Shown here: piece after piece, positions 1 through 64,000 of the stretch
Layout: the number at the start of each line of letters is the position of its first letter
Numbering within the stretch: the stretch's first letter is position 1
Source: Acetobacteraceae bacterium
Lineage (GTDB): Bacteria > Pseudomonadota > Alphaproteobacteria > Acetobacterales > Acetobacteraceae
NCBI GenBank assembly: GCA_003506895.1
Contig: DNXO01000034.1
Location: forward strand, 26,569 to 90,568
Direction of reading: 5' to 3'
Length of the DNA stretch: 64,000 nucleotides
Notes under the pieces: generated by a model
Seen by the model: the letters and a program-made list of their open reading frames with translations, nothing else
Told to the model about the DNA's origin: nothing
Database searches by the model: none
Position numbers and translations under genes: made by a program

Positions 1-72
1 CCGGGCGCGTGTCCCGGCCATCATCTTGTCAAACGCCGAAGCGCGGGCGGCCGGGACAAGCCCGGCCATGAC
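1..72. repeat. REP/BIME-like pair of short palindromes
   Basis: GGCCGGG-ACAAG-CCCGGCC-ATGAC at 49-72 and an inverted, window-truncated copy at 1-22; matches the common alphaproteobacterial REP pattern GGCCGGGnnnnnCCCGGCCATGAC. Confidence 0.7.
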
Positions 73-99
73 TGGCGAGTGAAAAAGCCTCGCCAGTCA
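69..99 (-). terminator. Stem-loop just downstream of the LivJ-like gene
   Basis: Perfect 11-bp inverted repeat TGACTGGCGAG (69-79) / CTCGCCAGTCA (89-99), 5 bp past the stop at 105; no clear U-tract, so may be an mRNA-stabilising hairpin. Confidence 0.45.
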
Positions 100-104
100 C
101 CCCC

Positions 105-1334
105 TTATTGCGGCAGCTTGGTGAACGCCGGGAACACCATCTTGCCGGTCGCGACGTTCGCCGGCCAGATCGTCACCGGATTGCCGTTCTGCCACTGCAC
201 CATCAGGCCGGTGATGTAGCCCTCGCCGATCTTCATGCCATGCGCGAACGTGTTGTCCTTCGGCAGGAATTCGATGCGGCCGATGGTGCCGACATAGTCG
301 GTCTTTTCCATTGCCTCGACCATCTTGTCCGGGTCCGTACCGCCAGCCTTGCGGATCGCCTCGGCCCACATGAACACCTCGTCGTAGGACTGATAGGCGG
401 CATAGCCCGGCAGGCTGCCGTACTTTTCCTTGTAGGCCTTGGCGAACGGAATGGTCTTCGCGGTTACCGCGACATCCGGCGCCGCGACCATGTTGAAGAT
501 CACGCCATCGGCCGCGCCGTTGGTATCTTTCCAGAAGGTCGCATTGGTCGCCTGGCTGGCAATGCCGTACATCGGCATCGGCACTTGCTGCTGCTGCCAC
601 TGCACCGTCGGCTGCACACCGACATGGCTGATGCCGGTGACGATCACGTCCGGCTTCTCACCTTCGATCTTGTTGAAGATCGGGGTGAAGTCGGTGGTGT
701 CAGGCGACAGACGGATATGGTCCAGGACCTTCAGCCCGCTGGCGGGCAGGCACTTCACGTATTCCTCGTCCAGCGGGATCGTCCAGGCGGCATCCTCGCT
801 CATGATCACGGCGGTCTTCATCTTCAGGTCGTTGACCATCAGGGCCTTGCCGGCCTCGCAGACCACGTCCGAGAGCTGGGTCGATGCCAGATAGCCATGG
901 AACACGTATTTCATGTGATCGTAATCGTCATGCACGCGCTTGGTGATCTCGTTGCTGGCCGCACCCGGCGTGATCAGCGGCATCTTCAGGCGGCCGGCCC
1001 AAGGCTCCAGCGCCAGCACGACTTCCGAGATATAGGACGCGATCACGGCAGCCACCTTATCCTGCTGCGCGGCCCGCTGGAATGCGCGCACCGCATCGGC
1101 GGCGGAGCTATGGTCGTCGTAATCGACGATCTCAATCATGCGGCCGTTGACGCCGCCTTTCGCGTTGATTTCCTCGGCGGCCATCTTGGCGGCATTCGGA
1201 ATGCCGACGCCACTGATGGCCGAGGTTTCGGCGATGACACCGATCTTGATCGGATCCGCCGCCCGGGCGGCCGGAGCCGCGAATGCCAGTCCGAATGCGG
1301 CGCTAGCGATGCCAATCTTATGCGTAATCCGCAT
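105..1334 (-). CDS. Branched-chain amino acid type ABC transporter substrate-binding protein (LivJ/LivK-like)
   Basis: Signal peptide ending APAARA, then DPIKIGVIAE...EINAKGG; type I periplasmic binding fold pattern; start moved to ATG 1334 because of GAGGAAA RBS. Confidence 0.9.
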   Translation of the reverse strand: MRITHKIGIASAAFGLAFAAPAARAADPIKIGVIAETSAISGVGIPNAAKMAAEEINAKGGVNGRMIEIVDYDDHSSAADAVRAFQRAAQQDKVAAVIASYISEVVLALEPWAGRLKMPLITPGAASNEITKRVHDDYDHMKYVFHGYLASTQLSDVVCEAGKALMVNDLKMKTAVIMSEDAAWTIPLDEEYVKCLPASGLKVLDHIRLSPDTTDFTPIFNKIEGEKPDVIVTGISHVGVQPTVQWQQQQVPMPMYGIASQATNATFWKDTNGAADGVIFNMVAAPDVAVTAKTIPFAKAYKEKYGSLPGYAAYQSYDEVFMWAEAIRKAGGTDPDKMVEAMEKTDYVGTIGRIEFLPKDNTFAHGMKIGEGYITGLMVQWQNGNPVTIWPANVATGKMVFPAFTKLPQ

Positions 1335-1511
1335 GGTCCGTTTCCTCATGTGTCCCTACGACTGCCGCGACGTTTTCACGGCGATCGTTAAATGCTTGAT
1401 CGGCTTCGACAACGCAACCCGATTTGTTGCCAAAATCGCCGTCGCGGTCTGGTTGGCTGCGTCATTCTCGCAATGTTTCGCCGCCCGTCATGACAAATGC
1501 CAATAAGCCGC

Positions 1512-1991
1512 CTAACGGGACGCCTTTGAAAGCGGCAACCGGACCGTTTCCTTCAGCCGGTCCAGCACGATGGAGGACCGCACGCGCCCCACCGTATCGT
1601 GCGCGAGCAAAACGTCATTGACCAGAATCGACAGATCTTTCAGATCGCGAACGACGATTTTCAGCAGATAATCGGCGTCGCCCGTCAGGGCGTAGGCCTC
1701 CTGCACCTCATCAACGCCGGCGACCAGATCGCGGAACGCTCGGGCATTGTCGCGGCTGTGCGTGGCCAGCGTCACGTTAACGAACACCAACAACCCAAAT
1801 CCCAGCGCCTCGGCCGCCAGATCGGCCCGATAGCCGCGGATCAGGCCCGAAGCCTCCAGTGCCGACCGCCGGCGGGAGCATTGTGAGGGTGATAAACCGA
1901 TCCGCTCCCCGACCTCCTGGTTGGTCAGGCGGCCATTGTCCTGAAGCGCGGCCAGCAGCCGCAGATCGAAACTGTCGAGGATTTCTTGCAT
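1512..1991 (-). CDS. Lrp/AsnC family transcriptional regulator, divergent from hppD
   Basis: LDSFDLRLLAALQDNGRLTNQEVGERIGLSPSQCSRRR HTH and TGDADYLLKIV RAM-domain motif; real start is MQEILD at 1991, not the long track ORF. Confidence 0.92.
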   Translation of the reverse strand: MQEILDSFDLRLLAALQDNGRLTNQEVGERIGLSPSQCSRRRSALEASGLIRGYRADLAAEALGFGLLVFVNVTLATHSRDNARAFRDLVAGVDEVQEAYALTGDADYLLKIVVRDLKDLSILVNDVLLAHDTVGRVRSSIVLDRLKETVRLPLSKASR

Positions 1992-2018
1992 GATTTGTCC
2001 AATAATTGCATGATTTGT
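1986..2018. promoter_or_regulatory. 13-bp direct repeat in the Lrp/hppD divergent promoter
   Basis: TTGCATGATTTGT at 1986-1998 and 2006-2018 (20-bp period), first copy overlaps the regulator start codon. Confidence 0.5.
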
Positions 2019-2109
2019 GCCTTTCATAGCGGATTTTGTCGCAAAATGCACAGCAATTGCCGACGTTTTGAGTGACCATGCGGGCTTCCGAAAAGGGAGA
2101 TCACACCGC

Positions 2110-3213
2110 ATGGGCCCATTCCCCCACGACGCGCCGCCCGCTCGGATTACACCCGACAACCCGGCCGGTACCGACGGCTTCGGCTTCGTCGAATTCGCCC
2201 ACCCCAATCCGGCCGAACTGCATGCGCTGTTCCAGATGATGGGCTTCACCGCCGTCGCGACGCATCGCACCAAGGCAATCACCCTCTACCGGCAGGGCGA
2301 TGTGGATTACCTGGTGAACGAGGAACCCGGCAGCCATGCCGCCCGGTTCGCCCAGAGCCATGGCCCCTGCGCGCCGTCGATGGCGTTCCGCGTGGTTGAC
2401 GCCAAACAGGCGTTCCAACGGGCGGTGGCCATGGGCGAGGAACCCGCGCGCGAAGGTCTGGCGATGGATATCCCGGCGATAAAGGGCATCGGCGGGTCAC
2501 TGCTGTATTTCGTCGATCGGTATGGCGACAAGGGCTCCGTTTACGACGCGGACTTTACCTGGATGGGTTCGCGCGATCCCAAGCCCGAGGGCCAGGGGCT
2601 TTATTACCTCGATCACCTGACCCACAACGTCGGGCGCGGCCGGATGAATGTCTGGGCCGGGTTTTATGAGCGTATCTTCAACTTCAAGGAAATCCGCTAC
2701 TTCGACATCAAGGGCGAATACACCGGACTGTTCTCGCGCGCGTTGACCAGCCCTGACGGCAAGATCCGCATCCCGATCAACGAATCCGCCGACGACAACA
2801 GCCAGATCGAGGAATACCTGCACGCCTATAAAGGTGAGGGCATTCAGCACCTCGCCTGCGGCTGCCGTGATGTTTACGCGACGGTGGAAGCGCTGCGCGA
2901 CCGCGGTCTTCGCTTCATGCCGGCGCCCCCCGAAACCTATTACGAACGGGTGGGCGAGCGGATCCCTGGCCATGGCGAGGACCTCGGCCGGCTGCGGCGT
3001 GGCGGGCTGCTGCTGGATGGTTCGGCGGACAGTCAGGGCACGAAGGTGTTGCTGCAGGTGTTCTCGGCCACGGTGATCGGGCCGATCTTCTTCGAATTCA
3101 TCCAGCGCAAGGGCGACGAGGGCTTCGGCCACGGCAACTTCCGAGCGCTGTTTCTGTCGATCGAAGAGGATCAGGTTCGGCGAGGGGTGCTGGCGCCGAT
3201 CGCCGCGAAGTAG
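2110..3213 (+). CDS. hppD: 4-hydroxyphenylpyruvate dioxygenase
   Basis: [51 protein letters not shown] Fe-ligand motifs. Confidence 0.97.
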
Positions 3214-3260
3214 TTTTATCCCGGCATGAAGGCACGATGAAGAAAGGGGGGAAGCAAACA

Positions 3261-4583
3261 ATGAACGACATCGCCGCGATCTCGGTCGCCACCACCGGCT
3301 ATCAGTCGGGGTTCGGCAACGGCTTCGAAACCGAGGCGCTGCCCGGCGCGCTTCCGGTCGGCCGCAATTCTCCGCAGCGCTGCGCCTATGGCCTGTATGC
3401 GGAGCAGATCAGCGGCTCCCCGTTCACCGCCCCGCGCGCGAGCAATCAGCGGAGCTGGCTATATCGCATCCGGCCCACCGTCGCGCATTGGGGCACGTTT
3501 CGTCCGGTCGATGCCGGGTTGTGGCGCACAGCCCCCGCCACCGACACCCCGACGGCCCCTGCCCCGATGCGCTGGGATCCGATTCCGGTGCCGGACGAGG
3601 CAGTGACTTTCCCGGGCGGCGTTCGGACCATCACCACGGCGGGCGATGCTGGCACCCAGGCCGGAATGGCGACCCATATCTATGTCGCCACCCGGTCGAT
3701 GGTGGACGAATACTTCTATAATGCCGACGGCGAGATGATGTTCGTCCCGCAGCAAGGCACCATCCGCCTGCTTACGGAGCTTGGGGTCATTGACGCCGGC
3801 CCGGGTGAGGTCGCGGTTATTCCGCGCGGCATCAAATTCAGCGTCGAACTGCCCGGTGGGCCGGTGCGCGGTTACCTCTGCGAAAACTATGGCGGCGCAT
3901 TCACCCTGCCGGAACGCGGACCGATCGGCGCCAACTGCCTGGCGAATCCGCGCGACTTCCTGACGCCAGTCGCCGCTTACCAGGATCGCGACGCGCCCTC
4001 CCGGCTGGTCGTGAAGTGGGGCGGGGCGATGTGGGAGACCGATATCGATCACTCACCGCTGGACGTCGTGGCGTGGCACGGCAACTACGCGCCGTATAAG
4101 TACGATCTGCGCCGCTTTTCCCCGGTTGGGCCCGTGGGGTTCGATCATGCCGATCCGTCGATCTTCACGACCTTGACCTCGCCTAGCGAGACGCCCGGCA
4201 CGGCGAACATCGACTTCGTTATTTTCCCGGAGCGCTGGATGGTCGCGGAGAATACCTTCCGGCCGCCTTGGTACCACATGAACATCATGAGCGAGTTCAT
4301 GGGACTGATTTTCGGCGTCTATGATGGCAAGACCGGGGGCGGGTTCGTGCCGGGCGGCTTCTCGCTGCATAACACGATGCTGCCGCATGGGCCGGACCGG
4401 GATGCATTTGAAGGTGCAAGTGCCGCGGATCTGAAGCCGCACAAGCTGGAGGGTACTCTGGCGTTCATGTTCGAGACTCGGTTTCCGCAGCGGGTGACCG
4501 AGTATGCGGCTGGGTTGGTACAGCCTGCTTACGGCACTTATGGCCGGGCTTTGCTGAAGCGGTTCGATCCATCCCGGCGATAG
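3261..4583 (+). CDS. hmgA: Homogentisate 1,2-dioxygenase
   Basis: [54 protein letters not shown]; follows hppD. Confidence 0.97.
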
Positions 4584-4604
4584 GGGGCGTTTAGCACGCG
4601 ATTT

Positions 4605-4744
4605 GCGGACACGAAGTTTCACTGAGTATTCCACGAAGTTTCACGAAGGTAGAGTTTTGCGGTTCGCGTGGGTTCCGGTCTCGACCGGACGGGGGTAACG
4701 CTTCGTGAAACTTCGTGGGATACTTCGTGAGTCTTCGTGTCCGC
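4605..4744. repeat. 140-bp palindromic element with 44-bp arms built of ACGAAG units (MITE/REP-like)
   Basis: Arms 4605-4648 and 4701-4744 match at 39/44 positions as inverted repeats; 52-bp loop holds a second hairpin CCGGTC-TC-GACCGG. Confidence 0.85.
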
Positions 4745-4783
4745 TTCCCCTTTCGTCCCCCAAGCCCAAGCCGAGAAACAAGA

Positions 4784-5968
4784 ATGACAACAAACCTCAC
4801 CCGACGCGCCGCCATGACAGGTGCGGCACTAGCCCTGACCGCACCGGCCCGAGCGGCCAACGCCGTTCGCATCGGGGTCCTGACAGACGAAAACGGGCCT
4901 TACGCCGACGCTGGCGGCGCGGGGTCCGTTCTCGCCGCCCGCATGGCAGCTCAGGACTTCGGCGGTTCCGTCCTCGGCCGGACAATCGAGATCGTCCACG
5001 GCGACACCCAGAACAAGCCCGACATCGCCAGTTCCATCGCCCGGGGATGGTACGACACCGGTGTCGATGCAATCATCGACCTTCCCGTGACCCCGATCGC
5101 CGCCGCCGTGCAGCAGGTCGCGAAAGAAAAGAACCGCACGGTCATGATCACCGGCGCGGCGATCACCGAGTTCACCTCGAAGCTATGCTCACCCACCAGC
5201 AGCCACTGGGCCGACGACACCCACGCCCTGACCACCGGCGTCGCGCGTCTCATGAGCGGACCGAAGAGCCGGACCTGGTTCTTCATCACGGTCAATTTCA
5301 GCTTCGGCGAAGCACTGGAATCCATGACCGCCAAGGCGATCGAGGAAAGCGGCGGAAAAGTCGTGGGCGATGCGAAATTCCCAATCGCAAGCACGGAATT
5401 TTCGTCACAGATCCTGGCGGCACAAAGCTCCGGCGCGTCGATTATCGGGCTTGCGGCGGTGGGCAACGATCAGGTCAACCTGATCAAGCAGGCGGCCGAA
5501 TTCGGCCTGCGCAAGAACGGCTTACAGTTGGCGGGATTCCTGGTCTATATCACCGACATTCACGCCCTGGGCCTGGCGGTCGCACAGGGTTTGAGCTTCC
5601 CGGCCAGTTTCTACTGGGATCAGAACGAGGCAAGCCGAGGGTTCGCGAAACGGTTCATGGCGGAGCATAAGACGGCGCCGACCAAGCAACAGGCGCTGAA
5701 CTACGCCTCCAGCCTGCATTTCCTGAAAGCGATGGCACAGGCTGGGACAGACGATCCGATCGCGGTCAACAAAGCGATGCGGGCGCTGCCAGTCTCGTAT
5801 TTTGGCCGCCCGGCCACGCTGCGCGCCGATGGGCGGCTGCTGACCGATGTGACGTTGTATCGTGTGAAACAACCCAGCGAGAGTCACGGTCCGTGGGACT
5901 ACTATACGGATGTCGGGACTCTGCCGGCGGCAGACGCCTTCTTGCCGATGAACCCCGCCTGCGCCTGA
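4784..5968 (+). CDS. LivJ-like ABC substrate-binding protein (Tat-type leader)
   Basis: LTRRAAM twin-arginine leader, VRIGVLTD..GPYAD..G.GSV.AA.MA..DFGG pattern. Confidence 0.88.
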   Translation: MTTNLTRRAAMTGAALALTAPARAANAVRIGVLTDENGPYADAGGAGSVLAARMAAQDFGGSVLGRTIEIVHGDTQNKPDIASSIARGWYDTGVDAIIDLPVTPIAAAVQQVAKEKNRTVMITGAAITEFTSKLCSPTSSHWADDTHALTTGVARLMSGPKSRTWFFITVNFSFGEALESMTAKAIEESGGKVVGDAKFPIASTEFSSQILAAQSSGASIIGLAAVGNDQVNLIKQAAEFGLRKNGLQLAGFLVYITDIHALGLAVAQGLSFPASFYWDQNEASRGFAKRFMAEHKTAPTKQQALNYASSLHFLKAMAQAGTDDPIAVNKAMRALPVSYFGRPATLRADGRLLTDVTLYRVKQPSESHGPWDYYTDVGTLPAADAFLPMNPACA

Positions 5969-6492
5969 CATAAGGGCCGATCCGGTGTCTATTCGGGTGG
6001 ACGAGACCCATACCGTCTCGGGCATTCTACAGACACCGGACCGGCGCGGGGATGGAGCATCCTTTCATGCCCAGCGTCGCGGTGGCACTGGCCGACATGG
6101 CAAGGACATGCAGGGTGCGGCAGCGTGGTTGGATGGGGACTAATCCGCCGCCTGCCCCACCGCTTCCGTCGTTATCGGGTCCGGATCATTACTGATCGCG
6201 TCGCTGAACGGCACGGAATCGTCACCGGGGTTGACCGCCATCTCCGCCACCGTGAACTCCACCGCCGCGACGATATGAGCCAGGTTCACTGTCGCAACCG
6301 AAGCGCCCGGCACCGGCGCACCCGGGAAATGCTTCGAGCGCCACGCCATATCAGCGCCCTCGGGCACGCCTGTAAGATCCAGCAACACGTCGAGAAGGAT
6401 AACCCCCGTCTCCTACTTGCCGCGGGCGGGTTATCCGCGCGGGTATCTGCTAGCATCGGAGCTGTATTTTGCCCTGCGGGTGTGTAAACGCC

Positions 6493-8310
6493 TTAGCCCG
6501 CCCCATGCACCATGACGAACGCGCTGCCCGGAAGTCCGGGTAGGTCTGCCGTATGGCCGTAAGTCACGCTCAACCTTCCATTGTTAAGGTCCGCGCTGCT
6601 GTAACCCGCAAGTACGAAGCTAACCTCGGGCCGCCCCGGTGCGCTGAACACCAGATCGAGCCCCTTCGCCCCCACGGCCCCCTGATCGTCGAAGGCATGC
6701 ATCGTGTAAACCGACGGCTCGATGCCCCAGACCACCGCATCGTCGAACGAGTGGAATGCGACGATCGTCGAGAAAGTCGGTGCCGAGGTAAATCGCGCGT
6801 CCATGAAGAACACATCCTGCCCGCTTCCGCCGGTCATGAATGAAGACGCCGTTCCGCCATCCAGCACATTGCTGCCGCCGGCCGAACTCACATCGATACT
6901 GTTCATGCCCGATCCCGCAACAATGAACGAATTCGGCACCGAGGAAGAGATGTTTAGATTGTCCTGTGTGATCTCGATGAACTGACGCTGCAGGCCGGGG
7001 CACGGTCCTTGGTAGCTATCCCCGGTCGAGTAGCCGTTCGTCCGCGTCGTCATATCATCCAGACCATATCCCGCTGTTGACAGCGATTTCCCGGTAATGG
7101 ATGGCGTCAGCAACACTGTTCCAATGGCGCTTGCTGACGCATGAAGCTCCGGCACCCCGCTAACCATCAGGTCCGCGTACATTGTTCCGTCGCCGTAGAG
7201 AAACAACTCCTCGCTCGTCGCCCCGGTGCGCACGAACATCTCGTCTGACGCGGCCGGGGAGCCAAGCATCACCGAACTCTTCGCATCGAAAACTATCGAA
7301 GCGTGTAGAATCTTGTGAAGAAGCGGTCTCCGGATTACCAGGTTTGCCGAATGAAGTTGAATCGTCTCAGTCGTAGCAAAGTCGCCTACGTCAAACACGC
7401 TCCCGTCCCCGGTGACTGAGATAACGCCACTGCCTATCACCGCACCGAAAGTAAGCGTCGAAGCAGAAACGGTCATCGTCCCGTTGTTTTCCAGCACTCC
7501 CGGCGGCAGACTGCCCGTCCCCAGCAACCCGAAACTGATCGACGATCCCGCCGCCAGGTCGCTGGCGCCATTGACAACCAATGGACCGCTGCCCGCAGCA
7601 ATCTCACTCAGATGCAATGCGCTATCGGTCAGAAAGATGCTTTCCACAGAGATCGAATTCACGAGAAGGGGCGTCGTGATCGACGCGGCGCCCCCATTGA
7701 CCGCGATGATTCTGCCGACCTGCACCGGATCCGCGATCCCTCCATAATCGGGCGGGCCGACGATCTCGAAACTCGCTCCATTTAAGGGATTCACGCTCGT
7801 CCCGCCCGGCCCGTCCGGGCTGGTCCAGGCATCGCTCGGCACAGCCTTGGTCCACCAAAGGCCACTCGTGTTCTCCTGCCAGACCTGCCCTTGGACGATT
7901 GCGAGTTCCCTCACATTTCTTGTCGTCGGATCGACCACGCCCTCCGCGGCCACCTGTCCACCGATAACATTCCAAGAGACCCCCCGGGCATCCTGGACCA
8001 CGCTAGAGTTTCCTCTCGCATCCACCCCCGCGATCAAGTTGTTCGACACCGGCAGCGGCGGAGCAACAAGCGTGCCCTCCGATGGAGACCAAGGATCGGA
8101 GGGACTGGCCTTGGACCACCAAAGCAACGACGAATTCTCTTGCCAGATCAGTCCATCGACATAGGCCAGTTCGATCACGCCGCTGGTGGTCTGGTCCGGC
8201 ACGCTGTTCACATAGACCCGGCCACCGGCAATCCCCCACAGGTTTCCTGAGGCATCCGCGATCACACCGCCCGGGTTGGCCCGGACTACCGTCCCGCTCG
8301 CAGATACCAT
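6493..8310 (-). CDS. Secreted-type protein: two Trp-rich N-terminal repeats, beta-rich middle, conserved C-terminal domain with an RTX-like nonapeptide
   Basis: 605-aa ORF with GAGGGG RBS; repeats WQENSSLLWWSK / WQENTSGLWWTK; C-terminal 171 aa align without gaps to the protein at 59159-61018. Confidence 0.8.
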   Translation of the reverse strand: MVSASGTVVRANPGGVIADASGNLWGIAGGRVYVNSVPDQTTSGVIELAYVDGLIWQENSSLLWWSKASPSDPWSPSEGTLVAPPLPVSNNLIAGVDARGNSSVVQDARGVSWNVIGGQVAAEGVVDPTTRNVRELAIVQGQVWQENTSGLWWTKAVPSDAWTSPDGPGGTSVNPLNGASFEIVGPPDYGGIADPVQVGRIIAVNGGAASITTPLLVNSISVESIFLTDSALHLSEIAAGSGPLVVNGASDLAAGSSISFGLLGTGSLPPGVLENNGTMTVSASTLTFGAVIGSGVISVTGDGSVFDVGDFATTETIQLHSANLVIRRPLLHKILHASIVFDAKSSVMLGSPAASDEMFVRTGATSEELFLYGDGTMYADLMVSGVPELHASASAIGTVLLTPSITGKSLSTAGYGLDDMTTRTNGYSTGDSYQGPCPGLQRQFIEITQDNLNISSSVPNSFIVAGSGMNSIDVSSAGGSNVLDGGTASSFMTGGSGQDVFFMDARFTSAPTFSTIVAFHSFDDAVVWGIEPSVYTMHAFDDQGAVGAKGLDLVFSAPGRPEVSFVLAGYSSADLNNGRLSVTYGHTADLPGLPGSAFVMVHGAG

Positions 8311-8444
8311 AAAGCCCCCTCGACTATGCCGAAGTCAGGCTAACGGCAATTCCCCTCTCTGACTCATCACTTGAAAGCGACGATTCCGGCGACAAAAGGT
8401 CACATTGCCGTATAGGATACCATGTTTGTTGCCCTATCGGCCCG

Positions 8445-9674
8445 CTAAACCGCCCCGTCCGCCCGCAGCGCCTCCACGGCCTGGGCATTCAACCCCAGCC
8501 ATTCGCCCAGAACCGCCCCGGTATGCTCCCCCAGCACCGGCGAGGACGTCAGCATTGGCGGCTTCCCATCCACCCGCACCGGCCATCCCGGCATCTTGAA
8601 GTCGCGATGCACCGGATGCTTCATCACCTGCATGATCCCGCGCTGCTCGAAGCTGGCGTCGTTCTGTAGTTCCATCGTGTCCAGCACCGCACCCGCCGGA
8701 ATGCCCGCCTCCCCCACCGCGCGCATCGCATCGTGCTTGCTGTGGGTCCGTGTCCAGGCGGCGATGACCTCGTCCACCTCCGCCTCGCGCTGAACCCGGT
8801 CCATCGGCGTCAGGTAACGCGCATCACCGATCAGATCCTCCCGTCCCACGACCTTCAGCAACCGATCCCAATGCTCCGGATTCGCTCGGCTTGTCATGAT
8901 GTAAACGTAATCGTTGGGGCCGCCCGGAGCACAAGGATACAACCCCATCGGAGCGTTGTTGATCCCCACCACCTTGCTGCCACCCCGCTGCGCTGCTTTC
9001 CCGGTCAGGCCCTGGGTGGCAAAGTTGATGCGCATGTAATGCATGATCGCGTCCTGCATCGCCACTTGCAGCCGATGGCCCTCGCCGGTTTCCCGCCGCT
9101 TGTACAACGCGGCCAGGATGGTGATCGCCATCGTCATGCCGGTTCCGGTGTCGCCCAGCGAAATCCCCGGGCGCGTCGGGGGACCGTCCGGCTCCCCGGT
9201 TACGCTGAAGGTGCCGCCGCAGGCTTGGGCGATCATGTCGAAGGCGAGATTCTTCTCGTACGGGCTGCCTTCGCCGAAACCCTTGATCTGGGCATAGATG
9301 ATGCCAGGGTTCAGCTCCCGAACCACGTCGTAACCAAGCCCCAGCCGCTCGATCGCGCCGGGCGCGAAGTTCTCGATACACACGTCGGCCTGACGCAGCA
9401 TGTCCTTCACCAGCGCCAACCCCTTCGGCGACTTCAGGTTGACGGTCATGGAGCGTTTGTTGGCGTTGAAAACATGGAAGTAATACGGGTCGGTGTCCGG
9501 CTGGCCCGGCCGCAGCCGCCTTCCCGGATCGCCCATTTTCGGATTCTCGATCTTGACCACATCGGCACCCAGCCAGGCCAATGCCTCCGTACAGGATGGT
9601 CCGGCTTCGAACTGACTCAGATCGACGATTTTCACGCCGGACAGAAATTGGACGGGAGCAACAGCATCGTTCAT
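8445..9674 (-). CDS. Family III CoA-transferase (CaiB/BaiF, formyl-CoA transferase-like)
   Basis: LSGVKIVDLSQFEAGPSCTEALAWLGADVVKIE, NANKRS, catalytic-Asp region GDTGTG. Confidence 0.92.
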   Translation of the reverse strand: MNDAVAPVQFLSGVKIVDLSQFEAGPSCTEALAWLGADVVKIENPKMGDPGRRLRPGQPDTDPYYFHVFNANKRSMTVNLKSPKGLALVKDMLRQADVCIENFAPGAIERLGLGYDVVRELNPGIIYAQIKGFGEGSPYEKNLAFDMIAQACGGTFSVTGEPDGPPTRPGISLGDTGTGMTMAITILAALYKRRETGEGHRLQVAMQDAIMHYMRINFATQGLTGKAAQRGGSKVVGINNAPMGLYPCAPGGPNDYVYIMTSRANPEHWDRLLKVVGREDLIGDARYLTPMDRVQREAEVDEVIAAWTRTHSKHDAMRAVGEAGIPAGAVLDTMELQNDASFEQRGIMQVMKHPVHRDFKMPGWPVRVDGKPPMLTSSPVLGEHTGAVLGEWLGLNAQAVEALRADGAV

Positions 9675-9693
9675 GGCGTCTCCTATGGGGCGG

Positions 9694-10017
9694 TCAGCCC
9701 TCGTTGTGGCTCGGCAGAGTCATTGTCAGCATCAGCGCACTCAGGCTCTTGCCATGCGGATCGATCGCCAGGGACCGGGTGACACCGCCGCCAAGCGCGT
9801 TTTCGATCACGAAATTCAGCGCGCGCAACTGGGGAAGTTCGTATCGCCGCACCGGCCCGGCGCCCAGATGGCGAAAATGCGCCAACACCCGGTCGGCGGT
9901 CAGCTCCCGTTGCAGCACCTGCCAGCCTTCGTCGTTATACGCCGTCACCGAGATGTTCGAGGTGTTGCCTTTGTCCCCTGCCCTGGCGTGACCCAGGTCG
10001 TAAACCCGGACGCTCAT
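9694..10017 (-). CDS. Small AtuA-related protein (C-terminal AtuA-like domain)
   Basis: HARAGDKGNTSNI, RYELPQLRALNFV, LGGGVTRSLAIDPHGKSLS; start overlaps upstream stop. Confidence 0.85.
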   Translation of the reverse strand: MSVRVYDLGHARAGDKGNTSNISVTAYNDEGWQVLQRELTADRVLAHFRHLGAGPVRRYELPQLRALNFVIENALGGGVTRSLAIDPHGKSLSALMLTMTLPSHNEG

Positions 10018-11366
10018 GCCGCGCGCTCCATCACGATTTCCGGTTTGACCCATGCGCGCGGGATCAGCACCGATTTCACCGCCAGGATTTGCCGAGCGCC
10101 GAAATTGATGCCGCCACCGGCGCCGGTCGGTCCTTGCATGTGCAGGCTGCGCACCTCCGCGCCCACCGCCTCGGCCGCTTTCTTGTCGGTCGTGCGGGCG
10201 GCGATGCGCAGGCGCACCTCATACGGTTCCGGCGCCAGATCGGCGTCGTTGCCGTGCAGCGAGTTCATCCCGATCAGATCGACGCGCATCTCTTGATAGC
10301 TCAGTCCGCGGCGGCGCAGGCGTTCCTTCACCACCTCAATGCCAAGTTTCGCCCTGGCGAGCGCGTTGATTCCGGCGAAACCCATCTCGCCCGACCCCAT
10401 GTAACCGTCGAAATAGCCAACCACGACCTTCAACGTCGGCGTGCGGGGCTTGCCTTTGGCACCCGCCAGCGCGACGCGATCATGCGCGATCTGCCGGAAC
10501 GTGACGCCGGAGGCATCCAGCACGCAATCGGGCGTGATATAGGCGGTGGGGTCGTGCATCTCATACAGCAGTTGTTCGGTACAGGTCGCGACGTCCAACC
10601 GGCCGCCTGAGCCGGGAGTCTTCGACACTTCCACCCGTCCGTCCGCCCAGACATCGGCCAGCGGGTAACCCAGGCCCGCTAGGTCCTCGACGTCTTTCTT
10701 GCCCGGATCGGCGAAGCACCCGCCCGTCAACTGACCGGAGCATTCCAGCAGATGCCCCGCCAGCGTCCCGTTCCCCAGCTTGTCGTAGTCGTCGTACGAC
10801 CAGCCGAATGCGTGCAGCATCGGTCCCAGGAACAGCGCCGGATCGGCCACGCGCCCGGTGATCACAAGATCGGCCCCGGTGGCAAAGCCCTTCGCCACGA
10901 TATCAGCACCCAGATAGGCATTGGCCGAGGCCATGCGGGGCAGCAGCGACTCCAGCGGCGCGCCATCTTCCATCAGCGGCAGTTCCGGATGGGCACGCAT
11001 GAGATCGGTAACCTCATCGCCCTGCACCACAGCGCAGGTGTAGTCCGGACACCCCCAGTCTGGCGCATGCTGACGCAACACCTTCGCCGCCCCCATCGGG
11101 TTCGCCGCCCCCATGTTGGTGACAATCTTGATGCCGCGTTGCAGCGCGGGCGGCATGATCGCCTCCATCCGCTCCAGCAGGACTGGCGTATAGCCCTTGG
11201 CGGGATCCTTCGCTCGGTCGAGCGTTTCCCGTGCGATCGTCCGCTCCGCCAGGCACTCCATCGCGAGGTAATCGAGTTCGCCGCGCTCGACGATTTCCAC
11301 ACCGGGCGGAATTCGGTCGTCGGAAAAACCGGCGCCGCAGCCGATCCGGATTTTGTCGCGTGCCAT
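10014..11366 (-). CDS. Acyclic terpene utilization AtuA family protein (DUF1446)
   Basis: IRIGCGAGFSDDR, ECLAERT, ANAYLGA, ITGRVADPALF, AGHLLECSGQLTGG, EQLLYE. Confidence 0.9.
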   Translation of the reverse strand: MARDKIRIGCGAGFSDDRIPPGVEIVERGELDYLAMECLAERTIARETLDRAKDPAKGYTPVLLERMEAIMPPALQRGIKIVTNMGAANPMGAAKVLRQHAPDWGCPDYTCAVVQGDEVTDLMRAHPELPLMEDGAPLESLLPRMASANAYLGADIVAKGFATGADLVITGRVADPALFLGPMLHAFGWSYDDYDKLGNGTLAGHLLECSGQLTGGCFADPGKKDVEDLAGLGYPLADVWADGRVEVSKTPGSGGRLDVATCTEQLLYEMHDPTAYITPDCVLDASGVTFRQIAHDRVALAGAKGKPRTPTLKVVVGYFDGYMGSGEMGFAGINALARAKLGIEVVKERLRRRGLSYQEMRVDLIGMNSLHGNDADLAPEPYEVRLRIAARTTDKKAAEAVGAEVRSLHMQGPTGAGGGINFGARQILAVKSVLIPRAWVKPEIVMERAA

Positions 11367-11560
11367 GCCGCCCCCCTGTTACGAAGATGTTAGGCGGCGG
11401 GGGCGCGGTCGTCCACGGTGAGGCCCCCGCCTTGCACGCCAGGTCAGGCCGTCGGGTATGTTGCCAGGGCGCTGATAGCCTCGTCACAAGACTAATTTCA
11501 TCTGGCGCCCGGAGACCGAATTGCATCCGCCACGCGAACCGCCTAAAAGGTTCGCCGAAC

Positions 11561-11634
11561 GCGGGTGTAGTTCAATGGTAGAACGGCAGCTTCCCAAGCT
11601 GCATACGAGGGTTCGATTCCCTTCACCCGCTCCA
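11561..11634 (+). tRNA. tRNA-Gly (CCC)
   Basis: Acceptor stem GCGGGTG/CACCCGC, anticodon arm GCAGC-TTCCCAA-GCTGC, T-loop GGTTCGATTCC, encoded 3' CCA. Confidence 0.98.
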
Positions 11635-11642
11635 TCAATTCA

Positions 11643-12086
11643 TCACGGATCGTCTGACCGGTCGCCCTTCGGCGTATCATCGGTTTCCAGCCGGTTAGCG
11701 GGCATTTCGCCCGTGGAATATCCCTGCCCTGTCGTGAACAACGGCGTCTCCGCACTGGCCGTCCCCGGTTTCGATCGCGGCGCCCTCGGCACCGTCAGGT
11801 CCGTCGTCGTGCTAAAGAAATCGGGTGTTCCGGAGGTTTCCGCATCCGCTACGGGGGGCGGCGCGAAGAAGTCCGGATCGGTCTTGGGCGCGGGCTTCGG
11901 TGCCTGGGTGCGTTGCTGGGGCAACTCCGCCCCCGGCATGCCGAACGTGGGTAGCCCGAAATTCTTGTCCAGCCCAGCCGGCGGAGTGGTCGAATACTCC
12001 CTCGACGGCGCGATTTTCGGTTGGGCCCAGGCCGGCAGCGCAGTCATCGCACCGAAGCCGACCGCAAACGCCGCTAACAGCCTCAT
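11643..12086 (-). CDS. Small Pro/Thr-rich exported protein of unknown function
   Basis: Signal peptide MRLLAAFAVGFGAMTALPAWA, GGAG RBS, repeated PDFF motifs. Confidence 0.65.
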   Translation of the reverse strand: MRLLAAFAVGFGAMTALPAWAQPKIAPSREYSTTPPAGLDKNFGLPTFGMPGAELPQQRTQAPKPAPKTDPDFFAPPPVADAETSGTPDFFSTTTDLTVPRAPRSKPGTASAETPLFTTGQGYSTGEMPANRLETDDTPKGDRSDDP

Positions 12087-12184
12087 GCCAGTTTCTCCTG
12101 TTATCATCGCCTGACCTGACCCGAACCGGCCACCAGGAAGCAAATCGTTCCTGCGTGAGCGGCTGATCGAGGCGATGGGTTCGG

Positions 12185-13108
12185 CTATCCCTCCAAAGCC
12201 TCGCGACAGGTTTCCACCAGATGCGCCCCTAGCGCGCGATAGTCCGCCGCTCGGGGCGCATTCGGGCGCCACGCCAGCCCCAGCGTCCGCCACGCGCCGG
12301 CGCCCGCGAGAGGACGCAGCACCAGATCGGTCCCCGCGGTTATCCCGGCCGCGACCGACAGCTTCGGCAGCAATGTGATACCCAGCCCGCTCGCCACCAT
12401 CTGCACCAGGGTGTGCAGACTGGTCGCGGCGAATCCATCCTGGTCGCCCCGGTCGCCCGCCAGCAGTCCGCAAACCGCCAGTGCCTGGTCGCGCAGGCAA
12501 TGCCCGTCTTCCAACAGCAGCAGACGTTCTCTCGCCAGCGCCAAAACCGGAATCTGGTCCTCACCCGCAAGCCGGTGATTGGGCGGCAGAGCGACCAGGA
12601 ACCCGTCCCGGGCAACCGGCACGGTTTCCGCCCCGCCGCAGTCGCAGGGGGTCGCAAGCAACAGCAAGTCCAGCCGGTTGGCCGTCAACCGATCGACAAG
12701 GTTGGCGGTCGTGTCCTCTCTTATGTAGAGACGCAGCCGGGGAAACGCCGCCCGCAGCGCGGGCATCAGCGTGGGCAGCAGGAACGGCCCGACCGTTGGA
12801 ATAACCCCCAGCCGCAGCGGCCCCGCCATCGGCTCGCGCGCCGCCATCGCGGCCTCGGTCACGGCTTCCAGCGTGCTCAACGCCGTCCGGGCGCGATCCA
12901 CCAGTTCCAGCCCCAGGGGCGTGAAAACGACATGCCGACCGGCCGACCGGTCCAGGATGTGGCAATCCAACTGCCGCTCCAGCGCCAATAGCCCGGCCGA
13001 CAGCGTGGACTGCGTGACGGAGCAGGTCTGCGCCGCCCGCCCGAAATGGCGGCTCTCGGCGAGGGCAACGAGGTAGCGGAGTTGTTGTGGGCTTGGAAGC
13101 AATGTCAT
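12185..13108 (-). CDS. oxyR: Hydrogen peroxide-inducible LysR regulator OxyR
   Basis: LysR HTH (HFGRAAQTCSVTQSTLS) and redox motif EDGHCLRDQALAVC; divergent from ahpC. Confidence 0.95.
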   Translation of the reverse strand: MTLLPSPQQLRYLVALAESRHFGRAAQTCSVTQSTLSAGLLALERQLDCHILDRSAGRHVVFTPLGLELVDRARTALSTLEAVTEAAMAAREPMAGPLRLGVIPTVGPFLLPTLMPALRAAFPRLRLYIREDTTANLVDRLTANRLDLLLLATPCDCGGAETVPVARDGFLVALPPNHRLAGEDQIPVLALARERLLLLEDGHCLRDQALAVCGLLAGDRGDQDGFAATSLHTLVQMVASGLGITLLPKLSVAAGITAGTDLVLRPLAGAGAWRTLGLAWRPNAPRAADYRALGAHLVETCREALEG

Positions 13109-13121
13109 CGTTTGGATCGAT
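13107..13121. promoter_or_regulatory. LysR-type box ATC-N9-GAT in oxyR-ahpC divergent region
   Basis: ATC-GTTTGGATC-GAT (T-N11-A) overlapping the oxyR start codon. Confidence 0.5.
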
Positions 13122-13202
13122 TAAAATGTCTAGTTTCATTCATTGGCACGAAAATTCTCCAAATGCCATATCCGTCTCGCACCAATCTGGAGACACCAAC
13201 CC

Positions 13203-13757
13203 ATGCTGACTGTCGGCGACACCTTCCCCGCCTTCTCCCTTAAGGCCGTGAAAGCCGGGCCCGCGGGCCTGAAACTGGACACCGCGTTTACCGAGATCGG
13301 TTCGGACACCGATGCCGGAAAATGGAAATTGGTGTTTTTCTGGCCGAAGGATTTCACCTTTGTCTGCCCGACCGAGATCGTGGCGTTCGGCAAACTGGCC
13401 GGCGATTTCGCCGACCGTGACACCGTGGTCTATGGCGTATCGATCGACAGCGAGTTCGTCCACCTGAACTGGCGCCTGCACCATGATGATCTGCGCAGCC
13501 TGCCGATCCCGATGCTGGCCGACGTGAAGCGGGAGCTGGCGACGGCGACCGGCGTGTTGGACAAGAACGAGGGCGTAGCCCTGCGCGCCACCTTCCTGGT
13601 CGATCCCGACGGCATCATCCGCTACGCCGCCGTCAACGACCTGTCGGTCGGGCGTAATCCGGCCGAGGTCCTGCGTGTCCTCGACGCGCTGCAAACCGAC
13701 GAGCTTTGCCCCTGCAACTGGAACAAGGGCGAACAGGTCCTGCAGCCCGCGGCATAA
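13203..13757 (+). CDS. ahpC: Alkyl hydroperoxide reductase subunit C (2-Cys peroxiredoxin)
   Basis: FFWPKDFTFVCPTEI, GRNPAEVLRVLDALQ, LCPCNW. Confidence 0.97.
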   Translation: MLTVGDTFPAFSLKAVKAGPAGLKLDTAFTEIGSDTDAGKWKLVFFWPKDFTFVCPTEIVAFGKLAGDFADRDTVVYGVSIDSEFVHLNWRLHHDDLRSLPIPMLADVKRELATATGVLDKNEGVALRATFLVDPDGIIRYAAVNDLSVGRNPAEVLRVLDALQTDELCPCNWNKGEQVLQPAA

Positions 13758-13845
13758 CCCCGCCCCTCCCCGCCGTTATGGTTCGCCGGATCCATGACGG
13801 CGGCGGGACGACCTGATCCGTTCCCCTTCACCGAAAGGCATGAGA

Positions 13846-14388
13846 ATGTCTCTGGAATCCCTGAAAGCCGCACTTCCCGACTACGCGAAGGACATCCGCC
13901 TGAACCTTGGCTCCCTGGCCACCGAACCAGCACTTTCGGCCGAACAGCGGGCCGGGACGTTCATCGCCTCTGCCCTGGCCGCCCGCAATCCGGTGGTCAC
14001 GGAAGCAATCATCGCGGAGTTCACCCCGCTTCTGTCGGTGGAGTCCCTGACCGCCGCCAAGGCAGCGGCGTCGATCATGGCGATGAACAATGTGTACTAC
14101 CGCTTTACCCACCTCGTCAGTGGCGACTACCCGAACATGCCGGCCAAGCTGCGGATGAACGTCATGGCCAGGCCGGGCGTGGACAAGGCAACGTTCGAGC
14201 TGTGGTCGCTCGCCGTGTCCGCCATCAACGGGTGCGGCATGTGCATGGAAAGCCATGAACGAGCGGTACGCCAACACGGACTGACCGCGGAACAGGTGCA
14301 GGCGTCCGTCCGGATCGCCGCCGTGGTTCATGCCGCCGCCGCGACCCTGGACGGCGAGCGTGCCATCGGGTTTGAGATGGCTGCCTGA
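13846..14388 (+). CDS. ahpD: Alkylhydroperoxidase AhpD
   Basis: [35 protein letters not shown] CxxC; GAAAGG RBS. Confidence 0.95.
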
Positions 14389-14401
14389 CCGCGCAGCCGC
14401 C

Positions 14402-15133
14402 TTAAGCTCCCATATAGAATTCGCGAATTAACTCATTGTTGTTTAACGATTCTGGAGAATCGCCCTCGAACTCCACATGCCCGTGTACCAGCACATACCC
14501 GCGGTCCGCGATCCGGATCGCCTGGGTGAAGTTCTGCTCCGCCATCAGGACGGAGAGTTGGAAGCCCTCTTTCAATTCCTTGATCTTGTCGATCGTCCGC
14601 GCCACCAGCAAGGGCGCCAGTCCGACTGAAGGCTCGTCGATCAACAGCATCCGCGGGTCCGACATCAGCGCCCGCGCCAGCGCCAGCATCTGCTGCTCGC
14701 CGCCGCTCATGGAGCCGGCCAGTTGCTTCCGCCGCTCTGCCAGGCGGGGAAACGCCTCGAAGCAGAAGGCCAGATTGTCCTTGATCTTCTCACGCGCCTT
14801 GTCGCGGAAAGCGCCGAGATAGAGGTTTTCGGTCACCGTCAGCCGGGGGAACAACCGGCGTCCCTCGGGCACCAGCGCGATGCCCAGATCGACGATTTCC
14901 TCGGTGGATTTACCCGCCAGATCATGGGTGACGCCGTCGATCGTCGCGGTCACCGATCCGGCGGTTGGTCGCACCATGCCCATGATCGTCTTCATCAGGG
15001 TGGATTTGCCGTTGCCGTTGGTGCCCAGCAGCGCGACCGTCTCGCCCTCGCGCACCGCCATGTTCACGTTGTGCAGGATACGGATCGCGCCGTAGCCAGC
15101 ATCAAGGCCGGCAATGGTCAGGCTAGCGGGCAA
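14402..15133 (-). CDS. LivF-like ABC ATP-binding protein, no partner genes adjacent
   Basis: Walker A GTNGNGKST, signature MSGGEQQ, LIDEPS, AEQN; TTG start uncertain. Confidence 0.9.
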   Translation of the reverse strand: MPASLTIAGLDAGYGAIRILHNVNMAVREGETVALLGTNGNGKSTLMKTIMGMVRPTAGSVTATIDGVTHDLAGKSTEEIVDLGIALVPEGRRLFPRLTVTENLYLGAFRDKAREKIKDNLAFCFEAFPRLAERRKQLAGSMSGGEQQMLALARALMSDPRMLLIDEPSVGLAPLLVARTIDKIKELKEGFQLSVLMAEQNFTQAIRIADRGYVLVHGHVEFEGDSPESLNNNELIREFYMGA

Positions 15134-15233
15134 GGCCGGCCACCACGAAATCAGGGCTCTTCGAAATTTGAGTCATCAGGACGTTGCGCCTTGTTGGTTC
15201 AGGCCAATTTGTCGCGGCACAATGTCGGCGCGC

Positions 15234-15253
15234 CCGGGCTTTGACAAGCCCGG
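15234..15253. repeat. REP-like hairpin
   Basis: CCGGGCTT-TGAC-AAGCCCGG perfect 8-bp stem between two minus-strand genes. Confidence 0.5.
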
Positions 15254-15260
15254 CTTCGGG

Positions 15261-16859
15261 TTACCGCGGATCGGCTGGTGGCGGTGGGCTGATCGCCGTC
15301 ACCGGCGCGGCCTCCGCCGCCACCCAGACATCCCGGCAACCGCCCCTGCCGCGCTTGTAGACCACGAGCCCATCGAACGCGGCAATCGGCCGGAACCGCG
15401 ACCACGCCCGCGCGAACGCCGGATCCGCCGCGCTCAACACACTGATGTATTTGGTCGTCTCACGGGTATCGACCACGGCGACGTCCGGGCAACCGGCGAT
15501 GAAGTCATGCGCCACCCAGCGCGCGATCGGCCATTCCCTGTCCGCCGCGGGATCGAACCGAGCGCGCCAGACCTCGCCCTTCAAGGCCCACATCGAGTCG
15601 AAGCGGGAGGCCCAGGTCACGCCGGTCTCGTTCACCACCGGAAAGCCCAGCGCGATCCATTCGGAAAACGCGATATACGTCCGCGCGTGTTCAGCTTTCA
15701 GTATCTGTTCCAGCTTATCCACGGCGGTCTGCTTCGGCTCCACCGCCTCCATCGCCTCTGGCTTCAGCAGGCGGATCGAGGTCACGCAGAACACCGCCAC
15801 GGCCAAGCCCGCCGCCACGAGAGGAAGCCCGATTTTCCAACGCCGCTGGACGATTTCAGTGGCGATCCAAAGCGCCAGTGCCAGCACCGTGCCGATCGTG
15901 GCCGGAATCCGATGATAGAACCAGTCCTTGCCATCAACGAAGCACACCACCGTACTTGCGGCCGCGAACACCACCAGAGTCAGCATCAGGGTGTAGTCGG
16001 CCAGGCTGCGCCGGCGCAGCCAAAGCAGCCCGATCGCCACGACCTCCCCGGCGATCAACAGCGCGCTGTCCGACAGCAGGTTCAGGAACGACACATCGGT
16101 CGCTCCGTAAAGCGCCAGGGCCATTGGCACGGCCCGGTGCAAATAAGCCGGGCACAGGATCGCCACCAACCCGGCGTAGAGGATCATGGCGCCGCCCGCC
16201 GCGAATGGCATCACTCGCCAGGGGCGCAAGCCCCGGGTCAACGCCACACACTCCAGTGCCCCGAACACCGCGCCGTATCGCGGCTTCAACGCGCATCCCA
16301 GGCCGGCCAGCACGCCAGCTACCACCGCTGGACCCCAGGGGATTTTATGACCGTCCAATGACCTGGCGAACAACACAAGATAGGGCAGGAACGCCGCGAC
16401 CAGCAGATGCTCCCGCTGGCCGAGATCGGCGGCGGGCAGCACCAGCAAGGCGCTGCCGATCGCGGCGAACACCGGCAGCCGGTCGGCGAAAATCCCGCCG
16501 CGCGGCCGTGACAGCGTCGCCGCCCACCATGCGCAACCCAGAACTCCGGCAATGAACACCGGCATCGCGACGAACCGCGGATCGGCATCCAGCCAGCGCG
16601 CGATCTCCAGCGGCACCGCCGATATCCAGACGATCAGCGGGGGATTAACCTCCACCACATCGATATAGAGTTCCCGCCCCGCCATCCAGCGCCGAGCGAC
16701 ATACAGAAGCCAGGCGATGTCATCCTTCAGCGGCGAGCGCAGGGTGATGAACAGCACCGTACCCAGCACGCCCAGAAGCAGCAGCGTGCTGACAACCGAC
16801 ACGATCTGCCGGGCACCGAAAATTCCCGGACGACGCGCGGGGCTGGAGACGTGAGACAT
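15261..16859 (-). CDS. Polytopic membrane protein, possible GT-C-fold glycosyltransferase
   Basis: Many hydrophobic helices; first loop KDDIAW...YIDVVEVNPPL, plus GQREHL, LKP and DWFYH motifs; GAGG RBS before ATG 16859. Confidence 0.7.
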   Translation of the reverse strand: MSHVSSPARRPGIFGARQIVSVVSTLLLLGVLGTVLFITLRSPLKDDIAWLLYVARRWMAGRELYIDVVEVNPPLIVWISAVPLEIARWLDADPRFVAMPVFIAGVLGCAWWAATLSRPRGGIFADRLPVFAAIGSALLVLPAADLGQREHLLVAAFLPYLVLFARSLDGHKIPWGPAVVAGVLAGLGCALKPRYGAVFGALECVALTRGLRPWRVMPFAAGGAMILYAGLVAILCPAYLHRAVPMALALYGATDVSFLNLLSDSALLIAGEVVAIGLLWLRRRSLADYTLMLTLVVFAAASTVVCFVDGKDWFYHRIPATIGTVLALALWIATEIVQRRWKIGLPLVAAGLAVAVFCVTSIRLLKPEAMEAVEPKQTAVDKLEQILKAEHARTYIAFSEWIALGFPVVNETGVTWASRFDSMWALKGEVWRARFDPAADREWPIARWVAHDFIAGCPDVAVVDTRETTKYISVLSAADPAFARAWSRFRPIAAFDGLVVYKRGRGGCRDVWVAAEAAPVTAISPPPPADPR

Positions 16860-16991
16860 TGAGGTGGCGAAACTTCTGATCAGAAAACGTGCGCTTATCG
16901 CATGCTCTGTTGCCATAGCGTTAAAGCTCAGCCAAGTGGCTTAATCATGGCAGCCGAACCGGCCGAGAACGCCGATCGCCGGACGCCGCGT

Positions 16992-17354
16992 TTAAGCCGC
17001 CAGCAAATCCGCGATATGCCGCGCGACCTGCGTCTGGGAATAGGGCTTCGGGATAAACCGGCTTCCCGTCCGCGCCGGCAGCGGAAGCTTGCGCCCGCCG
17101 TTGTAGCCCGATGTCAACAGCACCGGCACGGCCGGGTAATGCGCTTCGAACCACTCTGCCAGGCCGAACCCATCCATCTTGCCGGGCATTCGCACATCGC
17201 TGAACACCAGATTGACCTGCTCCGCCGCCTCCATCGCGGCGATCGCTTCCGATGCATCGCCCGCTTCCAGCACGTTATACCCGCAATCGCGCAGAAATTC
17301 GGCAATCGGCATTCGAACCATCGTCTCGTCCTCAACGACGAGCACGGTCTGCAT
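16992..17354 (-). CDS. Single-domain response regulator (receiver only)
   Basis: VLVVEDE, VFSDVRMPG (phospho-Asp), LTSGY, FIPKPY. Confidence 0.9.
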   Translation of the reverse strand: MQTVLVVEDETMVRMPIAEFLRDCGYNVLEAGDASEAIAAMEAAEQVNLVFSDVRMPGKMDGFGLAEWFEAHYPAVPVLLTSGYNGGRKLPLPARTGSRFIPKPYSQTQVARHIADLLAA

Positions 17355-17482
17355 GTGGCGCTGCTCCACCGGAACCAAGCCGCTAAAAAATGACACCATC
17401 TTCATAGGCCGCATGTAATGCGCCGGAACCCCCGATACTGAGTGTAATACGGCAATTTCCCGTGATATCCGAACGCACCCCG

Positions 17483-17920
17483 TCAGCATCCCGAAGCCAT
17501 GGACCGTTTCCGGGACCGAGCCGCCTCCTCCAATTCAAGCTGCTCGCGACGCCCCAGGGCGATTGCCCTCGCGGTCGCCCGTTCGGCAATCACCGCGCCG
17601 ACCGCTTCAGCCGCCACCCTTGCGGCGACAAGCGCGGCTCTGACATCCTCGGACCGCACTGCCGCCTGGAGGTGTTCGCGAACCGCCGCGACCCTGTCGG
17701 CCTCACCCGCCGCGCGCCGTGCGGCAAACATGTCCTGGAAACGATGAGGATCCTCCACCGCACCATGCGCCGCGCGATCCCGCTGAACCGCCCGGTCGAG
17801 TTCAGCGATGCGCGCCGCCACCGCTGCCTCAGCCGCCAGGCAGGCCGCCAGATCACGCCGGAGCCGATCGACGGCGCGTTCGCGGATCGTCCGAACCGCA
17901 CCCAGCGGATCACGCGCCAT
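17483..17920 (-). CDS. fliJ: Flagellar export protein FliJ-like coiled coil
   Basis: Overlaps fliI stop; all-helical Ala/Arg-rich, C-terminal RREQLELEE; family assignment rests on context. Confidence 0.6.
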   Translation of the reverse strand: MARDPLGAVRTIRERAVDRLRRDLAACLAAEAAVAARIAELDRAVQRDRAAHGAVEDPHRFQDMFAARRAAGEADRVAAVREHLQAAVRSEDVRAALVAARVAAEAVGAVIAERATARAIALGRREQLELEEAARSRKRSMASGC

Positions 17921-19268
17921 TCAGTATCTGCTCCAACCGCAGGAACGCTTCGTCGAAACCCGTCCGCTCACCTTTCGACTGGCGAAGAAAATCGTCGATC
18001 GCCGGCGTCAGCCGCAACGCGTCGTCCACCGCCGCATCCGTCCCTGCCCGATAGGCACCGAGACGAACCATGTCCGCCATTTCACCATGCAGTGCCAGAA
18101 CCTGCCTTGCGCGCGCCACCGCCGCGGCCCGGGGTCCGTCCAAACACGAGGAAGCCGTGCGCGACAGCGAACGCAACACGTCGATTGCCGGATACCGCCC
18201 GGCTTCAGCGATCTTCCGATCCATCACGATATGCCCATCCAAAATGCCCCGCACCGCGTCGGCCACCGGCTCGTTGTGGTCATCGCCCTCCACCAGCACG
18301 GTGAACAGCCCGGTGATCTGACCTGCCGTTCCGTCCGGCCGTATCGGCCCGGGGCCGGCCCGCTCCAATAGCCGTGGCAATTCGGCGAACACACTTGGGG
18401 GATATCCCCGCGTCGCGGGCGGCTCGCCCAGCGACAATCCGATCTCCCGCAGCGCCAGACAGAACCGGGTGATGCTGTCCATCAGCAGCAGCACCGATTT
18501 ACCCTGATCGCGGAAATACTCGGCCACCGTCATGGCCGTGTAGGCGCATTGCCGGCGCATGAGCGGTGGGGCGTCCGATGTCGCGACCACCACGACCGAT
18601 CGCGCCATCCCGTCCGGTCCCAGATCGGTTTCTATGAACTCCCGCACCTCGCGTCCGCGCTCGCCCACCAAGGCCAGCACCACCACATCACAGGCAGTAC
18701 CCACGGTCAGCATCGACAACAGCGTCGATTTTCCCACGCCGGACCCCGCGAACAGGCCCAATCGTTGCCCCTGCCGGCAGGTGGTGAAACAGTCCAGCGC
18801 CCGAACCCCCAGATCGATCCGCGGTCCCAACCGCGCCCGCGATGTCGCCTCCGGCGGACCGGATTGGGTCGGCCGCTCTCCGGGCGCGCCAGGTAAGAAG
18901 CCGTGCCGGTCCAGCGGCCTGCCCATCGGATCGATCACCCGGCCCAGCCAGGCCGGCGCGACATCAAGTGTACGGTGGTGGGCTTCCCGCAAAGCCGCCC
19001 GCCCGCCGTAGGCGACCCCCTCAAGTGACTCATAGGCCATCGCTTGTAATACGGTGTCGCGGAAACCGATCACTTCCGCCGGTATCAGCCGGCCTTCGCG
19101 TCCGTACAGGTCCAGCCTGTCGCCCACGCCCGCAAGGCCGGTCAACCCTTCAACCTCGGCAACCAGACCCAGCACCCGCGTGACGGTGCCGCTGATCCGT
19201 GCAGGTTGCACCCGGCGCAGGCGGGCCGCGCAGGAATCGACGTATTCCTCGATATTAAGGCGTCTCAT
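17910..19268 (-). CDS. fliI: Flagellar export ATPase FliI
   Basis: GQRLGLFAGSGVGKST, LVGERGREVREF, LLMDSITRF, TVLVEGDDHNEPVADAVRGILDGH; start 19268 or 19286. Confidence 0.95.
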   Translation of the reverse strand: MRRLNIEEYVDSCAARLRRVQPARISGTVTRVLGLVAEVEGLTGLAGVGDRLDLYGREGRLIPAEVIGFRDTVLQAMAYESLEGVAYGGRAALREAHHRTLDVAPAWLGRVIDPMGRPLDRHGFLPGAPGERPTQSGPPEATSRARLGPRIDLGVRALDCFTTCRQGQRLGLFAGSGVGKSTLLSMLTVGTACDVVVLALVGERGREVREFIETDLGPDGMARSVVVVATSDAPPLMRRQCAYTAMTVAEYFRDQGKSVLLLMDSITRFCLALREIGLSLGEPPATRGYPPSVFAELPRLLERAGPGPIRPDGTAGQITGLFTVLVEGDDHNEPVADAVRGILDGHIVMDRKIAEAGRYPAIDVLRSLSRTASSCLDGPRAAAVARARQVLALHGEMADMVRLGAYRAGTDAAVDDALRLTPAIDDFLRQSKGERTGFDEAFLRLEQILNGA

Positions 19269-19408
19269 TGAAACACATATGTCCATATATTATTAATGTT
19301 CTACATACATTCGCATTGTATCCGTGTCTCACATCCGAATACCGTAAAAAATACACTAATATGTTGAAAAACAAATGGCCATAAACACGCTATGGTGGTA
19401 TTACCGTC

Positions 19409-19423
19409 TTCACGTTTTGTTAA
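19409..19423. promoter_or_regulatory. Near-consensus CtrA box upstream of ctrA
   Basis: TTCA-CGTTTTG-TTAA (TTAA-N7-TTAA with one mismatch) directly before the ctrA RBS. Confidence 0.55.
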
Positions 19424-19434
19424 GGAGAAGCTGG

Positions 19435-20172
19435 ATGCGCGTCCTGCTGGTCGAAGAGGACCTGATCGCCGCCCGCGGCATCACATTGATGCTGAAGGCC
19501 GCGGGCGCGGTCGTAGACCAGACCGATAGCGGTGAAGACTCGCTCGAACTGCTCCGGCACTATGAGTACGATATCGTGCTGCTCGACCTGACGCTGCCGG
19601 ATATCGAGGGGTTTGAGGTCGTGCGCCGCATCCGCATCGCCCGCAACGACACGCCGGTTGTGGTCTTGTCCAGCATCACCATGCCGCAAGCCAGGGTGAA
19701 GGCGCTTAGCCTGGGCGCCGACGACTTCATCACCAAGCCTTACGACAAGGCCGAATTGCTCGCCCGCATGCAGGCAATCGTCCGCCGCAGCAAGGGCTTC
19801 AGCCAACCGACCGTCCGTATGGGCCGGCTGGAACTGAACCTGGACAGCCGGGAAGTGCTGGTTGACGGGCGCGACATCCACCTGACCGGCAAGGAGTATT
19901 CGATCCTGGAGTTGCTGGTTCTGCGAAAAGGCATGGTCCTGACCAAGGAAGCGTTCCTGAACCACCTTTACGGTGGGATGGATGAACCAGAGGTTAAGAT
20001 CATCGATGTTTTTGTATGCAAACTCCGAAAAAAGCTGGCCCGCGCCGGCGCGGACGGGGTCATCGGCACGATCTGGGGCCGCGGCTACGTGATCCGGGAG
20101 TCGGCAACGCAGGAGCTTTTCGTAACCCCGCGGGAGCCGCTGCATATCCCAAGGATGTCACCGGCGGCCTGA
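19435..20172 (+). CDS. ctrA: Cell-cycle master regulator CtrA
   Basis: YDIVLLDLTLPD, HLTGKEYSILELL.LRKG..LTKE.FLNHLYGGMDEPE.KIIDVF.CKLRKKL; divergent from fliI. Confidence 0.93.
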   Translation: MRVLLVEEDLIAARGITLMLKAAGAVVDQTDSGEDSLELLRHYEYDIVLLDLTLPDIEGFEVVRRIRIARNDTPVVVLSSITMPQARVKALSLGADDFITKPYDKAELLARMQAIVRRSKGFSQPTVRMGRLELNLDSREVLVDGRDIHLTGKEYSILELLVLRKGMVLTKEAFLNHLYGGMDEPEVKIIDVFVCKLRKKLARAGADGVIGTIWGRGYVIRESATQELFVTPREPLHIPRMSPAA

Positions 20173-20285
20173 CCGGCGGGGGCGCCCTGATGTCCGCAAT
20201 CCGGGGCGCCGCCACGAGTCCAGCTTCTGGCAGCCAAGCAAGTCAGGACATGGCGTAATCCCGCGCCTTTCTCTATATCGCCCGC

Positions 20286-21083
20286 ATGACCACGCCATTC
20301 GTGAAGATGCACGGCTGCGGCAACGACTTCGTCATCCTCGACGAGCGTCCCCGTCCGCTCGGCCTGACCCAAGCGCGGGTGGCCAGAATTGCCAACCGCC
20401 ATATCGGCATCGGCTGCGACCAGCTTATCGTCCTGGAGCACACCGACAGCGCCGACGTGTTCATGCGTATCTACAATCCTGACGGGTCCGAGGCCGGCGC
20501 CTGCGGCAACGCCACGCGCTGCGTCGCCGATATCCTGATGCACGAGAGCGGCCGTGACACCGTCACCATCCAGACCGTGTCCGGCATTCTGCCCGCCACC
20601 TTGCTGAACGACGCCCAGATCCAGGTTGATATGGGGCCACCCCGCCTCGACTGGAAAGACGTTCCGCTTTCACGCGCGATGGATACGCTGCGTCTGGACC
20701 TGCCGGGCGAGCCGGCGGCGGCCAGCATGGGCAATCCGCACGCGACCTTCTTTGTCCCCGACGTCGAAGCCGAACCGATCGCCGAACGTGGCCCGGCACT
20801 GGAACACGACCCGCTTTTCCCCGCGCGCGCCAATATCGGTTTCGCCCAGATCATCGACCCGGAGACCATCCGCCTCCGTCTGTGGGAACGTGGCGCGGGA
20901 CTGACCCTGGCCTGCGGCTCCGGCGCCTGCGCCACGCTGGTCAACGCCAGCCGCCGGGGCCTCACCCATCGCCGAGCCAAAGTCATCGTTGACGGCGGCA
21001 CGCTGGAAATCGAGTGGCGAGAGGACGGCCACGTCTTGATGGCCGGCCCCAGCGTCACCGTTTTCCGCGGGCAATTGCCATGA
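20286..21083 (+). CDS. dapF: Diaminopimelate epimerase
   Basis: [39 protein letters not shown]. Confidence 0.97.
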
Positions 21084-22309
21084 GCGTCGATATCCTGACA
21101 TTCGGCTGCCGCCTGAACGCCTATGAATCCGAAGTCATGCGCGGCCTGTCCGCCACGGCCACCGACACCGTGATCGTCAACACCTGCGCCGTGACCGCCG
21201 AGGCGGAGCGTCAGGCCCGCCAGGCCATCCGCAAGGTCGCGCGCGAACGGCCGACGGCCCGCATCGTCGTCACCGGCTGCGCCGCGCAGATCGACCCGGG
21301 TTCCTGGGCGTCGATGCCGAACGTCGATCGCGTGCTGGGCAACGACGACAAGCTGAAACCCGAAAGCTGGCTGCCCGGCGCCGGCTCGGCCGTGTCCGAC
21401 ATCATGGCCGCGCGCGAAACCGCCGCCCATCTGGTTACCGAGTTCGCCAGCCGGGCACGGGCGTTCGTCCAGGTTCAGCAGGGCTGCGATCACCGCTGCA
21501 CCTTCTGCATCATCCCGTTCGGCCGCGGCCCCAACCGGTCGGTGCCCATCGGCGTCATCGCCGATCAGGTCCGCACGCTGGTGGCCGGCGGCTATCAGGA
21601 AGTCGTGCTGACCGGCGTCGATGTCGCGTCCTATGGACCGGACCTGCCCGGCGCCCCGTCGCTGGGGCAGATGATCCGCCGCCTGCTGCTAGCGGTGCCC
21701 GAACTGCCGCGGCTGCGCCTGTCCTCCATCGATCCCGCCGCCATCGACGACGCCCTGTGGCGGCTGATCGCCGAGGAACCGCGCCTGATGCCGCATCTAC
21801 ACTTGTCGCTTCAGGCCGGCAGCGACCTGATCCTGAAGCGCATGCGCCGCCGCCATCTACGAGCCGAGGCGCTGCAGGTTGTCCACCGAGCGCGGGATCT
21901 GCGGCCGGGAATTGCGATCGGCGCCGACCTGATCGCTGGCTTTCCCACCGAAACCGACGAATTGTTCGACGAAACCCTGCGTTTCGTCAGCGAGGCCGCC
22001 CTGCCCTACCTCCATGTCTTCCCCTACAGCGAGCGTCCAGGCACCCCCGCCGCTCGGATGCCGTCCGTGCCCAAGCCCGTCCGCAAGCAGCGCGCCGCCG
22101 CCCTGCGCGAAGCAGGCGCCGCCGAGGCCGGGCGTTTCTTTGCCGCCCAGATCGGCCGCACCGTGTCGCTGCTGACAGAGGCCGATCAGACCGGCCACAG
22201 CGAACACTTCGCCCCCGTGCGCCTGATGCAGCCAACCGAACCCGGCCGGCTGCTGTCCGCCCGCGTGACCGGCGCGACCGACGAAACCCTGCTGGCGGAG
22301 GCCGCTTAA
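21080..22309 (+). CDS. mtaB: tRNA t6A37 methylthiotransferase (radical SAM)
   Basis: [32 protein letters not shown]; dapF-mtaB-ftsY order. Confidence 0.93.
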
Positions 22310-23241
22310 TGGCACTCGGAAGTTTCTTCTCCCGCCTGAAGGAGGGCCTGTCCCGCAGCACGCAAAAGCTGTCCGGCGGTATTACCGCGGTGTTCAAGAA
22401 GCGCCGTCTGGATGACGAGGCGCTGGAGGAGCTGGAAGAACTGCTGATCGCCGCGGACCTGGGAACCGAGGCCGCGCGCAAGGTCATCGCCGCATTCCGC
22501 CGCACCCGTTTCGGCAAGGAAGTGACCGACGACGAGATCAAGCAGGCGCTGGCCGAGGAAATCGCCGCGATCCTGGCGCCCGTCGCAAAGCCGCTGGAAC
22601 TGGATCCGGCGCACCGGCCGCATGTGGTGCTGGTCGTCGGCGTGAACGGCACCGGCAAGACCACGACGATCGGCAAGTTGGCGCAGTCCTACAAGGAACA
22701 GGGCAAACGCGCCGTCATGGCCGCCGGCGACACATTCCGTGCCGCGGCGGTGGAGCAACTACAAATCTGGGGCGAGCGCACCGGAACGCCCGTCGTCTCG
22801 GGTGGCCAAAACGCGGACTCGGCCGGGCTGGCCTTTGACGCCCTGACCCGAGCGAAGGCGGACGACGCGGACGTGCTGCTGATCGACACCGCCGGGCGCC
22901 TGCACAACAAGGCCGCCTTGATGGATGAACTGGCGAAGATCATCCGCGTGCTGCGCAAGCAGGACCCGACCGCCCCGCATTCCGTGCTGCTGGTGCTGGA
23001 TGCGACGACCGGCCAGAACGCGATACAGCAGGTGAAGGTCTTCAAGGACATGGTGGCCGTCACCGGCCTCGTCGTCACCAAGCTGGACGGCAGCGCCCGG
23101 GGCGGCATCGTCGTCGCCCTGGCCGAGACGTTCGGTATGCCGGTTCATGCGGTCGGGGTAGGTGAAAAAGCCGGCGATCTGCGACCGTTTGACGCAGGGG
23201 AGTTTGCCCGCGGCTTGGTCGGGGCGGAGGTGACCGTCTAG
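22309..23241 (+). CDS. ftsY: Signal recognition particle receptor FtsY
   Basis: GVNGTGKTTTIGK, DTFRAAA, DTAGRLHNK, TKLDGSARGG. Confidence 0.97.
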   Translation: MALGSFFSRLKEGLSRSTQKLSGGITAVFKKRRLDDEALEELEELLIAADLGTEAARKVIAAFRRTRFGKEVTDDEIKQALAEEIAAILAPVAKPLELDPAHRPHVVLVVGVNGTGKTTTIGKLAQSYKEQGKRAVMAAGDTFRAAAVEQLQIWGERTGTPVVSGGQNADSAGLAFDALTRAKADDADVLLIDTAGRLHNKAALMDELAKIIRVLRKQDPTAPHSVLLVLDATTGQNAIQQVKVFKDMVAVTGLVVTKLDGSARGGIVVALAETFGMPVHAVGVGEKAGDLRPFDAGEFARGLVGAEVTV

Positions 23242-23324
23242 ACGCCAATCCAGGGCGTCGGACGGACCAAGAAAATTACCATATATCAGAATAATATCGA
23301 ATATACTCACATTGCCCGCGGACA

Positions 23325-23379
23325 TTAACGGACCGTTACCTGGCGTCTACAAAACACCCGCTGGATAACGAAGTATTAA
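23325..23379. promoter_or_regulatory. Two CtrA-like boxes upstream of the FAD oxidoreductase
   Basis: TTAA-CGGACCG-TTAC (23325-23339) and ATAA-CGAAGTA-TTAA (23365-23379), each one mismatch from TTAA-N7-TTAA. Confidence 0.4.
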
Positions 23380-23530
23380 GCTGGGAGCACCACTATATGG
23401 CGCGATTTGGCCTTTCCCGCGGGAGAAGGGCGCCATCGTTAACGCCGCATTCGGTCTCCTCTCCAGGAATTGCGTTGCCTGTGTCGGTACGATTGCCGAA
23501 ATTGCACTTGTTCCAATGATAGTGGGTAAC

Positions 23531-24796
23531 ATGACTGAAATCGTCGATGTCGCGATTATCGGCGCGGGGCCGTACGGGCTTTCAATAGCCGCCCACCTTT
23601 CCGGAGGCGGTGTGGATTACCGCATTTTCGGTACCCCGATGCACACTTGGCGCACCTCGATGCCCGATGGGATGGTGCTGAAGTCCGAGGGCAACGCCTC
23701 TAACCTCTACGACCCCGGCGGCGAGCTGACGCTGGAGCGATTTTGCTCGGAGAACGGTCTGCCTTACGAGCATACCGGCTACCCGATCCCGCTCACCACG
23801 TTCATCGATTACGGCATCGCCTTCCAGCGACGTTTCGTCCCTCGCCTGGAAGACCGCCAGGTCACCGACGTTATCCCGACGTCCTACGGCTTCGACCTCC
23901 ACCTCCAGGATGGCGAGATCGCACCAGCGCGGCGTTTGATCGTCGCCGCGGGCATCCGCGCCTACGAATACATGCCGCCGGAACTTGCGGAACTGCCGCA
24001 CGGCCTGGCGTCGCACAGTGCGGCCCATGTCAAGGTGGGCGGCTTCGCGGGTCGGGAGGTCGCGATTATCGGCGGCGGCGCGTCGGCGGTAAACCTCGCG
24101 GCCCTGCTGCACAAGAACGACGCCAAGGTGACGCTTGTCGTCCGCAAGGACGCAATCGCCTATTGCGGTCCGCCAACAGAGCGTACGTTTCTTGACCGGA
24201 TCAAGGAACCAGAATCCGGTCTGGGAACCGGTTGGCGTTCGTGGGCCTGCTGCGCGATGCCGGGCGTGTTCAATGCCATGCCCGAAAAGTTCCGCGTGAT
24301 GATCGTCCGCAAGCATTTGCCCGCGGCCCCAGGCTGGACACTTCAACCACAGGTCGACGGCATCGTCCCGACCATCCCGGGTGCAACAATCGCCCACGCG
24401 CGCGCGAGCGGCGGACGGGTGCGACTGGAACTCGCGTTGCGCCAGGGCGGGGCCAAGGTCCTGACCGCCGACCATGTGATTGCCGGCACCGGCTACCGCG
24501 TGGACATGCGGCGCCTGGCGTTCTTTGGGCCCGACATCCTGGATCGCCTGGATTGCGTCGATCAGACACCTCGTCTTTCGCGTCGGTTCGAAAGTTCCAT
24601 TCCCGGACTGTTCTTCGTTGGCACCGCTGCCGCCAACAGCTTCGGTCCGCTGATGCGCTTCGCTTACGGCGCCAACTTCGCCGCCAAGCGGCTGACCGGC
24701 TATCTGTCACAGTCGGCGGTACGAGGAAGCGTGCGGCCCAATCCGGTCCAGTCCAGCCAGTGGCCGAAAGAAGGCCTTGCTGGCACAGCCGATTGA
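23531..24796 (+). CDS. FAD/NAD(P)-binding oxidoreductase (flavoprotein monooxygenase-like)
   Basis: Two Rossmann motifs IIGAGPYG and IIGGGASA, IAGTGYR, ESSIPGLFFVG. Confidence 0.88.
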   Translation: MTEIVDVAIIGAGPYGLSIAAHLSGGGVDYRIFGTPMHTWRTSMPDGMVLKSEGNASNLYDPGGELTLERFCSENGLPYEHTGYPIPLTTFIDYGIAFQRRFVPRLEDRQVTDVIPTSYGFDLHLQDGEIAPARRLIVAAGIRAYEYMPPELAELPHGLASHSAAHVKVGGFAGREVAIIGGGASAVNLAALLHKNDAKVTLVVRKDAIAYCGPPTERTFLDRIKEPESGLGTGWRSWACCAMPGVFNAMPEKFRVMIVRKHLPAAPGWTLQPQVDGIVPTIPGATIAHARASGGRVRLELALRQGGAKVLTADHVIAGTGYRVDMRRLAFFGPDILDRLDCVDQTPRLSRRFESSIPGLFFVGTAAANSFGPLMRFAYGANFAAKRLTGYLSQSAVRGSVRPNPVQSSQWPKEGLAGTAD

Positions 24797-24827
24797 ACCG
24801 GGGATGGGGCGCGCCTAAGGCCACGCC

Positions 24828-25808
24828 TCACATTGGCTGACGCCGCTGCCGAACCTCCCAAGCCTCGGTCAGCAGACACAGTATCTCGAACAGCATCGAC
24901 GCGCCGTTGAACGCGGTCAGCGTCCCGAGGTCGAACGGCGGCGACACCTCCACCAGATCGCCACCCACAAAGTCGATGCCGCGGAGTTCACGCAACAGCC
25001 GCAGGGCCTGCAATGCTGTTATCCCGCCAGCCTCGGGCGTACCGGTGCCGGGGGCTTGGCTCGGGTCCAGGCTATCGATATCGAAGGTCAGGTAGGTCGG
25101 ACCGCTGCCGGCGATTCGGCGGGCCTCCTCGGCGGCATAGCGCCAGCCCTTGTCGTCGAATTCCTCCATCGGCAGCACCCGCATGCCGCTGCGTTGGCTG
25201 AAGCCCCACATGTCGGGGTCGTTGGTCGTGCCGCGGATGCCGATCTGGATCACGCGGGCGGGGTCCAGCAGACCCTCCTCGACGGCCCGGCGAAACGGCG
25301 CACCGTGGTGGAAGCGGGAGCCCATGTAGTCATCGCCGGTGTCGCAGTGGGCGTCGATGTGGATCATCCCGACCGGCCCGCCCGCGGCGACGGCCCGCAG
25401 GATCGGCAGGCTGATGGAATGGTCGCCACCGACCGACAGAGGCACGATTCCGGCCCCGGTGACGGTACGATAGAACGTCTCGATCTCTTTCAACGCGCCC
25501 TGGATTTCATAGGGGTGCTCGATCCAGCAATCGCCGAGATCACGAACGCGCGCCGTGGCGAAGGGGGCTACGCGGGTAATGGCGTTCATCCGGCGCAGCA
25601 TGGTGGATTGTTCGCGCACCGATCGGGGGCCGTGGCGGGTGCCGGAGCGGTGGGTCACGCCGCCGTCAAACGGGACGCCGATGATGCCGATATCCACGTC
25701 CCGCAGGCTTTGCGTGGCCTCCGTACGGAAGAAGGTGGCGATGCCGGTATAGCGCGGGTGGGCCTGCGGGTCATGGAAGTCCGGGTAGGTCCGCGGCGGT
25801 TTGATCAT
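24828..25808 (-). CDS. Ureohydrolase (agmatinase/guanidinobutyrase-like)
   Basis: GVPFDGG, GGDHSIS, DAHCD, HHGAPF, FDIDSLDP, GTGTPEAGG Mn-binding motifs. Confidence 0.92.
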   Translation of the reverse strand: MIKPPRTYPDFHDPQAHPRYTGIATFFRTEATQSLRDVDIGIIGVPFDGGVTHRSGTRHGPRSVREQSTMLRRMNAITRVAPFATARVRDLGDCWIEHPYEIQGALKEIETFYRTVTGAGIVPLSVGGDHSISLPILRAVAAGGPVGMIHIDAHCDTGDDYMGSRFHHGAPFRRAVEEGLLDPARVIQIGIRGTTNDPDMWGFSQRSGMRVLPMEEFDDKGWRYAAEEARRIAGSGPTYLTFDIDSLDPSQAPGTGTPEAGGITALQALRLLRELRGIDFVGGDLVEVSPPFDLGTLTAFNGASMLFEILCLLTEAWEVRQRRQPM

Positions 25809-25986
25809 CCATCTCACTCCGGCATCGTTGGCGTTGTCGTCATATTGCCTCACAGACCCGGAATTTTCAGGTTGTTTGCGATGGCCCCCGGCGAATTGGA
25901 ATGAATGCCTTTTCAAGCGCCAGCGTCCCACCCTTTCCATCCGCCCCGATCATCCGGCATTGTTCGTTCGGGATGGGGGAACGGCG

Positions 25987-27516
25987 ATGAGCAACGTGGA
26001 AACGGCGGCGGGCAAGGTGCGTGGGTCCGCGGTGGAGGGCGTCCTGACGTTCAGGACCATCCCTTATGCCGCCTCGACCTCCGGCGCCAACCGGTTCCGG
26101 CCACCCCAACCAGTCGCGGCATGGAACGGCGTGCGGGACTGCACGGAATTTGCCGGTAAGGCACCGCAGGCGGGACTACGCCCACCAACCCGACCGGAGC
26201 TGGAGAATTTCTCCGGGGCCGCCGATGCCTCGCCGGAGACCGAGGACTGCCTGACCGTCAATGTCTGGACGCCGGGGACGAACGGGAAACGTCCTGTGAT
26301 GGTGTGGTTCCATGGCGGGGCCTTTGCCTATGGCAACGCCAACTCCCCCCGGACGCACGGCAGCAGACTGGCAGCGAAGAACGACGTCGTTGTCGTCACG
26401 GTCAACCAGCGGCTGAACATTTTTGGCCATCTAGATGTATCTGCGATCGGCGGCGACGCGCATTCTGGCAATGCTGGCACATTGGACATGGTCGCCGCGC
26501 TGGAATGGGTGCGGGACAATATCGCCATGTTTGGCGGCGACCCCGGGTGCGTCACGATCTTTGGCGAGTCCGGCGGCGGCGCCAAGGTTTCCACGCTGCT
26601 GGCGATGCCGCGCGCAAAAGGGCTGTTTCATCGCGCAATCATTCAAAGCGGCGCGGCGGTTCGGCTGCGGACCAGGGAACGCGCGCTGGCGTTGACCGAA
26701 TGCGTGCTGCGCCACCTGGGGGTCAGCACAGTCGAGCAATTGCGGGCCGTGCCCGTCGCACGGTTATTGGCGGCGGTCGAACCGGCTTCCCAGGCGCTGG
26801 GAGCCTCCCCTTCCCCACTGTTCGACCGGTATCCGTTCGGGCCGGTCGTGGATGGCGACGTGCTGCGGGCCCAGCCGTTCGATCCAGCGGCGTCAGCGGT
26901 GTGCGCCGACGTGCCGGTCATCATCGGGGACATGAAGACCGAGACCGCGAATTTCCTCGCCGTGGTGGACAAGGTCTGGGACCGCACGCTGACGGAACCC
27001 GAGATGCGACAGCGGGTCCAGGCGATTGCCGGCGCCGATACCGCCCGCGTGCTGGATTTGTATGGGCGGTTGTATCCCACCCTGAATCCGGCCGAACGGC
27101 TGATCGCGGTGACAACGGACTGCAATTTCCGCATACGCTCTCTGGTGCTGGCGCAACGCCGAGCGGCACTGAAGCGGGCGCCGGTGTGGATGTATTCGTT
27201 TGAATGGGAAACGCCGGTGCTGGGCGGCAAGCTGATGGCGCCGCACGCGATGGATGTCCCGTTCACCTTCAACACGCTGGACCTGACCAACGCGACCGGC
27301 GGCAGTCCCCAGGCTCAGGCACTGTCCGATGCAATGTCGTCGGTCTGGGCGGCGTTCGCGCGAAACGGGCGGCCAGACCATGCGGCGATCCCGGCCTGGC
27401 CGGCGTATGATGCAACGACGCGGGCCACCCTGGTCCTGGACACCGCGTGCCGGATAGAGAACGATCCACGGGGCGAAGAACGACATCTGTGGCAGGACAT
27501 CACAGGCACGCTATAG
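25987..27516 (+). CDS. Type-B carboxylesterase
   Basis: EDCLTVNVW, HGGAF oxyanion hole, FGESGGG nucleophile, PHAMDVPF His. Confidence 0.93.
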   Translation: MSNVETAAGKVRGSAVEGVLTFRTIPYAASTSGANRFRPPQPVAAWNGVRDCTEFAGKAPQAGLRPPTRPELENFSGAADASPETEDCLTVNVWTPGTNGKRPVMVWFHGGAFAYGNANSPRTHGSRLAAKNDVVVVTVNQRLNIFGHLDVSAIGGDAHSGNAGTLDMVAALEWVRDNIAMFGGDPGCVTIFGESGGGAKVSTLLAMPRAKGLFHRAIIQSGAAVRLRTRERALALTECVLRHLGVSTVEQLRAVPVARLLAAVEPASQALGASPSPLFDRYPFGPVVDGDVLRAQPFDPAASAVCADVPVIIGDMKTETANFLAVVDKVWDRTLTEPEMRQRVQAIAGADTARVLDLYGRLYPTLNPAERLIAVTTDCNFRIRSLVLAQRRAALKRAPVWMYSFEWETPVLGGKLMAPHAMDVPFTFNTLDLTNATGGSPQAQALSDAMSSVWAAFARNGRPDHAAIPAWPAYDATTRATLVLDTACRIENDPRGEERHLWQDITGTL

Positions 27517-27528
27517 GGGGAACAATCC

Positions 27529-28524
27529 ATGCAGGTTCAAACCGTCACCGGCCCGATCGGGCTACATCAGCTCGGCCGCACCTTGATGCACGAGCATCTG
27601 TTCATTGCGTTCTCCGGCGCCGAATTCGATCCGACCGCGACATTCGACCGCCCCGGCTTCGTTGCGGAGGCCGTGCGAAGGCTGAAGCAGTTGCGAACGG
27701 ATCACGGGGTGCGGAGCTTCGTCGATCCCTGCCCGATCGAACTGGGCCGCGACGCCGCACTGATGAAGGAAATCGCCGAGAAATCGGAGATGAACGTCGT
27801 CTGCACCACGGGCTTCTATTTCGAGGAAATGGGGCTGCCGATCTACTGGCGGGCGCGGACCGTGGAGGAAATCGCTGAGCTGTATATACGCGAAATCACA
27901 CACGGAATCGGCGATACCGGCGTGAGGGCCGGTGCGATCAAGGTGGCCACCGGGGCGCCCGCCATCACCGCGCTGGAGCAGAAATTCCTCGATGCTGCCT
28001 GTGTGGCGCAGAAGGCGACGGGCGTGCCGATCATCACCCATACCCAGGACGGGCATGCGGGACCGGAGCAGCAGGCGGCGTTCGCCAAAGGCGGCGTGCC
28101 GGCGCATCGTTGCCTGATCGGGCATTGCTGCGGCAACGCCGATCCGGCGTATCATCAGCGCGTGGTCGATGGCGGATCGTATATCGGGTTCGACCGCATC
28201 GGGCTGCTGCGGTTCCAGCCGGATGAAGTGCGCGCCGACAACCTGGTGCGGCTGGTGCGCAACGGCTATCGCGGCCAGATCATGATGAGCCAGGATCGAC
28301 ATTGCGGCTGGTTCGGCAAATACGCCCGCCAGGTTTCGGCGGAGGAGCAGGCGCGCATGGACGCGCTGCGCGCCGTCGGCCAGTGGCCGCCGCCCTATAC
28401 CTATCTGTTCACCGATTTCGTGCCGATGCTGAAAGAACGTGGGCTATCGGACGCGGAGATATTTTCTATGCTGGACGATAATCCCCGCCGGTTTTTCGGC
28501 GGCGAAACACTGCCGAGGGCCTGA
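27529..28524 (+). CDS. Phosphotriesterase-family (PTE/PLL/PHP) amidohydrolase
   Basis: TLMHEHL, GAIKVAT (carbamylated Lys), ITHT, IGHCC, MSQD binuclear metal ligands. Confidence 0.92.
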   Translation: MQVQTVTGPIGLHQLGRTLMHEHLFIAFSGAEFDPTATFDRPGFVAEAVRRLKQLRTDHGVRSFVDPCPIELGRDAALMKEIAEKSEMNVVCTTGFYFEEMGLPIYWRARTVEEIAELYIREITHGIGDTGVRAGAIKVATGAPAITALEQKFLDAACVAQKATGVPIITHTQDGHAGPEQQAAFAKGGVPAHRCLIGHCCGNADPAYHQRVVDGGSYIGFDRIGLLRFQPDEVRADNLVRLVRNGYRGQIMMSQDRHCGWFGKYARQVSAEEQARMDALRAVGQWPPPYTYLFTDFVPMLKERGLSDAEIFSMLDDNPRRFFGGETLPRA

Positions 28525-30113
28525 TGCAAGCGGACTATATCGTTGTCGGTGCCGGTTCCGCCGGATGTGTCGTGGCGGCGCGCCTGAGCGAAACTGGCGC
28601 GTCGGTCATTCTGCTGGAGGCGGGACCGAAGGACTCGCTGCCGTGGATTCACATCCCGGCGGGCATCCTGCATCTTCTGTATCATCCCGTGGTGAACTGG
28701 AACTACAGCGCCGACGGGCCGGGGGGACGCGCGATCCACTGGCCCCGGGGCAAGACGCTGGGCGGGTCGAGCTCGATCAACGGCATGCTGTATGTGCGCG
28801 GCAATCCGGCCGATTTCGACGGGTGGGCGCAGATGGGCTGCCGCGGCTGGAGTTTCGACGACGTGCTGCCGTATTTCCGCAAGTCGGAGGACTACAAGCA
28901 AGGCACCGACGCCGAATACCGCGGCAAGGGCGGCCCGCTGAAAGTGGAAGGCTACCGCACGATCCTGCCGCTGACCCACAAGTTCATCGAGGGCGCGCAA
29001 CAGGCCGGTTTCAAATTCAGCAAGGACCTGAACGGCCGCGAACAAGAGGGCGTCGGCTACTCGCAAATGACCCGCAAGGGCCGCTGGCGTGGGTCAACCG
29101 CGCAAACCTTCCTGAAAGAAGCCGCCGGCCGCCCGAATTTGCGGGTGGAAACCGAGGCGCTGGCGTCGAAACTGCTGTTCGACGGCAAACGCTGCATCGG
29201 CGTCGCATTTCGCCAGCGCGGGAAGACGATCGAGGCGCGGGCGGGCAAGGAGGTGATCCTGTGCGGCGGCGCGATCAACTCGCCGCATCTGCTGCAGATC
29301 TCCGGAATCGGTCCGGCGGAGCATCTGCAATCCATCGGCGTGCCGGTGGTGCACGAACTGCGCGGCGTCGGGTCGAACTTGCAGGATCATTACGTTGCGC
29401 GCGTGTCGCACCGGGTCAAAGGCGCGATCTCCATCAACAAGCTGTCGCGTGGCCTGCGGGTGGTACGCGAAGCGATGCGGTTCGCGTTCGAAGGGCGCGG
29501 GGCGCTGACGTTCGGGGTTACCACGGCGCAGGTATTCTGCCGGTCCACGCCTGAAAAGGCCAGTCCCGACCTGCAATTGCTGTTCACTCCGGCGAGCTAC
29601 GATCCCAACAAATTCCTCGCACTGGAGGATGAAGACGGCATGACCGTGGCGGTGTGCCCGGTCCGGCCGGACAGCCGGGGCACGATCATGGCGCGCAGCG
29701 CGGATCCCGCCGAAAAGCCGCTGATCTCTCCCAACTATCTGTCCGATCCGGCGGATATGCGGGTGCTGTCGGCTGGCATACGGTTCACGCGGCAGATATT
29801 CGCCGCACCGGCGATCGCGCAGTACAGCGTGGTGGAGACCCTGCCCGGGCCGGACGTTACGACCGAGGATGGACTCCTGGATTATGCCAAGCGGTTCGGC
29901 ACCACGATCTATCACCCGGTGGGGACGTGCCGGATGGGTGATGGCCCGGCGGCTGTGGTGGATTCAAGGCTGCGGGTGCATGGGATCCAGGGCCTGCGGG
30001 TCATCGATGCGTCGGTGATGCCTACGTTGACGACGGGGAATACCAACGCCCCGACGATCATGATTGGGGAGAAGGGCGCGGCGATGATCCGAGAGGACAA
30101 CGCGGCGGGATAG
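28524..30113 (+). CDS. GMC-family oxidoreductase (choline/alcohol dehydrogenase-like)
   Basis: VVGAGSAG, PRGKTLGGSSSINGM, VGSNLQDH, YHPVGTCRMG, GNTNAPT; start overlaps PTE stop. Confidence 0.95.
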   Translation: MQADYIVVGAGSAGCVVAARLSETGASVILLEAGPKDSLPWIHIPAGILHLLYHPVVNWNYSADGPGGRAIHWPRGKTLGGSSSINGMLYVRGNPADFDGWAQMGCRGWSFDDVLPYFRKSEDYKQGTDAEYRGKGGPLKVEGYRTILPLTHKFIEGAQQAGFKFSKDLNGREQEGVGYSQMTRKGRWRGSTAQTFLKEAAGRPNLRVETEALASKLLFDGKRCIGVAFRQRGKTIEARAGKEVILCGGAINSPHLLQISGIGPAEHLQSIGVPVVHELRGVGSNLQDHYVARVSHRVKGAISINKLSRGLRVVREAMRFAFEGRGALTFGVTTAQVFCRSTPEKASPDLQLLFTPASYDPNKFLALEDEDGMTVAVCPVRPDSRGTIMARSADPAEKPLISPNYLSDPADMRVLSAGIRFTRQIFAAPAIAQYSVVETLPGPDVTTEDGLLDYAKRFGTTIYHPVGTCRMGDGPAAVVDSRLRVHGIQGLRVIDASVMPTLTTGNTNAPTIMIGEKGAAMIREDNAAG

Positions 30114-30198
30114 GACTCCAAGCTCCGCGACGGGAACGCGCGCCAGTTGGCGCGTCGTCGCCCATTCTGCATCCTTTCCATCAAACGGAGAGCGAAAC

Positions 30199-31017
30199 AT
30201 GCCGATCCTGACCGAAGACCTGGTCTACCAAAGCCCCAACGGCAAGGACCTGCACGCGTGCCTCTACCGCCCGGAAGGCCCCGGCCCGTTTCCAGCGGTG
30301 CTGGAGGTGCATGGCGGCGCCTGGACATCGGGTGATCGGTTCAACAACGTCACGATCGCGGAAGCGCTCGCCGCTGACGGCGTGGTGGTGTTGTCGATCG
30401 ACTTCCGCATGCCCCCTGATGCGCCCTATCCCGCGGCCAGCCAGGACGTGAACCTGGGCATTCGGTTCCTGAAGGCCAACGCGACGAAATTCGGCAGCCG
30501 TCCCGATCTGGTGGGCGGGCTTGGCACATCCTCCGGTGGCCATTTGCTGCTGCTGAGTGCGCTGCGTCCCAATGATGCGCGCTACACGACGCTGCCTCTT
30601 CCAGGTTCGGATGTGGACGCCTCGTTGGCCTTCGCCATCGCCTGCTGGCCGGTGGCTGATCCGCTGAAGCGCTACCGCACCGTTCAGGCAAACGGGAACG
30701 ACCGGCTGGTGGCGGCGCACGACGCGTTCTGGCCCTCGGTGGAGGACATGACGGACGGCAACCCGACGCTGATCCTGCAGCGCGGCGAATCCGTGGCGAA
30801 ACCGCCGGTGCTGATTATCCAGGGAACCAACGACAACAACCTGACACCCGACATGGCCGGCGGTTTCGCCATGGCCTACGCGGCCGCGGGCGGAAAGGTG
30901 ACGTTCGAGAGTTTTCCCGAACAGCCGCATGCGTTCATCCCGAACGCGCCAGCCGCACCGGCTTCGGTTCAGGCGCTGCACCTGATCAGGGCTTTCGTCC
31001 ATCGCAACACGATCTGA
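30199..31017 (+). CDS. Alpha/beta hydrolase (HSL/acetyl esterase-like)
   Basis: HGGAW, GTSSGGH nucleophile, QGTND acid, PHAF His. Confidence 0.9.
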   Translation: MPILTEDLVYQSPNGKDLHACLYRPEGPGPFPAVLEVHGGAWTSGDRFNNVTIAEALAADGVVVLSIDFRMPPDAPYPAASQDVNLGIRFLKANATKFGSRPDLVGGLGTSSGGHLLLLSALRPNDARYTTLPLPGSDVDASLAFAIACWPVADPLKRYRTVQANGNDRLVAAHDAFWPSVEDMTDGNPTLILQRGESVAKPPVLIIQGTNDNNLTPDMAGGFAMAYAAAGGKVTFESFPEQPHAFIPNAPAAPASVQALHLIRAFVHRNTI

Positions 31018-31087
31018 GCCAAGGGCTTTCGGCGCCGATGGATCGGCGATAGGCTGACTTTGCTTTTCCGCAAGCGGGGAGTCGCTG

Positions 31088-31669
31088 ATGTCCATCGCAC
31101 GGTTGCGCGGCTTCGTCGCCGCCATGACACGGTTGGTCGAGCACAACGGCAACGCCGAGGACGCCGCGCTGGAACCGGCCCGTGACCTGCTGAAAGACCT
31201 TATCGCTCACGACGATTGGCTACCGGATGCCTTCGCCGCCAGCGACACAACAAAATACCGGCAATATCTGCTGTACGGAGATCCACTCGACCGGTTCAGC
31301 CTCGTCAGCTTCGTTTGGGGCCCCGGTCAGCTGACCCCGGTGCATGATCACCTGATGTGGGGACTTGTTGGGATGCTGCGCGGTTCGGAGCAAGCGGTTT
31401 CCTACCACCGCGATAAGGATCGCGGCACCCTCACGGCCGGCGAGCCCGCGCGCCTGCTGCCGGGAATGGTGGACGCGGTGTCGCCGCGCTTGGGCGATAT
31501 TCACACCGTGGCCAATGCGTTGCCGGATCGGCCGTCGATCTCCATACATTTGTATGGCGGCAATATCGGTACCGTGCGGCGACACAGTTTCGCTGCGGCG
31601 ACAGGCGTCATGGCGGAGTTCGTATCTGGCTATTCCTCCGCCACGCTACCGAATCTCTGGGCGGCATGA
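31088..31669 (+). CDS. Gln-type thiol dioxygenase (3-mercaptopropionate dioxygenase-like, CDO family)
   Basis: YRQYLL, FSLVSFVWGPGQLTPVHDH, WGLVGMLRG, SISIHLYGGNIG..RRH. Confidence 0.85.
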   Translation: MSIARLRGFVAAMTRLVEHNGNAEDAALEPARDLLKDLIAHDDWLPDAFAASDTTKYRQYLLYGDPLDRFSLVSFVWGPGQLTPVHDHLMWGLVGMLRGSEQAVSYHRDKDRGTLTAGEPARLLPGMVDAVSPRLGDIHTVANALPDRPSISIHLYGGNIGTVRRHSFAAATGVMAEFVSGYSSATLPNLWAA

Positions 31670-31682
31670 GCAGACATCGGGC

Positions 31683-32510
31683 CTAACTGAACCTGTCGAT
31701 GATCGTCTGCGCCGAAACCCCGTCCGCCCGCAACGACCGCAGCGTCACCGCCCGATCCCGCTTCGCCAAACGCTGCCCCGCTGCATCCACCAGCAACCGG
31801 TGATGCGCATAAACCGGCGCCGGCCATCCCATCAACTCCTGCAGCAGCCGATGCAAATCCGTTGCCGGCTTCAGGTCTTCACCGCGGGTCACCAGCGTCA
31901 CGCCCTGTAGCGCGTCATCATGCGTCACACACAGATGATAGCTTGCTGGTGCGTCCTTGCGGGACAGCACGACGTCGCCGAACCGTTCCGGATGGCAGGC
32001 GATCCGCCCCTGCCCTTCCTCTTCGAAACACAACCCCGGCCGTAGCGCCGCCGCCATATCCAGCCGCAGCGCGAACCGCTCCCCAGCCGCGATGCGCTCT
32101 GCCCCTTCGTTCGGCGACAACCGCCGGCAGGTGCCGGGGTACAGCGGCGCCCCATCCGGCCCGTGTGGCGCGGCGGCGGAGGCCGACACCTCCCGCGCGA
32201 CCTCCGCCCGCGTGCAGAAGCACGGGTAAACCAACCCCTGCTCCGCCAGCGTATCCAGCGCCGCCCGGTACTCGGCCAGGTGCTCGGACTGCACGCGCAC
32301 CAGCCCGTCCCAATCCAAACCCAACCAGGAGAGGTCCTGCTGGATCGCGGCGGCGTATTCCGGGCGGCAACGGCCGGGGTCGATGTCCTCTAACCGCAGC
32401 AGGAACCGCCCGCCCGCCTCCCGCGCCCGCCGCCATGCATTGAACGCCGAAAACGCGTGACCCAGATGCAGGAAGCCGGTTGGGCTCGGCGCGAAACGTG
32501 TGACAATCAT
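31683..32510 (-). CDS. gluQ: Glutamyl-Q tRNA(Asp) synthetase
   Basis: RFAPSPTGFLHLGH, CFCTR, YPGTCR, RLAKR; no anticodon-binding domain. Confidence 0.93.
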   Translation of the reverse strand: MIVTRFAPSPTGFLHLGHAFSAFNAWRRAREAGGRFLLRLEDIDPGRCRPEYAAAIQQDLSWLGLDWDGLVRVQSEHLAEYRAALDTLAEQGLVYPCFCTRAEVAREVSASAAAPHGPDGAPLYPGTCRRLSPNEGAERIAAGERFALRLDMAAALRPGLCFEEEGQGRIACHPERFGDVVLSRKDAPASYHLCVTHDDALQGVTLVTRGEDLKPATDLHRLLQELMGWPAPVYAHHRLLVDAAGQRLAKRDRAVTLRSLRADGVSAQTIIDRFS

Positions 32511-32555
32511 CGGCGTAAGCTATCGCATCGCCGAGCGAATCAGGAGAGTCCCGTC

Positions 32556-33203
32556 ATGCCGACACTGGATGCCATTTATTTTGGACCCGCTTCAAAGGCC
32601 AAGCCGAAGCAACTGGTGGTGCTATGCCATGGCCTTGGGGCCGACGCATACGACCTGATCGACCTGGGTCATGCGTGGCAGCACGCCTGCCCGGACGCGC
32701 TGTTCGCCTCCGTCCACGCGCCGTTTCCGCACGATTCCGGGTTCGGACGGCAGTGGTGGAGCGTCGCTGACCGCTCCCCCCACATCGTCGAGGCCGGGGT
32801 CCGCATGGCCGCCCCCTACCTGCACGGATTCATCGACGCCGAGTTGGGGCGGCTGGAACTGCCGCCGGGGGCCTACGCGATCATGGGCTTCAGCCAGGGG
32901 GCCATGATGTCCTTGTTCACCGGCCTGCGCCGTCCTGTCGCGCCGCGTGCCATCCTGTCGTTCTCCGGTGCGTTGATCGCGTCGGGTTCCCTGGCGAACG
33001 AACTGGCGAACAAAGCGCCAGTGCTGCTCATGCATGGCGAGGCGGACGACGTGGTGCCGGCTTTCCGCTCACGCGAAGCCGAGGCGGCTTTGATTGCCGC
33101 CGATGTGCCCGTGGACGCCCATTACGTCCCCGGCCTGGGACACGGGATCGACGATACCGGCATCTCGCACGGGGCGCTGGCGTTGCAGCGCGGATTTTCC
33201 TAA
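32556..33203 (+). CDS. Phospholipase/carboxylesterase (Abhydrolase_2-like)
   Basis: LCHGLGA, GFSQGAM, HGEADDVV, GHGID. Confidence 0.9.
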   Translation: MPTLDAIYFGPASKAKPKQLVVLCHGLGADAYDLIDLGHAWQHACPDALFASVHAPFPHDSGFGRQWWSVADRSPHIVEAGVRMAAPYLHGFIDAELGRLELPPGAYAIMGFSQGAMMSLFTGLRRPVAPRAILSFSGALIASGSLANELANKAPVLLMHGEADDVVPAFRSREAEAALIAADVPVDAHYVPGLGHGIDDTGISHGALALQRGFS

Positions 33204-34411
33204 CGCCAGAGCTGCCGGCTGGCCCGTTCCGCGCCCTGCGCCAGAGCGTCCAGCTTCGCCCAGGCGATATCGGGATGCACCCGCCCGCCCAGGCCGCAAT
33301 CGGTCGCCGCGATCACGTTTTCCCGCCCGACCACATTGGCGAAGCGCAGGATGCGTTCGGCCACCAGGTCCGGGTGTTCGACCACATTGGTCGCGTGGCT
33401 GACGACACCGGGAAGGATCAGCTTGCCGTCGGGCAGTTTCACGTCCTTCCAGACGCTCCATTCATGTTCATGGCGGACATTCCCTGCCTCGAACGAGTAG
33501 GCCTGGCAGTTGATGGCCAGCATGACATCGACGATGTCCCGCATCGGGATGTCCGTGGTGTGCGGGCCGTGCCAGCTTCCCCAACACAGATGGAAGCGAA
33601 TGCGATCTTGCGGAAGCCCTTTGATCGCATGGTTTAATGCCTCGACGCGTCTCATTGAAAACGCTCTATATTCTTCGACCGTCGGTTCGGGGTTGATCTG
33701 ATCCCAGTTCTCCGCGATGGACGGGTCGTCGAATTGCAGGATCAGCCCGGCATCGACGATCGCCTTGTATTCCTCCCGCATGGCATCGGCGCAGGCGAAC
33801 AGGAACTCGTCGTCGGTCTTGTAGTATGCATTCCCGATGCGCGAGGCGCTGCCGGGCGCCACCGAGGTCATGAACCCTTCCTCGATTCCATTGGCTGCCA
33901 GCGCCGCTTTGAAGTTGGCGATATCCGCCGCGATCGCCGCATGCCCGGTGTAGGTCAACGGCCCGACGCAAACCGGGGTGGACGGGGCGCGTGGCCCGGT
34001 CGTGATCCCGGACTCCGGGTCGTTATAGGCCGCCGCGAACCGCGTCCGGTCGCGCCGGTCGCCGAAGCTGGTCAGCACCACATGCCCGGGCGAGGAACGA
34101 TGCGGCGGTATGTCGTACAGGCCCGGCCCGGAAAGCTCCAATCCGCCGAGGCGCTGGAACGAATAGCTCCACCACGCGCCATAGTTCACCCGGCTGCCCA
34201 TCGACTTGCCGAACTCGCCGTCGCCCGGCAGGTCGATCCCCAACGCTTTCTGGCGGGCGACCACGTCGCTGACGGCGGCGGTGAGTTCGGCCTGGAACGC
34301 GGCTTCCTCGATCCCACCCGAGACCCGCAGGCGATTGGCCTCGATCAGCGCATCGGGCCGCGGCAGGCTGCCGGCGTGGCTGGTGAGGATACGGTCAGTA
34401 CTCGATTTCAT
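33200..34411 (-). CDS. Cobalamin-independent methionine synthase II family protein (MetE C-terminal-only, Zn thiol-activating)
   Basis: LTSHAGSLPRP, GDGEFGK, FHLCWGSWHGPH, EAGNVRHEHEW, TDCGLG. Confidence 0.88.
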   Translation of the reverse strand: MKSSTDRILTSHAGSLPRPDALIEANRLRVSGGIEEAAFQAELTAAVSDVVARQKALGIDLPGDGEFGKSMGSRVNYGAWWSYSFQRLGGLELSGPGLYDIPPHRSSPGHVVLTSFGDRRDRTRFAAAYNDPESGITTGPRAPSTPVCVGPLTYTGHAAIAADIANFKAALAANGIEEGFMTSVAPGSASRIGNAYYKTDDEFLFACADAMREEYKAIVDAGLILQFDDPSIAENWDQINPEPTVEEYRAFSMRRVEALNHAIKGLPQDRIRFHLCWGSWHGPHTTDIPMRDIVDVMLAINCQAYSFEAGNVRHEHEWSVWKDVKLPDGKLILPGVVSHATNVVEHPDLVAERILRFANVVGRENVIAATDCGLGGRVHPDIAWAKLDALAQGAERASRQLWR

Positions 34412-34586
34412 GCGTTCGCCTCCGTTACGCCGGCACTTCGGTGGGATCCAGGGGAATGGTTAATTCGTCCCAATCATGATCTGGCCCGAGATTGCCCGTT
34501 TGTCAGTTGCGATAAACCTAGACCGCTTTCGCGACATCGCGCCATGGCAGTGGTATCGATGCGTGCTGCTTCGGTATGGAATCCAA

Positions 34587-35504
34587 ATGACCATGACCTG
34601 GACCCTGGCCAACGCCCCGCGCCTGGACGGCAAGTATGCGATCGTCACCGGCGCGACCGGCGGACTTGGCTATCAAACCGCGCTTGGTCTCGCCCGCCAG
34701 GGTGCCACCACGGTACTTGCGGGCCGCAACGCCGAAAAGGGTGCGCAAGCGATCCAGCGGATCCAGCGCGAAGTAGCCGACGCCAAAGTCCGGTTCGAGC
34801 CCCTGGACCTCGACAGCCTTGCCTCCGCGGCACATTTCGCGGCCACACAACCAGACACCGTCGATATCCTGGTCAACAACGCGGCCGTCATGGGCCTGCA
34901 GCAGCGGGCGCTTACCCGGGACGGCTTCGAACGGCAGATCGGTGTCAACTATCTCGGCCATTTCGCCCTAACGCTTCGCTTGTTCGGCGCCCTGAAAAAT
35001 GGCGGCCGCGTCGTCAATGTCGCCAGCGTCGCGCACCGTCGGGCAGCGCTAAATCTGGCGGATTTCCAGTCCGAAAAGTCCTACGGCCCGATGCGCGCCT
35101 ACGGACGGAGCAAACTCGCCATGCTGATTTTTTCGCTGGAGCTGCAACGCCGCGCCGACCAGTACGGCTGGAACCTTAAAAGCATGGCCGCGCATCCGGG
35201 CTGGGCGCGAACCGACATCATTCCCAACGGCATCGGCGGCGGCGCGCCCGGGCTGAAGGCCCGCATCGCCGCGGCCGGGTTCAATCTGTTTGCCCAATCC
35301 GCCGCCGACGGCGCGCTGCCCATGCTGTTCGCCGCCATGGCGCCCGAGGCACAGGGCGGGGCCTACTATGGCCCGAACGGCCGAGGCGAAATTCGCGGTG
35401 GCCCGGGACCGGCGCAAATCTTCCCCCAGGCCGCGGACCCTGACGCCGGACTCCAGCTTTGGGCGTTGTCGGAACGACTGACCGCCGTGACCGCACGCGT
35501 ATGA
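34587..35504 (+). CDS. Short-chain dehydrogenase/reductase (retinol dehydrogenase-like)
   Basis: TGATGGLG, NNAAVM, YGRSK, HPG. Confidence 0.92.
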   Translation: MTMTWTLANAPRLDGKYAIVTGATGGLGYQTALGLARQGATTVLAGRNAEKGAQAIQRIQREVADAKVRFEPLDLDSLASAAHFAATQPDTVDILVNNAAVMGLQQRALTRDGFERQIGVNYLGHFALTLRLFGALKNGGRVVNVASVAHRRAALNLADFQSEKSYGPMRAYGRSKLAMLIFSLELQRRADQYGWNLKSMAAHPGWARTDIIPNGIGGGAPGLKARIAAAGFNLFAQSAADGALPMLFAAMAPEAQGGAYYGPNGRGEIRGGPGPAQIFPQAADPDAGLQLWALSERLTAVTARV

Positions 35505-35594
35505 GCGGCTGGGTGAGTCTGGCGTTGACTGGCGATCGGCGCCTGGCTTCGGGGGGATGTTATCGCCACCAGAGAAATGGATTTGCAACGATTG

Positions 35595-35736
35595 ATATCC
35601 ACACGACGCCTGCTCCGAGATGACCAATCTGTTATCCCCCGAAGTTGTGGATAAGTCAGTGGGCAATGGCCGTGTAATGCCCTGAAACAGGCCTCCGACC
35701 GGCATATCCTGGATGATGCTGAAAGTTTGTGCATAC
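35595..35736. promoter_or_regulatory. DnaA box cluster
   Basis: ATATCCACA 35595-35603; TTATCCCCC 35632-35640; perfect TGTGGATAA 35646-35654; TGTGCATAC 35728-35736. Confidence 0.7.
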
Positions 35737-35739
35737 CTA

Positions 35740-35752
35740 TAAGTATTTGATT
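35740..35752 (-). promoter_or_regulatory. IHF consensus site
   Basis: Bottom strand AATCAA-ATAC-TTA matches WATCAANNNNTTR exactly. Confidence 0.65.
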
Positions 35753-35786
35753 TTAAAATATTATTACAAATTGTGAACGCGGTTTA

Positions 35787-35801
35787 TTAACGTATTGTTA
35801 A
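35787..35801. promoter_or_regulatory. Perfect CtrA box
   Basis: TTAA-CGTATTG-TTAA. Confidence 0.7.
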
Positions 35802-35838
35802 GCATCGGATTGCCCTGGGGACGGCCGAAACTCCGCGA

Positions 35839-38800
35839 TTACGCCGCAAGCCGATCCGGGGCGACACCGAACAGGAAATCGATGTCGTCGGCATCCATCG
35901 CCGGCAACGCCATGCCGTCCTCGCTGAGTGCCAGCGACGCCAGCGCGGCCTTGCGTTCCTGGAGTTCGACGATCCGCTCCTCCACTGTGTCGGCGGCGAT
36001 CAGTTTGTAAACGAACACCGATTTCGTCTGGCCGATCCGATGCGCCCGGTCCGAGGCCTGATCCTCCACCGCCGGGTTCCACCACGGATCATAATGGATC
36101 ACCGTATCCGCCGAGGTCAGGTTCAGCCCGCGCCCGCCGGCCTTCAGGCTGATCAGGAACAGTGGGACCTCCCCCGCCTCAAACCGCCGCACCGGATCGG
36201 CGCGATCGGTCGTGTCCCCGCGCAGTTCCACGAACGGCACCCCGGCCGCCACCAGCGCCGGCTTCATCAGGTCCAGCATTGAGGTGAACTGCGAGAACAG
36301 CAGAATCCGCCGCCCCTCGGCGATCATCTCGGACACCATCTCCATCAGATCATCGAGTTTGCTGGAGGATGCCGCGACCTCCGACAGCTTCGCCAGCCTC
36401 GGATCGCAACAGACCTGCCGCAACTTCAGCAGCGCCTGCAACACCAGCACATGGCTTTGCGCCACGCCGCGGGCCGCGATGCCCTCGGTGACTTTCTCAT
36501 GCATCGTGGCGCGGATCGCCTCGTAGAGTTCGCGCTGATCCGGCGCCAGGGTAATGCGCCGCAGGATCGTGTGCTTCGGCGGCAGTTCGGTCGCCACCGC
36601 CGACTTCGTGCGACGCAGGATGAACGGACGGATGCGGGTCGAAAGCTGACCACGGCGCACCGGGTCGCCATCCTTCTCGATCGGGGCGCGGAACCGGCGG
36701 TTGAAGCTTTTGCGCGACCCAAGCAGGCCGGGCATCAGGAAGGCGAACTGCGACCACAACTCGCCCAGGTTGTTCTCGATCGGCGTGCCGGACAGGCACA
36801 GCCGGTGCCGCGTCTCCAGCCGGCAGACCGCATGGGTGGCTTTCGATCCGGGGCTTTTGATCGCCTGGGCCTCGTCCAGCACGACCATGTGCCAGGGCAG
36901 CGTCGCCATCTCCTCGATATCACGGGACAGCACGGTATAGGTGGTGATCACGACATGCACGCCGTCCAGGTCCCGGCGCTTTTCGTGGCGGTCCAGGCCG
37001 TGCAGAACGAGTACCCGCAGATGCGGCGCGAAGCGGGCCAGTTCCGCCGACCAGTTCGGCACCAGCGACGTAGGGACCACCACCAGCACCGGCCGGTCCA
37101 TGCGGCCGGAGGCTTCCTCGATCGCGATATGGGCGATGGTTTGCGCCGTCTTGCCCAGACCCATGTCGTCGGCCAGCAGACCGCCCTGCCCGTTCTCCCG
37201 CAGGTGCTGCAACCAGTTGACGCCCTGCTGCTGATAGGGCCGCAGATCGGCTTTGAAGCTGGCGGGAACCGGCGCCTCGGGGATTTCGGACACCGCCCGG
37301 AAGCGGGCGACGTGCTCGATGATCATCGCGCCGTCCTGCCAGCGCGTGGTCACCAGGTCTTCCAGGTCCAGCACATTCGGCGCGGCGGCGGCATCAAGGG
37401 TCAGCGAGTCGCCGTTGGTCCGGGCCGCGGCCTCCACCAGATCATCCATCACCGCCAGTAGGCGGGCGATCCGGTCGGCGGGCAGCTTCAGGATGCGACC
37501 ATCCTCCAGGCTGGTGACGACCTCGCCACCGATGACCCGGGCGGACGCCATCCCGCCGCGCTCGCGCAGGCGCATCAGGATCGGCAGCAGCGGGTGGCGC
37601 GACCCGTCGATCTCGATCCCGAAATCCAGCGAGAACGCGCCCTGCGGCGCATCCGACACCTTCATGTCGCAAAGCCCGACGGACTCCACCAGACGTGGGC
37701 CGAAATCGGTGTCGATCTGGTTGCGCCATCCCAGCGCTTGCAACACCGGCAGGCGGTCGGCGATGAAGCCCTGCCAGGCCTCGGCGGCATCGCGGCCACG
37801 GAAGACGTAAACCAGGCGCCCCTTGGCGACCTTGGCGGTGGCCATGCGCATTTGCACCAGGCCTTCCTGGCGGATCGATTCCAGCGCGGCCGCCTCGGCG
37901 GTGCGGTCACGCCGAGCAAAGACCGGGCCGCCGGGTTCGTTGATGCGGACGAACTGGCGGTCGTCGTCGAACGGGACGCATGTGCCTTCGTAGTCGAACT
38001 CCAGCAACAGGGCGTCCAGCGTCTGCATGCGGCCGTATTCATCGGGGCACGGAAACCGGGTCAGGCGCACCACCGGGGACATCGGACGGTCAACGATGAC
38101 CTGTTCGGTGATGCTGGGCGGTTCGATGCGGCGTTTCAGCGACGGCGGCGCGGGCGGCGGGGCGACAAACGCCGGCCTGGGGGGCGGCGCGGCCGCCTGG
38201 ATCCGCACCCGTCCGACGGCGCCGTTGTCGGCGTCGATGTACCACGGGCCGGAATCCGCCACGATCACGCCGGACCGAGCCGGCAGCGTGGCCGCGGAAG
38301 CCGACGCGAACAGCCGCGTCTCCCCCTTGATCAGCCGCTTGCCGCCGGCATGCCAGCGCGCCTGGCCGCTTTCGATCAGTGCGTCCAGCAGGTCCACGAC
38401 CAACGTCGGCGCGATGCCGGTCTTGGGGTCGTTGCCCTCACCCATCAAGTAGGCGACGTCGCGCAGGGCGGCCGCGGCCTGCTCGTCCTCGGCGATCTGG
38501 CGCGGCGTGGTTGGCGTGGCGATGCCACTGCGCTCGCCGATCAAGACCGTGGTGACGAAGCAGGCGTGCGGGTGGTCCCCGGGCGCCAGTTCGAAGACAA
38601 TCCGCTGACGCTCTTTCTCCGCCGGCTTGGAGGCCAGCGTGTCGAGGAAGGTCTGCTGTTCCGGCTTACGCAGCTCCGGGAACCGGTCGAGCGCGCCGAA
38701 CGCCGCCGCCGCGAGATGGGCACAGCCCGGCATGCGGCAGGTGCAGCGGTGATCGAACACCACGCGGCGCCCAAACAACGATGGGGTGATGGAAACCGTG

Positions 38801-38952
38801 TAGCTGATCGCCCGGTCCTGCACGGTGCCGGTAATGGTTTCCCCGTCCAGCCTGATATCGACGCCCCCCGCCAAGCCCAACGTACGGCCACGGGTTAGCG
38901 CTCGGCCGTCGAAAATGCGGCCCAGGTCCTGGGAGGAGTACGGCGTCGGCAT
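35839..38952 (-). CDS. SWIM zinc-finger SNF2-family helicase/ATPase
   Basis: SWIM CTC-x4-CAH, LADDMGLGKT, LDEAQ, LSGTPIENN, SLKAGGRGLNLT, QASDRAHRIGQ; start MPTPYS at 38952 chosen by eye. Confidence 0.93.
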   Translation of the reverse strand: MPTPYSSQDLGRIFDGRALTRGRTLGLAGGVDIRLDGETITGTVQDRAISYTVSITPSLFGRRVVFDHRCTCRMPGCAHLAAAAFGALDRFPELRKPEQQTFLDTLASKPAEKERQRIVFELAPGDHPHACFVTTVLIGERSGIATPTTPRQIAEDEQAAAALRDVAYLMGEGNDPKTGIAPTLVVDLLDALIESGQARWHAGGKRLIKGETRLFASASAATLPARSGVIVADSGPWYIDADNGAVGRVRIQAAAPPPRPAFVAPPPAPPSLKRRIEPPSITEQVIVDRPMSPVVRLTRFPCPDEYGRMQTLDALLLEFDYEGTCVPFDDDRQFVRINEPGGPVFARRDRTAEAAALESIRQEGLVQMRMATAKVAKGRLVYVFRGRDAAEAWQGFIADRLPVLQALGWRNQIDTDFGPRLVESVGLCDMKVSDAPQGAFSLDFGIEIDGSRHPLLPILMRLRERGGMASARVIGGEVVTSLEDGRILKLPADRIARLLAVMDDLVEAAARTNGDSLTLDAAAAPNVLDLEDLVTTRWQDGAMIIEHVARFRAVSEIPEAPVPASFKADLRPYQQQGVNWLQHLRENGQGGLLADDMGLGKTAQTIAHIAIEEASGRMDRPVLVVVPTSLVPNWSAELARFAPHLRVLVLHGLDRHEKRRDLDGVHVVITTYTVLSRDIEEMATLPWHMVVLDEAQAIKSPGSKATHAVCRLETRHRLCLSGTPIENNLGELWSQFAFLMPGLLGSRKSFNRRFRAPIEKDGDPVRRGQLSTRIRPFILRRTKSAVATELPPKHTILRRITLAPDQRELYEAIRATMHEKVTEGIAARGVAQSHVLVLQALLKLRQVCCDPRLAKLSEVAASSSKLDDLMEMVSEMIAEGRRILLFSQFTSMLDLMKPALVAAGVPFVELRGDTTDRADPVRRFEAGEVPLFLISLKAGGRGLNLTSADTVIHYDPWWNPAVEDQASDRAHRIGQTKSVFVYKLIAADTVEERIVELQERKAALASLALSEDGMALPAMDADDIDFLFGVAPDRLAA

Positions 38953-39063
38953 TGGGGTCGGGGTGGCCTCAGGCAATGGGTCGGGCGCCGAGTCGGGGGG
39001 CGCTCGGCGGGAGCCGTGTGAGTCGCCTGAAGCGGGGCGCGAATGCAAGGCTTCAGTTGCGCC

Positions 39064-39970
39064 CCAGGTCACAGCGGGCGCGTGGCGTTTGGGGCTTTGT
39101 CGTTACGCTGGATCTGAAGGCCTTTTACGCTCGGATCAAAGTCCGCGATAACCATCCCGGACGTCCGGCGGCCGATCCGGCGGTGCTTCTGGCGGTATGA
39201 CTGTATGCCACGCTGGATGGGGTGGGTTCGGCCCGCGCGTTAGAGCGGCTGTGTTCGCACCATGCGGCCTATCGGTGGCTGTGTGGCGGCGTTCCGGTCA
39301 ATCACGACATGCTGTCGGCCTTCCGCCGTGATGGCGGTGCGCTGCTGGATGCGGTGTTGACGCATAGCCTGACCGGCCTGATCGCTGAAGGCCTGGTGGG
39401 TCTGGAAGAGGTTGCGATCGACGGCACCAAGGTTCGGTCCCTGGCGGGACACAGTTCAATGGCGGGACTGGATCGCCTCGCGCGTATCGAGACGCTCGTG
39501 GTCGAGCGGATCGCGGGTCTGAAGCAGGACTTGGACGAGCATGCTGGCAGTGCCGAACGGATCAAGGGCGCGCTGGACCGTCTGGTTGAACTGGAGGTGG
39601 AAAAGGCCGGCGCGCGAAAGCGGACAGGCGCGAAGCCAAGCGCAAGCAGATGGTGTCGCTGCGGGACTTCGAGGTGCGCCGGATGCGGCTAGCGGACGGT
39701 TCGGTGCATCCGGCTTGGACTGTGCCTGTGGCAACGGCCAAGGGCGTCGTGGTGTCGACCGAGCCGACCGATCGGCGCGATGACGGCGGATTGGCGCCCA
39801 GCCCGGTCGAACAGATCATGCGCCGGTGCGGGCAAACGCCGGTTCGCCTGCTTGCGGATGGCACGGCGATGACGGTCCAGGATATCGCCGCGTTGCGGTC
39901 GGTGTGCCACTTCCAGGGCCTCGCGCATAACCTGCTGCATGCTTACGGGCAGCGATGCGTCGCGGCATGA
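39064..39970 (+). mobile_element. Decayed IS1182-family transposase
   Basis: GRPAADPAVLLAV*LYA (TGA 39198-39200), YRWLCGG..VNH..LS.FR, AIDGTKVR; frameshift before VSLRDFEVRRMR; short second half suggests an internal deletion. Confidence 0.85.
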
Positions 39971-40345
39971 CCCCGATCCGTGCCGGTTGGACCGCATTGG
40001 CGGGCACTGGTCCCGGCTGCAAGGCGGTTTCCCCTGATCGCGCGGGTCGCCAAGGCAGCAACGCCACCGCAACGATACGAAATTCAACCGCTCACGTGTC
40101 ACGAGGATGGATATCCGGATTGGATTACAGCCTCCTTCGCCGACCATGACGATGAGCGGCCGACGGCTTCCGTCAAACGATTCGATTATTTCGCCGCGTA
40201 TCCTAAACCGCCTGCCCATCCTGGTCTACGACGCGAAGCTTGTGCCCGCCCAGGATGGATTGGGTGGACTAAACAGCAAAACATTTAGGCCGTTTGCGGA
40301 TTGTGCCAAATGACGATCCGCGGCTCTTTGAAAATCCGCATGGAC

Positions 40346-40376
40346 GTTCGCTTCCTCGCTGGGGCGTGGATTGCAC
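40346..40376 (+). repeat. Solitary degenerate type I-C CRISPR-repeat-like unit
   Basis: GTTCGCTTCCTCGCTGGGGCGTGGATTGCAC resembles GTCGC-stem-GCGTGGATTGAAAC; single copy, no cas genes in window. Confidence 0.4.
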
Positions 40377-40689
40377 GTGGCGGTCCATGTCCTCAATCGC
40401 GTGCTAAAGCTAGGACGCCCGCGCTATGCCCGCAGCCTCTGACCCAAACCGGGATTGGGATCGTTGCGTAGACACCTTTGATCCCCGCACCACGCTGCCA
40501 GGGCCCCACTCCAGATTGGAGTCAAAAAGCTGCCCCCTTGGGCGAAGGCCGCCAGATTCGTGCTGATCGTGGCGACCATACCGGTGAAGCCTCCAAATGC
40601 CGCCGATAGAAAATTGCCACTTGAAACAATTGAAGCGATCAGTCAGAAAATCTGAATTCGCAAGCTCCAATGGTTATGGAAATATAACT

Positions 40690-41346
40690 ATGTGGACCGA
40701 ATGGAAGGATCGGGATCGAAAAGTGGTATTATTCAGACATTTTATGGCGACAGTCGTCGTGGGTGCCTCCGCCTTCGGCGGCCTCCTTTGCATGGCAACG
40801 CCGGCCCGCGCAGAATTCGTCGTCACCGTCTCCCAGGACGGCGCCAACATTGTCGCCACCGGCAGTGGCTCCATCAATACGGCAGGGCTGACCGATGTCG
40901 GCGGTGCCTTTGACGGCGGTGCTTCCTACGACGGAGACCGGTTCATCGTCGGCGGGCTGGAGGCAGCAGTGCAGTTTTGGACGTCGATCAGCGGTCCCGC
41001 CAACTTTGGCCCGACGGGAGACACATGGAACTCCGCTTCCTCGGGGTCCGGTGACGTCGTCGGGGTCATTGCCGATAGCGGGATATATCTTCCAGATTCA
41101 TATGTGTCCGGCAGCGCCCTGTCGGGTACTTCCACATGGGACAACACGACGCTCAGCGCCCTAAACTTGACGCCTGGCACGTATGACTGGACCTGGGGCT
41201 CCGGCGACACGGCGGACGGTTACGAACTCGTAGTCAACGGGGGACAACAGAGCGTTCCTGAATCGTCATCGCTGCTGTTGCTCGCGGTGCCATTGGCCGC
41301 CGCGGCGGTGATGCGCCGCAGGCGGGAGTCACGGCCCGCCGTGTGA
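40690..41346 (+). CDS. PEP-CTERM sorting domain protein
   Basis: Signal peptide ending ATPARA; Gly/Ser/Thr-rich body; C-terminus SVPESSS-LLLLAVPLAAAAVM-RRRR; start 40690 or 40744. Confidence 0.85.
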   Translation: MWTEWKDRDRKVVLFRHFMATVVVGASAFGGLLCMATPARAEFVVTVSQDGANIVATGSGSINTAGLTDVGGAFDGGASYDGDRFIVGGLEAAVQFWTSISGPANFGPTGDTWNSASSGSGDVVGVIADSGIYLPDSYVSGSALSGTSTWDNTTLSALNLTPGTYDWTWGSGDTADGYELVVNGGQQSVPESSSLLLLAVPLAAAAVMRRRRESRPAV

Positions 41347-41352
41347 CGTGGT

Positions 41353-41422
41353 TGTCAATCGGCGTTGAAGCTTGACCCGGTATTGGAGTGGCCCTGGAGC
41401 CGGACAAATTCAGGCGTCCACT
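41353..41422. mobile_element. Isolated IS terminal remnants (IS21-like end, then possible IS3-like end)
   Basis: TGTCAATCGGCGTTGAAGCTTGACCCGGTATTGG resembles IS21 ends; GAGTGGCCCTGGAGCCGGACA resembles IS3-family ends; no transposase follows. Confidence 0.5.
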
Positions 41423-41538
41423 CTGACCGTGCGCCGGACGGGTGTTGTCAACTTGATGAACGGGAGCATCAGCCAAGCTCAGTGTTCTGGCAGCACGCGC
41501 GTCGGCGAGTATGACACCCCGTTCTGAGGTGCGGTCGT

Positions 41539-42049
41539 TAGGGTCTGATGATAAATGACCGCTTCAATGTAGTTATTGATTAGGTGCGATGGCATAGTCC
41601 CATCCCCCATGGAATTCGGCGCGCGTCAGGTTGATCGCCTGTATTTCCAGTTCGATCACCTGCACGCCCCCGGGACCGAGGTTGCCGTCGAACTCGCGGC
41701 AAACCGCGAGGCCTGTTTCGGGCTTCGTGGCACTCATCAGTTGGACGATGACCTAATGACTGCCCAGCGGCTTGCCGCGCCAGTTCTGGGTGATGAAGGC
41801 GAGCAGGCGGTGCTCGATCTTGTTCCACTTGCTGGTGCCCGGCGGCAGGTGGGTCACCGGTATCGCAAGACCGGTTTCGTTGACGAACCGTTGCAGTTCA
41901 CGTTTCCATAATCTGACCTTAGCACCGTAGCTGCCGCCGCAGTCGGCTGTGATTGTCAGGCTGGTGGCATCGGGGTAGCGTGTCCGGCCGAGCTTGTGCC
42001 ACCAGCGTCGGATGCTTTCGACGACCAAGGCCGCGGTGTCGGCGTTATC
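41539..42049 (-). mobile_element. ISAzo13-family transposase 3' fragment, decayed
   Basis: DTAALVVESIRRWW, LTITADCGGS, HLPPGTSKWNKIEHRL, QNWRGKPL; internal TAG 41753-41755, frame continues to TAA 41573. Confidence 0.88.
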
Positions 42050-42051
42050 TC

Positions 42052-42581
42052 GCTTCGCTTATTTCTCGGAAGGCCCTAAGGGTGCGGCCGCGGGCGGCAT
42101 GACGATAGAACCGTTGCTGGGCGTGAACGACAAGGACAAGGCCCTTGGCTTCTGGACCGATGCCAACGGCAACGCCCACGGATTCACTTACGATACCGGA
42201 TCGAAGAGCTTCATTGAGGTCGATATCAAGGGCCACATGGGCACCACGACCACGGCGATCAACAACAAGGGCGATATCGCCGGCTTCGTTAAGGACAACG
42301 GTGTCGATCAGGGCTTCATCAAGGACGGCAACAAGGTGGAGTTGCTGAAGGGACCCAAGGGGTCGGTGATGGCTTTGGGCATCAACAACGAGGATCAGGC
42401 GGTCGGCTCGTTCACCGACGCGGCCGGACAGGCGCACCGCTTCCTGTTCGACGACCGGTTGCACCAGTACGCGGTTATCAATGACCCCAACGGGGTCAAG
42501 GGCCAGTTGGCCGGTTTCTTCCTGGACAAGGCCGGCAACACCGATGGGATGCTGGTTCAGATCAGCACGCACCATAGCTGA
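42052..42581 (+). pseudogene. 5'-truncated secreted repeat protein (HAF-like beta repeats)
   Basis: Repeating (G/A)(V/I)N(D/N).....GF units; no start or signal peptide, upstream frame runs into ISAzo13. Confidence 0.6.
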
Positions 42582-42635
42582 TGTCCGGCGTGATGTGGCG
42601 TTCGCCCGCGGGGCGGACGCCACGTTGGCCGGCGG

Positions 42636-42914
42636 TCAGCCCTGGATCACCGGCATGACGATATGGATGGCAATCAGCAACAGAACCAGGATCACCGCGA
42701 TCCGTATGATCCCGCCGAACAGGCGCAGCGACCCCAGGACCAACACGGCCGCGACCGCAAGGAGCAACACCGTCTGAAGTGTATGGGGGACGCCGATTTG
42801 CTGGAGCACGCCGCGCAACCACAATTCGAACTCAGTCAGGATCGTCGCGACGGCCAGGCCGAATTGGGTGAGCAGATTCAGTAGGGCGTCGATAGCGGTT
42901 TGGAGTTGGCTCAC
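42636..42914 (-). CDS. Small membrane protein of unknown function
   Basis: 92 aa from GTG with AAGGA RBS; two to three hydrophobic helices. Confidence 0.65.
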   Translation of the reverse strand: MSQLQTAIDALLNLLTQFGLAVATILTEFELWLRGVLQQIGVPHTLQTVLLLAVAAVLVLGSLRLFGGIIRIAVILVLLLIAIHIVMPVIQG

Positions 42915-43098
42915 ACTGATTTCCTTGATGAGGATACTCGCTTCGGAAATCGTGCGGAAGGGGACGTTATGGAAGATGTCGTCTCTATAAGGTGACGTTC
43001 CCAGGCGGGCTTGGCGGATGGTGTATCTGGCGTTGTCGCGGATACCGTCCAGCTTCCGCACCCTGGCCGGCGCGGCCGTCAGCTTCGTCGGCACCGCG

Positions 43099-43295
43099 CA
43101 GAAGGGCAAAGGCTGGCTGGTAGGCGCCTCCCTGACCATCGCCGACGTCGGCTGTTGGGGCCGCATGGTCTTCATGGCCGAGGGCGGGATGGATATCGCC
43201 AACTGGCCGAACGTCCCCGCCTGGTCTAAACGGCTTGCGGCCCTCCCGGGCTTTGCCCTGCCCTATGACCTGATATCAAAAAGAATACGGAGTTC
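43099..43295 (+). pseudogene. Glutathione S-transferase C-terminal remnant
   Basis: WLVGASLTIADVGCW...NWPNVPAWSKRLAALPGF matches the GST C-domain N-capping box region; no N-domain upstream. Confidence 0.65.
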
Positions 43296-43300
43296 GATCC

Positions 43301-44224
43301 ATGCGCATAGCCGTTATCGGTGCCGGCGGAGTCGGCGGCGCGTTCGGTGCCGCCCTGGCCAATGCCGGCGCCGACGTGACCTTCGTCGCCCGCGGTGCCC
43401 ACCTGAAAGCCATGCAGCAGAATGGCCTGCGGGTCGAAGGCGGCCGCGGCGAAACCCTGGTAAAGCCGTGCCAGGCGACCGACGACCCGGCAACCATCGG
43501 GCCGGTCGATTTCGTGTTGTTCTGCGTCAAGCTGTGGGATGTGGAATCCGCCGGTGAACAGATCAAGCCGCTGATCGGGCCGAACACGGCGGTGATCCCG
43601 CTGCAAAACGGCATCGACTCGGCGGAGCGGCTGATTCCCATCCTGGGCGCCCAGGCGGTGATGGGCGGGGTGGCGCAGATCAGCGCGACGATCGCCGAAC
43701 CGGGCGTGATCCGTCAGGTCGGCACCTTCATGCGACTGGTGTTCGGTGAGCTTGAGGGCGGCAAGAGCGCGCGTGGCGATGCCTTCCTGGCGATGTGCCA
43801 GAAGGCCGGCTTCGACGCGACGCACAGTGCCAATATCCAGACCGAGCTGTGGATGAAGTTCATACTGCTCGCCAGCAACGCCGCGATCACGGCCGCGACG
43901 CGGACGCCGATCGGCAAGCTGCGCGACGACCCGGATACCAATGCGCTGTTCGAGAAGACCTTTGCCGAGGTCTTCGCCGTCGGCCGGGCGAAGGGAATCA
44001 AGCTGCCGGACGATGCGGTGGAGAAGACCCTGGGTTTCACCCGCAACGCCCCGGCGGCGATGATGGCCTCCATGGCGCACGACCTGATTCGGGGGAACCG
44101 GATTGAGTTGCCGTGGCTGTCTGGGAAGGTTGTGGCGCTTGGGCGGGAACTGGGTGTGCCGACGCCGGTGCATGAGGTTCTTTACGCGGTGCTGAAGCCG
44201 TTCACCGAGGGGAAGGCCGGCTAA
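43301..44224 (+). CDS. panE: 2-dehydropantoate 2-reductase family
   Basis: IGAGGVG, CVKLWD, LQNG, WMKF, ASMAHDL...RIEL. Confidence 0.9.
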   Translation: MRIAVIGAGGVGGAFGAALANAGADVTFVARGAHLKAMQQNGLRVEGGRGETLVKPCQATDDPATIGPVDFVLFCVKLWDVESAGEQIKPLIGPNTAVIPLQNGIDSAERLIPILGAQAVMGGVAQISATIAEPGVIRQVGTFMRLVFGELEGGKSARGDAFLAMCQKAGFDATHSANIQTELWMKFILLASNAAITAATRTPIGKLRDDPDTNALFEKTFAEVFAVGRAKGIKLPDDAVEKTLGFTRNAPAAMMASMAHDLIRGNRIELPWLSGKVVALGRELGVPTPVHEVLYAVLKPFTEGKAG

Positions 44225-44262
44225 CCTCGGCATTTACCACTGTTGGCGCTGGAAGACGTAGA

Positions 44263-44282
44263 TGGCGGGCTTGCGCCCGCCA
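44263..44282. repeat. REP-like hairpin between convergent genes
   Basis: TGGCGGGC-TTGC-GCCCGCCA, flanked by GA and CGAC as in the REP at 49-72. Confidence 0.5.
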
Positions 44283-44332
44283 CGACGATTGGGGCTCGGC
44301 CGATGCGGCTGTTAGTTTGACCCGCGGAACCT

Positions 44333-45217
44333 TCAAACAATCGCCGTTCGGCTGATCGCGTGCCAGCGCATCAGACGCAGGCGTCCATCGCGGATCAACC
44401 GCCGGCGCAGCAGCCAGAGTTCGGCCTCGGCGACCATTTGCGCCGCCTCTTGGCGTGGCGGTTTCGCCCCTTGCAGATCGTGCAGCAGAACCCGCCATCC
44501 TAGAATCGCCTGCTCAAGATGGCGCGCCGAGATATCCTCGGCGATGCGGACGTCCAGCCCGACGCGCCCGAGCATGCGGGTGATCGCGATGCCGGGCACC
44601 AAACCGTCCGGATCGCGCCTTTCCAGTACCGCCCAGCGTGCAACCGTCGGGTCGTTCGGGTTCAGCGGCGTGTCGGCGGTGAGCTCGGTCATCACCATCT
44701 GCCCGCCCGGCCGCAAGGCACTGGCCAACCCATCCAGGATCGGTTCGGGTTGCGCCCCGTGCAGAGGCTCCAGCGCAAGGCAGTGATGGTGGCTTTTGGG
44801 GACGAATGACGGAGCCCACGGGTTCCAGGCGTCGATTCGGACTTTCTTCGTCAGTTGCGCCTTGCCGATGAAGCTTCTGGCGGCCGCGAGCAGCGAAGGA
44901 TCGTGCTCCACACCTGTTACCCAGGCGCCGAAGTTCCGGGTTACCGCGGCGGCAGGTCCGCCCCCCCCGACACCGACAATCAACAGGCTGGCGGCGGAAG
45001 CGGCCCCGAGTGGCCGAACCAGACGCAACGTCTCGATCTCGCCGCCCGGGAAGACGAAACCCATCCCCCAGAGCCGGTTGGACAGTGCAACGCGGGAGGC
45101 CGGCCAGTCCACCCGAACCCGCGACTCCGGCACGGCCGGAGCCAAATCAGCGCACGCCGCCGCTAAAACCGGAGGTGGCGATCGTCCGAAAAGATAGCGT
45201 ACCGCGATGGACAGCAT
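44333..45217 (-). CDS. Class I SAM-dependent methyltransferase-like protein
   Basis: LLIVGVGGGG motif I-like, WVTGVEHD, ALRPGGQMV. Confidence 0.65.
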   Translation of the reverse strand: MLSIAVRYLFGRSPPPVLAAACADLAPAVPESRVRVDWPASRVALSNRLWGMGFVFPGGEIETLRLVRPLGAASAASLLIVGVGGGGPAAAVTRNFGAWVTGVEHDPSLLAAARSFIGKAQLTKKVRIDAWNPWAPSFVPKSHHHCLALEPLHGAQPEPILDGLASALRPGGQMVMTELTADTPLNPNDPTVARWAVLERRDPDGLVPGIAITRMLGRVGLDVRIAEDISARHLEQAILGWRVLLHDLQGAKPPRQEAAQMVAEAELWLLRRRLIRDGRLRLMRWHAISRTAIV

Positions 45218-45252
45218 CCATCCAGACTACGCGGCGAACCTTACTAAATGGT

Positions 45253-45591
45253 TTACGCAGCGAATTCCGTCAGCACGTATCGCACGGTTTCCGGGCCGGG
45301 CACGCTGGGGATATGGCGGTGCTCCGGACCGGCCGGTATGTGCAGCATGTCGCCGGGTCCGGCCTCGACCGAATGGGAATCGAAGCGATACCGGATACGG
45401 CCGGACAGGATGAAAATCGAATGCCCGGTTTCGCACCAGTTACCCTCGGCCGCACCCACTGGATCGGGGGCGCGTTCCTGATAGCGCAGGGCGATACCGA
45501 AGCCGGACACCGCTTCCCGTACCTTCAGGCGGTCGGTCGCGGTTTCCAGGGGATGGTCGGCGGCGGTGAAGAGATAGGGGCTGTCTGACAT
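45253..45591 (-). CDS. Cupin domain protein
   Basis: HSIFILSGRI, GPGDMLHIPAGPEHRH. Confidence 0.85.
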   Translation of the reverse strand: MSDSPYLFTAADHPLETATDRLKVREAVSGFGIALRYQERAPDPVGAAEGNWCETGHSIFILSGRIRYRFDSHSVEAGPGDMLHIPAGPEHRHIPSVPGPETVRYVLTEFAA

Positions 45592-45634
45592 GCCGCCAGC
45601 CTAGCGCGACATTCCGCCCCTTGCCACAGGGCAA

Positions 45635-45668
45635 CCAACCGGTATTTTGCCCCAACCGGTATCTTGCC
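45635..45668. promoter_or_regulatory. Tandem 17-bp repeat, probable operator of the TRAP operon
   Basis: CCAACCGGTATTTTGCC immediately followed by CCAACCGGTATCTTGCC; palindromic ACCGGT core; 29 bp before dctP ATG. Confidence 0.55.
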
Positions 45669-45697
45669 GCAGAATAGAAACGCCCAAGGATTTTCGA

Positions 45698-46705
45698 ATG
45701 CCAAGCCTGAATCGCCGCACCCTGCTCGCCGGGGCCGCGCTGCCTCTGTTCGCCATCAACACTCGCCCTGCCCGCGCAGCGGACTTCAGCCTGAAGCTGG
45801 CGAACAACGCCCCACTGACGCATCCGCAGTCGATCCGCCAGCAGGAAGCCGCGGATCGAATCAAGGCGGCAACCAACGGCGCGGTGGAGATCCAGTTGTT
45901 CCCCAACAACCAGTTGGGCTCCGACACCGACATGCTGTCGCAACTGCGGTCTGGCGCGATCGACTTCTTCACCCTGTCCGGCCTGATCCTGGCGACGCTG
46001 GTGCCGGCGGCCTCCATCAACGGCATCGGCTTCGCGTTCAAGGACTACGACACCGTGTGGAAGGCGATGGACGGCAAGCTGGGCGCCTATGTGCGGTCGG
46101 AAATCGACAAGCGCGGCCTGATCGCCATGGACAAGATGTGGGACAACGGGTTCCGCCAGATCACCAGCTCCACCCACCCGATCAGGACACCGGCGGACCT
46201 GAAGGGCTTTAAGATCCGCGTGCCGGTTTCGCCGCTGTGGACCAGCATGTTCACCGCGCTGGGCGCTTCGCCGATCAGCATCAACTTCGCCGAGGTCTAT
46301 TCCGCCTTGCAGACCAAGATCGCGGAAGGGCAGGAAAATCCACTGACGCTGATCCAGATCGCCAAGCTGTACGAGGTGCAGAAATACGTCTCCATGACCA
46401 GCCACATGTGGGACGGGTTCTGGATGCTGGGCAACAAGCGCAGCTTCTCGGCGCTGCCGGCCGACGCCCAGGCGATCGTCGCTCGGGAGCTGAACAAGTC
46501 GGCATTGGATGAGCGCGCCGACATCGCCAAGCTGAACGGATCGGTCGCCGACGACCTGAAGTCCAAGGGCCTGGAGTTTGTCGAGGTGGACAAGCCCGCG
46601 TTCCGCGAAGCCCTGAAGACCGCCGGGTTCTACGCGGAGTGGAAAAACAAGTACGGCGAAGAGGCCTGGGGAATCCTGGAATCCCAAGTCGGCTCTCTGT
46701 CGTAA
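45698..46705 (+). CDS. dctP: TRAP transporter substrate-binding protein
   Basis: Tat leader LNRRTLL; QLFPNNQLG, NGFRQIT, KGFKIRVP, EVYSALQT..AEGQENP. Confidence 0.93.
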   Translation: MPSLNRRTLLAGAALPLFAINTRPARAADFSLKLANNAPLTHPQSIRQQEAADRIKAATNGAVEIQLFPNNQLGSDTDMLSQLRSGAIDFFTLSGLILATLVPAASINGIGFAFKDYDTVWKAMDGKLGAYVRSEIDKRGLIAMDKMWDNGFRQITSSTHPIRTPADLKGFKIRVPVSPLWTSMFTALGASPISINFAEVYSALQTKIAEGQENPLTLIQIAKLYEVQKYVSMTSHMWDGFWMLGNKRSFSALPADAQAIVARELNKSALDERADIAKLNGSVADDLKSKGLEFVEVDKPAFREALKTAGFYAEWKNKYGEEAWGILESQVGSLS

Positions 46706-46706
46706 C

Positions 46707-48566
46707 ATGGCACACGACCTCGCCACCGATGTCGGACCGCGGTCCGGGCTTTTGCCTTATCGTATCGACATGTTCCTCCGCATCGTCGCCGAAATCCCGG
46801 CGGCGTTGCTGGTGGTGGCCGAGATCGTGGTGCTGTTCACCGGCGTGACCGCCCGCTACGTCTTCCATGCCCCGCTGGTGTGGACGGACGAGCTGGCCTC
46901 GATCCTGTTCCTGTGGCTGGCGATGCTGGGCAGCGTGATCGCGCTGCAACGGTCGGAGCATATGCGTCTGACCGCCATCGTCGGCGGCCTGTCCCCCGCC
47001 GCGCGGGCGCGCACCGAGGCCTTGGCGTCGGCTGCGGTGGCGATCTTTCTGCTGATGGTATTGCCCTCGGCCTGGGATTACGCCGGCGATGAGTGGTTCA
47101 TCGAGACCCCCGCGCTGGGCATTCATAATACCTTCCGAGCAATGGCGATCCCGGTGGGGGCGGCGTTTATGGTGGTGACGGCGCTGACGCGGTTGCTGCG
47201 GTTGTCGTGGAAGGATGCGCTGTTCGGCGTTGCCGTGGTGGTGGCTCTGGCGACCGTGCTGCACTTCGCCGGGCCGTGGCTAAAGGGCTTCGGCAACTGG
47301 AATCTGGTGCTGTTCTTCGTGCTGCTGCTCGGCGCGGGGGTGTTGCTGTCGGTGCCGATCGGGTTCGCGTTCGGACTGGCGACGCTGGCGTATCTGGCGA
47401 CGCTGACTCGGACCCCGCTGACGGTGGTGGTCTCGCGCATGGATGAGGGCATGAGTTCCCTGATCCTGCTGGCGGTGCCGCTGTTCGTGTTTCTGGGCCT
47501 GCTGATCGAAATGACCGGCATGGCGCGCGCCATGGTCAACTTCCTGTCGGCGCTGCTGGGGCATGTGCGCGGCGGGCTGTCCTATGTGCTGCTGGGGGCG
47601 ATGTATCTGGTTTCGGGCATTTCCGGCTCCAAGGCCGCCGACATGGCGGCGGTGGCACCCGTGCTGTTTCCCGACATGAAGCGGCGCGGCATGAATGAGG
47701 GTGAGTTGGTGTCCCTGCTCGCGGCCTCGGGCGCCATGAGCGAGACGATCCCGCCCTCGCTGGTGCTGATCACCATCGGGTCGGTGACCGGCGTATCGAT
47801 CGCGGCACTGTTCACCGGCGGGTTGATGCCGGCTTTGGTGCTGGCAGCCGCGTTGGCGTTCATCGCGCGCTGGCGTGGCCGGAATGAGAATATGACGGGC
47901 GTTGTCCGCCCACCGTGGGGCTTCATCGGCAAGGCGTTCGTGGTGTCGCTGCCGGCGTTGGTGCTGCCGTTCGTGATCCGCACCGCGGTGATCGAGGGCA
48001 TCGCGACAGCGACCGAAGTTTCAACGATCGGCATCGTTTACGCGATCCTGATGGGCGTGCTGGTTTACCGGCAGTTCCCGCTGCGGCGCATCTTCCCGAT
48101 GCTGGTCGAAACGGCGGCGCTGTCGGGCGCGATCCTGCTGATCATCGGCACGGCAACCGGGATGGCCTGGGCGCTGACCCAGTCCGGGTTCTCGCGCCAG
48201 TTGGCGGCGGCGATGGCGTCCATGCCGGGCGGGGCGGCCGGGTTCATGGCGATCTCCATCGTCGCGTTCGTGGTGCTGGGCAGCGTGCTGGAGGGGATCC
48301 CCGCGATCGTGTTGTTCGGGCCACTGCTGTTCCCGTCGGCGAAGCTGGCCGGGATCAATGAGGTCCACTACGCGATGGTGGTGATCCTGGCGATGGGAAT
48401 CGGCCTCTTTGCCCCGCCGTTCGGGGTTGGCTACTACGCGGCCTGCGCGATCGGGCGCGTGTCGCCGGATGCGGCGATGCGGCGGATTTGGCCGTACCTT
48501 CTGGCGGTGCTGGCGGGGTTGATCGTGGTCGCCGCGGTGCCCTGGTTCAGCATCGGGTTCCTGTAA
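46707..48566 (+). CDS. TRAP transporter fused small+large permease (DctQM)
   Basis: N-terminal DctQ (WTDELA...SEHMR) fused to DctM (LLAVPLF, GISGSKAAD, TIPPS, APPFG). Confidence 0.92.
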   Translation: MAHDLATDVGPRSGLLPYRIDMFLRIVAEIPAALLVVAEIVVLFTGVTARYVFHAPLVWTDELASILFLWLAMLGSVIALQRSEHMRLTAIVGGLSPAARARTEALASAAVAIFLLMVLPSAWDYAGDEWFIETPALGIHNTFRAMAIPVGAAFMVVTALTRLLRLSWKDALFGVAVVVALATVLHFAGPWLKGFGNWNLVLFFVLLLGAGVLLSVPIGFAFGLATLAYLATLTRTPLTVVVSRMDEGMSSLILLAVPLFVFLGLLIEMTGMARAMVNFLSALLGHVRGGLSYVLLGAMYLVSGISGSKAADMAAVAPVLFPDMKRRGMNEGELVSLLAASGAMSETIPPSLVLITIGSVTGVSIAALFTGGLMPALVLAAALAFIARWRGRNENMTGVVRPPWGFIGKAFVVSLPALVLPFVIRTAVIEGIATATEVSTIGIVYAILMGVLVYRQFPLRRIFPMLVETAALSGAILLIIGTATGMAWALTQSGFSRQLAAAMASMPGGAAGFMAISIVAFVVLGSVLEGIPAIVLFGPLLFPSAKLAGINEVHYAMVVILAMGIGLFAPPFGVGYYAACAIGRVSPDAAMRRIWPYLLAVLAGLIVVAAVPWFSIGFL

Positions 48567-49100
48567 CAGACGCTTCAAGGCTGCGACCGCAGCGCGGGCC
48601 CAATCATGCCTGCGCGAGTTGCCGCGCATGGCGCGCGCTCATGACACCACGATTGTGCATAGCATAGGGCACCGAGGGAACCGCGCTTCCGGCCTGTTGG
48701 TCATCCCGCCGACCAGGGCGTTGCAGGGTGCGGCGTCAGCATTGGCCCCGGTGGCGGCCGATGGGACGCGGATGCTGGACTCGATCATCAACCGCCGGAC
48801 GGTGGAGCATGCGGCGGTGATGGATCAGCGGCTTCCGCAACGTCTTTGGCCTTTTGTCCGACGTTTTTTCGGAAGGTGAAAATTTCGTTTTGATAACTCC
48901 GCGGTCATTCCAAACCTCAAGAAAATGTCAGCATACTTGCTGGTGCGTCTTTGATGGATGTGTGCTGTACGCCGTCTTGAAGAATAGCACGCGTTAAACA
49001 GGGGACGTCGGAATCGTGTCGGATCGATGCGCATCACTCCTCCGGACCCGCAAGCCGGACCGCCGCTTGCAAGCCCGTGGCTCTTGTCGGACGCCTTAGG

Positions 49101-49703
49101 ATGCGTATGCGCCTTTTGCTCTGGTTGCTGCTGGCGGGTGCTACCGCCGGCCCTGCCGCATCCGCCGAGAAACCAAACTTTGCCGAACTGCTGGCGAGGG
49201 CCGAGGCACAGGCCGCCGCCGGTCATCGTTGGTCGCCACCCGGGGATAACATGACCGAAACGGTCGCCGGGATGATGGACCTGATCTCTACCGCGACACC
49301 GCAGCAACTTGCTGAATTGTCGGCGTTGCTGGAAAAAGGCGGCTCTCATCCCCCGCCATCGGTCACGCCCGGGCATCCGGTGCCGGAGGCCCCGCCCCGG
49401 CCTGACGCGAAACCCTCGCCGCAACCCGGCGCCCGGTCAGCCGAACTGCTTTCTCGCGGCAAGGAAGCCGAACGTCTTGGCGATGTCTCCGGTGCTCGGC
49501 GGTTCTACGCCAGCGCGGCGGCGCTAGGAAACGCGGCAGCAGCACTTTCCCTCGGGCGCCTCTACGACCCCGCCTACCTGAAACATACCGCCCTGGGCGG
49601 TATCGACCCCGACCCGGCCCTGGCGCGTCATTGGTATGAACGCGCCGCCGCTCTAGGCAACGCCGAGGCCGGTCCGCTCCTTCAAGCCCTATCCGTGAGG
49701 TAA
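49101..49703 (+). CDS. Exported protein with Sel1-like C-terminal repeat
   Basis: Signal peptide; Pro-rich linker; GDVSGARRFYASAAALGNAAAALSLGRLYDP...ARHWYERAAALG. Confidence 0.75.
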   Translation: MRMRLLLWLLLAGATAGPAASAEKPNFAELLARAEAQAAAGHRWSPPGDNMTETVAGMMDLISTATPQQLAELSALLEKGGSHPPPSVTPGHPVPEAPPRPDAKPSPQPGARSAELLSRGKEAERLGDVSGARRFYASAAALGNAAAALSLGRLYDPAYLKHTALGGIDPDPALARHWYERAAALGNAEAGPLLQALSVR

Positions 49704-49707
49704 CGCG

Positions 49708-50793
49708 ATGCGCCGCCGCAGCCTGCTATCGGTTTTCCCCGCCGCCGCGCTGTTCGCTGGCAGCCGGGCGTTCGCAGCCGCCCAGCCGGTTACGATCGGC
49801 ATCATGGGCGGTGAGATCGACGGCACCTTCATGCGAATCGCCACCGACCTGACATCGGTCCTGAATTCAAACGAGTTACGGATGATCCCCGTCGTCGGCA
49901 AAGGGTCCCTGCAAAACATCGGTGATTTGCTGCATCTGCCGGGCGTCGATCTGGCGCTGATCGCGTCGGACGCGCTGACCTATGCACAGGCGAATCACCT
50001 TTATCCGGATGACTTGTCGAAGGTCCAGTATATCTGCAAACTCTATGACAACGACGTGCATGTCTGCGCGCGACCGGAAATCCAGACGCTCGCGGACTTG
50101 CAGGGCAAGCCGGTGAATATCGACGTCGATGGTGCCGGCACCAACCTGAGCTCACGCGCGATCTTCAAAATCCTTGGCATCACCCCCGACTTCCGCACCG
50201 ACGAACCGACAATCGGCCAGGACAAGCTACGCCGTGGGGAAATCGCGGCCAATATCTACCTGGGCGGCAAACCCATTCGTCTGTTCGTGACCGCGCCGGC
50301 CGGTAGCGGGCTGCATTTCATTCCGGTGCCAGCGAACGAGGCGCTGGAGAAAGTGTATCTTCCAGGCGGCCAACTGACGCACGCGGACTATCCCACGCTG
50401 GTTCCTGACGGCGATGCCGTCGAAACCATGGGTGTCGGCGTTACGCTCGCCGTGTTCGGCTGGAGTCCGGGATCAGTCCGCTACCGGAATGTAGTGGCCT
50501 TCGTGGATGCGTTTTTCTCCAAATTTCCCGAATTACTGAAACCGCCGCATCATCCCGCCTGGCACAACGTGAACCTGGCGGCCGCGCAGCCCGGTTGGGT
50601 GCGGTTCCCTCCCGCCGAAGCGTGGCTGGCGGCACATCGGCCCGGAGCGACTCCCACGCCGGCGGCCGCCGGTGCCGACACGCAGGCTCAGTTCGATGCT
50701 TTTCTTACCCAGCGCGGGGTCCAGCACCTGACGCCCGCGCAGCGGGACGCGACCTGGGCCTATTTCCAGCAGCTTCGCGCGCAAGGGCGGTAA
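49708..50793 (+). CDS. TAXI-family TRAP solute receptor-like protein with C-terminal extension
   Basis: MRRRSLL leader, GKGSLQNI.DL, LYDNDVHV, LADLQGKPVN, FFSKFPELLKPPHHPAW. Confidence 0.8.
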   Translation: MRRRSLLSVFPAAALFAGSRAFAAAQPVTIGIMGGEIDGTFMRIATDLTSVLNSNELRMIPVVGKGSLQNIGDLLHLPGVDLALIASDALTYAQANHLYPDDLSKVQYICKLYDNDVHVCARPEIQTLADLQGKPVNIDVDGAGTNLSSRAIFKILGITPDFRTDEPTIGQDKLRRGEIAANIYLGGKPIRLFVTAPAGSGLHFIPVPANEALEKVYLPGGQLTHADYPTLVPDGDAVETMGVGVTLAVFGWSPGSVRYRNVVAFVDAFFSKFPELLKPPHHPAWHNVNLAAAQPGWVRFPPAEAWLAAHRPGATPTPAAAGADTQAQFDAFLTQRGVQHLTPAQRDATWAYFQQLRAQGR

Positions 50794-50795
50794 CG

Positions 50796-51629
50796 TCAGC
50801 CACGTGGATCCAGCGCATCTCGCAATCCGTCGCCGACCAGGTTGAACGACAGCACACACAAGAAGATCGCGACACCTGGAAAGATCGCCAGCCAGGGTGC
50901 CTGGGTCAGAAAGCGCTGTGCCGCGTTCAACATCGATCCCCACGACGGCGAAGGCGGTTGCTGGCCCAGGCCGAGAAACGAAAGCGAAGCCTCGGCGATG
51001 ATGGCGGCGGCGATCGACAGGGTCGCCTGGATCAACACCGGCGGCAGGATGTTGGGTACCACATGGCGGGTTGCCACACGGATACCGCGGGCACCGAGCG
51101 ACCAGGCCGCCTGGATGTAGTCGGCACTGCCGACCTCCAGCGTCGCCGCTCGGGCTACCCGCATGAAGCGCGGGGCGGTGGAGACGCCGATGGCGATCAT
51201 GGCGTTGGTCAGGTCAGGCCCCAGAAAGGCGGTCAGGGCGATGGCCAGGATCAGGAACGGACACGCCAGCATCGCATCGACGATGCGCGACAGCAGCGCA
51301 TCGATCCAGCCGCCGGTGAAGCCGGCCAACAGGCCGGCGGGAACACCGATCCCGGCAGCGATCACCACCGACACCAACCCGGCCAGCAGGCTGGCCCGGG
51401 CGCCGAACAGCACGCGGGAGAGTACGTCCCGGCCGTTCTCGTCGGTTCCCATCCAGTGCGCGACCGATGGTGCTTTGCGAATGGCACTCCATGACGTGGC
51501 GGTCGGGTCGTACGGGGCGATCAGCGGGGCGAGGATCGCCAGGGCGATGAACGCCACGATGACGATCAGCCCTGCCACGGCGGTCGGGCGGCGGCAAAAT
51601 CGAGCGAAGGCCAAGCGCCGTGGAGTCAT
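50796..51629 (-). CDS. Peptide/nickel ABC permease (DppC/OppC)
   Basis: HWMGTDENGRDVLSR, EAA-like region YIQAAWSLGA, EASLSFLGLG. Confidence 0.93.
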   Translation of the reverse strand: MTPRRLAFARFCRRPTAVAGLIVIVAFIALAILAPLIAPYDPTATSWSAIRKAPSVAHWMGTDENGRDVLSRVLFGARASLLAGLVSVVIAAGIGVPAGLLAGFTGGWIDALLSRIVDAMLACPFLILAIALTAFLGPDLTNAMIAIGVSTAPRFMRVARAATLEVGSADYIQAAWSLGARGIRVATRHVVPNILPPVLIQATLSIAAAIIAEASLSFLGLGQQPPSPSWGSMLNAAQRFLTQAPWLAIFPGVAIFLCVLSFNLVGDGLRDALDPRG

Positions 51630-52567
51630 GCCCGCCGCAGCCTTGGATTGATCAGCACGTAGAGAATGTCCGCCAGCAGGTTCAGCAGGATGAACAGCAA
51701 CGCCGTCACCAGCACGACACCCTGCACCACCGGGTAATCGCGGTTGAACACCGCATCCACAACCATCTTTCCGAAGCCGGGGATCGAGAACACCTGCTCC
51801 GTCAGCACCGCGCCCGACAGTAATGTGCCCAGTTCCAAGGCCCCAAGCGTGACCACCGGGATCAGCGCGTTCCGCAACGCGTGCCGCAAGATGACGCGCA
51901 AGCGGGACAAACCCTTGGCCCGCGCGGTGCGGATATAGTCCTGGTCCAGCGTGGACAGCATGGCCCCGCGCGTATGCCGCATCAGGATCGCCGCTATGGC
52001 GTTTCCCAGCACGAACGCCGGCATAATCGTGGTCGCCAGGGACCGCGTCACATCCTCGGTCAGCGGGACATAACCGGACGGCGGCAGCCACCCCAGGTCC
52101 ACCGACAACAGCAGGATCAGCATGATCCCGAGCCAGAAGTTGGGCATCGAAAGCCCGGCGAGGCCAACGGCGTTGGCGATGTAATCCCAAATTCCGTTTC
52201 GTTTCACCGCCGCGATGACGCCAGCCGGGACACCGATCGCAACCGCGATGAGGAACGCCATGACCCCAAGCTGCGAGGTCACCGGCAGCTTCTGCGCGAT
52301 GAGTTCGGCAACCGGTTGTCGCGTGCGCCAGGAATAGCCGAGATTTCCCTGCAACACATTCCCGACCCAATGAACATACTGCACCGGAATCGAGCGATCG
52401 AGCCACAGCTCGGTCCGGATTTGCTCGATGACGCGGGGATCGCCGCGCTCCTCGCCCGCCAGCACGACCGCAGGATCGCCGGGCATCAGTTGTTGCAGGC
52501 AGAACACCAGGATGCTGACCAGGATCAGCGTCGGCACGATCTGCGCCAAGCGGCTAGTGAGTTTCAT
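51626..52567 (-). CDS. Peptide/nickel ABC permease (DppB/OppB)
   Basis: PGDPA, GNLGYS, DYIRTARAKG, RHALRNAL, RDYPVVQG. Confidence 0.94.
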   Translation of the reverse strand: MKLTSRLAQIVPTLILVSILVFCLQQLMPGDPAVVLAGEERGDPRVIEQIRTELWLDRSIPVQYVHWVGNVLQGNLGYSWRTRQPVAELIAQKLPVTSQLGVMAFLIAVAIGVPAGVIAAVKRNGIWDYIANAVGLAGLSMPNFWLGIMLILLLSVDLGWLPPSGYVPLTEDVTRSLATTIMPAFVLGNAIAAILMRHTRGAMLSTLDQDYIRTARAKGLSRLRVILRHALRNALIPVVTLGALELGTLLSGAVLTEQVFSIPGFGKMVVDAVFNRDYPVVQGVVLVTALLFILLNLLADILYVLINPRLRRA

Positions 52568-52601
52568 CCGATGCCGTCTCGGCGTTCAGTGTCGGCGCGC
52601 A

Positions 52602-54110
52602 TCACTTCGCTATCGACAGCCCTTGCAGACGGATGATGCCGTCCGGCACCGGATGGAAACCCGACAGTTTCGCCGACAATCCAACCACGTTCACCGGATT
52701 GTACAGATAGACGATCGGCAGGTCCTTGCGCTCCTGCTCCATCATCTTGGCATATTCCGCCCGTCGCGCGGCCGGGTCCGTCAGGGTGCGGGCGGTATCC
52801 AGCGCGGCATCGACGACCGGATTGGCGTAGCGGCCGTCGTTCTGCCCGGCGCCACTGTGCAGGAACGAATACAGGTTGCCATCCGCGTCCGGCCGGCCGG
52901 ACCAGAAGATCAGATAGCTCTCGAAGTCGCCGCGCGCCGCCGCGGACAGGGAAGAAGCGAACTCAATCAGGTTGATCTTCAGGTCGAAGCCCGCATCACG
53001 CACCATCGACTGGATGACTTCCGCCAACTGCGCGTTGTCCGACGAGTTGGGTACGTTCATCGTCACCGGGATTGGCGTCGCGATCCCCGACTGTTTGACC
53101 AGCGCCTTCGCCTTGTCGATATCGCGCGGCGGCGGCGGGAACGCCGGGACATAGAATGGCGAGGACGCCGGCACCGCCTGAACCGTTGGCTGGTACATGC
53201 CGTTGAACACGACCTCGATCAGCGCCTGCCGGTCGATGGCGGCGTCGAACGCCTGACGCAGCAGCGCGTTCTGGCCGATTGGTGCCTTGGCGCGGTCGCC
53301 GTTGGCAAGATTGAAAGTGACGCCGTTATAGCCCAGCGCCGGCGAGGTGACGATCCGCAGTCTTGGGTCTTTCTTGACCTCCGCCACGTCGGTGGGAAGC
53401 ACCCGTTCGGCAAGGTCGATCGTGCCAGTCTTCAGATTGGCCACCAGCACCGTACTGTCCGGCATCGGCTGGTAGATCACGCGGTCAAAATGGATGTTTG
53501 CCGCGTCCCAGTAGCCGGGGTAGCGGTCCAGCACGATGCGATCCTGCGCCACGCGTTCGGTGAACTTGAACGGCCCGGTGCAGACAGGATGCAGGCCGAA
53601 GTCCTTGCCGGCCGCCTCGGCGGCTTTCGGTGCCACGATCATGCCGGAGCGGTCGGTCAGCAGCGACAGCAGGGGCGAGGACGGGGATTTCAGAACCAGC
53701 CTGACAGTCAGCGGATCGACGACCTCGATATGATCGATGATCCCGATCTCTGCCCGGCGGAAGCTGCCTTGCATCGTCAGATGGCGTTCCAGCCCGTATT
53801 TCACCGCCTCGGCATCGAACGGTTCGCCGTCATGGAAGGTCACGTTGGGCCGCAGATGCAGGATCAGGGTTTTCGGATCGGTCCACTCGTAGCCGAGGGC
53901 CAGTTGCGGGACGATCTGCAGTTTATCGTCAAGATCGAACAGCTTGTCGCACAGCCCGGCGAAGACGATTCGGCCGACGTAGGACCGCGCGAGCGTGGGA
54001 TCGAGGATATCGGCGTCCTCGCGCAGCGCAACGTGAAGGGTTTGCGCGGCAACCGGGTGGGCGGCCAGAAGCGCCAGGCCGCACAGTATCGTTCGTAACC
54101 GAAGCCGCAT
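52602..54110 (-). CDS. Peptide ABC substrate-binding protein (DppA/OppA)
   Basis: Signal peptide; LDP, PQLA..Y, LRPNVTFHDG.PFDAEAVK, PVCTGPFKF. Confidence 0.93.
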   Translation of the reverse strand: MRLRLRTILCGLALLAAHPVAAQTLHVALREDADILDPTLARSYVGRIVFAGLCDKLFDLDDKLQIVPQLALGYEWTDPKTLILHLRPNVTFHDGEPFDAEAVKYGLERHLTMQGSFRRAEIGIIDHIEVVDPLTVRLVLKSPSSPLLSLLTDRSGMIVAPKAAEAAGKDFGLHPVCTGPFKFTERVAQDRIVLDRYPGYWDAANIHFDRVIYQPMPDSTVLVANLKTGTIDLAERVLPTDVAEVKKDPRLRIVTSPALGYNGVTFNLANGDRAKAPIGQNALLRQAFDAAIDRQALIEVVFNGMYQPTVQAVPASSPFYVPAFPPPPRDIDKAKALVKQSGIATPIPVTMNVPNSSDNAQLAEVIQSMVRDAGFDLKINLIEFASSLSAAARGDFESYLIFWSGRPDADGNLYSFLHSGAGQNDGRYANPVVDAALDTARTLTDPAARRAEYAKMMEQERKDLPIVYLYNPVNVVGLSAKLSGFHPVPDGIIRLQGLSIAK

Positions 54111-54191
54111 GATTGTATCCCTGTCCCGAACCGTCGCGACGATTGTGCGGGGCGCGGGCCAGGGCCGCAAGGCTGTGTTTTTGGGGGGCGG

Positions 54192-56282
54192 CTATCCCAG
54201 TTCGATTACCGCATCGACGGCAAACGCCCCTTCCCCCTCGGGCATCGCGAAGACCGGGTTCAGATCGACCGAGGCCAAGCCATCCCCGGCGGCCACCGCG
54301 AAAGCCGAGAGCCGGGACAGCATTTCCGCCAGTGCCTTGATATCCGCCTTCTTCCGGCCGCGCGCGCCCAGCAGCAGGGGCGCGCCCTTGATCGAGCGGA
54401 TCATCGCCTCGGCGGTATCGACTCCGAACGGGCAGCGGTGGAAGACGACGTCCTTCAGGACCTCAACGAAGATGCCACCCAGACCGAACATCGCCATGGG
54501 ACCGAACACCGGGTCACGGTGGATGCCCAGGATGCACTCGACCCCACCCTTGAGTTGTCTTGCGACCAGTACGCCATCGATGCGCGCGGCTGGGGCTGCG
54601 GCTTTGGCGCGCTGTAACAGGAGTGCGAAACCGGATCGGACGGACTCGGCGTCGGAAACGTCCAGCAGCACGCCGCCGATTTCCGATTTGTGCAGAATAT
54701 CCGGCGACAGGATCTTCATCACCACCGGGAAGCCGAACCGTTCGGCGGCCTTTACCGCGTCATCAGCCGTGGCGCAGGCTGCCTCTGGCGCCGAGGCGAT
54801 TCCCGCCGTCGCCAGCAGTTGCTTGGCCTCCGCCTCGGATGGCGCCGATGCCGGCAAGGTAACAGCCGGAACGACCGGCGCCGGGACGCCCGGCTTGGCG
54901 GCGAACCCCGCCCCGAACCGCCCCATCGCATCGATCGCCGTCACCGCTCGGGTTGGGTCTTCATGCACAACCCAGCCGTCAGCCTCCAGTTCATCGCGCC
55001 GGTCCGGTTGCACAATGACCGAAAGGACATAGAGCCGATCCGGGTATTCCGCCTTGACCACATTCAACTGCTCGCGGATCGAGGGCCAGCGGCGCGATGA
55101 CGCCGTCATGCTGAAGAACCCCAGCACCGAGGCGTAGCCGCCATCCCGCACCATCGACTCGGTGAAGGTCTTCACCAGGGTCACGTCGTTCGAAACCTGC
55201 GCGGTGGCATCGACCGGATTGCGCGGCGCGCAGAACGGCACCAGGTCACGCAGCTTCTTCTGTGCGTCCGCCGGCATTTCCGGCATCGCAAGGCCAAGCG
55301 ACTCCGCCACGTCGCTGATCAGCACGCCGGCGCCACCGGAAACCGTGATCACGCCGAGGGAATTCCTGACCGGATAGATCTTCCGCGTGGCGGTGTGGGC
55401 GATGTCCAGCATCTCTTCGCTGTTGCGCGCGCGATAGACGCCGAATTCGCGCATCACCGCCTCGGTAACCGCGTCGTCGCCAGCGATGGACGCGGTGTGC
55501 GATTTCGCCGCTTTCTCGCCAAGCTCGCTACGACCGACTTTCTGCATGACAATCGGCTTTTTCGCGGCGCGCGCGGCTTCCAGAGCGGCGATCAGGCCGG
55601 GGGCCTCGCGAATGCCCTCGGCATAGACCGCGATCACATCAACATCGTCGTTTTCCGCCAGCCAGCCGATGCATTCGCCAACCGTGACGTCACCCTCGTT
55701 ACCCGTCATGACACACAGCGAGGCGCCGATGCCACGGTTGCGGGCCAGCGTGTATAGATGCGTGCCATACGCGCCGGACTGGCTGGCGATGCCGATCCGG
55801 CCGAGAACGGGCCAACCGCTGTCGAACGAAGAAGAAAAGGTTGCGTAGTAGGAGCGCCGCGCGTCGAACACGCCCAGGCAGTTCGGCCCCAGGATGCGCA
55901 TGCCGGCCGCGCGGGCGGTGGCAACCATAGCGGCCTGCTTGACCGCGCCTTCTTCGTCCATCTCCGCGAAGCCGGCGGTGAACATCACGACGCCCTTGAC
56001 GCCACGTTTGGCGAGATCCTCGATCGCCGAGGCAGCCAGATCGGCCGGGACGGCGACGATCGCCACATCCGGAGTCTCCGGCAAATCCGCCACCGAGGGA
56101 TACGCTTTCAGCCCCTGGATTTCCGCGCGGTTTGGATTGACCGGGTAGAGCGCGCCCTGGAATCCCTGCGCCAGCATATAGGCGATCGGCCGCCCGCCGA
56201 TGCGCGTCGCGTCGGAGGATGCGCCGAGGACGGCAATGGAACGCGGCGCCAGAAGTGGCGTCAGGCCAGCGAAACGAGACAT
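54192..56282 (-). CDS. ADP-forming acyl-CoA synthetase, fused alpha-beta (acetate--CoA ligase family)
   Basis: PRSIAVLGAS, RILGPNCLG, SQSG, phospho-His SHTASIAG, C-terminal ATP-grasp MKILSPDILHKSEIGGV. Confidence 0.92.
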   Translation of the reverse strand: MSRFAGLTPLLAPRSIAVLGASSDATRIGGRPIAYMLAQGFQGALYPVNPNRAEIQGLKAYPSVADLPETPDVAIVAVPADLAASAIEDLAKRGVKGVVMFTAGFAEMDEEGAVKQAAMVATARAAGMRILGPNCLGVFDARRSYYATFSSSFDSGWPVLGRIGIASQSGAYGTHLYTLARNRGIGASLCVMTGNEGDVTVGECIGWLAENDDVDVIAVYAEGIREAPGLIAALEAARAAKKPIVMQKVGRSELGEKAAKSHTASIAGDDAVTEAVMREFGVYRARNSEEMLDIAHTATRKIYPVRNSLGVITVSGGAGVLISDVAESLGLAMPEMPADAQKKLRDLVPFCAPRNPVDATAQVSNDVTLVKTFTESMVRDGGYASVLGFFSMTASSRRWPSIREQLNVVKAEYPDRLYVLSVIVQPDRRDELEADGWVVHEDPTRAVTAIDAMGRFGAGFAAKPGVPAPVVPAVTLPASAPSEAEAKQLLATAGIASAPEAACATADDAVKAAERFGFPVVMKILSPDILHKSEIGGVLLDVSDAESVRSGFALLLQRAKAAAPAARIDGVLVARQLKGGVECILGIHRDPVFGPMAMFGLGGIFVEVLKDVVFHRCPFGVDTAEAMIRSIKGAPLLLGARGRKKADIKALAEMLSRLSAFAVAAGDGLASVDLNPVFAMPEGEGAFAVDAVIELG

Positions 56283-56368
56283 GATGATGGACGGTCCCCG
56301 GTTATTTTTCGTACGGCCGCTATCCTGGACCGGGAGCCACCTTACCGCAACCGAGGCAACCCTTGTGT

Positions 56369-56860
56369 TCAGCCGCCGCGCTGCATCACAAGCAAATCCA
56401 GCGAGGCAGGCTCGCGAATTCCCGCGATCGTCAGTCCGGCGTGGATCTGCCCGCGGTGATGCGCCTGGTGGTTGAAGAAATGAGTCAATGCCGGCCCCAC
56501 CTGCTGCTGGAATGTCTTGCCGCTGGAGTTTTGGTATTCAATCACTCGTTCATAATCGTCTGTTCCGGTGACGAACCCAATGATCCGCGTATCCTCTGCT
56601 TCCCTGGCCGCCCGCAGTTCGGAGAAATCTTCATATAATATCTGGTTCAGCCGTTCCGGGACCGGACCGTCGCCGGTGAAGCGCCGCATCCAGATATAGT
56701 CCGCGACGAGCATGTGACTGAGCGTGCCATGCAGGCTATCGAAGAACAGGCCCTCGGCGCGTTTGCGGATGTCGTCCGACAGGGTGGCTGCCTCGGCATA
56801 GACGCGGCGGTTCGCCCAACGGTTATAGGCCGCCAACTGATCGAAATGCGCTTTCAGCAT
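56369..56860 (-). CDS. DinB family protein
   Basis: YNRWAN, SLHGTLSHMLVAD, HFFNHQAHHRGQ His triad; AAGGA RBS. Confidence 0.9.
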   Translation of the reverse strand: MLKAHFDQLAAYNRWANRRVYAEAATLSDDIRKRAEGLFFDSLHGTLSHMLVADYIWMRRFTGDGPVPERLNQILYEDFSELRAAREAEDTRIIGFVTGTDDYERVIEYQNSSGKTFQQQVGPALTHFFNHQAHHRGQIHAGLTIAGIREPASLDLLVMQRGG

Positions 56861-56966
56861 TGCATCCTTCCTTTCACCCGCAAGCCAGTGGCTATAGCTC
56901 GCGATTCTGGCGTAACCGGCGGAAAACCGGTAGTGAGAACCGACTCCCTCAACATGAGGAAAACTC

Positions 56967-57800
56967 ATGTCTCGTCCATCACTCCGAGCCTTGAAGGCGT
57001 TCGCGGAAACGGTGCGGAGCGGAACGCTGGCCGGCGCGTCGGGCGCCCTGAATGTGACGCCCTCGGCCGTTTCGCATCTGCTGCGGGAGCTTGAGCAGGC
57101 CCTTAACCTGCCGCTGTTTATCTCGAAGGCGCGTCCGACGGAGACCGGGGAACGCCTGGGGCGGCGCTTGATCGCCGCGTTCGATGCCATCGACGGCGCG
57201 ATCGCCGAGGCTCGGTATCAGGCGGGGGACGTCCGCATTTCCGCGCTGTCCAGCTATTTGACGCTGTGGCTGGTGCCGCGGCTGACCGGGTTCCAGCGGA
57301 AATACCCTGACACGCGGCTGCTGTTCAGCACCACCACCCGCCCGGTGGACCTCACCACGGAGCCGTTCGAGTGCGCGATTCGCTGGGGCCGTGGCCCCTG
57401 GCCTGACCTGGAATGCACCCTTTTGTTCACGGACTGCCCGGTGGTCGTCACGAACCCGCGACTGGTAGGCACGCAGCCGCTTCCGCGCCTTGCTGCTCGC
57501 GTCCGGCCCGATGACTGGACGCTGGTTGCCGCGGCACTCGGATGGGCGGACACGCCGCCGGCCCTGACCTTTGAAACCCGGGCGCTGGCGGTGCAGGCGG
57601 CCACGGCCGGAATGGGCGCGGCCGTGGTGGATCGGAATCTGGTATCCGATATGATCGAGGCCGGCATCCTGGCCGAAATCGCGCCCGATCCGCCAGTGCC
57701 GGTAGCCGAGGGTTACTGGTTCGTCGCCTTGCCGGACCGGCTGCGCAACCGCCAGATCCGGCAGTTCCGCGATTGGCTGGCGGAGGAGTCGGGACGATGA
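56967..57800 (+). CDS. LysR family regulator (GcvA-like), divergent from dinB-family gene
   Basis: ALKAFAET...LNVTPSAVSH HTH; WLVPRL..F, AIRWG.G.W. Confidence 0.9.
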   Translation: MSRPSLRALKAFAETVRSGTLAGASGALNVTPSAVSHLLRELEQALNLPLFISKARPTETGERLGRRLIAAFDAIDGAIAEARYQAGDVRISALSSYLTLWLVPRLTGFQRKYPDTRLLFSTTTRPVDLTTEPFECAIRWGRGPWPDLECTLLFTDCPVVVTNPRLVGTQPLPRLAARVRPDDWTLVAAALGWADTPPALTFETRALAVQAATAGMGAAVVDRNLVSDMIEAGILAEIAPDPPVPVAEGYWFVALPDRLRNRQIRQFRDWLAEESGR

Positions 57801-57974
57801 ACCCGCGCCGGAGCCGCGGGAAGCTTTCGGATTTGTGATTTGCCCCACAATACAGACGGCGCATCGTCACCCAGGTGGCAGCAAGCATGCCCTCGGTGCA
57901 TTTTTTGTCTGGAACCGGAGAGTAGTCAGCGCCGTTAGCAGAGTGAAGTGCCAATAGTGGTTTAGGACGATCGC

Positions 57975-58538
57975 ATGGTTCGGAGGTGGATCGTTGCCGT
58001 GGCTGCCGTGACATCACTGTCTGCCGCCAACGCGGCCGAGGTGGGCGGCGTCGCGATGCCTGACAACCGCATTGTGGACGGGACGTCCATGCGGCTCAAC
58101 GGGATCGGCCTTCGGACATACTCGCTTCTCGGCATCCCGGTTTATGTAGCAGGCCTGTACCTCGAACGGCGAAGCGACGACCCGAACTCGATCCTGCACT
58201 CGTCCCAGACAAAGCTGCTTCAGATTCGGTTCCTCCGGGACGTGGACGCCAAGGATGCACGGGAAGCGTGGCGGGAAGGTCTGGAACAGAACTGCAAATC
58301 CCCCTGTTCTCTCGATCCCCGTGGGGTTCAGAGATTCCTGGCGGCGGTCCCGTCCGTGAATGACGGCGACGAGAGTACGCTGCTGTTTACCTCCAAGGGG
58401 GTCAAGGTGACGCTCAACGGTCATCCGATGGGCGACATTTCCGATCCCCACTTCGCCGAGGTGATGCTCGCGACCTTCATCGGCACCGAACCGGCCACCC
58501 CCCGTTTGAAGCGGGAACTGCTGGGCAGCCGGAACTGA
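57975..58538 (+). CDS. Exported chalcone isomerase-like fold protein
   Basis: Signal peptide; LNGIGLRT, VYVAGLYL, FAEVMLATFIG..PATP.LK..LLG. Confidence 0.8.
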   Translation: MVRRWIVAVAAVTSLSAANAAEVGGVAMPDNRIVDGTSMRLNGIGLRTYSLLGIPVYVAGLYLERRSDDPNSILHSSQTKLLQIRFLRDVDAKDAREAWREGLEQNCKSPCSLDPRGVQRFLAAVPSVNDGDESTLLFTSKGVKVTLNGHPMGDISDPHFAEVMLATFIGTEPATPRLKRELLGSRN

Positions 58539-58566
58539 CGTCCAAAACGACGATGATCGAGTGAAC

Positions 58567-59052
58567 CTATCCGAGCGCCTCGACCAACAGGTCCAGTGCT
58601 CGGATTCCAAACGCCCGCATGTTGGCGATTCGGTCGCCGCTTCCGGTTTCCAGCGTAATGACCTTTGAAAAATTCGCACCGGTAACCGCGATGCAGGTGT
58701 GTCCCGCCGCATCGCCGTAGCGGTTGCCGGTTGGCCCGGTGGCACCGGTCTCGCCAAGGCCCCAACTGGCGTCCAGCCGGGCGCGCACGGTATCAGCGAG
58801 AAGCAGGGCGTATGGTTCCGTGGACGCCCGCTCGATCGGTGCCGGCAGGGGATTGGGAATTTCCAGGAACGCCTTACGGGCGTATGCTGTGTAGATCACG
58901 CCACCGCCGCGGAAATAGGCAGACGCGCCACCAACCGACAGAAGCGCGGCGGACAGCAGCCCGCCGGTCGAGGATTCGGCGATACCGATCGTCTCACCGC
59001 GTTCTTTCAGGCGGGCGCCAATTTTCTCGGCCAGTGGCAAGAGGGCTTGCAT
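58567..59052 (-). CDS. CinA C-terminal / PncC-like protein
   Basis: IGIAESSTGGLL, GASAYFRGG, ETGATGPTG. Confidence 0.85.
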   Translation of the reverse strand: MQALLPLAEKIGARLKERGETIGIAESSTGGLLSAALLSVGGASAYFRGGGVIYTAYARKAFLEIPNPLPAPIERASTEPYALLLADTVRARLDASWGLGETGATGPTGNRYGDAAGHTCIAVTGANFSKVITLETGSGDRIANMRAFGIRALDLLVEALG

Positions 59053-59158
59053 GGGTGTTTCCCTTTGTTCGACGCAGGATACTTGCCCGGATCAGCCACG
59101 ATGTCGATGTTCCGGCCGGCGGGACGTTGCAACATCCCGCCGGTTCGCAGGTCGGCCG

Positions 59159-61018
59159 CTAATTGCCGTGAACGGTGAAATACGTCGCGGCCGGCGCACC
59201 CGGACCGGCGGTGGTGGTTCCGAAAGACCCCGCCAACCGACCACTCGCCAGGTCCGCGACGGTATATCCCGCGATCACCATGTTCACCGTCGGTTTGCCA
59301 GTTGCCGAGAACCCGATCGCCACGCCGGTATGACCCGGAGCACCCGCGTTATCGATCGTGCTAAGGGTGAAGTCCGTCGCATCGACACCGAAGATCGTTG
59401 CGTCGTCGCCAGCATGGAAGTTGTCGACGGTTGAGAAGATGTTCGATGTCGCCCCCCTGGCATCCAGGAAGAACGTGTCGTGGCCCGTTCCGCCGACCAA
59501 GAAGTTCGAACCGCCGCCGCCGTCCAGCACATTGGTGCCGTTCACCCCGCTGACATCGATCGCATCCGTTCCGGACCCGGTATGGATAAACGAATTCGGT
59601 GTCGTGGCGGTAATGTTCAACGAGTCGGTCGTGATATTGATATATTCATGCTGCAGACCAGCCACCGGCCCTGAATACGGCAGGCCCCCGCTGATCCCGG
59701 TCGCCCCCGTGGTGGTATTGACCACGGAGAAGTTCGGTCCTTCGATATTGATCTGCGTCCCACCGGTCAGCGACGTCACCGCGAACGAATCACCGGTGTA
59801 ATCGCCCGCCAGCGCAAGACCGCCCACCGTTTGCCCGCCGTTCTGCAGCAGCAATACATTGCCCGACAGTGTCGCGCTGGTGGCGGTAAACCCGCTTCCC
59901 AGATCGATCTGGTCGCCGGCCTTAGCGTGGATCACGCCTTGAAATGCGCCCGGCGTGTCGAGGACCAGTATGTCGTTGCCGTTCATCAGGATGCTTTGCG
60001 ATGGCCCGACAGCATTCACCTCCAGGATGGAGCCGGTGGGCGACGTCACACCCGTCTTGTGATCCAGATCGAATTGCACCAGCCCGACGCCGGTCAGCGC
60101 GCCGATGATATGCAGATTGCCGCCCAAGGCCATCAGGTCGCCGTTGTTGACCACCGGGGCGTTGATCTCGCCAAAGCCTTGAACCACGCCGCCGTTGATG
60201 TTGATCCCCGCCGGCGCGACAACGCCCGCCTGAAGATTAAGCATCCCGCCGACGTCGATCGTCAGGGTATTCGCGGTAGTGTAGTTCCGTCCGCCCAGGA
60301 TATCGAACGTCCCGCGCGTGCCGATCTCTTTCAGCGTGGTGTCCAAACCGACATAGCCGGACCCGTTCCACTCGCCGATGCTGGTCACCGATCCGTTCAG
60401 GAAGACCTCGGTCCAGCCCTCCGGGATCAACGGCGGCCCCTCGATCGTCTGAATGTTGACGATCAGATTTTGCCTCGGGCCGCCGAAATTGATAACCGCC
60501 CCGGGTCCTTTCGCCTCGAAGATTCCGTCGAACAGGGTATTCCCGGTCATCTCGGCGATCGATTTGGTGTCGATGGTGACGACGCCGGCCAGGGATTGCA
60601 GCCAGTTGGTGACATACAGACCGTTGACACCGGTCAGCAGCACGTTGCCCTCGGCCTGGAGGAAACCGTCGAGCGTTCCCGGGTTATAGATATTGCCGCC
60701 GTTGAGCACGATGTAGGTCTGCAACGAACCGCTTAAGCGTCCGGCCGACCCGGGGTCGAAATTCAGCGTCCCGTCGATCTCCAGTCCCGCGGCGTTGTAG
60801 GGCACCGTGTTCGACCCGAGCAGGTTGTTGGCCGCGTTCATCGACAGCGCGTTGACCGTCTGGACCTCATTCGCGGCGATAATCACCGTGTAGTTCGTGG
60901 CCGTCGGTGCATCGATCGTCACGACGGCCGTTGGATCGTTGGGCACCGCGGCCGGCGTCCAGTTCCCCGCCGTGTTCCAGTCCCCGGTCACCCCGGTCGT
61001 CCACGAATAACTCGCCAT
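59159..61018 (-). CDS. Secreted-type beta-helical protein with the same C-terminal domain as 6493-8310
   Basis: Starts MASYSWTTGVTGDWNTAGNW with GGGGG RBS; no signal peptide; Gly/Asn/Thr-rich; C-terminal domain 82/171 identical to the paralogue. Confidence 0.82.
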   Translation of the reverse strand: MASYSWTTGVTGDWNTAGNWTPAAVPNDPTAVVTIDAPTATNYTVIIAANEVQTVNALSMNAANNLLGSNTVPYNAAGLEIDGTLNFDPGSAGRLSGSLQTYIVLNGGNIYNPGTLDGFLQAEGNVLLTGVNGLYVTNWLQSLAGVVTIDTKSIAEMTGNTLFDGIFEAKGPGAVINFGGPRQNLIVNIQTIEGPPLIPEGWTEVFLNGSVTSIGEWNGSGYVGLDTTLKEIGTRGTFDILGGRNYTTANTLTIDVGGMLNLQAGVVAPAGININGGVVQGFGEINAPVVNNGDLMALGGNLHIIGALTGVGLVQFDLDHKTGVTSPTGSILEVNAVGPSQSILMNGNDILVLDTPGAFQGVIHAKAGDQIDLGSGFTATSATLSGNVLLLQNGGQTVGGLALAGDYTGDSFAVTSLTGGTQINIEGPNFSVVNTTTGATGISGGLPYSGPVAGLQHEYINITTDSLNITATTPNSFIHTGSGTDAIDVSGVNGTNVLDGGGGSNFLVGGTGHDTFFLDARGATSNIFSTVDNFHAGDDATIFGVDATDFTLSTIDNAGAPGHTGVAIGFSATGKPTVNMVIAGYTVADLASGRLAGSFGTTTAGPGAPAATYFTVHGN

Positions 61019-61197
61019 CAGGTCTTCCCCCGCGCTACTTCGACTCGCCGATCCCCATCCGTTCTCGGAATGGGTTACCCAACGAGAGGCCCCGCCCCGC
61101 TCGCGCTGTCCATTCACGTTGCCGTACGCTGAACATGGGCGACCACGCACATTCCCCCTTGGCAACGCCACGCCAATCCGCCTTAGTTGCCGCACGT

Positions 61198-62169
61198 ATG
61201 TTCGGATTCATCGGCTCCCGCCTGTTGCAGGCGATCCCCGTTCTGATGGTCGTCGGCTTCATTGCCTTCGCCCTGTTTGCGTTTGTCGGCGACCCGGTCT
61301 CCATCCTGCTCGGGCAGGACCATACCGAGGCGCAGCGTATCGCCCTGGTACATCAGCTTGGCCTGGATCAGCCGTTCTATGTGCAATACGTCAAATTCCT
61401 GTGGACCTGCCTGCACGGCGATTTCGGCGTCAGTTACCGGTTGGCCCAGCCGGTCGGCAGCCTGCTGGCGGAGCGTTTGCCAGCGACGCTGGAACTGGCG
61501 ATCACGGCGTCGGTGCTGGCGTTCGCGATCGGTGTTCCGATGGGGGTCTATACCGGCATCCACCGCGACAGCCTGCTGTCACGGGTGTTCATGGTCGGCA
61601 GCCTTATGGGCGTGTCGTTGCCGACCTTCCTGCTGGGCATTCTGCTGATCCTGTGTTTCTCGGTAGCCCTTGGCTGGCTTCCAAGTTTCGGTCGCGGGCC
61701 TGTCGTCCATGTCGGGTCCTGGTGGACCACCGGATTCACCTCCTGGGCCGGCATTCGCGCCCTGATCCTGCCAGGGATCACGCTGGGCTTGTTCCAGATG
61801 ACGCTGATCATGCGTCTGGTGCGGGCGGAGATGCTGGAAGTGCTCCGCACCGACTACATCAAGTTCGCCCGAGCACGGGGTTTGACCAACCGGAGCATCA
61901 ACTTCGGGCATGCGCTGAAGAACACGTTGGTGCCGGTCATTACCATCATCGGCTTGCAGTTCGGCGGCATCGTCGGGTTCTCGCTGGTGACCGAAACCGT
62001 ATTCCAATGGCCGGGAATGGGCCTTTTGCTGGTTCAGTCGGTGGCGGTGGCGGATATCCCGGTGATGTCCGCGTATCTGCTGTTGATCGCCCTGGTGTTC
62101 CTGTTGATCAACCTGATCGTCGATCTGCTGTATTACGCCGTCGATCCACGGCTGAGGATTGGCCGCTGA
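61198..62169 (+). CDS. Peptide ABC permease (DppB)
   Basis: GDFGVSY, RLPATLELA, DYIKFARARG, HALKN. Confidence 0.93.
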   Translation: MFGFIGSRLLQAIPVLMVVGFIAFALFAFVGDPVSILLGQDHTEAQRIALVHQLGLDQPFYVQYVKFLWTCLHGDFGVSYRLAQPVGSLLAERLPATLELAITASVLAFAIGVPMGVYTGIHRDSLLSRVFMVGSLMGVSLPTFLLGILLILCFSVALGWLPSFGRGPVVHVGSWWTTGFTSWAGIRALILPGITLGLFQMTLIMRLVRAEMLEVLRTDYIKFARARGLTNRSINFGHALKNTLVPVITIIGLQFGGIVGFSLVTETVFQWPGMGLLLVQSVAVADIPVMSAYLLLIALVFLLINLIVDLLYYAVDPRLRIGR

Positions 62170-63062
62170 TGTTCGATAGCGACTTTGCCTACAGCTTCCG
62201 GAAGTCGCCCGTGGCGGTGGCGTCCGCGATCATTGCGCTGATCCTGGTGGTGGCGGCGGTATTCGCCCCGTGGATCGCGCCGCACGATCCGATGGACGTC
62301 GCCTCTTTGTCGCTGCTGGACAGCTTCAAGCCGCCGGTCGGCATGCCGGACGCGGACTGGTCGAACGTGCTGGGCACCGACAACCAGGGCCGCGACGTGC
62401 TGTCGGCGATCATGTACGGGATGCGCATCAGCCTGCTGGTGGGCTTTCTGTCGGTGCTGTTCGCCATCGTCGTCGGGATCGCCTTCGGGTTACTGGCCGG
62501 CTACGCGGGCGGGATCACCGATACCATCCTGATGCGCATCGCCGACGTTCAACTGACCTTTCCGTCGATCCTGACTGCCCTGCTGGTCGATGGCGTCATC
62601 ACCGCCGCCCTGCCCCGCACCATGCGCGACGCCTTGCAGATCTATGTCATCATCTTCGCCATCGGCATCAGCCTGTGGCCCAACTTCGCCCGCACCGTGC
62701 GCGGCTCCACCCTGGTCGAGCGCAACAAGGACTATGTCATGGCCGCCCGCGTCATCGGCGTGCCGTCGTGGCGCATCATGCTCAGCCACGTGCTGCCGAA
62801 CGTCATCGGCCCCGTCATGGTGATCGGCACGCTGGGCCTGGGCCTTGCCATCATCGCCGAGGCGACCCTGTCATTCCTGGGCGTCGGGCTGCCGCCCACG
62901 GCACCCTCACTGGGCACGTTGATCCGCTTCGGCGACGACTTCCTGTTCTCCGGCCAATGGTGGGTGACGGTTTTCCCCGGTCTGACGCTGATCCTGATGG
63001 TGCTGGCGATCAACCTGCTGGGCGACTGGCTGCGCGATGCGCTGAACCCGAGGCTGCGCTGA
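62169..63062 (+). CDS. Peptide ABC permease (DppC)
   Basis: LGTDNQGRD, DYVMAARVIG, EATLSFLG. Confidence 0.93.
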   Translation: MFDSDFAYSFRKSPVAVASAIIALILVVAAVFAPWIAPHDPMDVASLSLLDSFKPPVGMPDADWSNVLGTDNQGRDVLSAIMYGMRISLLVGFLSVLFAIVVGIAFGLLAGYAGGITDTILMRIADVQLTFPSILTALLVDGVITAALPRTMRDALQIYVIIFAIGISLWPNFARTVRGSTLVERNKDYVMAARVIGVPSWRIMLSHVLPNVIGPVMVIGTLGLGLAIIAEATLSFLGVGLPPTAPSLGTLIRFGDDFLFSGQWWVTVFPGLTLILMVLAINLLGDWLRDALNPRLR

Positions 63063-64000
63063 TGCCGCTGCTTGAAGTCGATAACCTGACTGTCGAGTTC
63101 CCCACCCGCCGCGGGATTTTGAAGGCGCTGGACCGGGTGTCGTTCACCATCGACAAGGGCGAAATCCTAGGCGTCGTCGGTGAGTCGGGCGCGGGAAAAT
63201 CCCTGACCGGCGCCGCCATTGTCGGGCTATTGGAACGGCCGGGGCGCATCGCGTCCGGCCAAATCCGGCTGGATGGCAGCCGTATCGACAATCTGGCGCC
63301 CGAACCGCTGCGCCGCATCCGAGGCCGGCGCATCGGCACCATCTTCCAGGATCCGCTGACGACGCTGAACCCGCTCTATACAATCGGCCGGCAACTCGTC
63401 GAAACCATGCAGACCCATGCCCGCCTTTCCGACTCCGAGGCTAGGCGTAAAGCCATTGGCTGGCTGGAGCGTGTGGGTATTCCCGCCGCCGCGCAGCGCA
63501 TCGATGCCTATCCGCATGAGTTCTCCGGAGGCCAGCGGCAGCGCGTAGTCATCGCTCTGGCCCTGTGTGCCGAACCGGCCCTGGTGATCGCCGACGAACC
63601 GACAACCGCGCTGGACGTTTCGATCCAGGCACAGATCATCACGCTGCTGAAGGACCTGACGCGGGATCATGGCACGTCCGTGATGCTGGTGACCCACGAT
63701 ATGGGCGTGATCGCCGAAACCGCCGACCGCGTGGCCGTGATGTATGCCGGCCGGATCGCCGAGATCGGCCCGGTCGCGGATGTCGTTCGACGGCCCGCCC
63801 ACCCCTATACCGACGGCCTGATGGCCAGCATCCCGTCGCTGGAGCATCGTGTGGACCGTCTGCGTCAGATCGACGGCGCGATGCCTCGCCTGGACGCGAT
63901 GCCGGACGGCTGTCGCTTTCACCCGCGCTGCCCGCGGGCCTTCGCCCGTTGCACCGAACAGCAACCGGAGTTGATGGCCGCGGGTGCGACGCAGGCGGCC
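63062..64000 (+). CDS. Peptide ABC ATP-binding protein (DppD), runs off the window
   Basis: Not in the ORF track (no stop in window); [38 protein letters not shown]. Confidence 0.93.

Follow-up and report, generated by a model that had tools for sequence, protein, structure and literature searches.

A C-terminal module on diverse signal-peptide-less proteins of Acetobacteraceae, probably a lineage-restricted RTX-type secretion domain

Two otherwise dissimilar proteins encoded in a stretch of 64,000 nucleotides of Acetobacteraceae DNA (the window) end in the same tail of ~190 residues, which is probably a variant, restricted to this lineage, of the RTX domain found at the C-terminus of substrates of the type I secretion system (T1SS). 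The original prediction had read this tail as a modular export or surface-retention domain, and the analysis supports the export reading. We infer export in part from three hallmarks of type I secretion, namely a strict distance between a terminal motif and the C-terminus, homology to the tails of serralysin-type proteins, and an acidic, cysteine-free composition.

Results

A common tail on two unrelated proteins

The relevant features of the window are listed below.

6493..8310, minus strand: ORF A, 605 aa, acidic (pI 4.3), one cysteine, without a signal peptide; two N-terminal tandem repeats of ~85 aa, then a beta-rich middle, then the C-terminal module
6496..7080, minus strand: C-terminal module of A, residues 411-605 (profile match, residues 413-603)
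6799..6885, minus strand: short run of RTX-like Gly/Asp repeats in A (residues ~476-504), located through the alignment with B
8400..8412, minus strand: 13-nt motif TACGGCAATGTGA, ~90-100 nt ahead of the A start codon (ATG)
59159..61018, minus strand: ORF B, 619 aa from ATG 61018, starting MASYSWTTGVTGDWNTAGNW, with the C-terminal module at its end
59162..59746, minus strand: C-terminal module of B, residues 425-619
59462..59548, minus strand: stretch of RTX nonapeptides in B (residues 491-519), with GGGGSNFLV and GGTGHDTFF
61114..61126, minus strand: 13-nt motif TACGGCAACGTGA, ~96-108 nt ahead of the B start codon (ATG)

ORF B is acidic (pI 4.07), cysteine-free and beta-solenoid-like. Its longest frame spans 59159..61195 on the minus strand and opens with GTG 61195; ATG 61018 is the likely start because homologues are 619-620 aa long and begin with MAxYSW. 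Exact matches to TACGGCAAYGTGA occurred in the 5.58-Mb assembly only at the two sites upstream of A and B.

The last 171 residues of A and B aligned without gaps at 82 identities (48%), exactly the number on which the claim of a common C-terminal domain had been based, compared to 13.1 ± 3.4 identities and a maximum of 27 in 20,000 shuffles. With the full proteins, BLASTP returned E = 1e-52. Every conserved motif quoted in the original prediction was present in the alignment, and the N-terminal regions of ~410 residues, described there as unrelated, had no similarity when compared alone (best E = 0.14). The existence of a domain of ~170 residues was thus borne out, but its proposed boundary was not, since the true start lies ~20 residues further upstream. 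The conserved unit begins at F-x-V-x-D-T-T-T-G, ahead of Y-x-G-P-V, is ~190-195 aa long and terminates in Y-(M/L)-x-(I/V)-H-x-x. The histidine that closes the motif G-(L/V)-P-G-S-x-Y-(M/L)-x-(I/V)-H at the terminus was followed by exactly two residues in 108 of 116 sequences.

Distribution, position and passengers of the module

The number of paralogues, which the original prediction had proposed to count, came to 10 full copies in the source genome. The passengers joined to these copies include an NF038122 metalloprotease, a GDSL lipase (in which the Pfam match begins at residue 8), a GH32N-like protein, a Big_13 (Ig-like) protein, beta-solenoids and others; in other genomes matrixin, lipase_3, VWA and Calx-beta passengers were found. 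The passengers are diverse and of exoenzyme or adhesin type, with the same tail throughout, in agreement with the claim of one modular domain on diverse passengers. Using a profile of ~190 positions at E<=1e-30, ~875 clusters (50% identity) were found to carry the module. It was present in at least 28 of the 143 sampled genera of Acetobacteraceae, in 66 of 401 genomes of the family, and in 12-14 of the 31 genomes of the genus. All carriers found came from metagenome-assembled genomes.

Of 119 close homologues, 116 had 0-3 residues after the module, and among the best 150 of the 875 representative clusters all full-length matches to the domain were terminal. The only internal copy seen was a partial duplicate that precedes a C-terminal one. 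The domain is therefore C-terminal and not internal, a point that had been singled out for checking.

These distribution data already contradict the reading that A and B resemble each other only because paralogues were recently duplicated or underwent gene conversion, with no targeting role, to which we attach almost no weight. A and B do each have a closer full-length paralogue within the genome, on contigs C8 and C74, but the same tail occurs on hundreds of unrelated passengers across those genera and clusters, and the module copies within the source genome are just 39-66% identical to one another.

Composition and N-termini of the carriers

The carriers had a pI of about 4.05-4.5 and a median cysteine count of 0. 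By comparison, RTX proteases have a pI of 4.0-4.6, and cysteine-free RTX lipases are on record (PMC3034196). Neither A nor B has a hydrophobic, positively charged N-terminus, in line with the Sec signal peptide having been called absent, and a crude hydrophobicity/charge rule detected a signal-peptide-like N-terminus in none of 121 proteins (12 from the source genome and 109 full-length homologues).

Relation to known protein families

Pfam covered ~30 of the 195 residues of the module, by borderline HemolysinCabind matches (17-26 bits, where the cut-off is 23), which were present in 23 of the 25 members scanned (best E = 3.9e-6). The RTX stretch of B scored 17-19 bits, under this cut-off. Canonical nonapeptides (GGxGxDxUx) numbered merely 1-2 per protein, with a single one, GGSGQDVFF, in A, and by its Gly/Asp repeats the module passes as RTX only weakly. 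No other Pfam or NCBIfam family covered the module in the 25 members, and the scans gave no match to a known anchoring or carbohydrate-binding family. The expectation that no existing Pfam family accounts for the domain was therefore correct, and ~160 of its 190 residues constitute a gap in the domain databases.

NCBIfam contains C-terminal target domains of T1SS substrates, such as TIGR03661 (VC_A0849 subclass). The module is similar to these in concept, as a family-specific conserved C-terminal target domain after RTX-like repeats, and full-length A and B matched no T1SS target-domain model and only RTX_toxin and Zn_serralysin, both sub-threshold. Two other secretion routes were considered and rejected. 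The T9SS sorting domain (Por_Secre_tail, PF18962) matched a single one of the 25 members (E = 0.17), and a type V autotransporter origin for ORF B was discarded in view of the lack of a signal-like N-terminus and of an autotransporter barrel in Pfam.

PF08548 (Peptidase_M10_C) gave no match in the 25 members even at E<=1. In profile-profile alignment with hhalign, columns 11-126 (~115) of the module matched the C-terminus of the Peptidase_M10_C-bearing metalloprotease on contig C20 of the source genome with 93% probability. By this alignment, the first two-thirds of the module are distantly homologous to a serralysin-type RTX C-terminal region. The last ~70 residues had no known relative by either profile comparison or Foldseek. 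Sequence matches in the PDB were to the AlgE4 R-module and CyaA RTX repeats (2agm, E = 0.008; 7usl, E = 0.01).

Compared to the serralysin-type domain (PF08548; serralysin, AprA, PrtC), the module is likewise C-terminal on acidic exoenzymes without signal peptides, and its Gly/Asp nonapeptide turns are likewise followed by a segment, 'xxNFHxGDxxT', which aligned with 'iitNFHsaaDqIDL' of the C20 protease. It differs in having far fewer repeats (~3-4 turns), with a TM-score of only 0.2-0.35, in its own N-terminal cap, F-x-V-x-D-T-T-T-G...Y-x-G-P-V-x-G-L, and in its last ~70 residues and Y-(M/L)-x-(I/V)-H-x-x terminus, which have no counterpart there. At the extreme C-terminus of serralysins, an acidic residue precedes hydrophobic ones.

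Predicted structure

The AlphaFold2 model of the module of B alone reached a pLDDT of 95 and a pTM of 0.90 and was all-beta with one short helix; the last ~70 residues formed a separate beta unit in the predicted structure. In the full-length model of B, the pLDDT fell below 50 at residues 429-484, a stretch that was confident in the domain-only model. Foldseek against the PDB gave no significant match for the module (best TM 0.3-0.37). The nearest folds, all weak, were serralysin, PrtC, AprA, MIS38 lipase, CyaA block V and AlgE6 R-modules, that is, RTX beta-rolls of known T1SS substrates. Full-length B had no significant PDB match either, with a faint beta-solenoid likeness to Ag43, EspC and pertactin (TM <= 0.2).

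The R-modules of AlgE and RTX block V of CyaA resemble the module as compact units of ~150-170 residues with a short beta-roll and capping strands, and reached a Foldseek TM of up to 0.37 (2ml1, 2ml3, 5cvw). However, the alignment was limited to the ~45-residue repeat stretch, and R-modules are tandem and internal, whereas the module is single and strictly terminal.

The separate beta unit also bears on the reading that the module serves mainly for surface retention or matrix binding (LPS, exopolysaccharide, S-layer), with the signal confined to the last few dozen residues or with T1SS export followed by retention. We consider this unlikely as the main role, and it is compatible with, not opposed to, T1SS export. 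Conservation of the whole 190 aa, at 45-66% identity among paralogues, goes far beyond the needs of a bare T1SS signal, the ~70-residue unit is without known relative, and several passengers resemble adhesins or beta-solenoids. There is also precedent for T1SS cargo that stays attached: RTX S-layer proteins (PMC3034196) and the Rhizobium Rap proteins can remain on the surface or matrix. Against this reading, the tail is also found on soluble-type enzymes (GDSL lipase, metalloproteases, a GH32-like protein), and the family scans above returned no anchoring or carbohydrate-binding match.

Candidate secretion machinery

The source genome encodes a complete HlyB/HlyD/TolC set, unlinked to the carrier genes:

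C158:30173-32479: HlyB-type ABC transporter, end-to-end TIGR01846 alignment at 525 bits, under the curated cut-off of 726
C158:32487-33851: HlyD-type adaptor, TIGR01843, 347 bits (cut-off 209)
C165:114405-115637: TolC, TIGR01844, 283 bits (cut-off 225)

The N-terminal extension of the ABC protein contains no cysteine, as read from its sequence, and had no Peptidase_C39 match. Only one HlyD-type adaptor was detected in the assembly, which is 92% complete. Other ABC exporters of the genome were rejected as T1SS components: NCBIfam places the one on C74 with glucan exporters of the ChvA/NdvA type, and those on C113, C108 and C20, which have no adjacent HlyD adaptor, were read by length and architecture as CydDC-like (fused), Atm1-like and MsbA-like. 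On this reading, none of the four is a PrtD-type T1SS.

To search the surroundings of the module genes, the ABC and adaptor proteins were used as tblastn queries, and neighbouring ORFs were clustered all against all. A transporter was found near the module at 0 of 50 loci (40 loci ±10 kb in 15 genomes and 10 source-genome loci ±9 kb), and the only recurrent neighbours at these loci were out-of-frame shadow ORFs of the module and generic ABC ATPase domains. An adaptor orthologue was present in 371 of 401 genomes of the family, comprising 63 of 66 with the module and 308 of 335 without it (Fisher p = 0.45), and in 31 of 31 genomes of the genus, against the 12-14 that carry the module. Co-occurrence with T1SS is therefore uninformative, because the HlyB/HlyD system is near-universal in the family and the genus.

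The missing linkage would fit a functional domain common to extracellular or periplasmic proteins, for example one for substrate binding or oligomerisation, with these proteins travelling by a non-T1SS route and the RTX likeness being incidental. The RTX matches are indeed marginal, and the module is patchy within one genus although T1SS is universal there. We nevertheless regard this explanation as improbable: none of the 121 proteins had a Sec- or Tat-like N-terminus, neither an autotransporter barrel nor a T9SS tail or sorting signal was matched beyond the single Por_Secre_tail hit, and the strict motif-to-C-terminus distance, the serralysin-type homology and the acidic, cysteine-free composition all point to type I secretion.

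Discussion

Our preferred explanation, type I secretion, would proceed as follows. The carriers would be made without a Sec signal, and their uncleaved C-terminus would be recognised by the HlyB-type ABC transporter and HlyD adaptor (C158:30173-33851), with TolC as the outer-membrane partner. The chain would be threaded out unfolded, C-terminus leading. After export, Ca2+ may be bound by the 3-4 turns of Gly/Asp repeats, from which the compact beta module would begin to fold, and this extracellular folding would stop back-sliding and aid folding of the passenger. A single unlinked transporter would serve some ten passengers of differing size, A and B included.

There is precedent for such an arrangement in PrsDE, a T1SS of the alphaproteobacterium Rhizobium leguminosarum, whose 12 exported substrates are unlinked and vary in size (PMC2275737). 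The arrangement is alike in pairing one transporter with many unlinked, varied substrates, here 10 carriers and one detected adaptor. PrsDE substrates differ in sharing no highly conserved tail of 190 aa, and their export was demonstrated with mutants and proteomics, whereas the export proposed here is a prediction from sequence. A limited literature search found no work combining type I secretion, Acetobacteraceae and RTX.

A possible, if doubtful, extension is that the tail, beyond being another RTX signal, forms a self-contained, highly conserved 'address plus fold' cassette that defines a whole accessory secretome of uncultured soil Acetobacteraceae, and that its unique last ~70 residues confer a second function. 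Genomes that have the cassette would encode 4-15 or more cargo proteins, and sister species none. The second function could be specific docking, surface retention or recognition by a further partner. Such a function, if the cassette reading is true, would explain why the module is often multi-copy or absent within a genus despite the universal core T1SS.

The module is a compact, confidently modelled candidate tag for secretion and folding, and leaves the understanding of the type I secretion mechanism unchanged. Its profile offers a sequence handle for listing likely secreted proteins of a large group of uncultured Acetobacteraceae (Rhodopila-like) from acidic soil and peat. The proteins it marks include proteases, lipases, glycosidase-like enzymes and adhesin-like beta-solenoids, mostly annotated as 'hypothetical'.

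In a protein of 144 aa encoded on contig C32, the tail is reduced to its last ~45 residues. This protein was considered as a natural 'minimal signal' and rejected, as no other such architecture was present in a collection of 5.8 billion proteins; it probably arose as a single case of fusion or deletion.

A shared C-terminal module on ORFs A and B

The two minus-strand ORFs A and B matched each other in BLASTP at E = 1e-52. The original prediction, that two otherwise unrelated proteins share a C-terminal module of ~170 residues, was borne out in its main parts: the last 171 residues aligned without gaps with exactly the reported 82 identities (20,000 shuffles gave 13.1 ± 3.4, maximum 27), and the N-terminal ~410 residues alone, described as unrelated, showed no similarity (best E = 0.14). 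The upstream boundary of the module had to be moved. An alignment of 129 C-termini places the onset of conservation ~20 residues further upstream, at F-x-V-x-D-T-T-T-G, after which comes Y-x-G-P-V-x-G-L. For B, the likely start judged from its homologues is ATG 61018 (619 aa), since 22 of them span 619-653 aa and begin MAxYSWT.

Features of ORFs A and B (window positions)
6493..8310, minus strand: ORF A, 605 aa
6496-7080, minus strand: module of A, ~190-195 aa
7810-8001 and 8074-8265, minus strand: two tandem ~85-aa repeats of A (residues 16-79 and 104-167)
Stop 59159, longest frame from GTG 61195, minus strand: ORF B, 678 aa
59162-59746, minus strand: module of B, ~190-195 aa

The tandem repeats of A are 52% identical over 64 aa and share the motif 'WQEN...LWWSK...W'; the repeat also occurs twice in the C8 carrier of the module and once in the C15 carrier. 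No match to this repeat was found in Pfam, NCBIfam or PDB sequences; it is an uncharacterised passenger domain.

The module is terminal in its homologues

A word-indexed search returned at least 640 proteins with the module, mostly named 'hypothetical protein' and in a few cases 'Ca2+-binding RTX toxin-like protein', and an exhaustive profile search over 1.84 billion representatives gave 875 clusters at E<=1e-30 and 2,879 at E<=1e-10. In the best 150 of the 875 clusters, every full-domain match ended at or a few residues from the C-terminus; the sole other entries were two giant RTX proteins, matching via 36-50 repeat stretches only. The module is terminal rather than internal: in 116 of 119 close homologues only 0-3 residues follow it (in the remaining three it ends 11-12 residues from the C-terminus or the match is partial), and one protein has an extra partial internal copy. 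The terminal motif is G-(L/V)-P-G-S-x-Y-(M/L)-x-(I/V)-H-(A/G)-(N/T); in 108/116 sequences exactly two residues follow the motif His. Carriage on signal-peptide proteins was not seen: by a crude hydrophobicity/charge rule, 0/109 full-length homologues had a Sec-like N-terminus (median pI 4.05, median cysteine count 0). Passengers outside the window's own genome include matrixin, GDSL lipase, lipase_3, VWA, Calx-beta and Ig-like domains.

Carriers within the genome

The genome assembly (5.58 Mb, 173 contigs, 92% complete; the window is part of contig C34) was searched whole by tblastn, which located ten full copies on nine contigs, each at the end of an open frame.

Passengers of the ten full copies
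B and C74 paralogue: beta-solenoid-like
A, C8 and C15: common N-terminal 'WQEN...WWSK' repeat
C73: NF038122-family metalloprotease (120 bits, cut-off 80)
C97: GDSL lipase, Pfam match from residue 8
C68: GH32N-like
C154: Big_13 Ig-like
C100: 340-aa protein, no match

Two additional weak matches were obtained. The first is a 632-aa metalloprotease without signal peptide (C20:14445-16343), which ends in a conventional Pfam Peptidase_M10_C (serralysin C-terminal) domain with the terminus '...GNILHA', so that two different T1SS-type tail kinds occur in one genome. The second (C32:31471-31905, 144 aa) joins a 'GINNxGxxVG...HGF' repeat region directly to the last ~45 tail residues; no second example of this architecture was found in a 5.8-billion-protein collection. 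The protein probably arose by recombination or deletion and, if secreted, would be a natural minimal-signal construct. All twelve proteins have a pI of 4.05-4.36 and eight are cysteine-free. A hydrophobic, positively charged N-terminus was found in none of the twelve, in agreement with the lack of Sec signals originally noted in A and B.

Relation to known families and structure

Existing models did not cover the module: Pfam and NCBIfam gave sub-threshold or borderline RTX matches only, over ~30 of 195 residues, and at the PDB sequence level only the repeat stretch matched, to the AlgE4 R-module and CyaA. In a profile comparison, the module resembled the Peptidase_M10_C tail of the C20 protease with 93% probability over module columns 11-126. 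The aligned region comprises the DTTTG segment, the repeats and an 'NFHxGD' segment opposite 'iitNFHsaaDqIDL' of C20, which we take to correspond to the serralysin 'DFxxGxDKIDL' motif. The alignment ends before the last ~70 residues. We therefore regard the module as a divergent derivative of the RTX C-terminal domain that carries its own cap.

Structure prediction, suggested as a check, gave a confident all-beta AlphaFold2 model of the domain alone with one short helix (25-sequence alignment; pLDDT 95.2, pTM 0.90). When full-length B was modelled (pLDDT 79.9), the passenger and the last two-thirds of the tail came out confident; residues 429-484 had pLDDT < 50 there and were confident in the domain-only model. 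Foldseek against the PDB found no significant neighbour of the domain model. The weak neighbours (TM 0.3-0.37) were nearly all T1SS-substrate beta-rolls (serralysin, PrtC, alkaline protease, MIS38 lipase, CyaA block V, AlgE6 R-modules, an Aeromonas RTX-like domain), plus a fungal beta-helix adhesin.

Secretion machinery and co-occurrence

The assembly encodes one HlyB-type ABC exporter and a TolC.

Candidate T1SS components
C158:30173-39706: T1SS locus with HlyB-type ABC, HlyD adaptor, Sel1-repeat protein, glycosyltransferase and ChW-like protein
C158:30173-32479: HlyB-type ABC exporter (TIGR01846 positions 2-693 of 694, 525 bits, under the curated cut-off)
C158, directly after the exporter gene: HlyD-family adaptor (TIGR01843, 347 bits, over cut-off)
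C165:114405-115637: TolC, over model cut-off

Downstream of the adaptor lie a 599-aa Sel1-repeat protein and a 967-aa TPR+GT2+GT1 glycosyltransferase. The N-terminal extension of the exporter (~150 residues) contains no cysteine and has no Peptidase_C39 match; in this it is like the inactive C39-like domain of RTX exporters and unlike a bacteriocin peptidase. Four other high-scoring ABC exporters were rejected as T1SS: NCBIfam identifies the one on C74 as a ChvA-type glucan exporter, and the other three, none with an adjacent adaptor gene, look CydDC-, Atm1- and MsbA-like judged on architecture alone.

With ten carriers vs a single detectable adaptor, the C158 system is the sole candidate within the assembled sequence. 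Neither an adaptor gene nor a recurrent neighbour gene was found beside the carriers in 40 loci (±10 kb, 15 genomes) or in the ten loci of this genome, and in those complete genomes that were checked, tens to hundreds of kb separated the adaptor genes of the T1SS from the domain genes listed. PrsDE of Rhizobium leguminosarum, whose 12 exported substrates are unlinked and vary widely in size, is a precedent for such an unlinked, one-transporter-to-many-substrates layout (PMC2275737).

The domain occurred in 3/401 genomes of a class-level sample and in 66/401 genomes (28/143 genera) of a family sample, often in at least 8 copies. Co-occurrence with T1SS, proposed as a check, did not tell carriers from non-carriers: an adaptor orthologue was present in 63/66 domain-positive vs 308/335 domain-negative family genomes (Fisher p = 0.45), being near-ubiquitous (371/401), which marks the C158 T1SS as a core system of the family. 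Within the window's genus, all 31 genomes had at least one adaptor over cut-off, and adaptor number did not separate carriers from non-carriers; the domain was present in 12-14 of them (1-15 copies each) and absent from 17. Ecology, repeated loss and transfer are possible reasons for this patchy distribution despite a universal adaptor. The named carrier records are all MAGs, labelled Acetobacteraceae bacterium, Rhodopila sp. or uncultured Alphaproteobacteria, which is probably why the module has no curated model or experiment.

Interpretation of the module

RTX-type T1SS cargo is characterized by a strict C-terminal position with fixed end distance, promiscuous joining to passengers of exoenzyme and adhesin type, no Sec signals, an acidic, cysteine-free composition, Gly/Asp repeats, serralysin-type tail homology and a complete HlyB/HlyD/TolC set (PMC3034196, PMC6891781). 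The module and its genome show these traits, and we therefore read it as a probable lineage-restricted T1SS secretion and folding domain, from which we infer export, Ca2+ binding and transporter identity. The modular export originally predicted is likewise probable, given the terminal position, varied passengers, composition, repeats, serralysin-type homology and HlyB/HlyD/TolC. The main alternative is that the whole module, especially its unique last third, serves also or mainly for surface or matrix retention; the unusually strong conservation of the whole module speaks for this, and such a role is compatible with T1SS export rather than opposed to it. The module is novel at the family level within a well-known kind of element, and the mechanism is not new. 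It is of use as a compact candidate secretion tag and in secretome annotation for uncultured soil Acetobacteraceae.

Other sequence features near A and B

On the plus strand, long ORFs overlap the domain-coding region in antisense (window 59358-59801 and 6553-6843 / 6722-6985), and similar out-of-frame ORFs cover the domain in 16-34 of 50 loci examined. They were rejected as genes and regarded as shadows of conserved, GC-rich coding sequence.

A 13-nt motif, TACGGCAAYGTGA, lies on the minus strand ~90-108 nt upstream of the start codons of A and B (window 8400-8412 and 61114-61126). These are its only exact matches in the assembly, with ~0.3 expected by chance by our own estimate. It was not found upstream of the other eight carriers of the genome, and is present upstream of a 92%-identical B orthologue in another MAG (L063:1197-1209). 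The motif may represent a shared promoter or operator.

Follow-up and report, generated by a model that had tools for sequence, protein, structure and literature searches.

The 334-bp gap at positions 35505-35838 of the window (the whole 64,000-nucleotide stretch of DNA analyzed here), situated between convergent SDR and SNF2 genes, probably constitutes an IHF-dependent and possibly CtrA-gated locus of the DARS2 type that regulates DnaA. Judged from the sequences compared below, we put the probability of this reading at about 55%. The evidence comes from the arrangement of the DnaA boxes, the conservation of this arrangement, the gene context of the homologous loci, the presence of separate hemE-linked origins in some relatives, and copy number.

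Motifs in the gap between the SDR and SNF2 genes

The initial annotation of this region, made from the letters alone, had listed a set of motifs and offered two readings: a chromosomal origin of replication in a new gene context, or a datA/DARS-like DnaA-regulating locus. Reading the sequence directly, we found every listed motif at the position assigned to it, including the inverted DnaA-box pair with a 5-nt spacer and a perfect second member, the exact IHF consensus, the AT-rich tract and the perfect TTAA-N7-TTAA. The two flanking genes are indeed convergent and both end at the gap, and the gap contains a single GANTC as described. One assignment had to be revised: the sequence TGTGCATAC (35728-35736), proposed as a DnaA box, fits better as the right-hand half of a palindrome that is conserved. 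In addition, two sites were identified that had not been listed, a weak third DnaA box next to the inverted pair and a conserved distal box. The features are as follows (class A denotes the loci of the window lineage, see below).

34476-35504, + strand: flanking SDR gene (Pfam adh_short)
35595-35603, + strand: auxiliary DnaA box ATATCCACA, 1 mismatch
35632-35640, + strand: DnaA box I, TTATCCCCC, inverted with respect to box II, 5-bp spacer GAAGT
35646-35654, - strand: DnaA box II, perfect consensus, TGTGGATAA on the + strand
35658-35666, - strand: DnaA box III, weak, AGTGGGCAA on the + strand, 3 bp past box II (GTC)
35667-35715, unstranded: spacer whose length is kept and whose sequence is free (at most one 1-nt indel in the class A alignments)
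35716-35734, unstranded: conserved palindrome ATGCTGAAAGTTTGTGCAT (TGCCnAAAnTTTnGGCA in relatives)
35738-35772, unstranded: AT-rich tract, 32/35 A+T, only partly conserved in relatives
35740-35752, - strand: match to the IHF consensus WATCARNNNNTTR, read as AATCAAATACTTA
35750-35777, - strand: sigma-70-like promoter match TTCACA-N16-TAAAAT (10/12 positions; 0.4 expected)
35787-35801, + strand: match to a CtrA-type site, TTAA-N7-TTAA, TTAACGTATTGTTAA
35814-35822, - strand: distal DnaA-like box CCTGGGGAC (CCTGTGGAC/T in relatives), within a block conserved at the right-hand end of class A loci
35839-39072, - strand: flanking SNF2-family helicase gene (Pfam SNF2-rel_dom and Helicase_C)

Box II is one of only 11 perfect DnaA boxes in the assembly, a 5.58 Mb draft in 173 contigs, and it is nearly invariant across more than 40 homologous loci. 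Box III falls within a conserved 19-mer, TGTGGATAAGTCnGTGGGC, and at the position of the auxiliary box the three closest relatives (loci L026, L027 and L031) carry a perfect TTATCCACA. The IHF consensus and the palindrome lie about 95 bp from the box trio. The palindrome, positioned between the core and the IHF site, may resemble the Fis consensus in its form TGCCnAAAnTTTnGGCA. Both the IHF consensus and TTAA-N7-TTAA occur just once in the 64-kb window, in each case within the gap; for the latter, 0.05 matches are expected. The promoter-like match is directed leftward, across the IHF site and towards the box trio, and in the uvrC-linked form of the locus described below this is the direction of uvrC.

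The whole assembly contains, besides the 11 perfect DnaA boxes, 30 matches to TTAA-N7-TTAA and 98 to the IHF consensus. Only the perfect box in the window has matches to both other motifs within 350 nt, and we estimate from the assembly counts that about 5e-4 such three-motif co-occurrences are expected by chance. The co-occurrence of these motifs in the gap is real and goes far beyond chance.

Two short ORFs lie immediately upstream of the SNF2 start (window 39222-39970). One of them gives a weak match to a DUF772 transposase domain, which suggests a remnant of an insertion sequence at the locus edge.

A conserved module with the box geometry of the E. coli DARS loci

As the initial annotation had recommended, the orthologous gap was compared with that of relatives. 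BLAST analysis against 40 relatives, in which conservation was read from positions 35627-35824, revealed about 70% conservation of this stretch in several genomes of the same genus, and delineated a module of ~200 bp (window 35630-35830) that is conserved across the genus. Its components follow each other in the order inverted box, perfect and weak box, spacer of ~50 nt, palindrome, IHF site, AT-rich stretch and distal box, and these blocks are at fixed distances from one another. More than 40 loci share this box geometry with no indel. The invariant 19-mer TGTGGATAARTCNGTGGGC was found, allowing up to one mismatch, in 48 of 77 genomes of the genus, mostly as a single copy. A class-wide sample of 400 other genomes yielded it in 19 (once each, in ~20 genera); the reversed control gave 0 and 1 hits, respectively. 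Such conservation, far above that of the control, argues for the DARS2-like reading.

The homologous loci can be divided into two classes. In class A, the window lineage, the module is located beside an orthologue of the window SDR gene, on either side of it; these orthologues, which are 62-83% identical, flank most class A modules, which are often followed by an SNF2 3' end (G008, G011, G022, G024 and others). No module was found downstream of SNF2 orthologues in named MAGs. In class B, comprising the rest of the genus and other families, the module lies between the divergent start of uvrC and the 3' end of a folB-SDR gene pair. Since the module is uvrC-linked in other members of the genus as well as in other families, the position next to uvrC is taken as ancestral. 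Class-wide, it is present as a single copy in many alphaproteobacterial families and is usually located upstream of uvrC. In the present genome, uvrC (C34:190-192 kb) and folB (C39) have lost the module.

A constant distance separates box II from the palindrome, both within classes A and B and in other families, and the block TAAnnCATTGATTTT at the IHF site is likewise kept in both classes and in other families. The IHF consensus and the length of the spacer are conserved while the spacer sequence is free, a pattern that would be expected of a nucleoprotein complex. The right end of the module differs between the classes. Class A modules carry the CtrA-type sequence GTTAAC-N5-GTTAAC and the CCTGTGGAC box, the former being kept in ~19 of 20 window-type loci and missing from the uvrC-linked loci, and the equivalent end in class B reads GGTGGA(T/C)AAATC. 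As far as these alignments go, the putative CtrA-type site and the distal DnaA-like box are additions made in the lineage of the window.

A profile HMM of ~200 nt detected exactly two copies of the module in this assembly, one on contig C34, which contains the window, and one on C36 (C36:60611-60814, - strand; locus L015/L017), the latter having been revealed by the BLAST analysis as well. The C36 copy has retained an intact core (I-5-II-3-III) and its IHF and CtrA parts are degenerate. It is situated in a gene-poor stretch of ~5 kb with lower GC content, near genes for a phage-type integrase and a sulfate permease. Genome G001 likewise has two copies, and tandem partial copies with the DnaA-box trio, ~300-500 bp apart, are present in G022 (L011, contig C86: 909-1018, 1191-1300 and 1512-1710) and in G003 (L172, contig C1: 9610-9796 and 10172-10302). 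These copy numbers fit a regulatory locus.

A DARS is located outside oriC and frees ADP from ADP-DnaA, which regenerates ATP-DnaA. It requires three DnaA boxes, two of which (I and II) are head-to-head with the third (III) beside II, and DARS2 requires IHF and Fis sites in addition. The sequences of DARS1 (bioD-uvrB gap) and DARS2 (rppH-mutH gap) were taken from E. coli NC_000913.3, and their cores compare with those of the module as follows.

E. coli DARS1: TTATCCACT-ATTCC-TGTGGATAA-CCA-TGTGTATTA
E. coli DARS2: TTATCCCAG-CTTTC-TGTGGATAA-CAT-GGTGTAAGA
Window: TTATCCCCC-GAAGT-TGTGGATAA-GTC-AGTGGGCAA
uvrC-linked form: TTATCCACC-GAATC-TGTGGATAA-GTC-TGTGGGCAA

Ten cores (from E. coli, the window, the C36 copy and four other genera) align gaplessly with boxes I, II and III in register. 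In the module, boxes I and II are head-to-head and box III adjoins II in the same orientation, with spacers of 5 and 3 bp, and the IHF site demanded by the DARS2 subtype is present at the level of sequence. This gapless agreement with DARS1 and DARS2 in box order, orientation and spacers supports the DARS2-like reading, as does the gene context: E. coli DARS1 lies in the promoter region of uvrB and DARS2 in that of mutH, and the module elsewhere lies upstream of uvrC. Box geometry by itself is no proof, because E. coli has 52 similarly arranged box pairs, of which two are known DARS. A second trio with 5- and 3-bp spacing is present in the E. coli rppH-mutH gap itself (L290, 3137-3170), ~320 bp from the DARS2 core; it reads TTATTCACC-TTTTC-TGTGGATAG-AGT-TGTGAAGAA.

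We propose that the locus would work in the following way. On boxes I and II, DnaA molecules arranged head-to-head would, with the aid of box III, contact one another via their AAA+ domains and free ADP, and the resulting apo-DnaA would then rebind ATP. Bending by IHF would bring the distal box and a factor bound to the palindrome onto the core and so turn its activity on. In the window lineage, binding of CtrA might restrict this activity to part of the cell cycle; alternatively, transcripts that start at the leftward promoter-like site and run across the IHF site could provide the gate. The element would in this way tune the firing time of the true origin and would not itself be an origin. 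The C36 copy, reduced to a core with degenerate IHF and CtrA parts, may then stand to the window copy approximately as the core-only DARS1 stands to the regulated DARS2.

Origin, datA-type and transcriptional readings

Of the two readings offered by the initial annotation, the DnaA-regulating locus is the one favored here, and that of a chromosomal origin is not. According to the latter, the genus would have lost its hemE-linked oriC, and replication would fire from the DnaA/IHF module together with the AT stretch and the CtrA site. We consider this unlikely, although several observations speak for it. The module is the best DnaA-box cluster in the assembly; the better cluster elsewhere that the initial annotation had envisaged as counter-evidence was not found among the closer matches to the box consensus, and the accompanying skew criterion turned out to be uninformative (see below). 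The hemE gene of the genus is preceded by a TPR gene without DnaA boxes and has a desaturase gene, ruvAB and tolQR as neighbors, not yqfL. In G090 a distance of 40 kb separates the uvrC-linked module from the point opposite dif, and no other TTATNCACA cluster is present within 200 kb of that point; in G089 and in G149, a member of another family, the module is roughly opposite dif. Finally, in G092 the skew drops sharply to a local minimum at the module (-0.086 on the left and +0.049 on the right over 20 kb), and its hemE gene is 16 kb away from it.

Other observations stand against an origin. An origin is expected once per replicon, whereas the module occurs twice here and in G001 and recurs in other genomes as tandem partial copies. 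In G092, which has the only window-type copy located on a near-complete chromosome, the module is 0.45 Mb from dif, and the broad skew minimum, at 0.71 Mb and near the point opposite dif, is devoid of a module. Where the module and parAB share a contig, most near-complete genomes of the genus have them 0.7-1.5 Mb apart, G089 being the exception with a weak copy, reduced to the core, at 75 kb from parB; the module is also far from dnaA in near-complete genomes with both on one contig. The boxes are head-to-head, as in a DARS, and not head-to-tail as in oriC. Contig C34 has no sustained skew switch at the site, in agreement with the remark in the initial annotation that a clean switch could not be seen. 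To uphold the origin, one would have to explain the two copies and to assume that G092 is misassembled or recently rearranged.

The most telling argument comes from relatives. Dense arrays of DnaA boxes are located upstream of hemE in G462, G110 and G413, the last belonging to the same family as the present genome, with parB 3-12 kb away; in G149 the boxes upstream of hemE are weaker DnaA-like ones and parB is 15 kb away. The arrangement in the first three corresponds to the situation in Azospirillum, which has a canonical hemE-linked origin with parAB at ~12 kb. The uvrC-linked module is distinct from these hemE-linked regions, at a distance of 30 kb in G149 and 0.9 Mb in G413, and on another contig in G110 and G462. 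Since it coexists with hemE-linked arrays in these four genomes, the module is not the ancestral oriC, and its coexistence with a separate canonical origin in G462, G110 and G413 lends support to the DARS2-like reading. A dense direct array of DnaA boxes was also seen around a 19-mer match in a distant alphaproteobacterium (L188, G178:C193, ~1440-1560); its boxes, among them TGTGGATAT, TGTGAGCAT, TGTGGAAAA and TGTGGATAA, recur with a periodicity of ~11-12 bp, and this array looks like a true oriC.

As noted by the initial annotation, the marker genes of known origins are outside the window: dnaA is on C40, hemE on C154 and parB on C73. We evaluated other candidate origins in the assembly. The region upstream of hemE was rejected, having no DnaA boxes in this genome or in G092 and non-canonical neighbors in both; a hemE-type origin is absent from the genus of the window. 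The AT-rich rpsT-dnaA gap on C40 also lacks DnaA boxes. A cluster at 19.6 kb on C41 consists of three "boxes" with 1 mismatch each (C41:19640-19735) that are repeated operators, TTGTCGATAA/TTATCGATAAA/TTATCGACAAA, located between an FAH-family gene and a divergent GntR regulator gene. The perfect box at C73:157724, near parB, lies ~80 nt upstream of a gene that, as judged by eye, is bactofilin-like. The assembly contains 442 N runs (median 277 nt, 127 kb in total), and the origin may be hidden under one of them.

GC skew is uninformative as an origin test in this genus. On C34 the skew is lowest at 132 kb and peaks at 245 kb, a similar pair of extremes is found on C73, and the spacing is ~110-130 kb. 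Skew does not track gene orientation (r = 0.12), and the profiles of the near-complete genomes G092 and G090, sampled as well as contiguous, are mosaic. Blocks of 100-300 kb with alternating sign, unexplained by gene orientation, were observed on C34 and C73 of this genome (G000), on G092:C1 and on G090:C3. A unique dif-like site with a perfect XerD arm, AAACCGTATAATGAATATTATGTTAAAT, is present at C93:8045-8072, and six relatives in the genus and G149 have unique counterparts. The distance between parB and dif is ~1.0-1.3 Mb in four near-complete genomes of the genus. The genes hemE, parAB, dnaA and uvrC are placed differently in each near-complete genome.

Less likely still is a reading in which the genus lost its ancestral hemE-linked origin and a DARS-type DnaA/IHF locus was taken over in its place, the window lineage having left uvrC and gained the CtrA site.

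A datA-type sink or inactivator of DnaA, in which the trio and the distal box would be looped by IHF and initiation would be delayed by ATP hydrolysis or titration, is very unlikely. DnaA boxes on either side of a single conserved IHF site at conserved spacing do reproduce the outline of minimal datA, but in its details the core fits the DARS trio and not the box set of datA. The DnaA-regulating half of the initial annotation is favored in its DARS form, on account of the DARS-type trio, its 5/3-bp spacing and the IHF site, rather than in its datA form.

The least probable reading is a transcriptional control region, i.e. a relocated uvrC-type promoter/operator, bound by DnaA, IHF and CtrA, that would drive a leftward small or antisense RNA: the promoter-like TTCACA-N16-TAAAAT on the - strand and the ancestral position upstream of uvrC would suit it, and DnaA is also a transcription factor in Alphaproteobacteria, but in the window there is no gene downstream in either direction, and no Rfam match, terminator or convincing covariation was detected. 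Rfam gave nothing relevant for the gap (E<=1) or for five homologous loci (E<=0.1), no terminator was found in the gap, and neither RNAalifold nor single folds yielded a convincing shared structure. A structured RNA gene was considered because of an apparent covarying hairpin in the spacer, and was rejected when this hairpin failed in RNAalifold and in single-sequence folds. Moreover, the module is still conserved once parted from uvrC, a point in favor of the DNA module being functional in itself.

Significance and comparison with known systems

DARS and datA are central to the timing of replication in E. coli, and nearly all work on them has been done in this organism. In the Caulobacter-type cell cycle, CtrA, DnaA and IHF meet at the origin. 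The DARS2-like module described here is a candidate for the regeneration of ATP-DnaA in a cell cycle of that type. It also calls for caution, in that clusters of DnaA boxes with IHF sites and AT-rich DNA in draft genomes can pass for origins. If, on the other hand, the take-over considered above were true, the replicator itself would be a former regulator of the initiator.

According to a review, many proteobacterial species have conserved sequences like DARS1 and DARS2, so that the existence of DARS-like loci beyond E. coli is in principle already known. In the literature we found no paper linking DARS to Alphaproteobacteria or to uvrC. What is new here, as predicted from sequence comparison, is the module combining IHF site and palindrome, its class-wide conservation as a single copy, and the CtrA-type site in this lineage.

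Among the closest known systems is E. coli DARS2, which has in common with the window the three-box core with 5- and 3-bp spacers. In DARS2 as in the module, the core is accompanied by an IHF site and by additional protein sites, which in the module are predicted, and both DARS2 and the ancestral form of the module are non-coding DNA adjoining a DNA-repair gene. The module differs from DARS2 in belonging to a different bacterial class and in having its regulatory part on the box III side and of shorter length. Its palindrome occupies the place of the Fis sites of E. coli DARS2. The window lineage has, unlike DARS2, gained a CtrA-type site and left the linkage to a repair gene.

DARS1 has the same core geometry and lies upstream of an excision-repair gene, just as the alphaproteobacterial form lies upstream of uvrC. 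Consisting of a core only, without control by IHF or Fis, DARS1 is closer to the degenerate C36 copy than to the window copy.

The likeness to E. coli datA is one of outline only, namely DnaA boxes plus a single IHF site at conserved spacing. Minimal datA is composed of DnaA boxes 2, 3 and 7 and a single IHF site at a set spacing, and promotes hydrolysis of DnaA-bound ATP; the IHF site is essential, its spacing is critical, and the locus is located outside oriC. The box set and the orientation of the boxes differ from those of the module, whose trio is of the DARS type.

With the oriC of Caulobacter and Azospirillum, located in the yqfL-hemE gap, the gap shares the joint presence of DnaA boxes, an IHF site, an AT stretch and a CtrA-type site. 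It differs from the Caulobacter-type Cori in that hemE, on C154, is not adjacent, and in that there is one CtrA-type site and one GANTC instead of several. In contrast to this type of oriC, the module is present in two copies, and relatives keep a separate hemE-linked DnaA-box array beside it.
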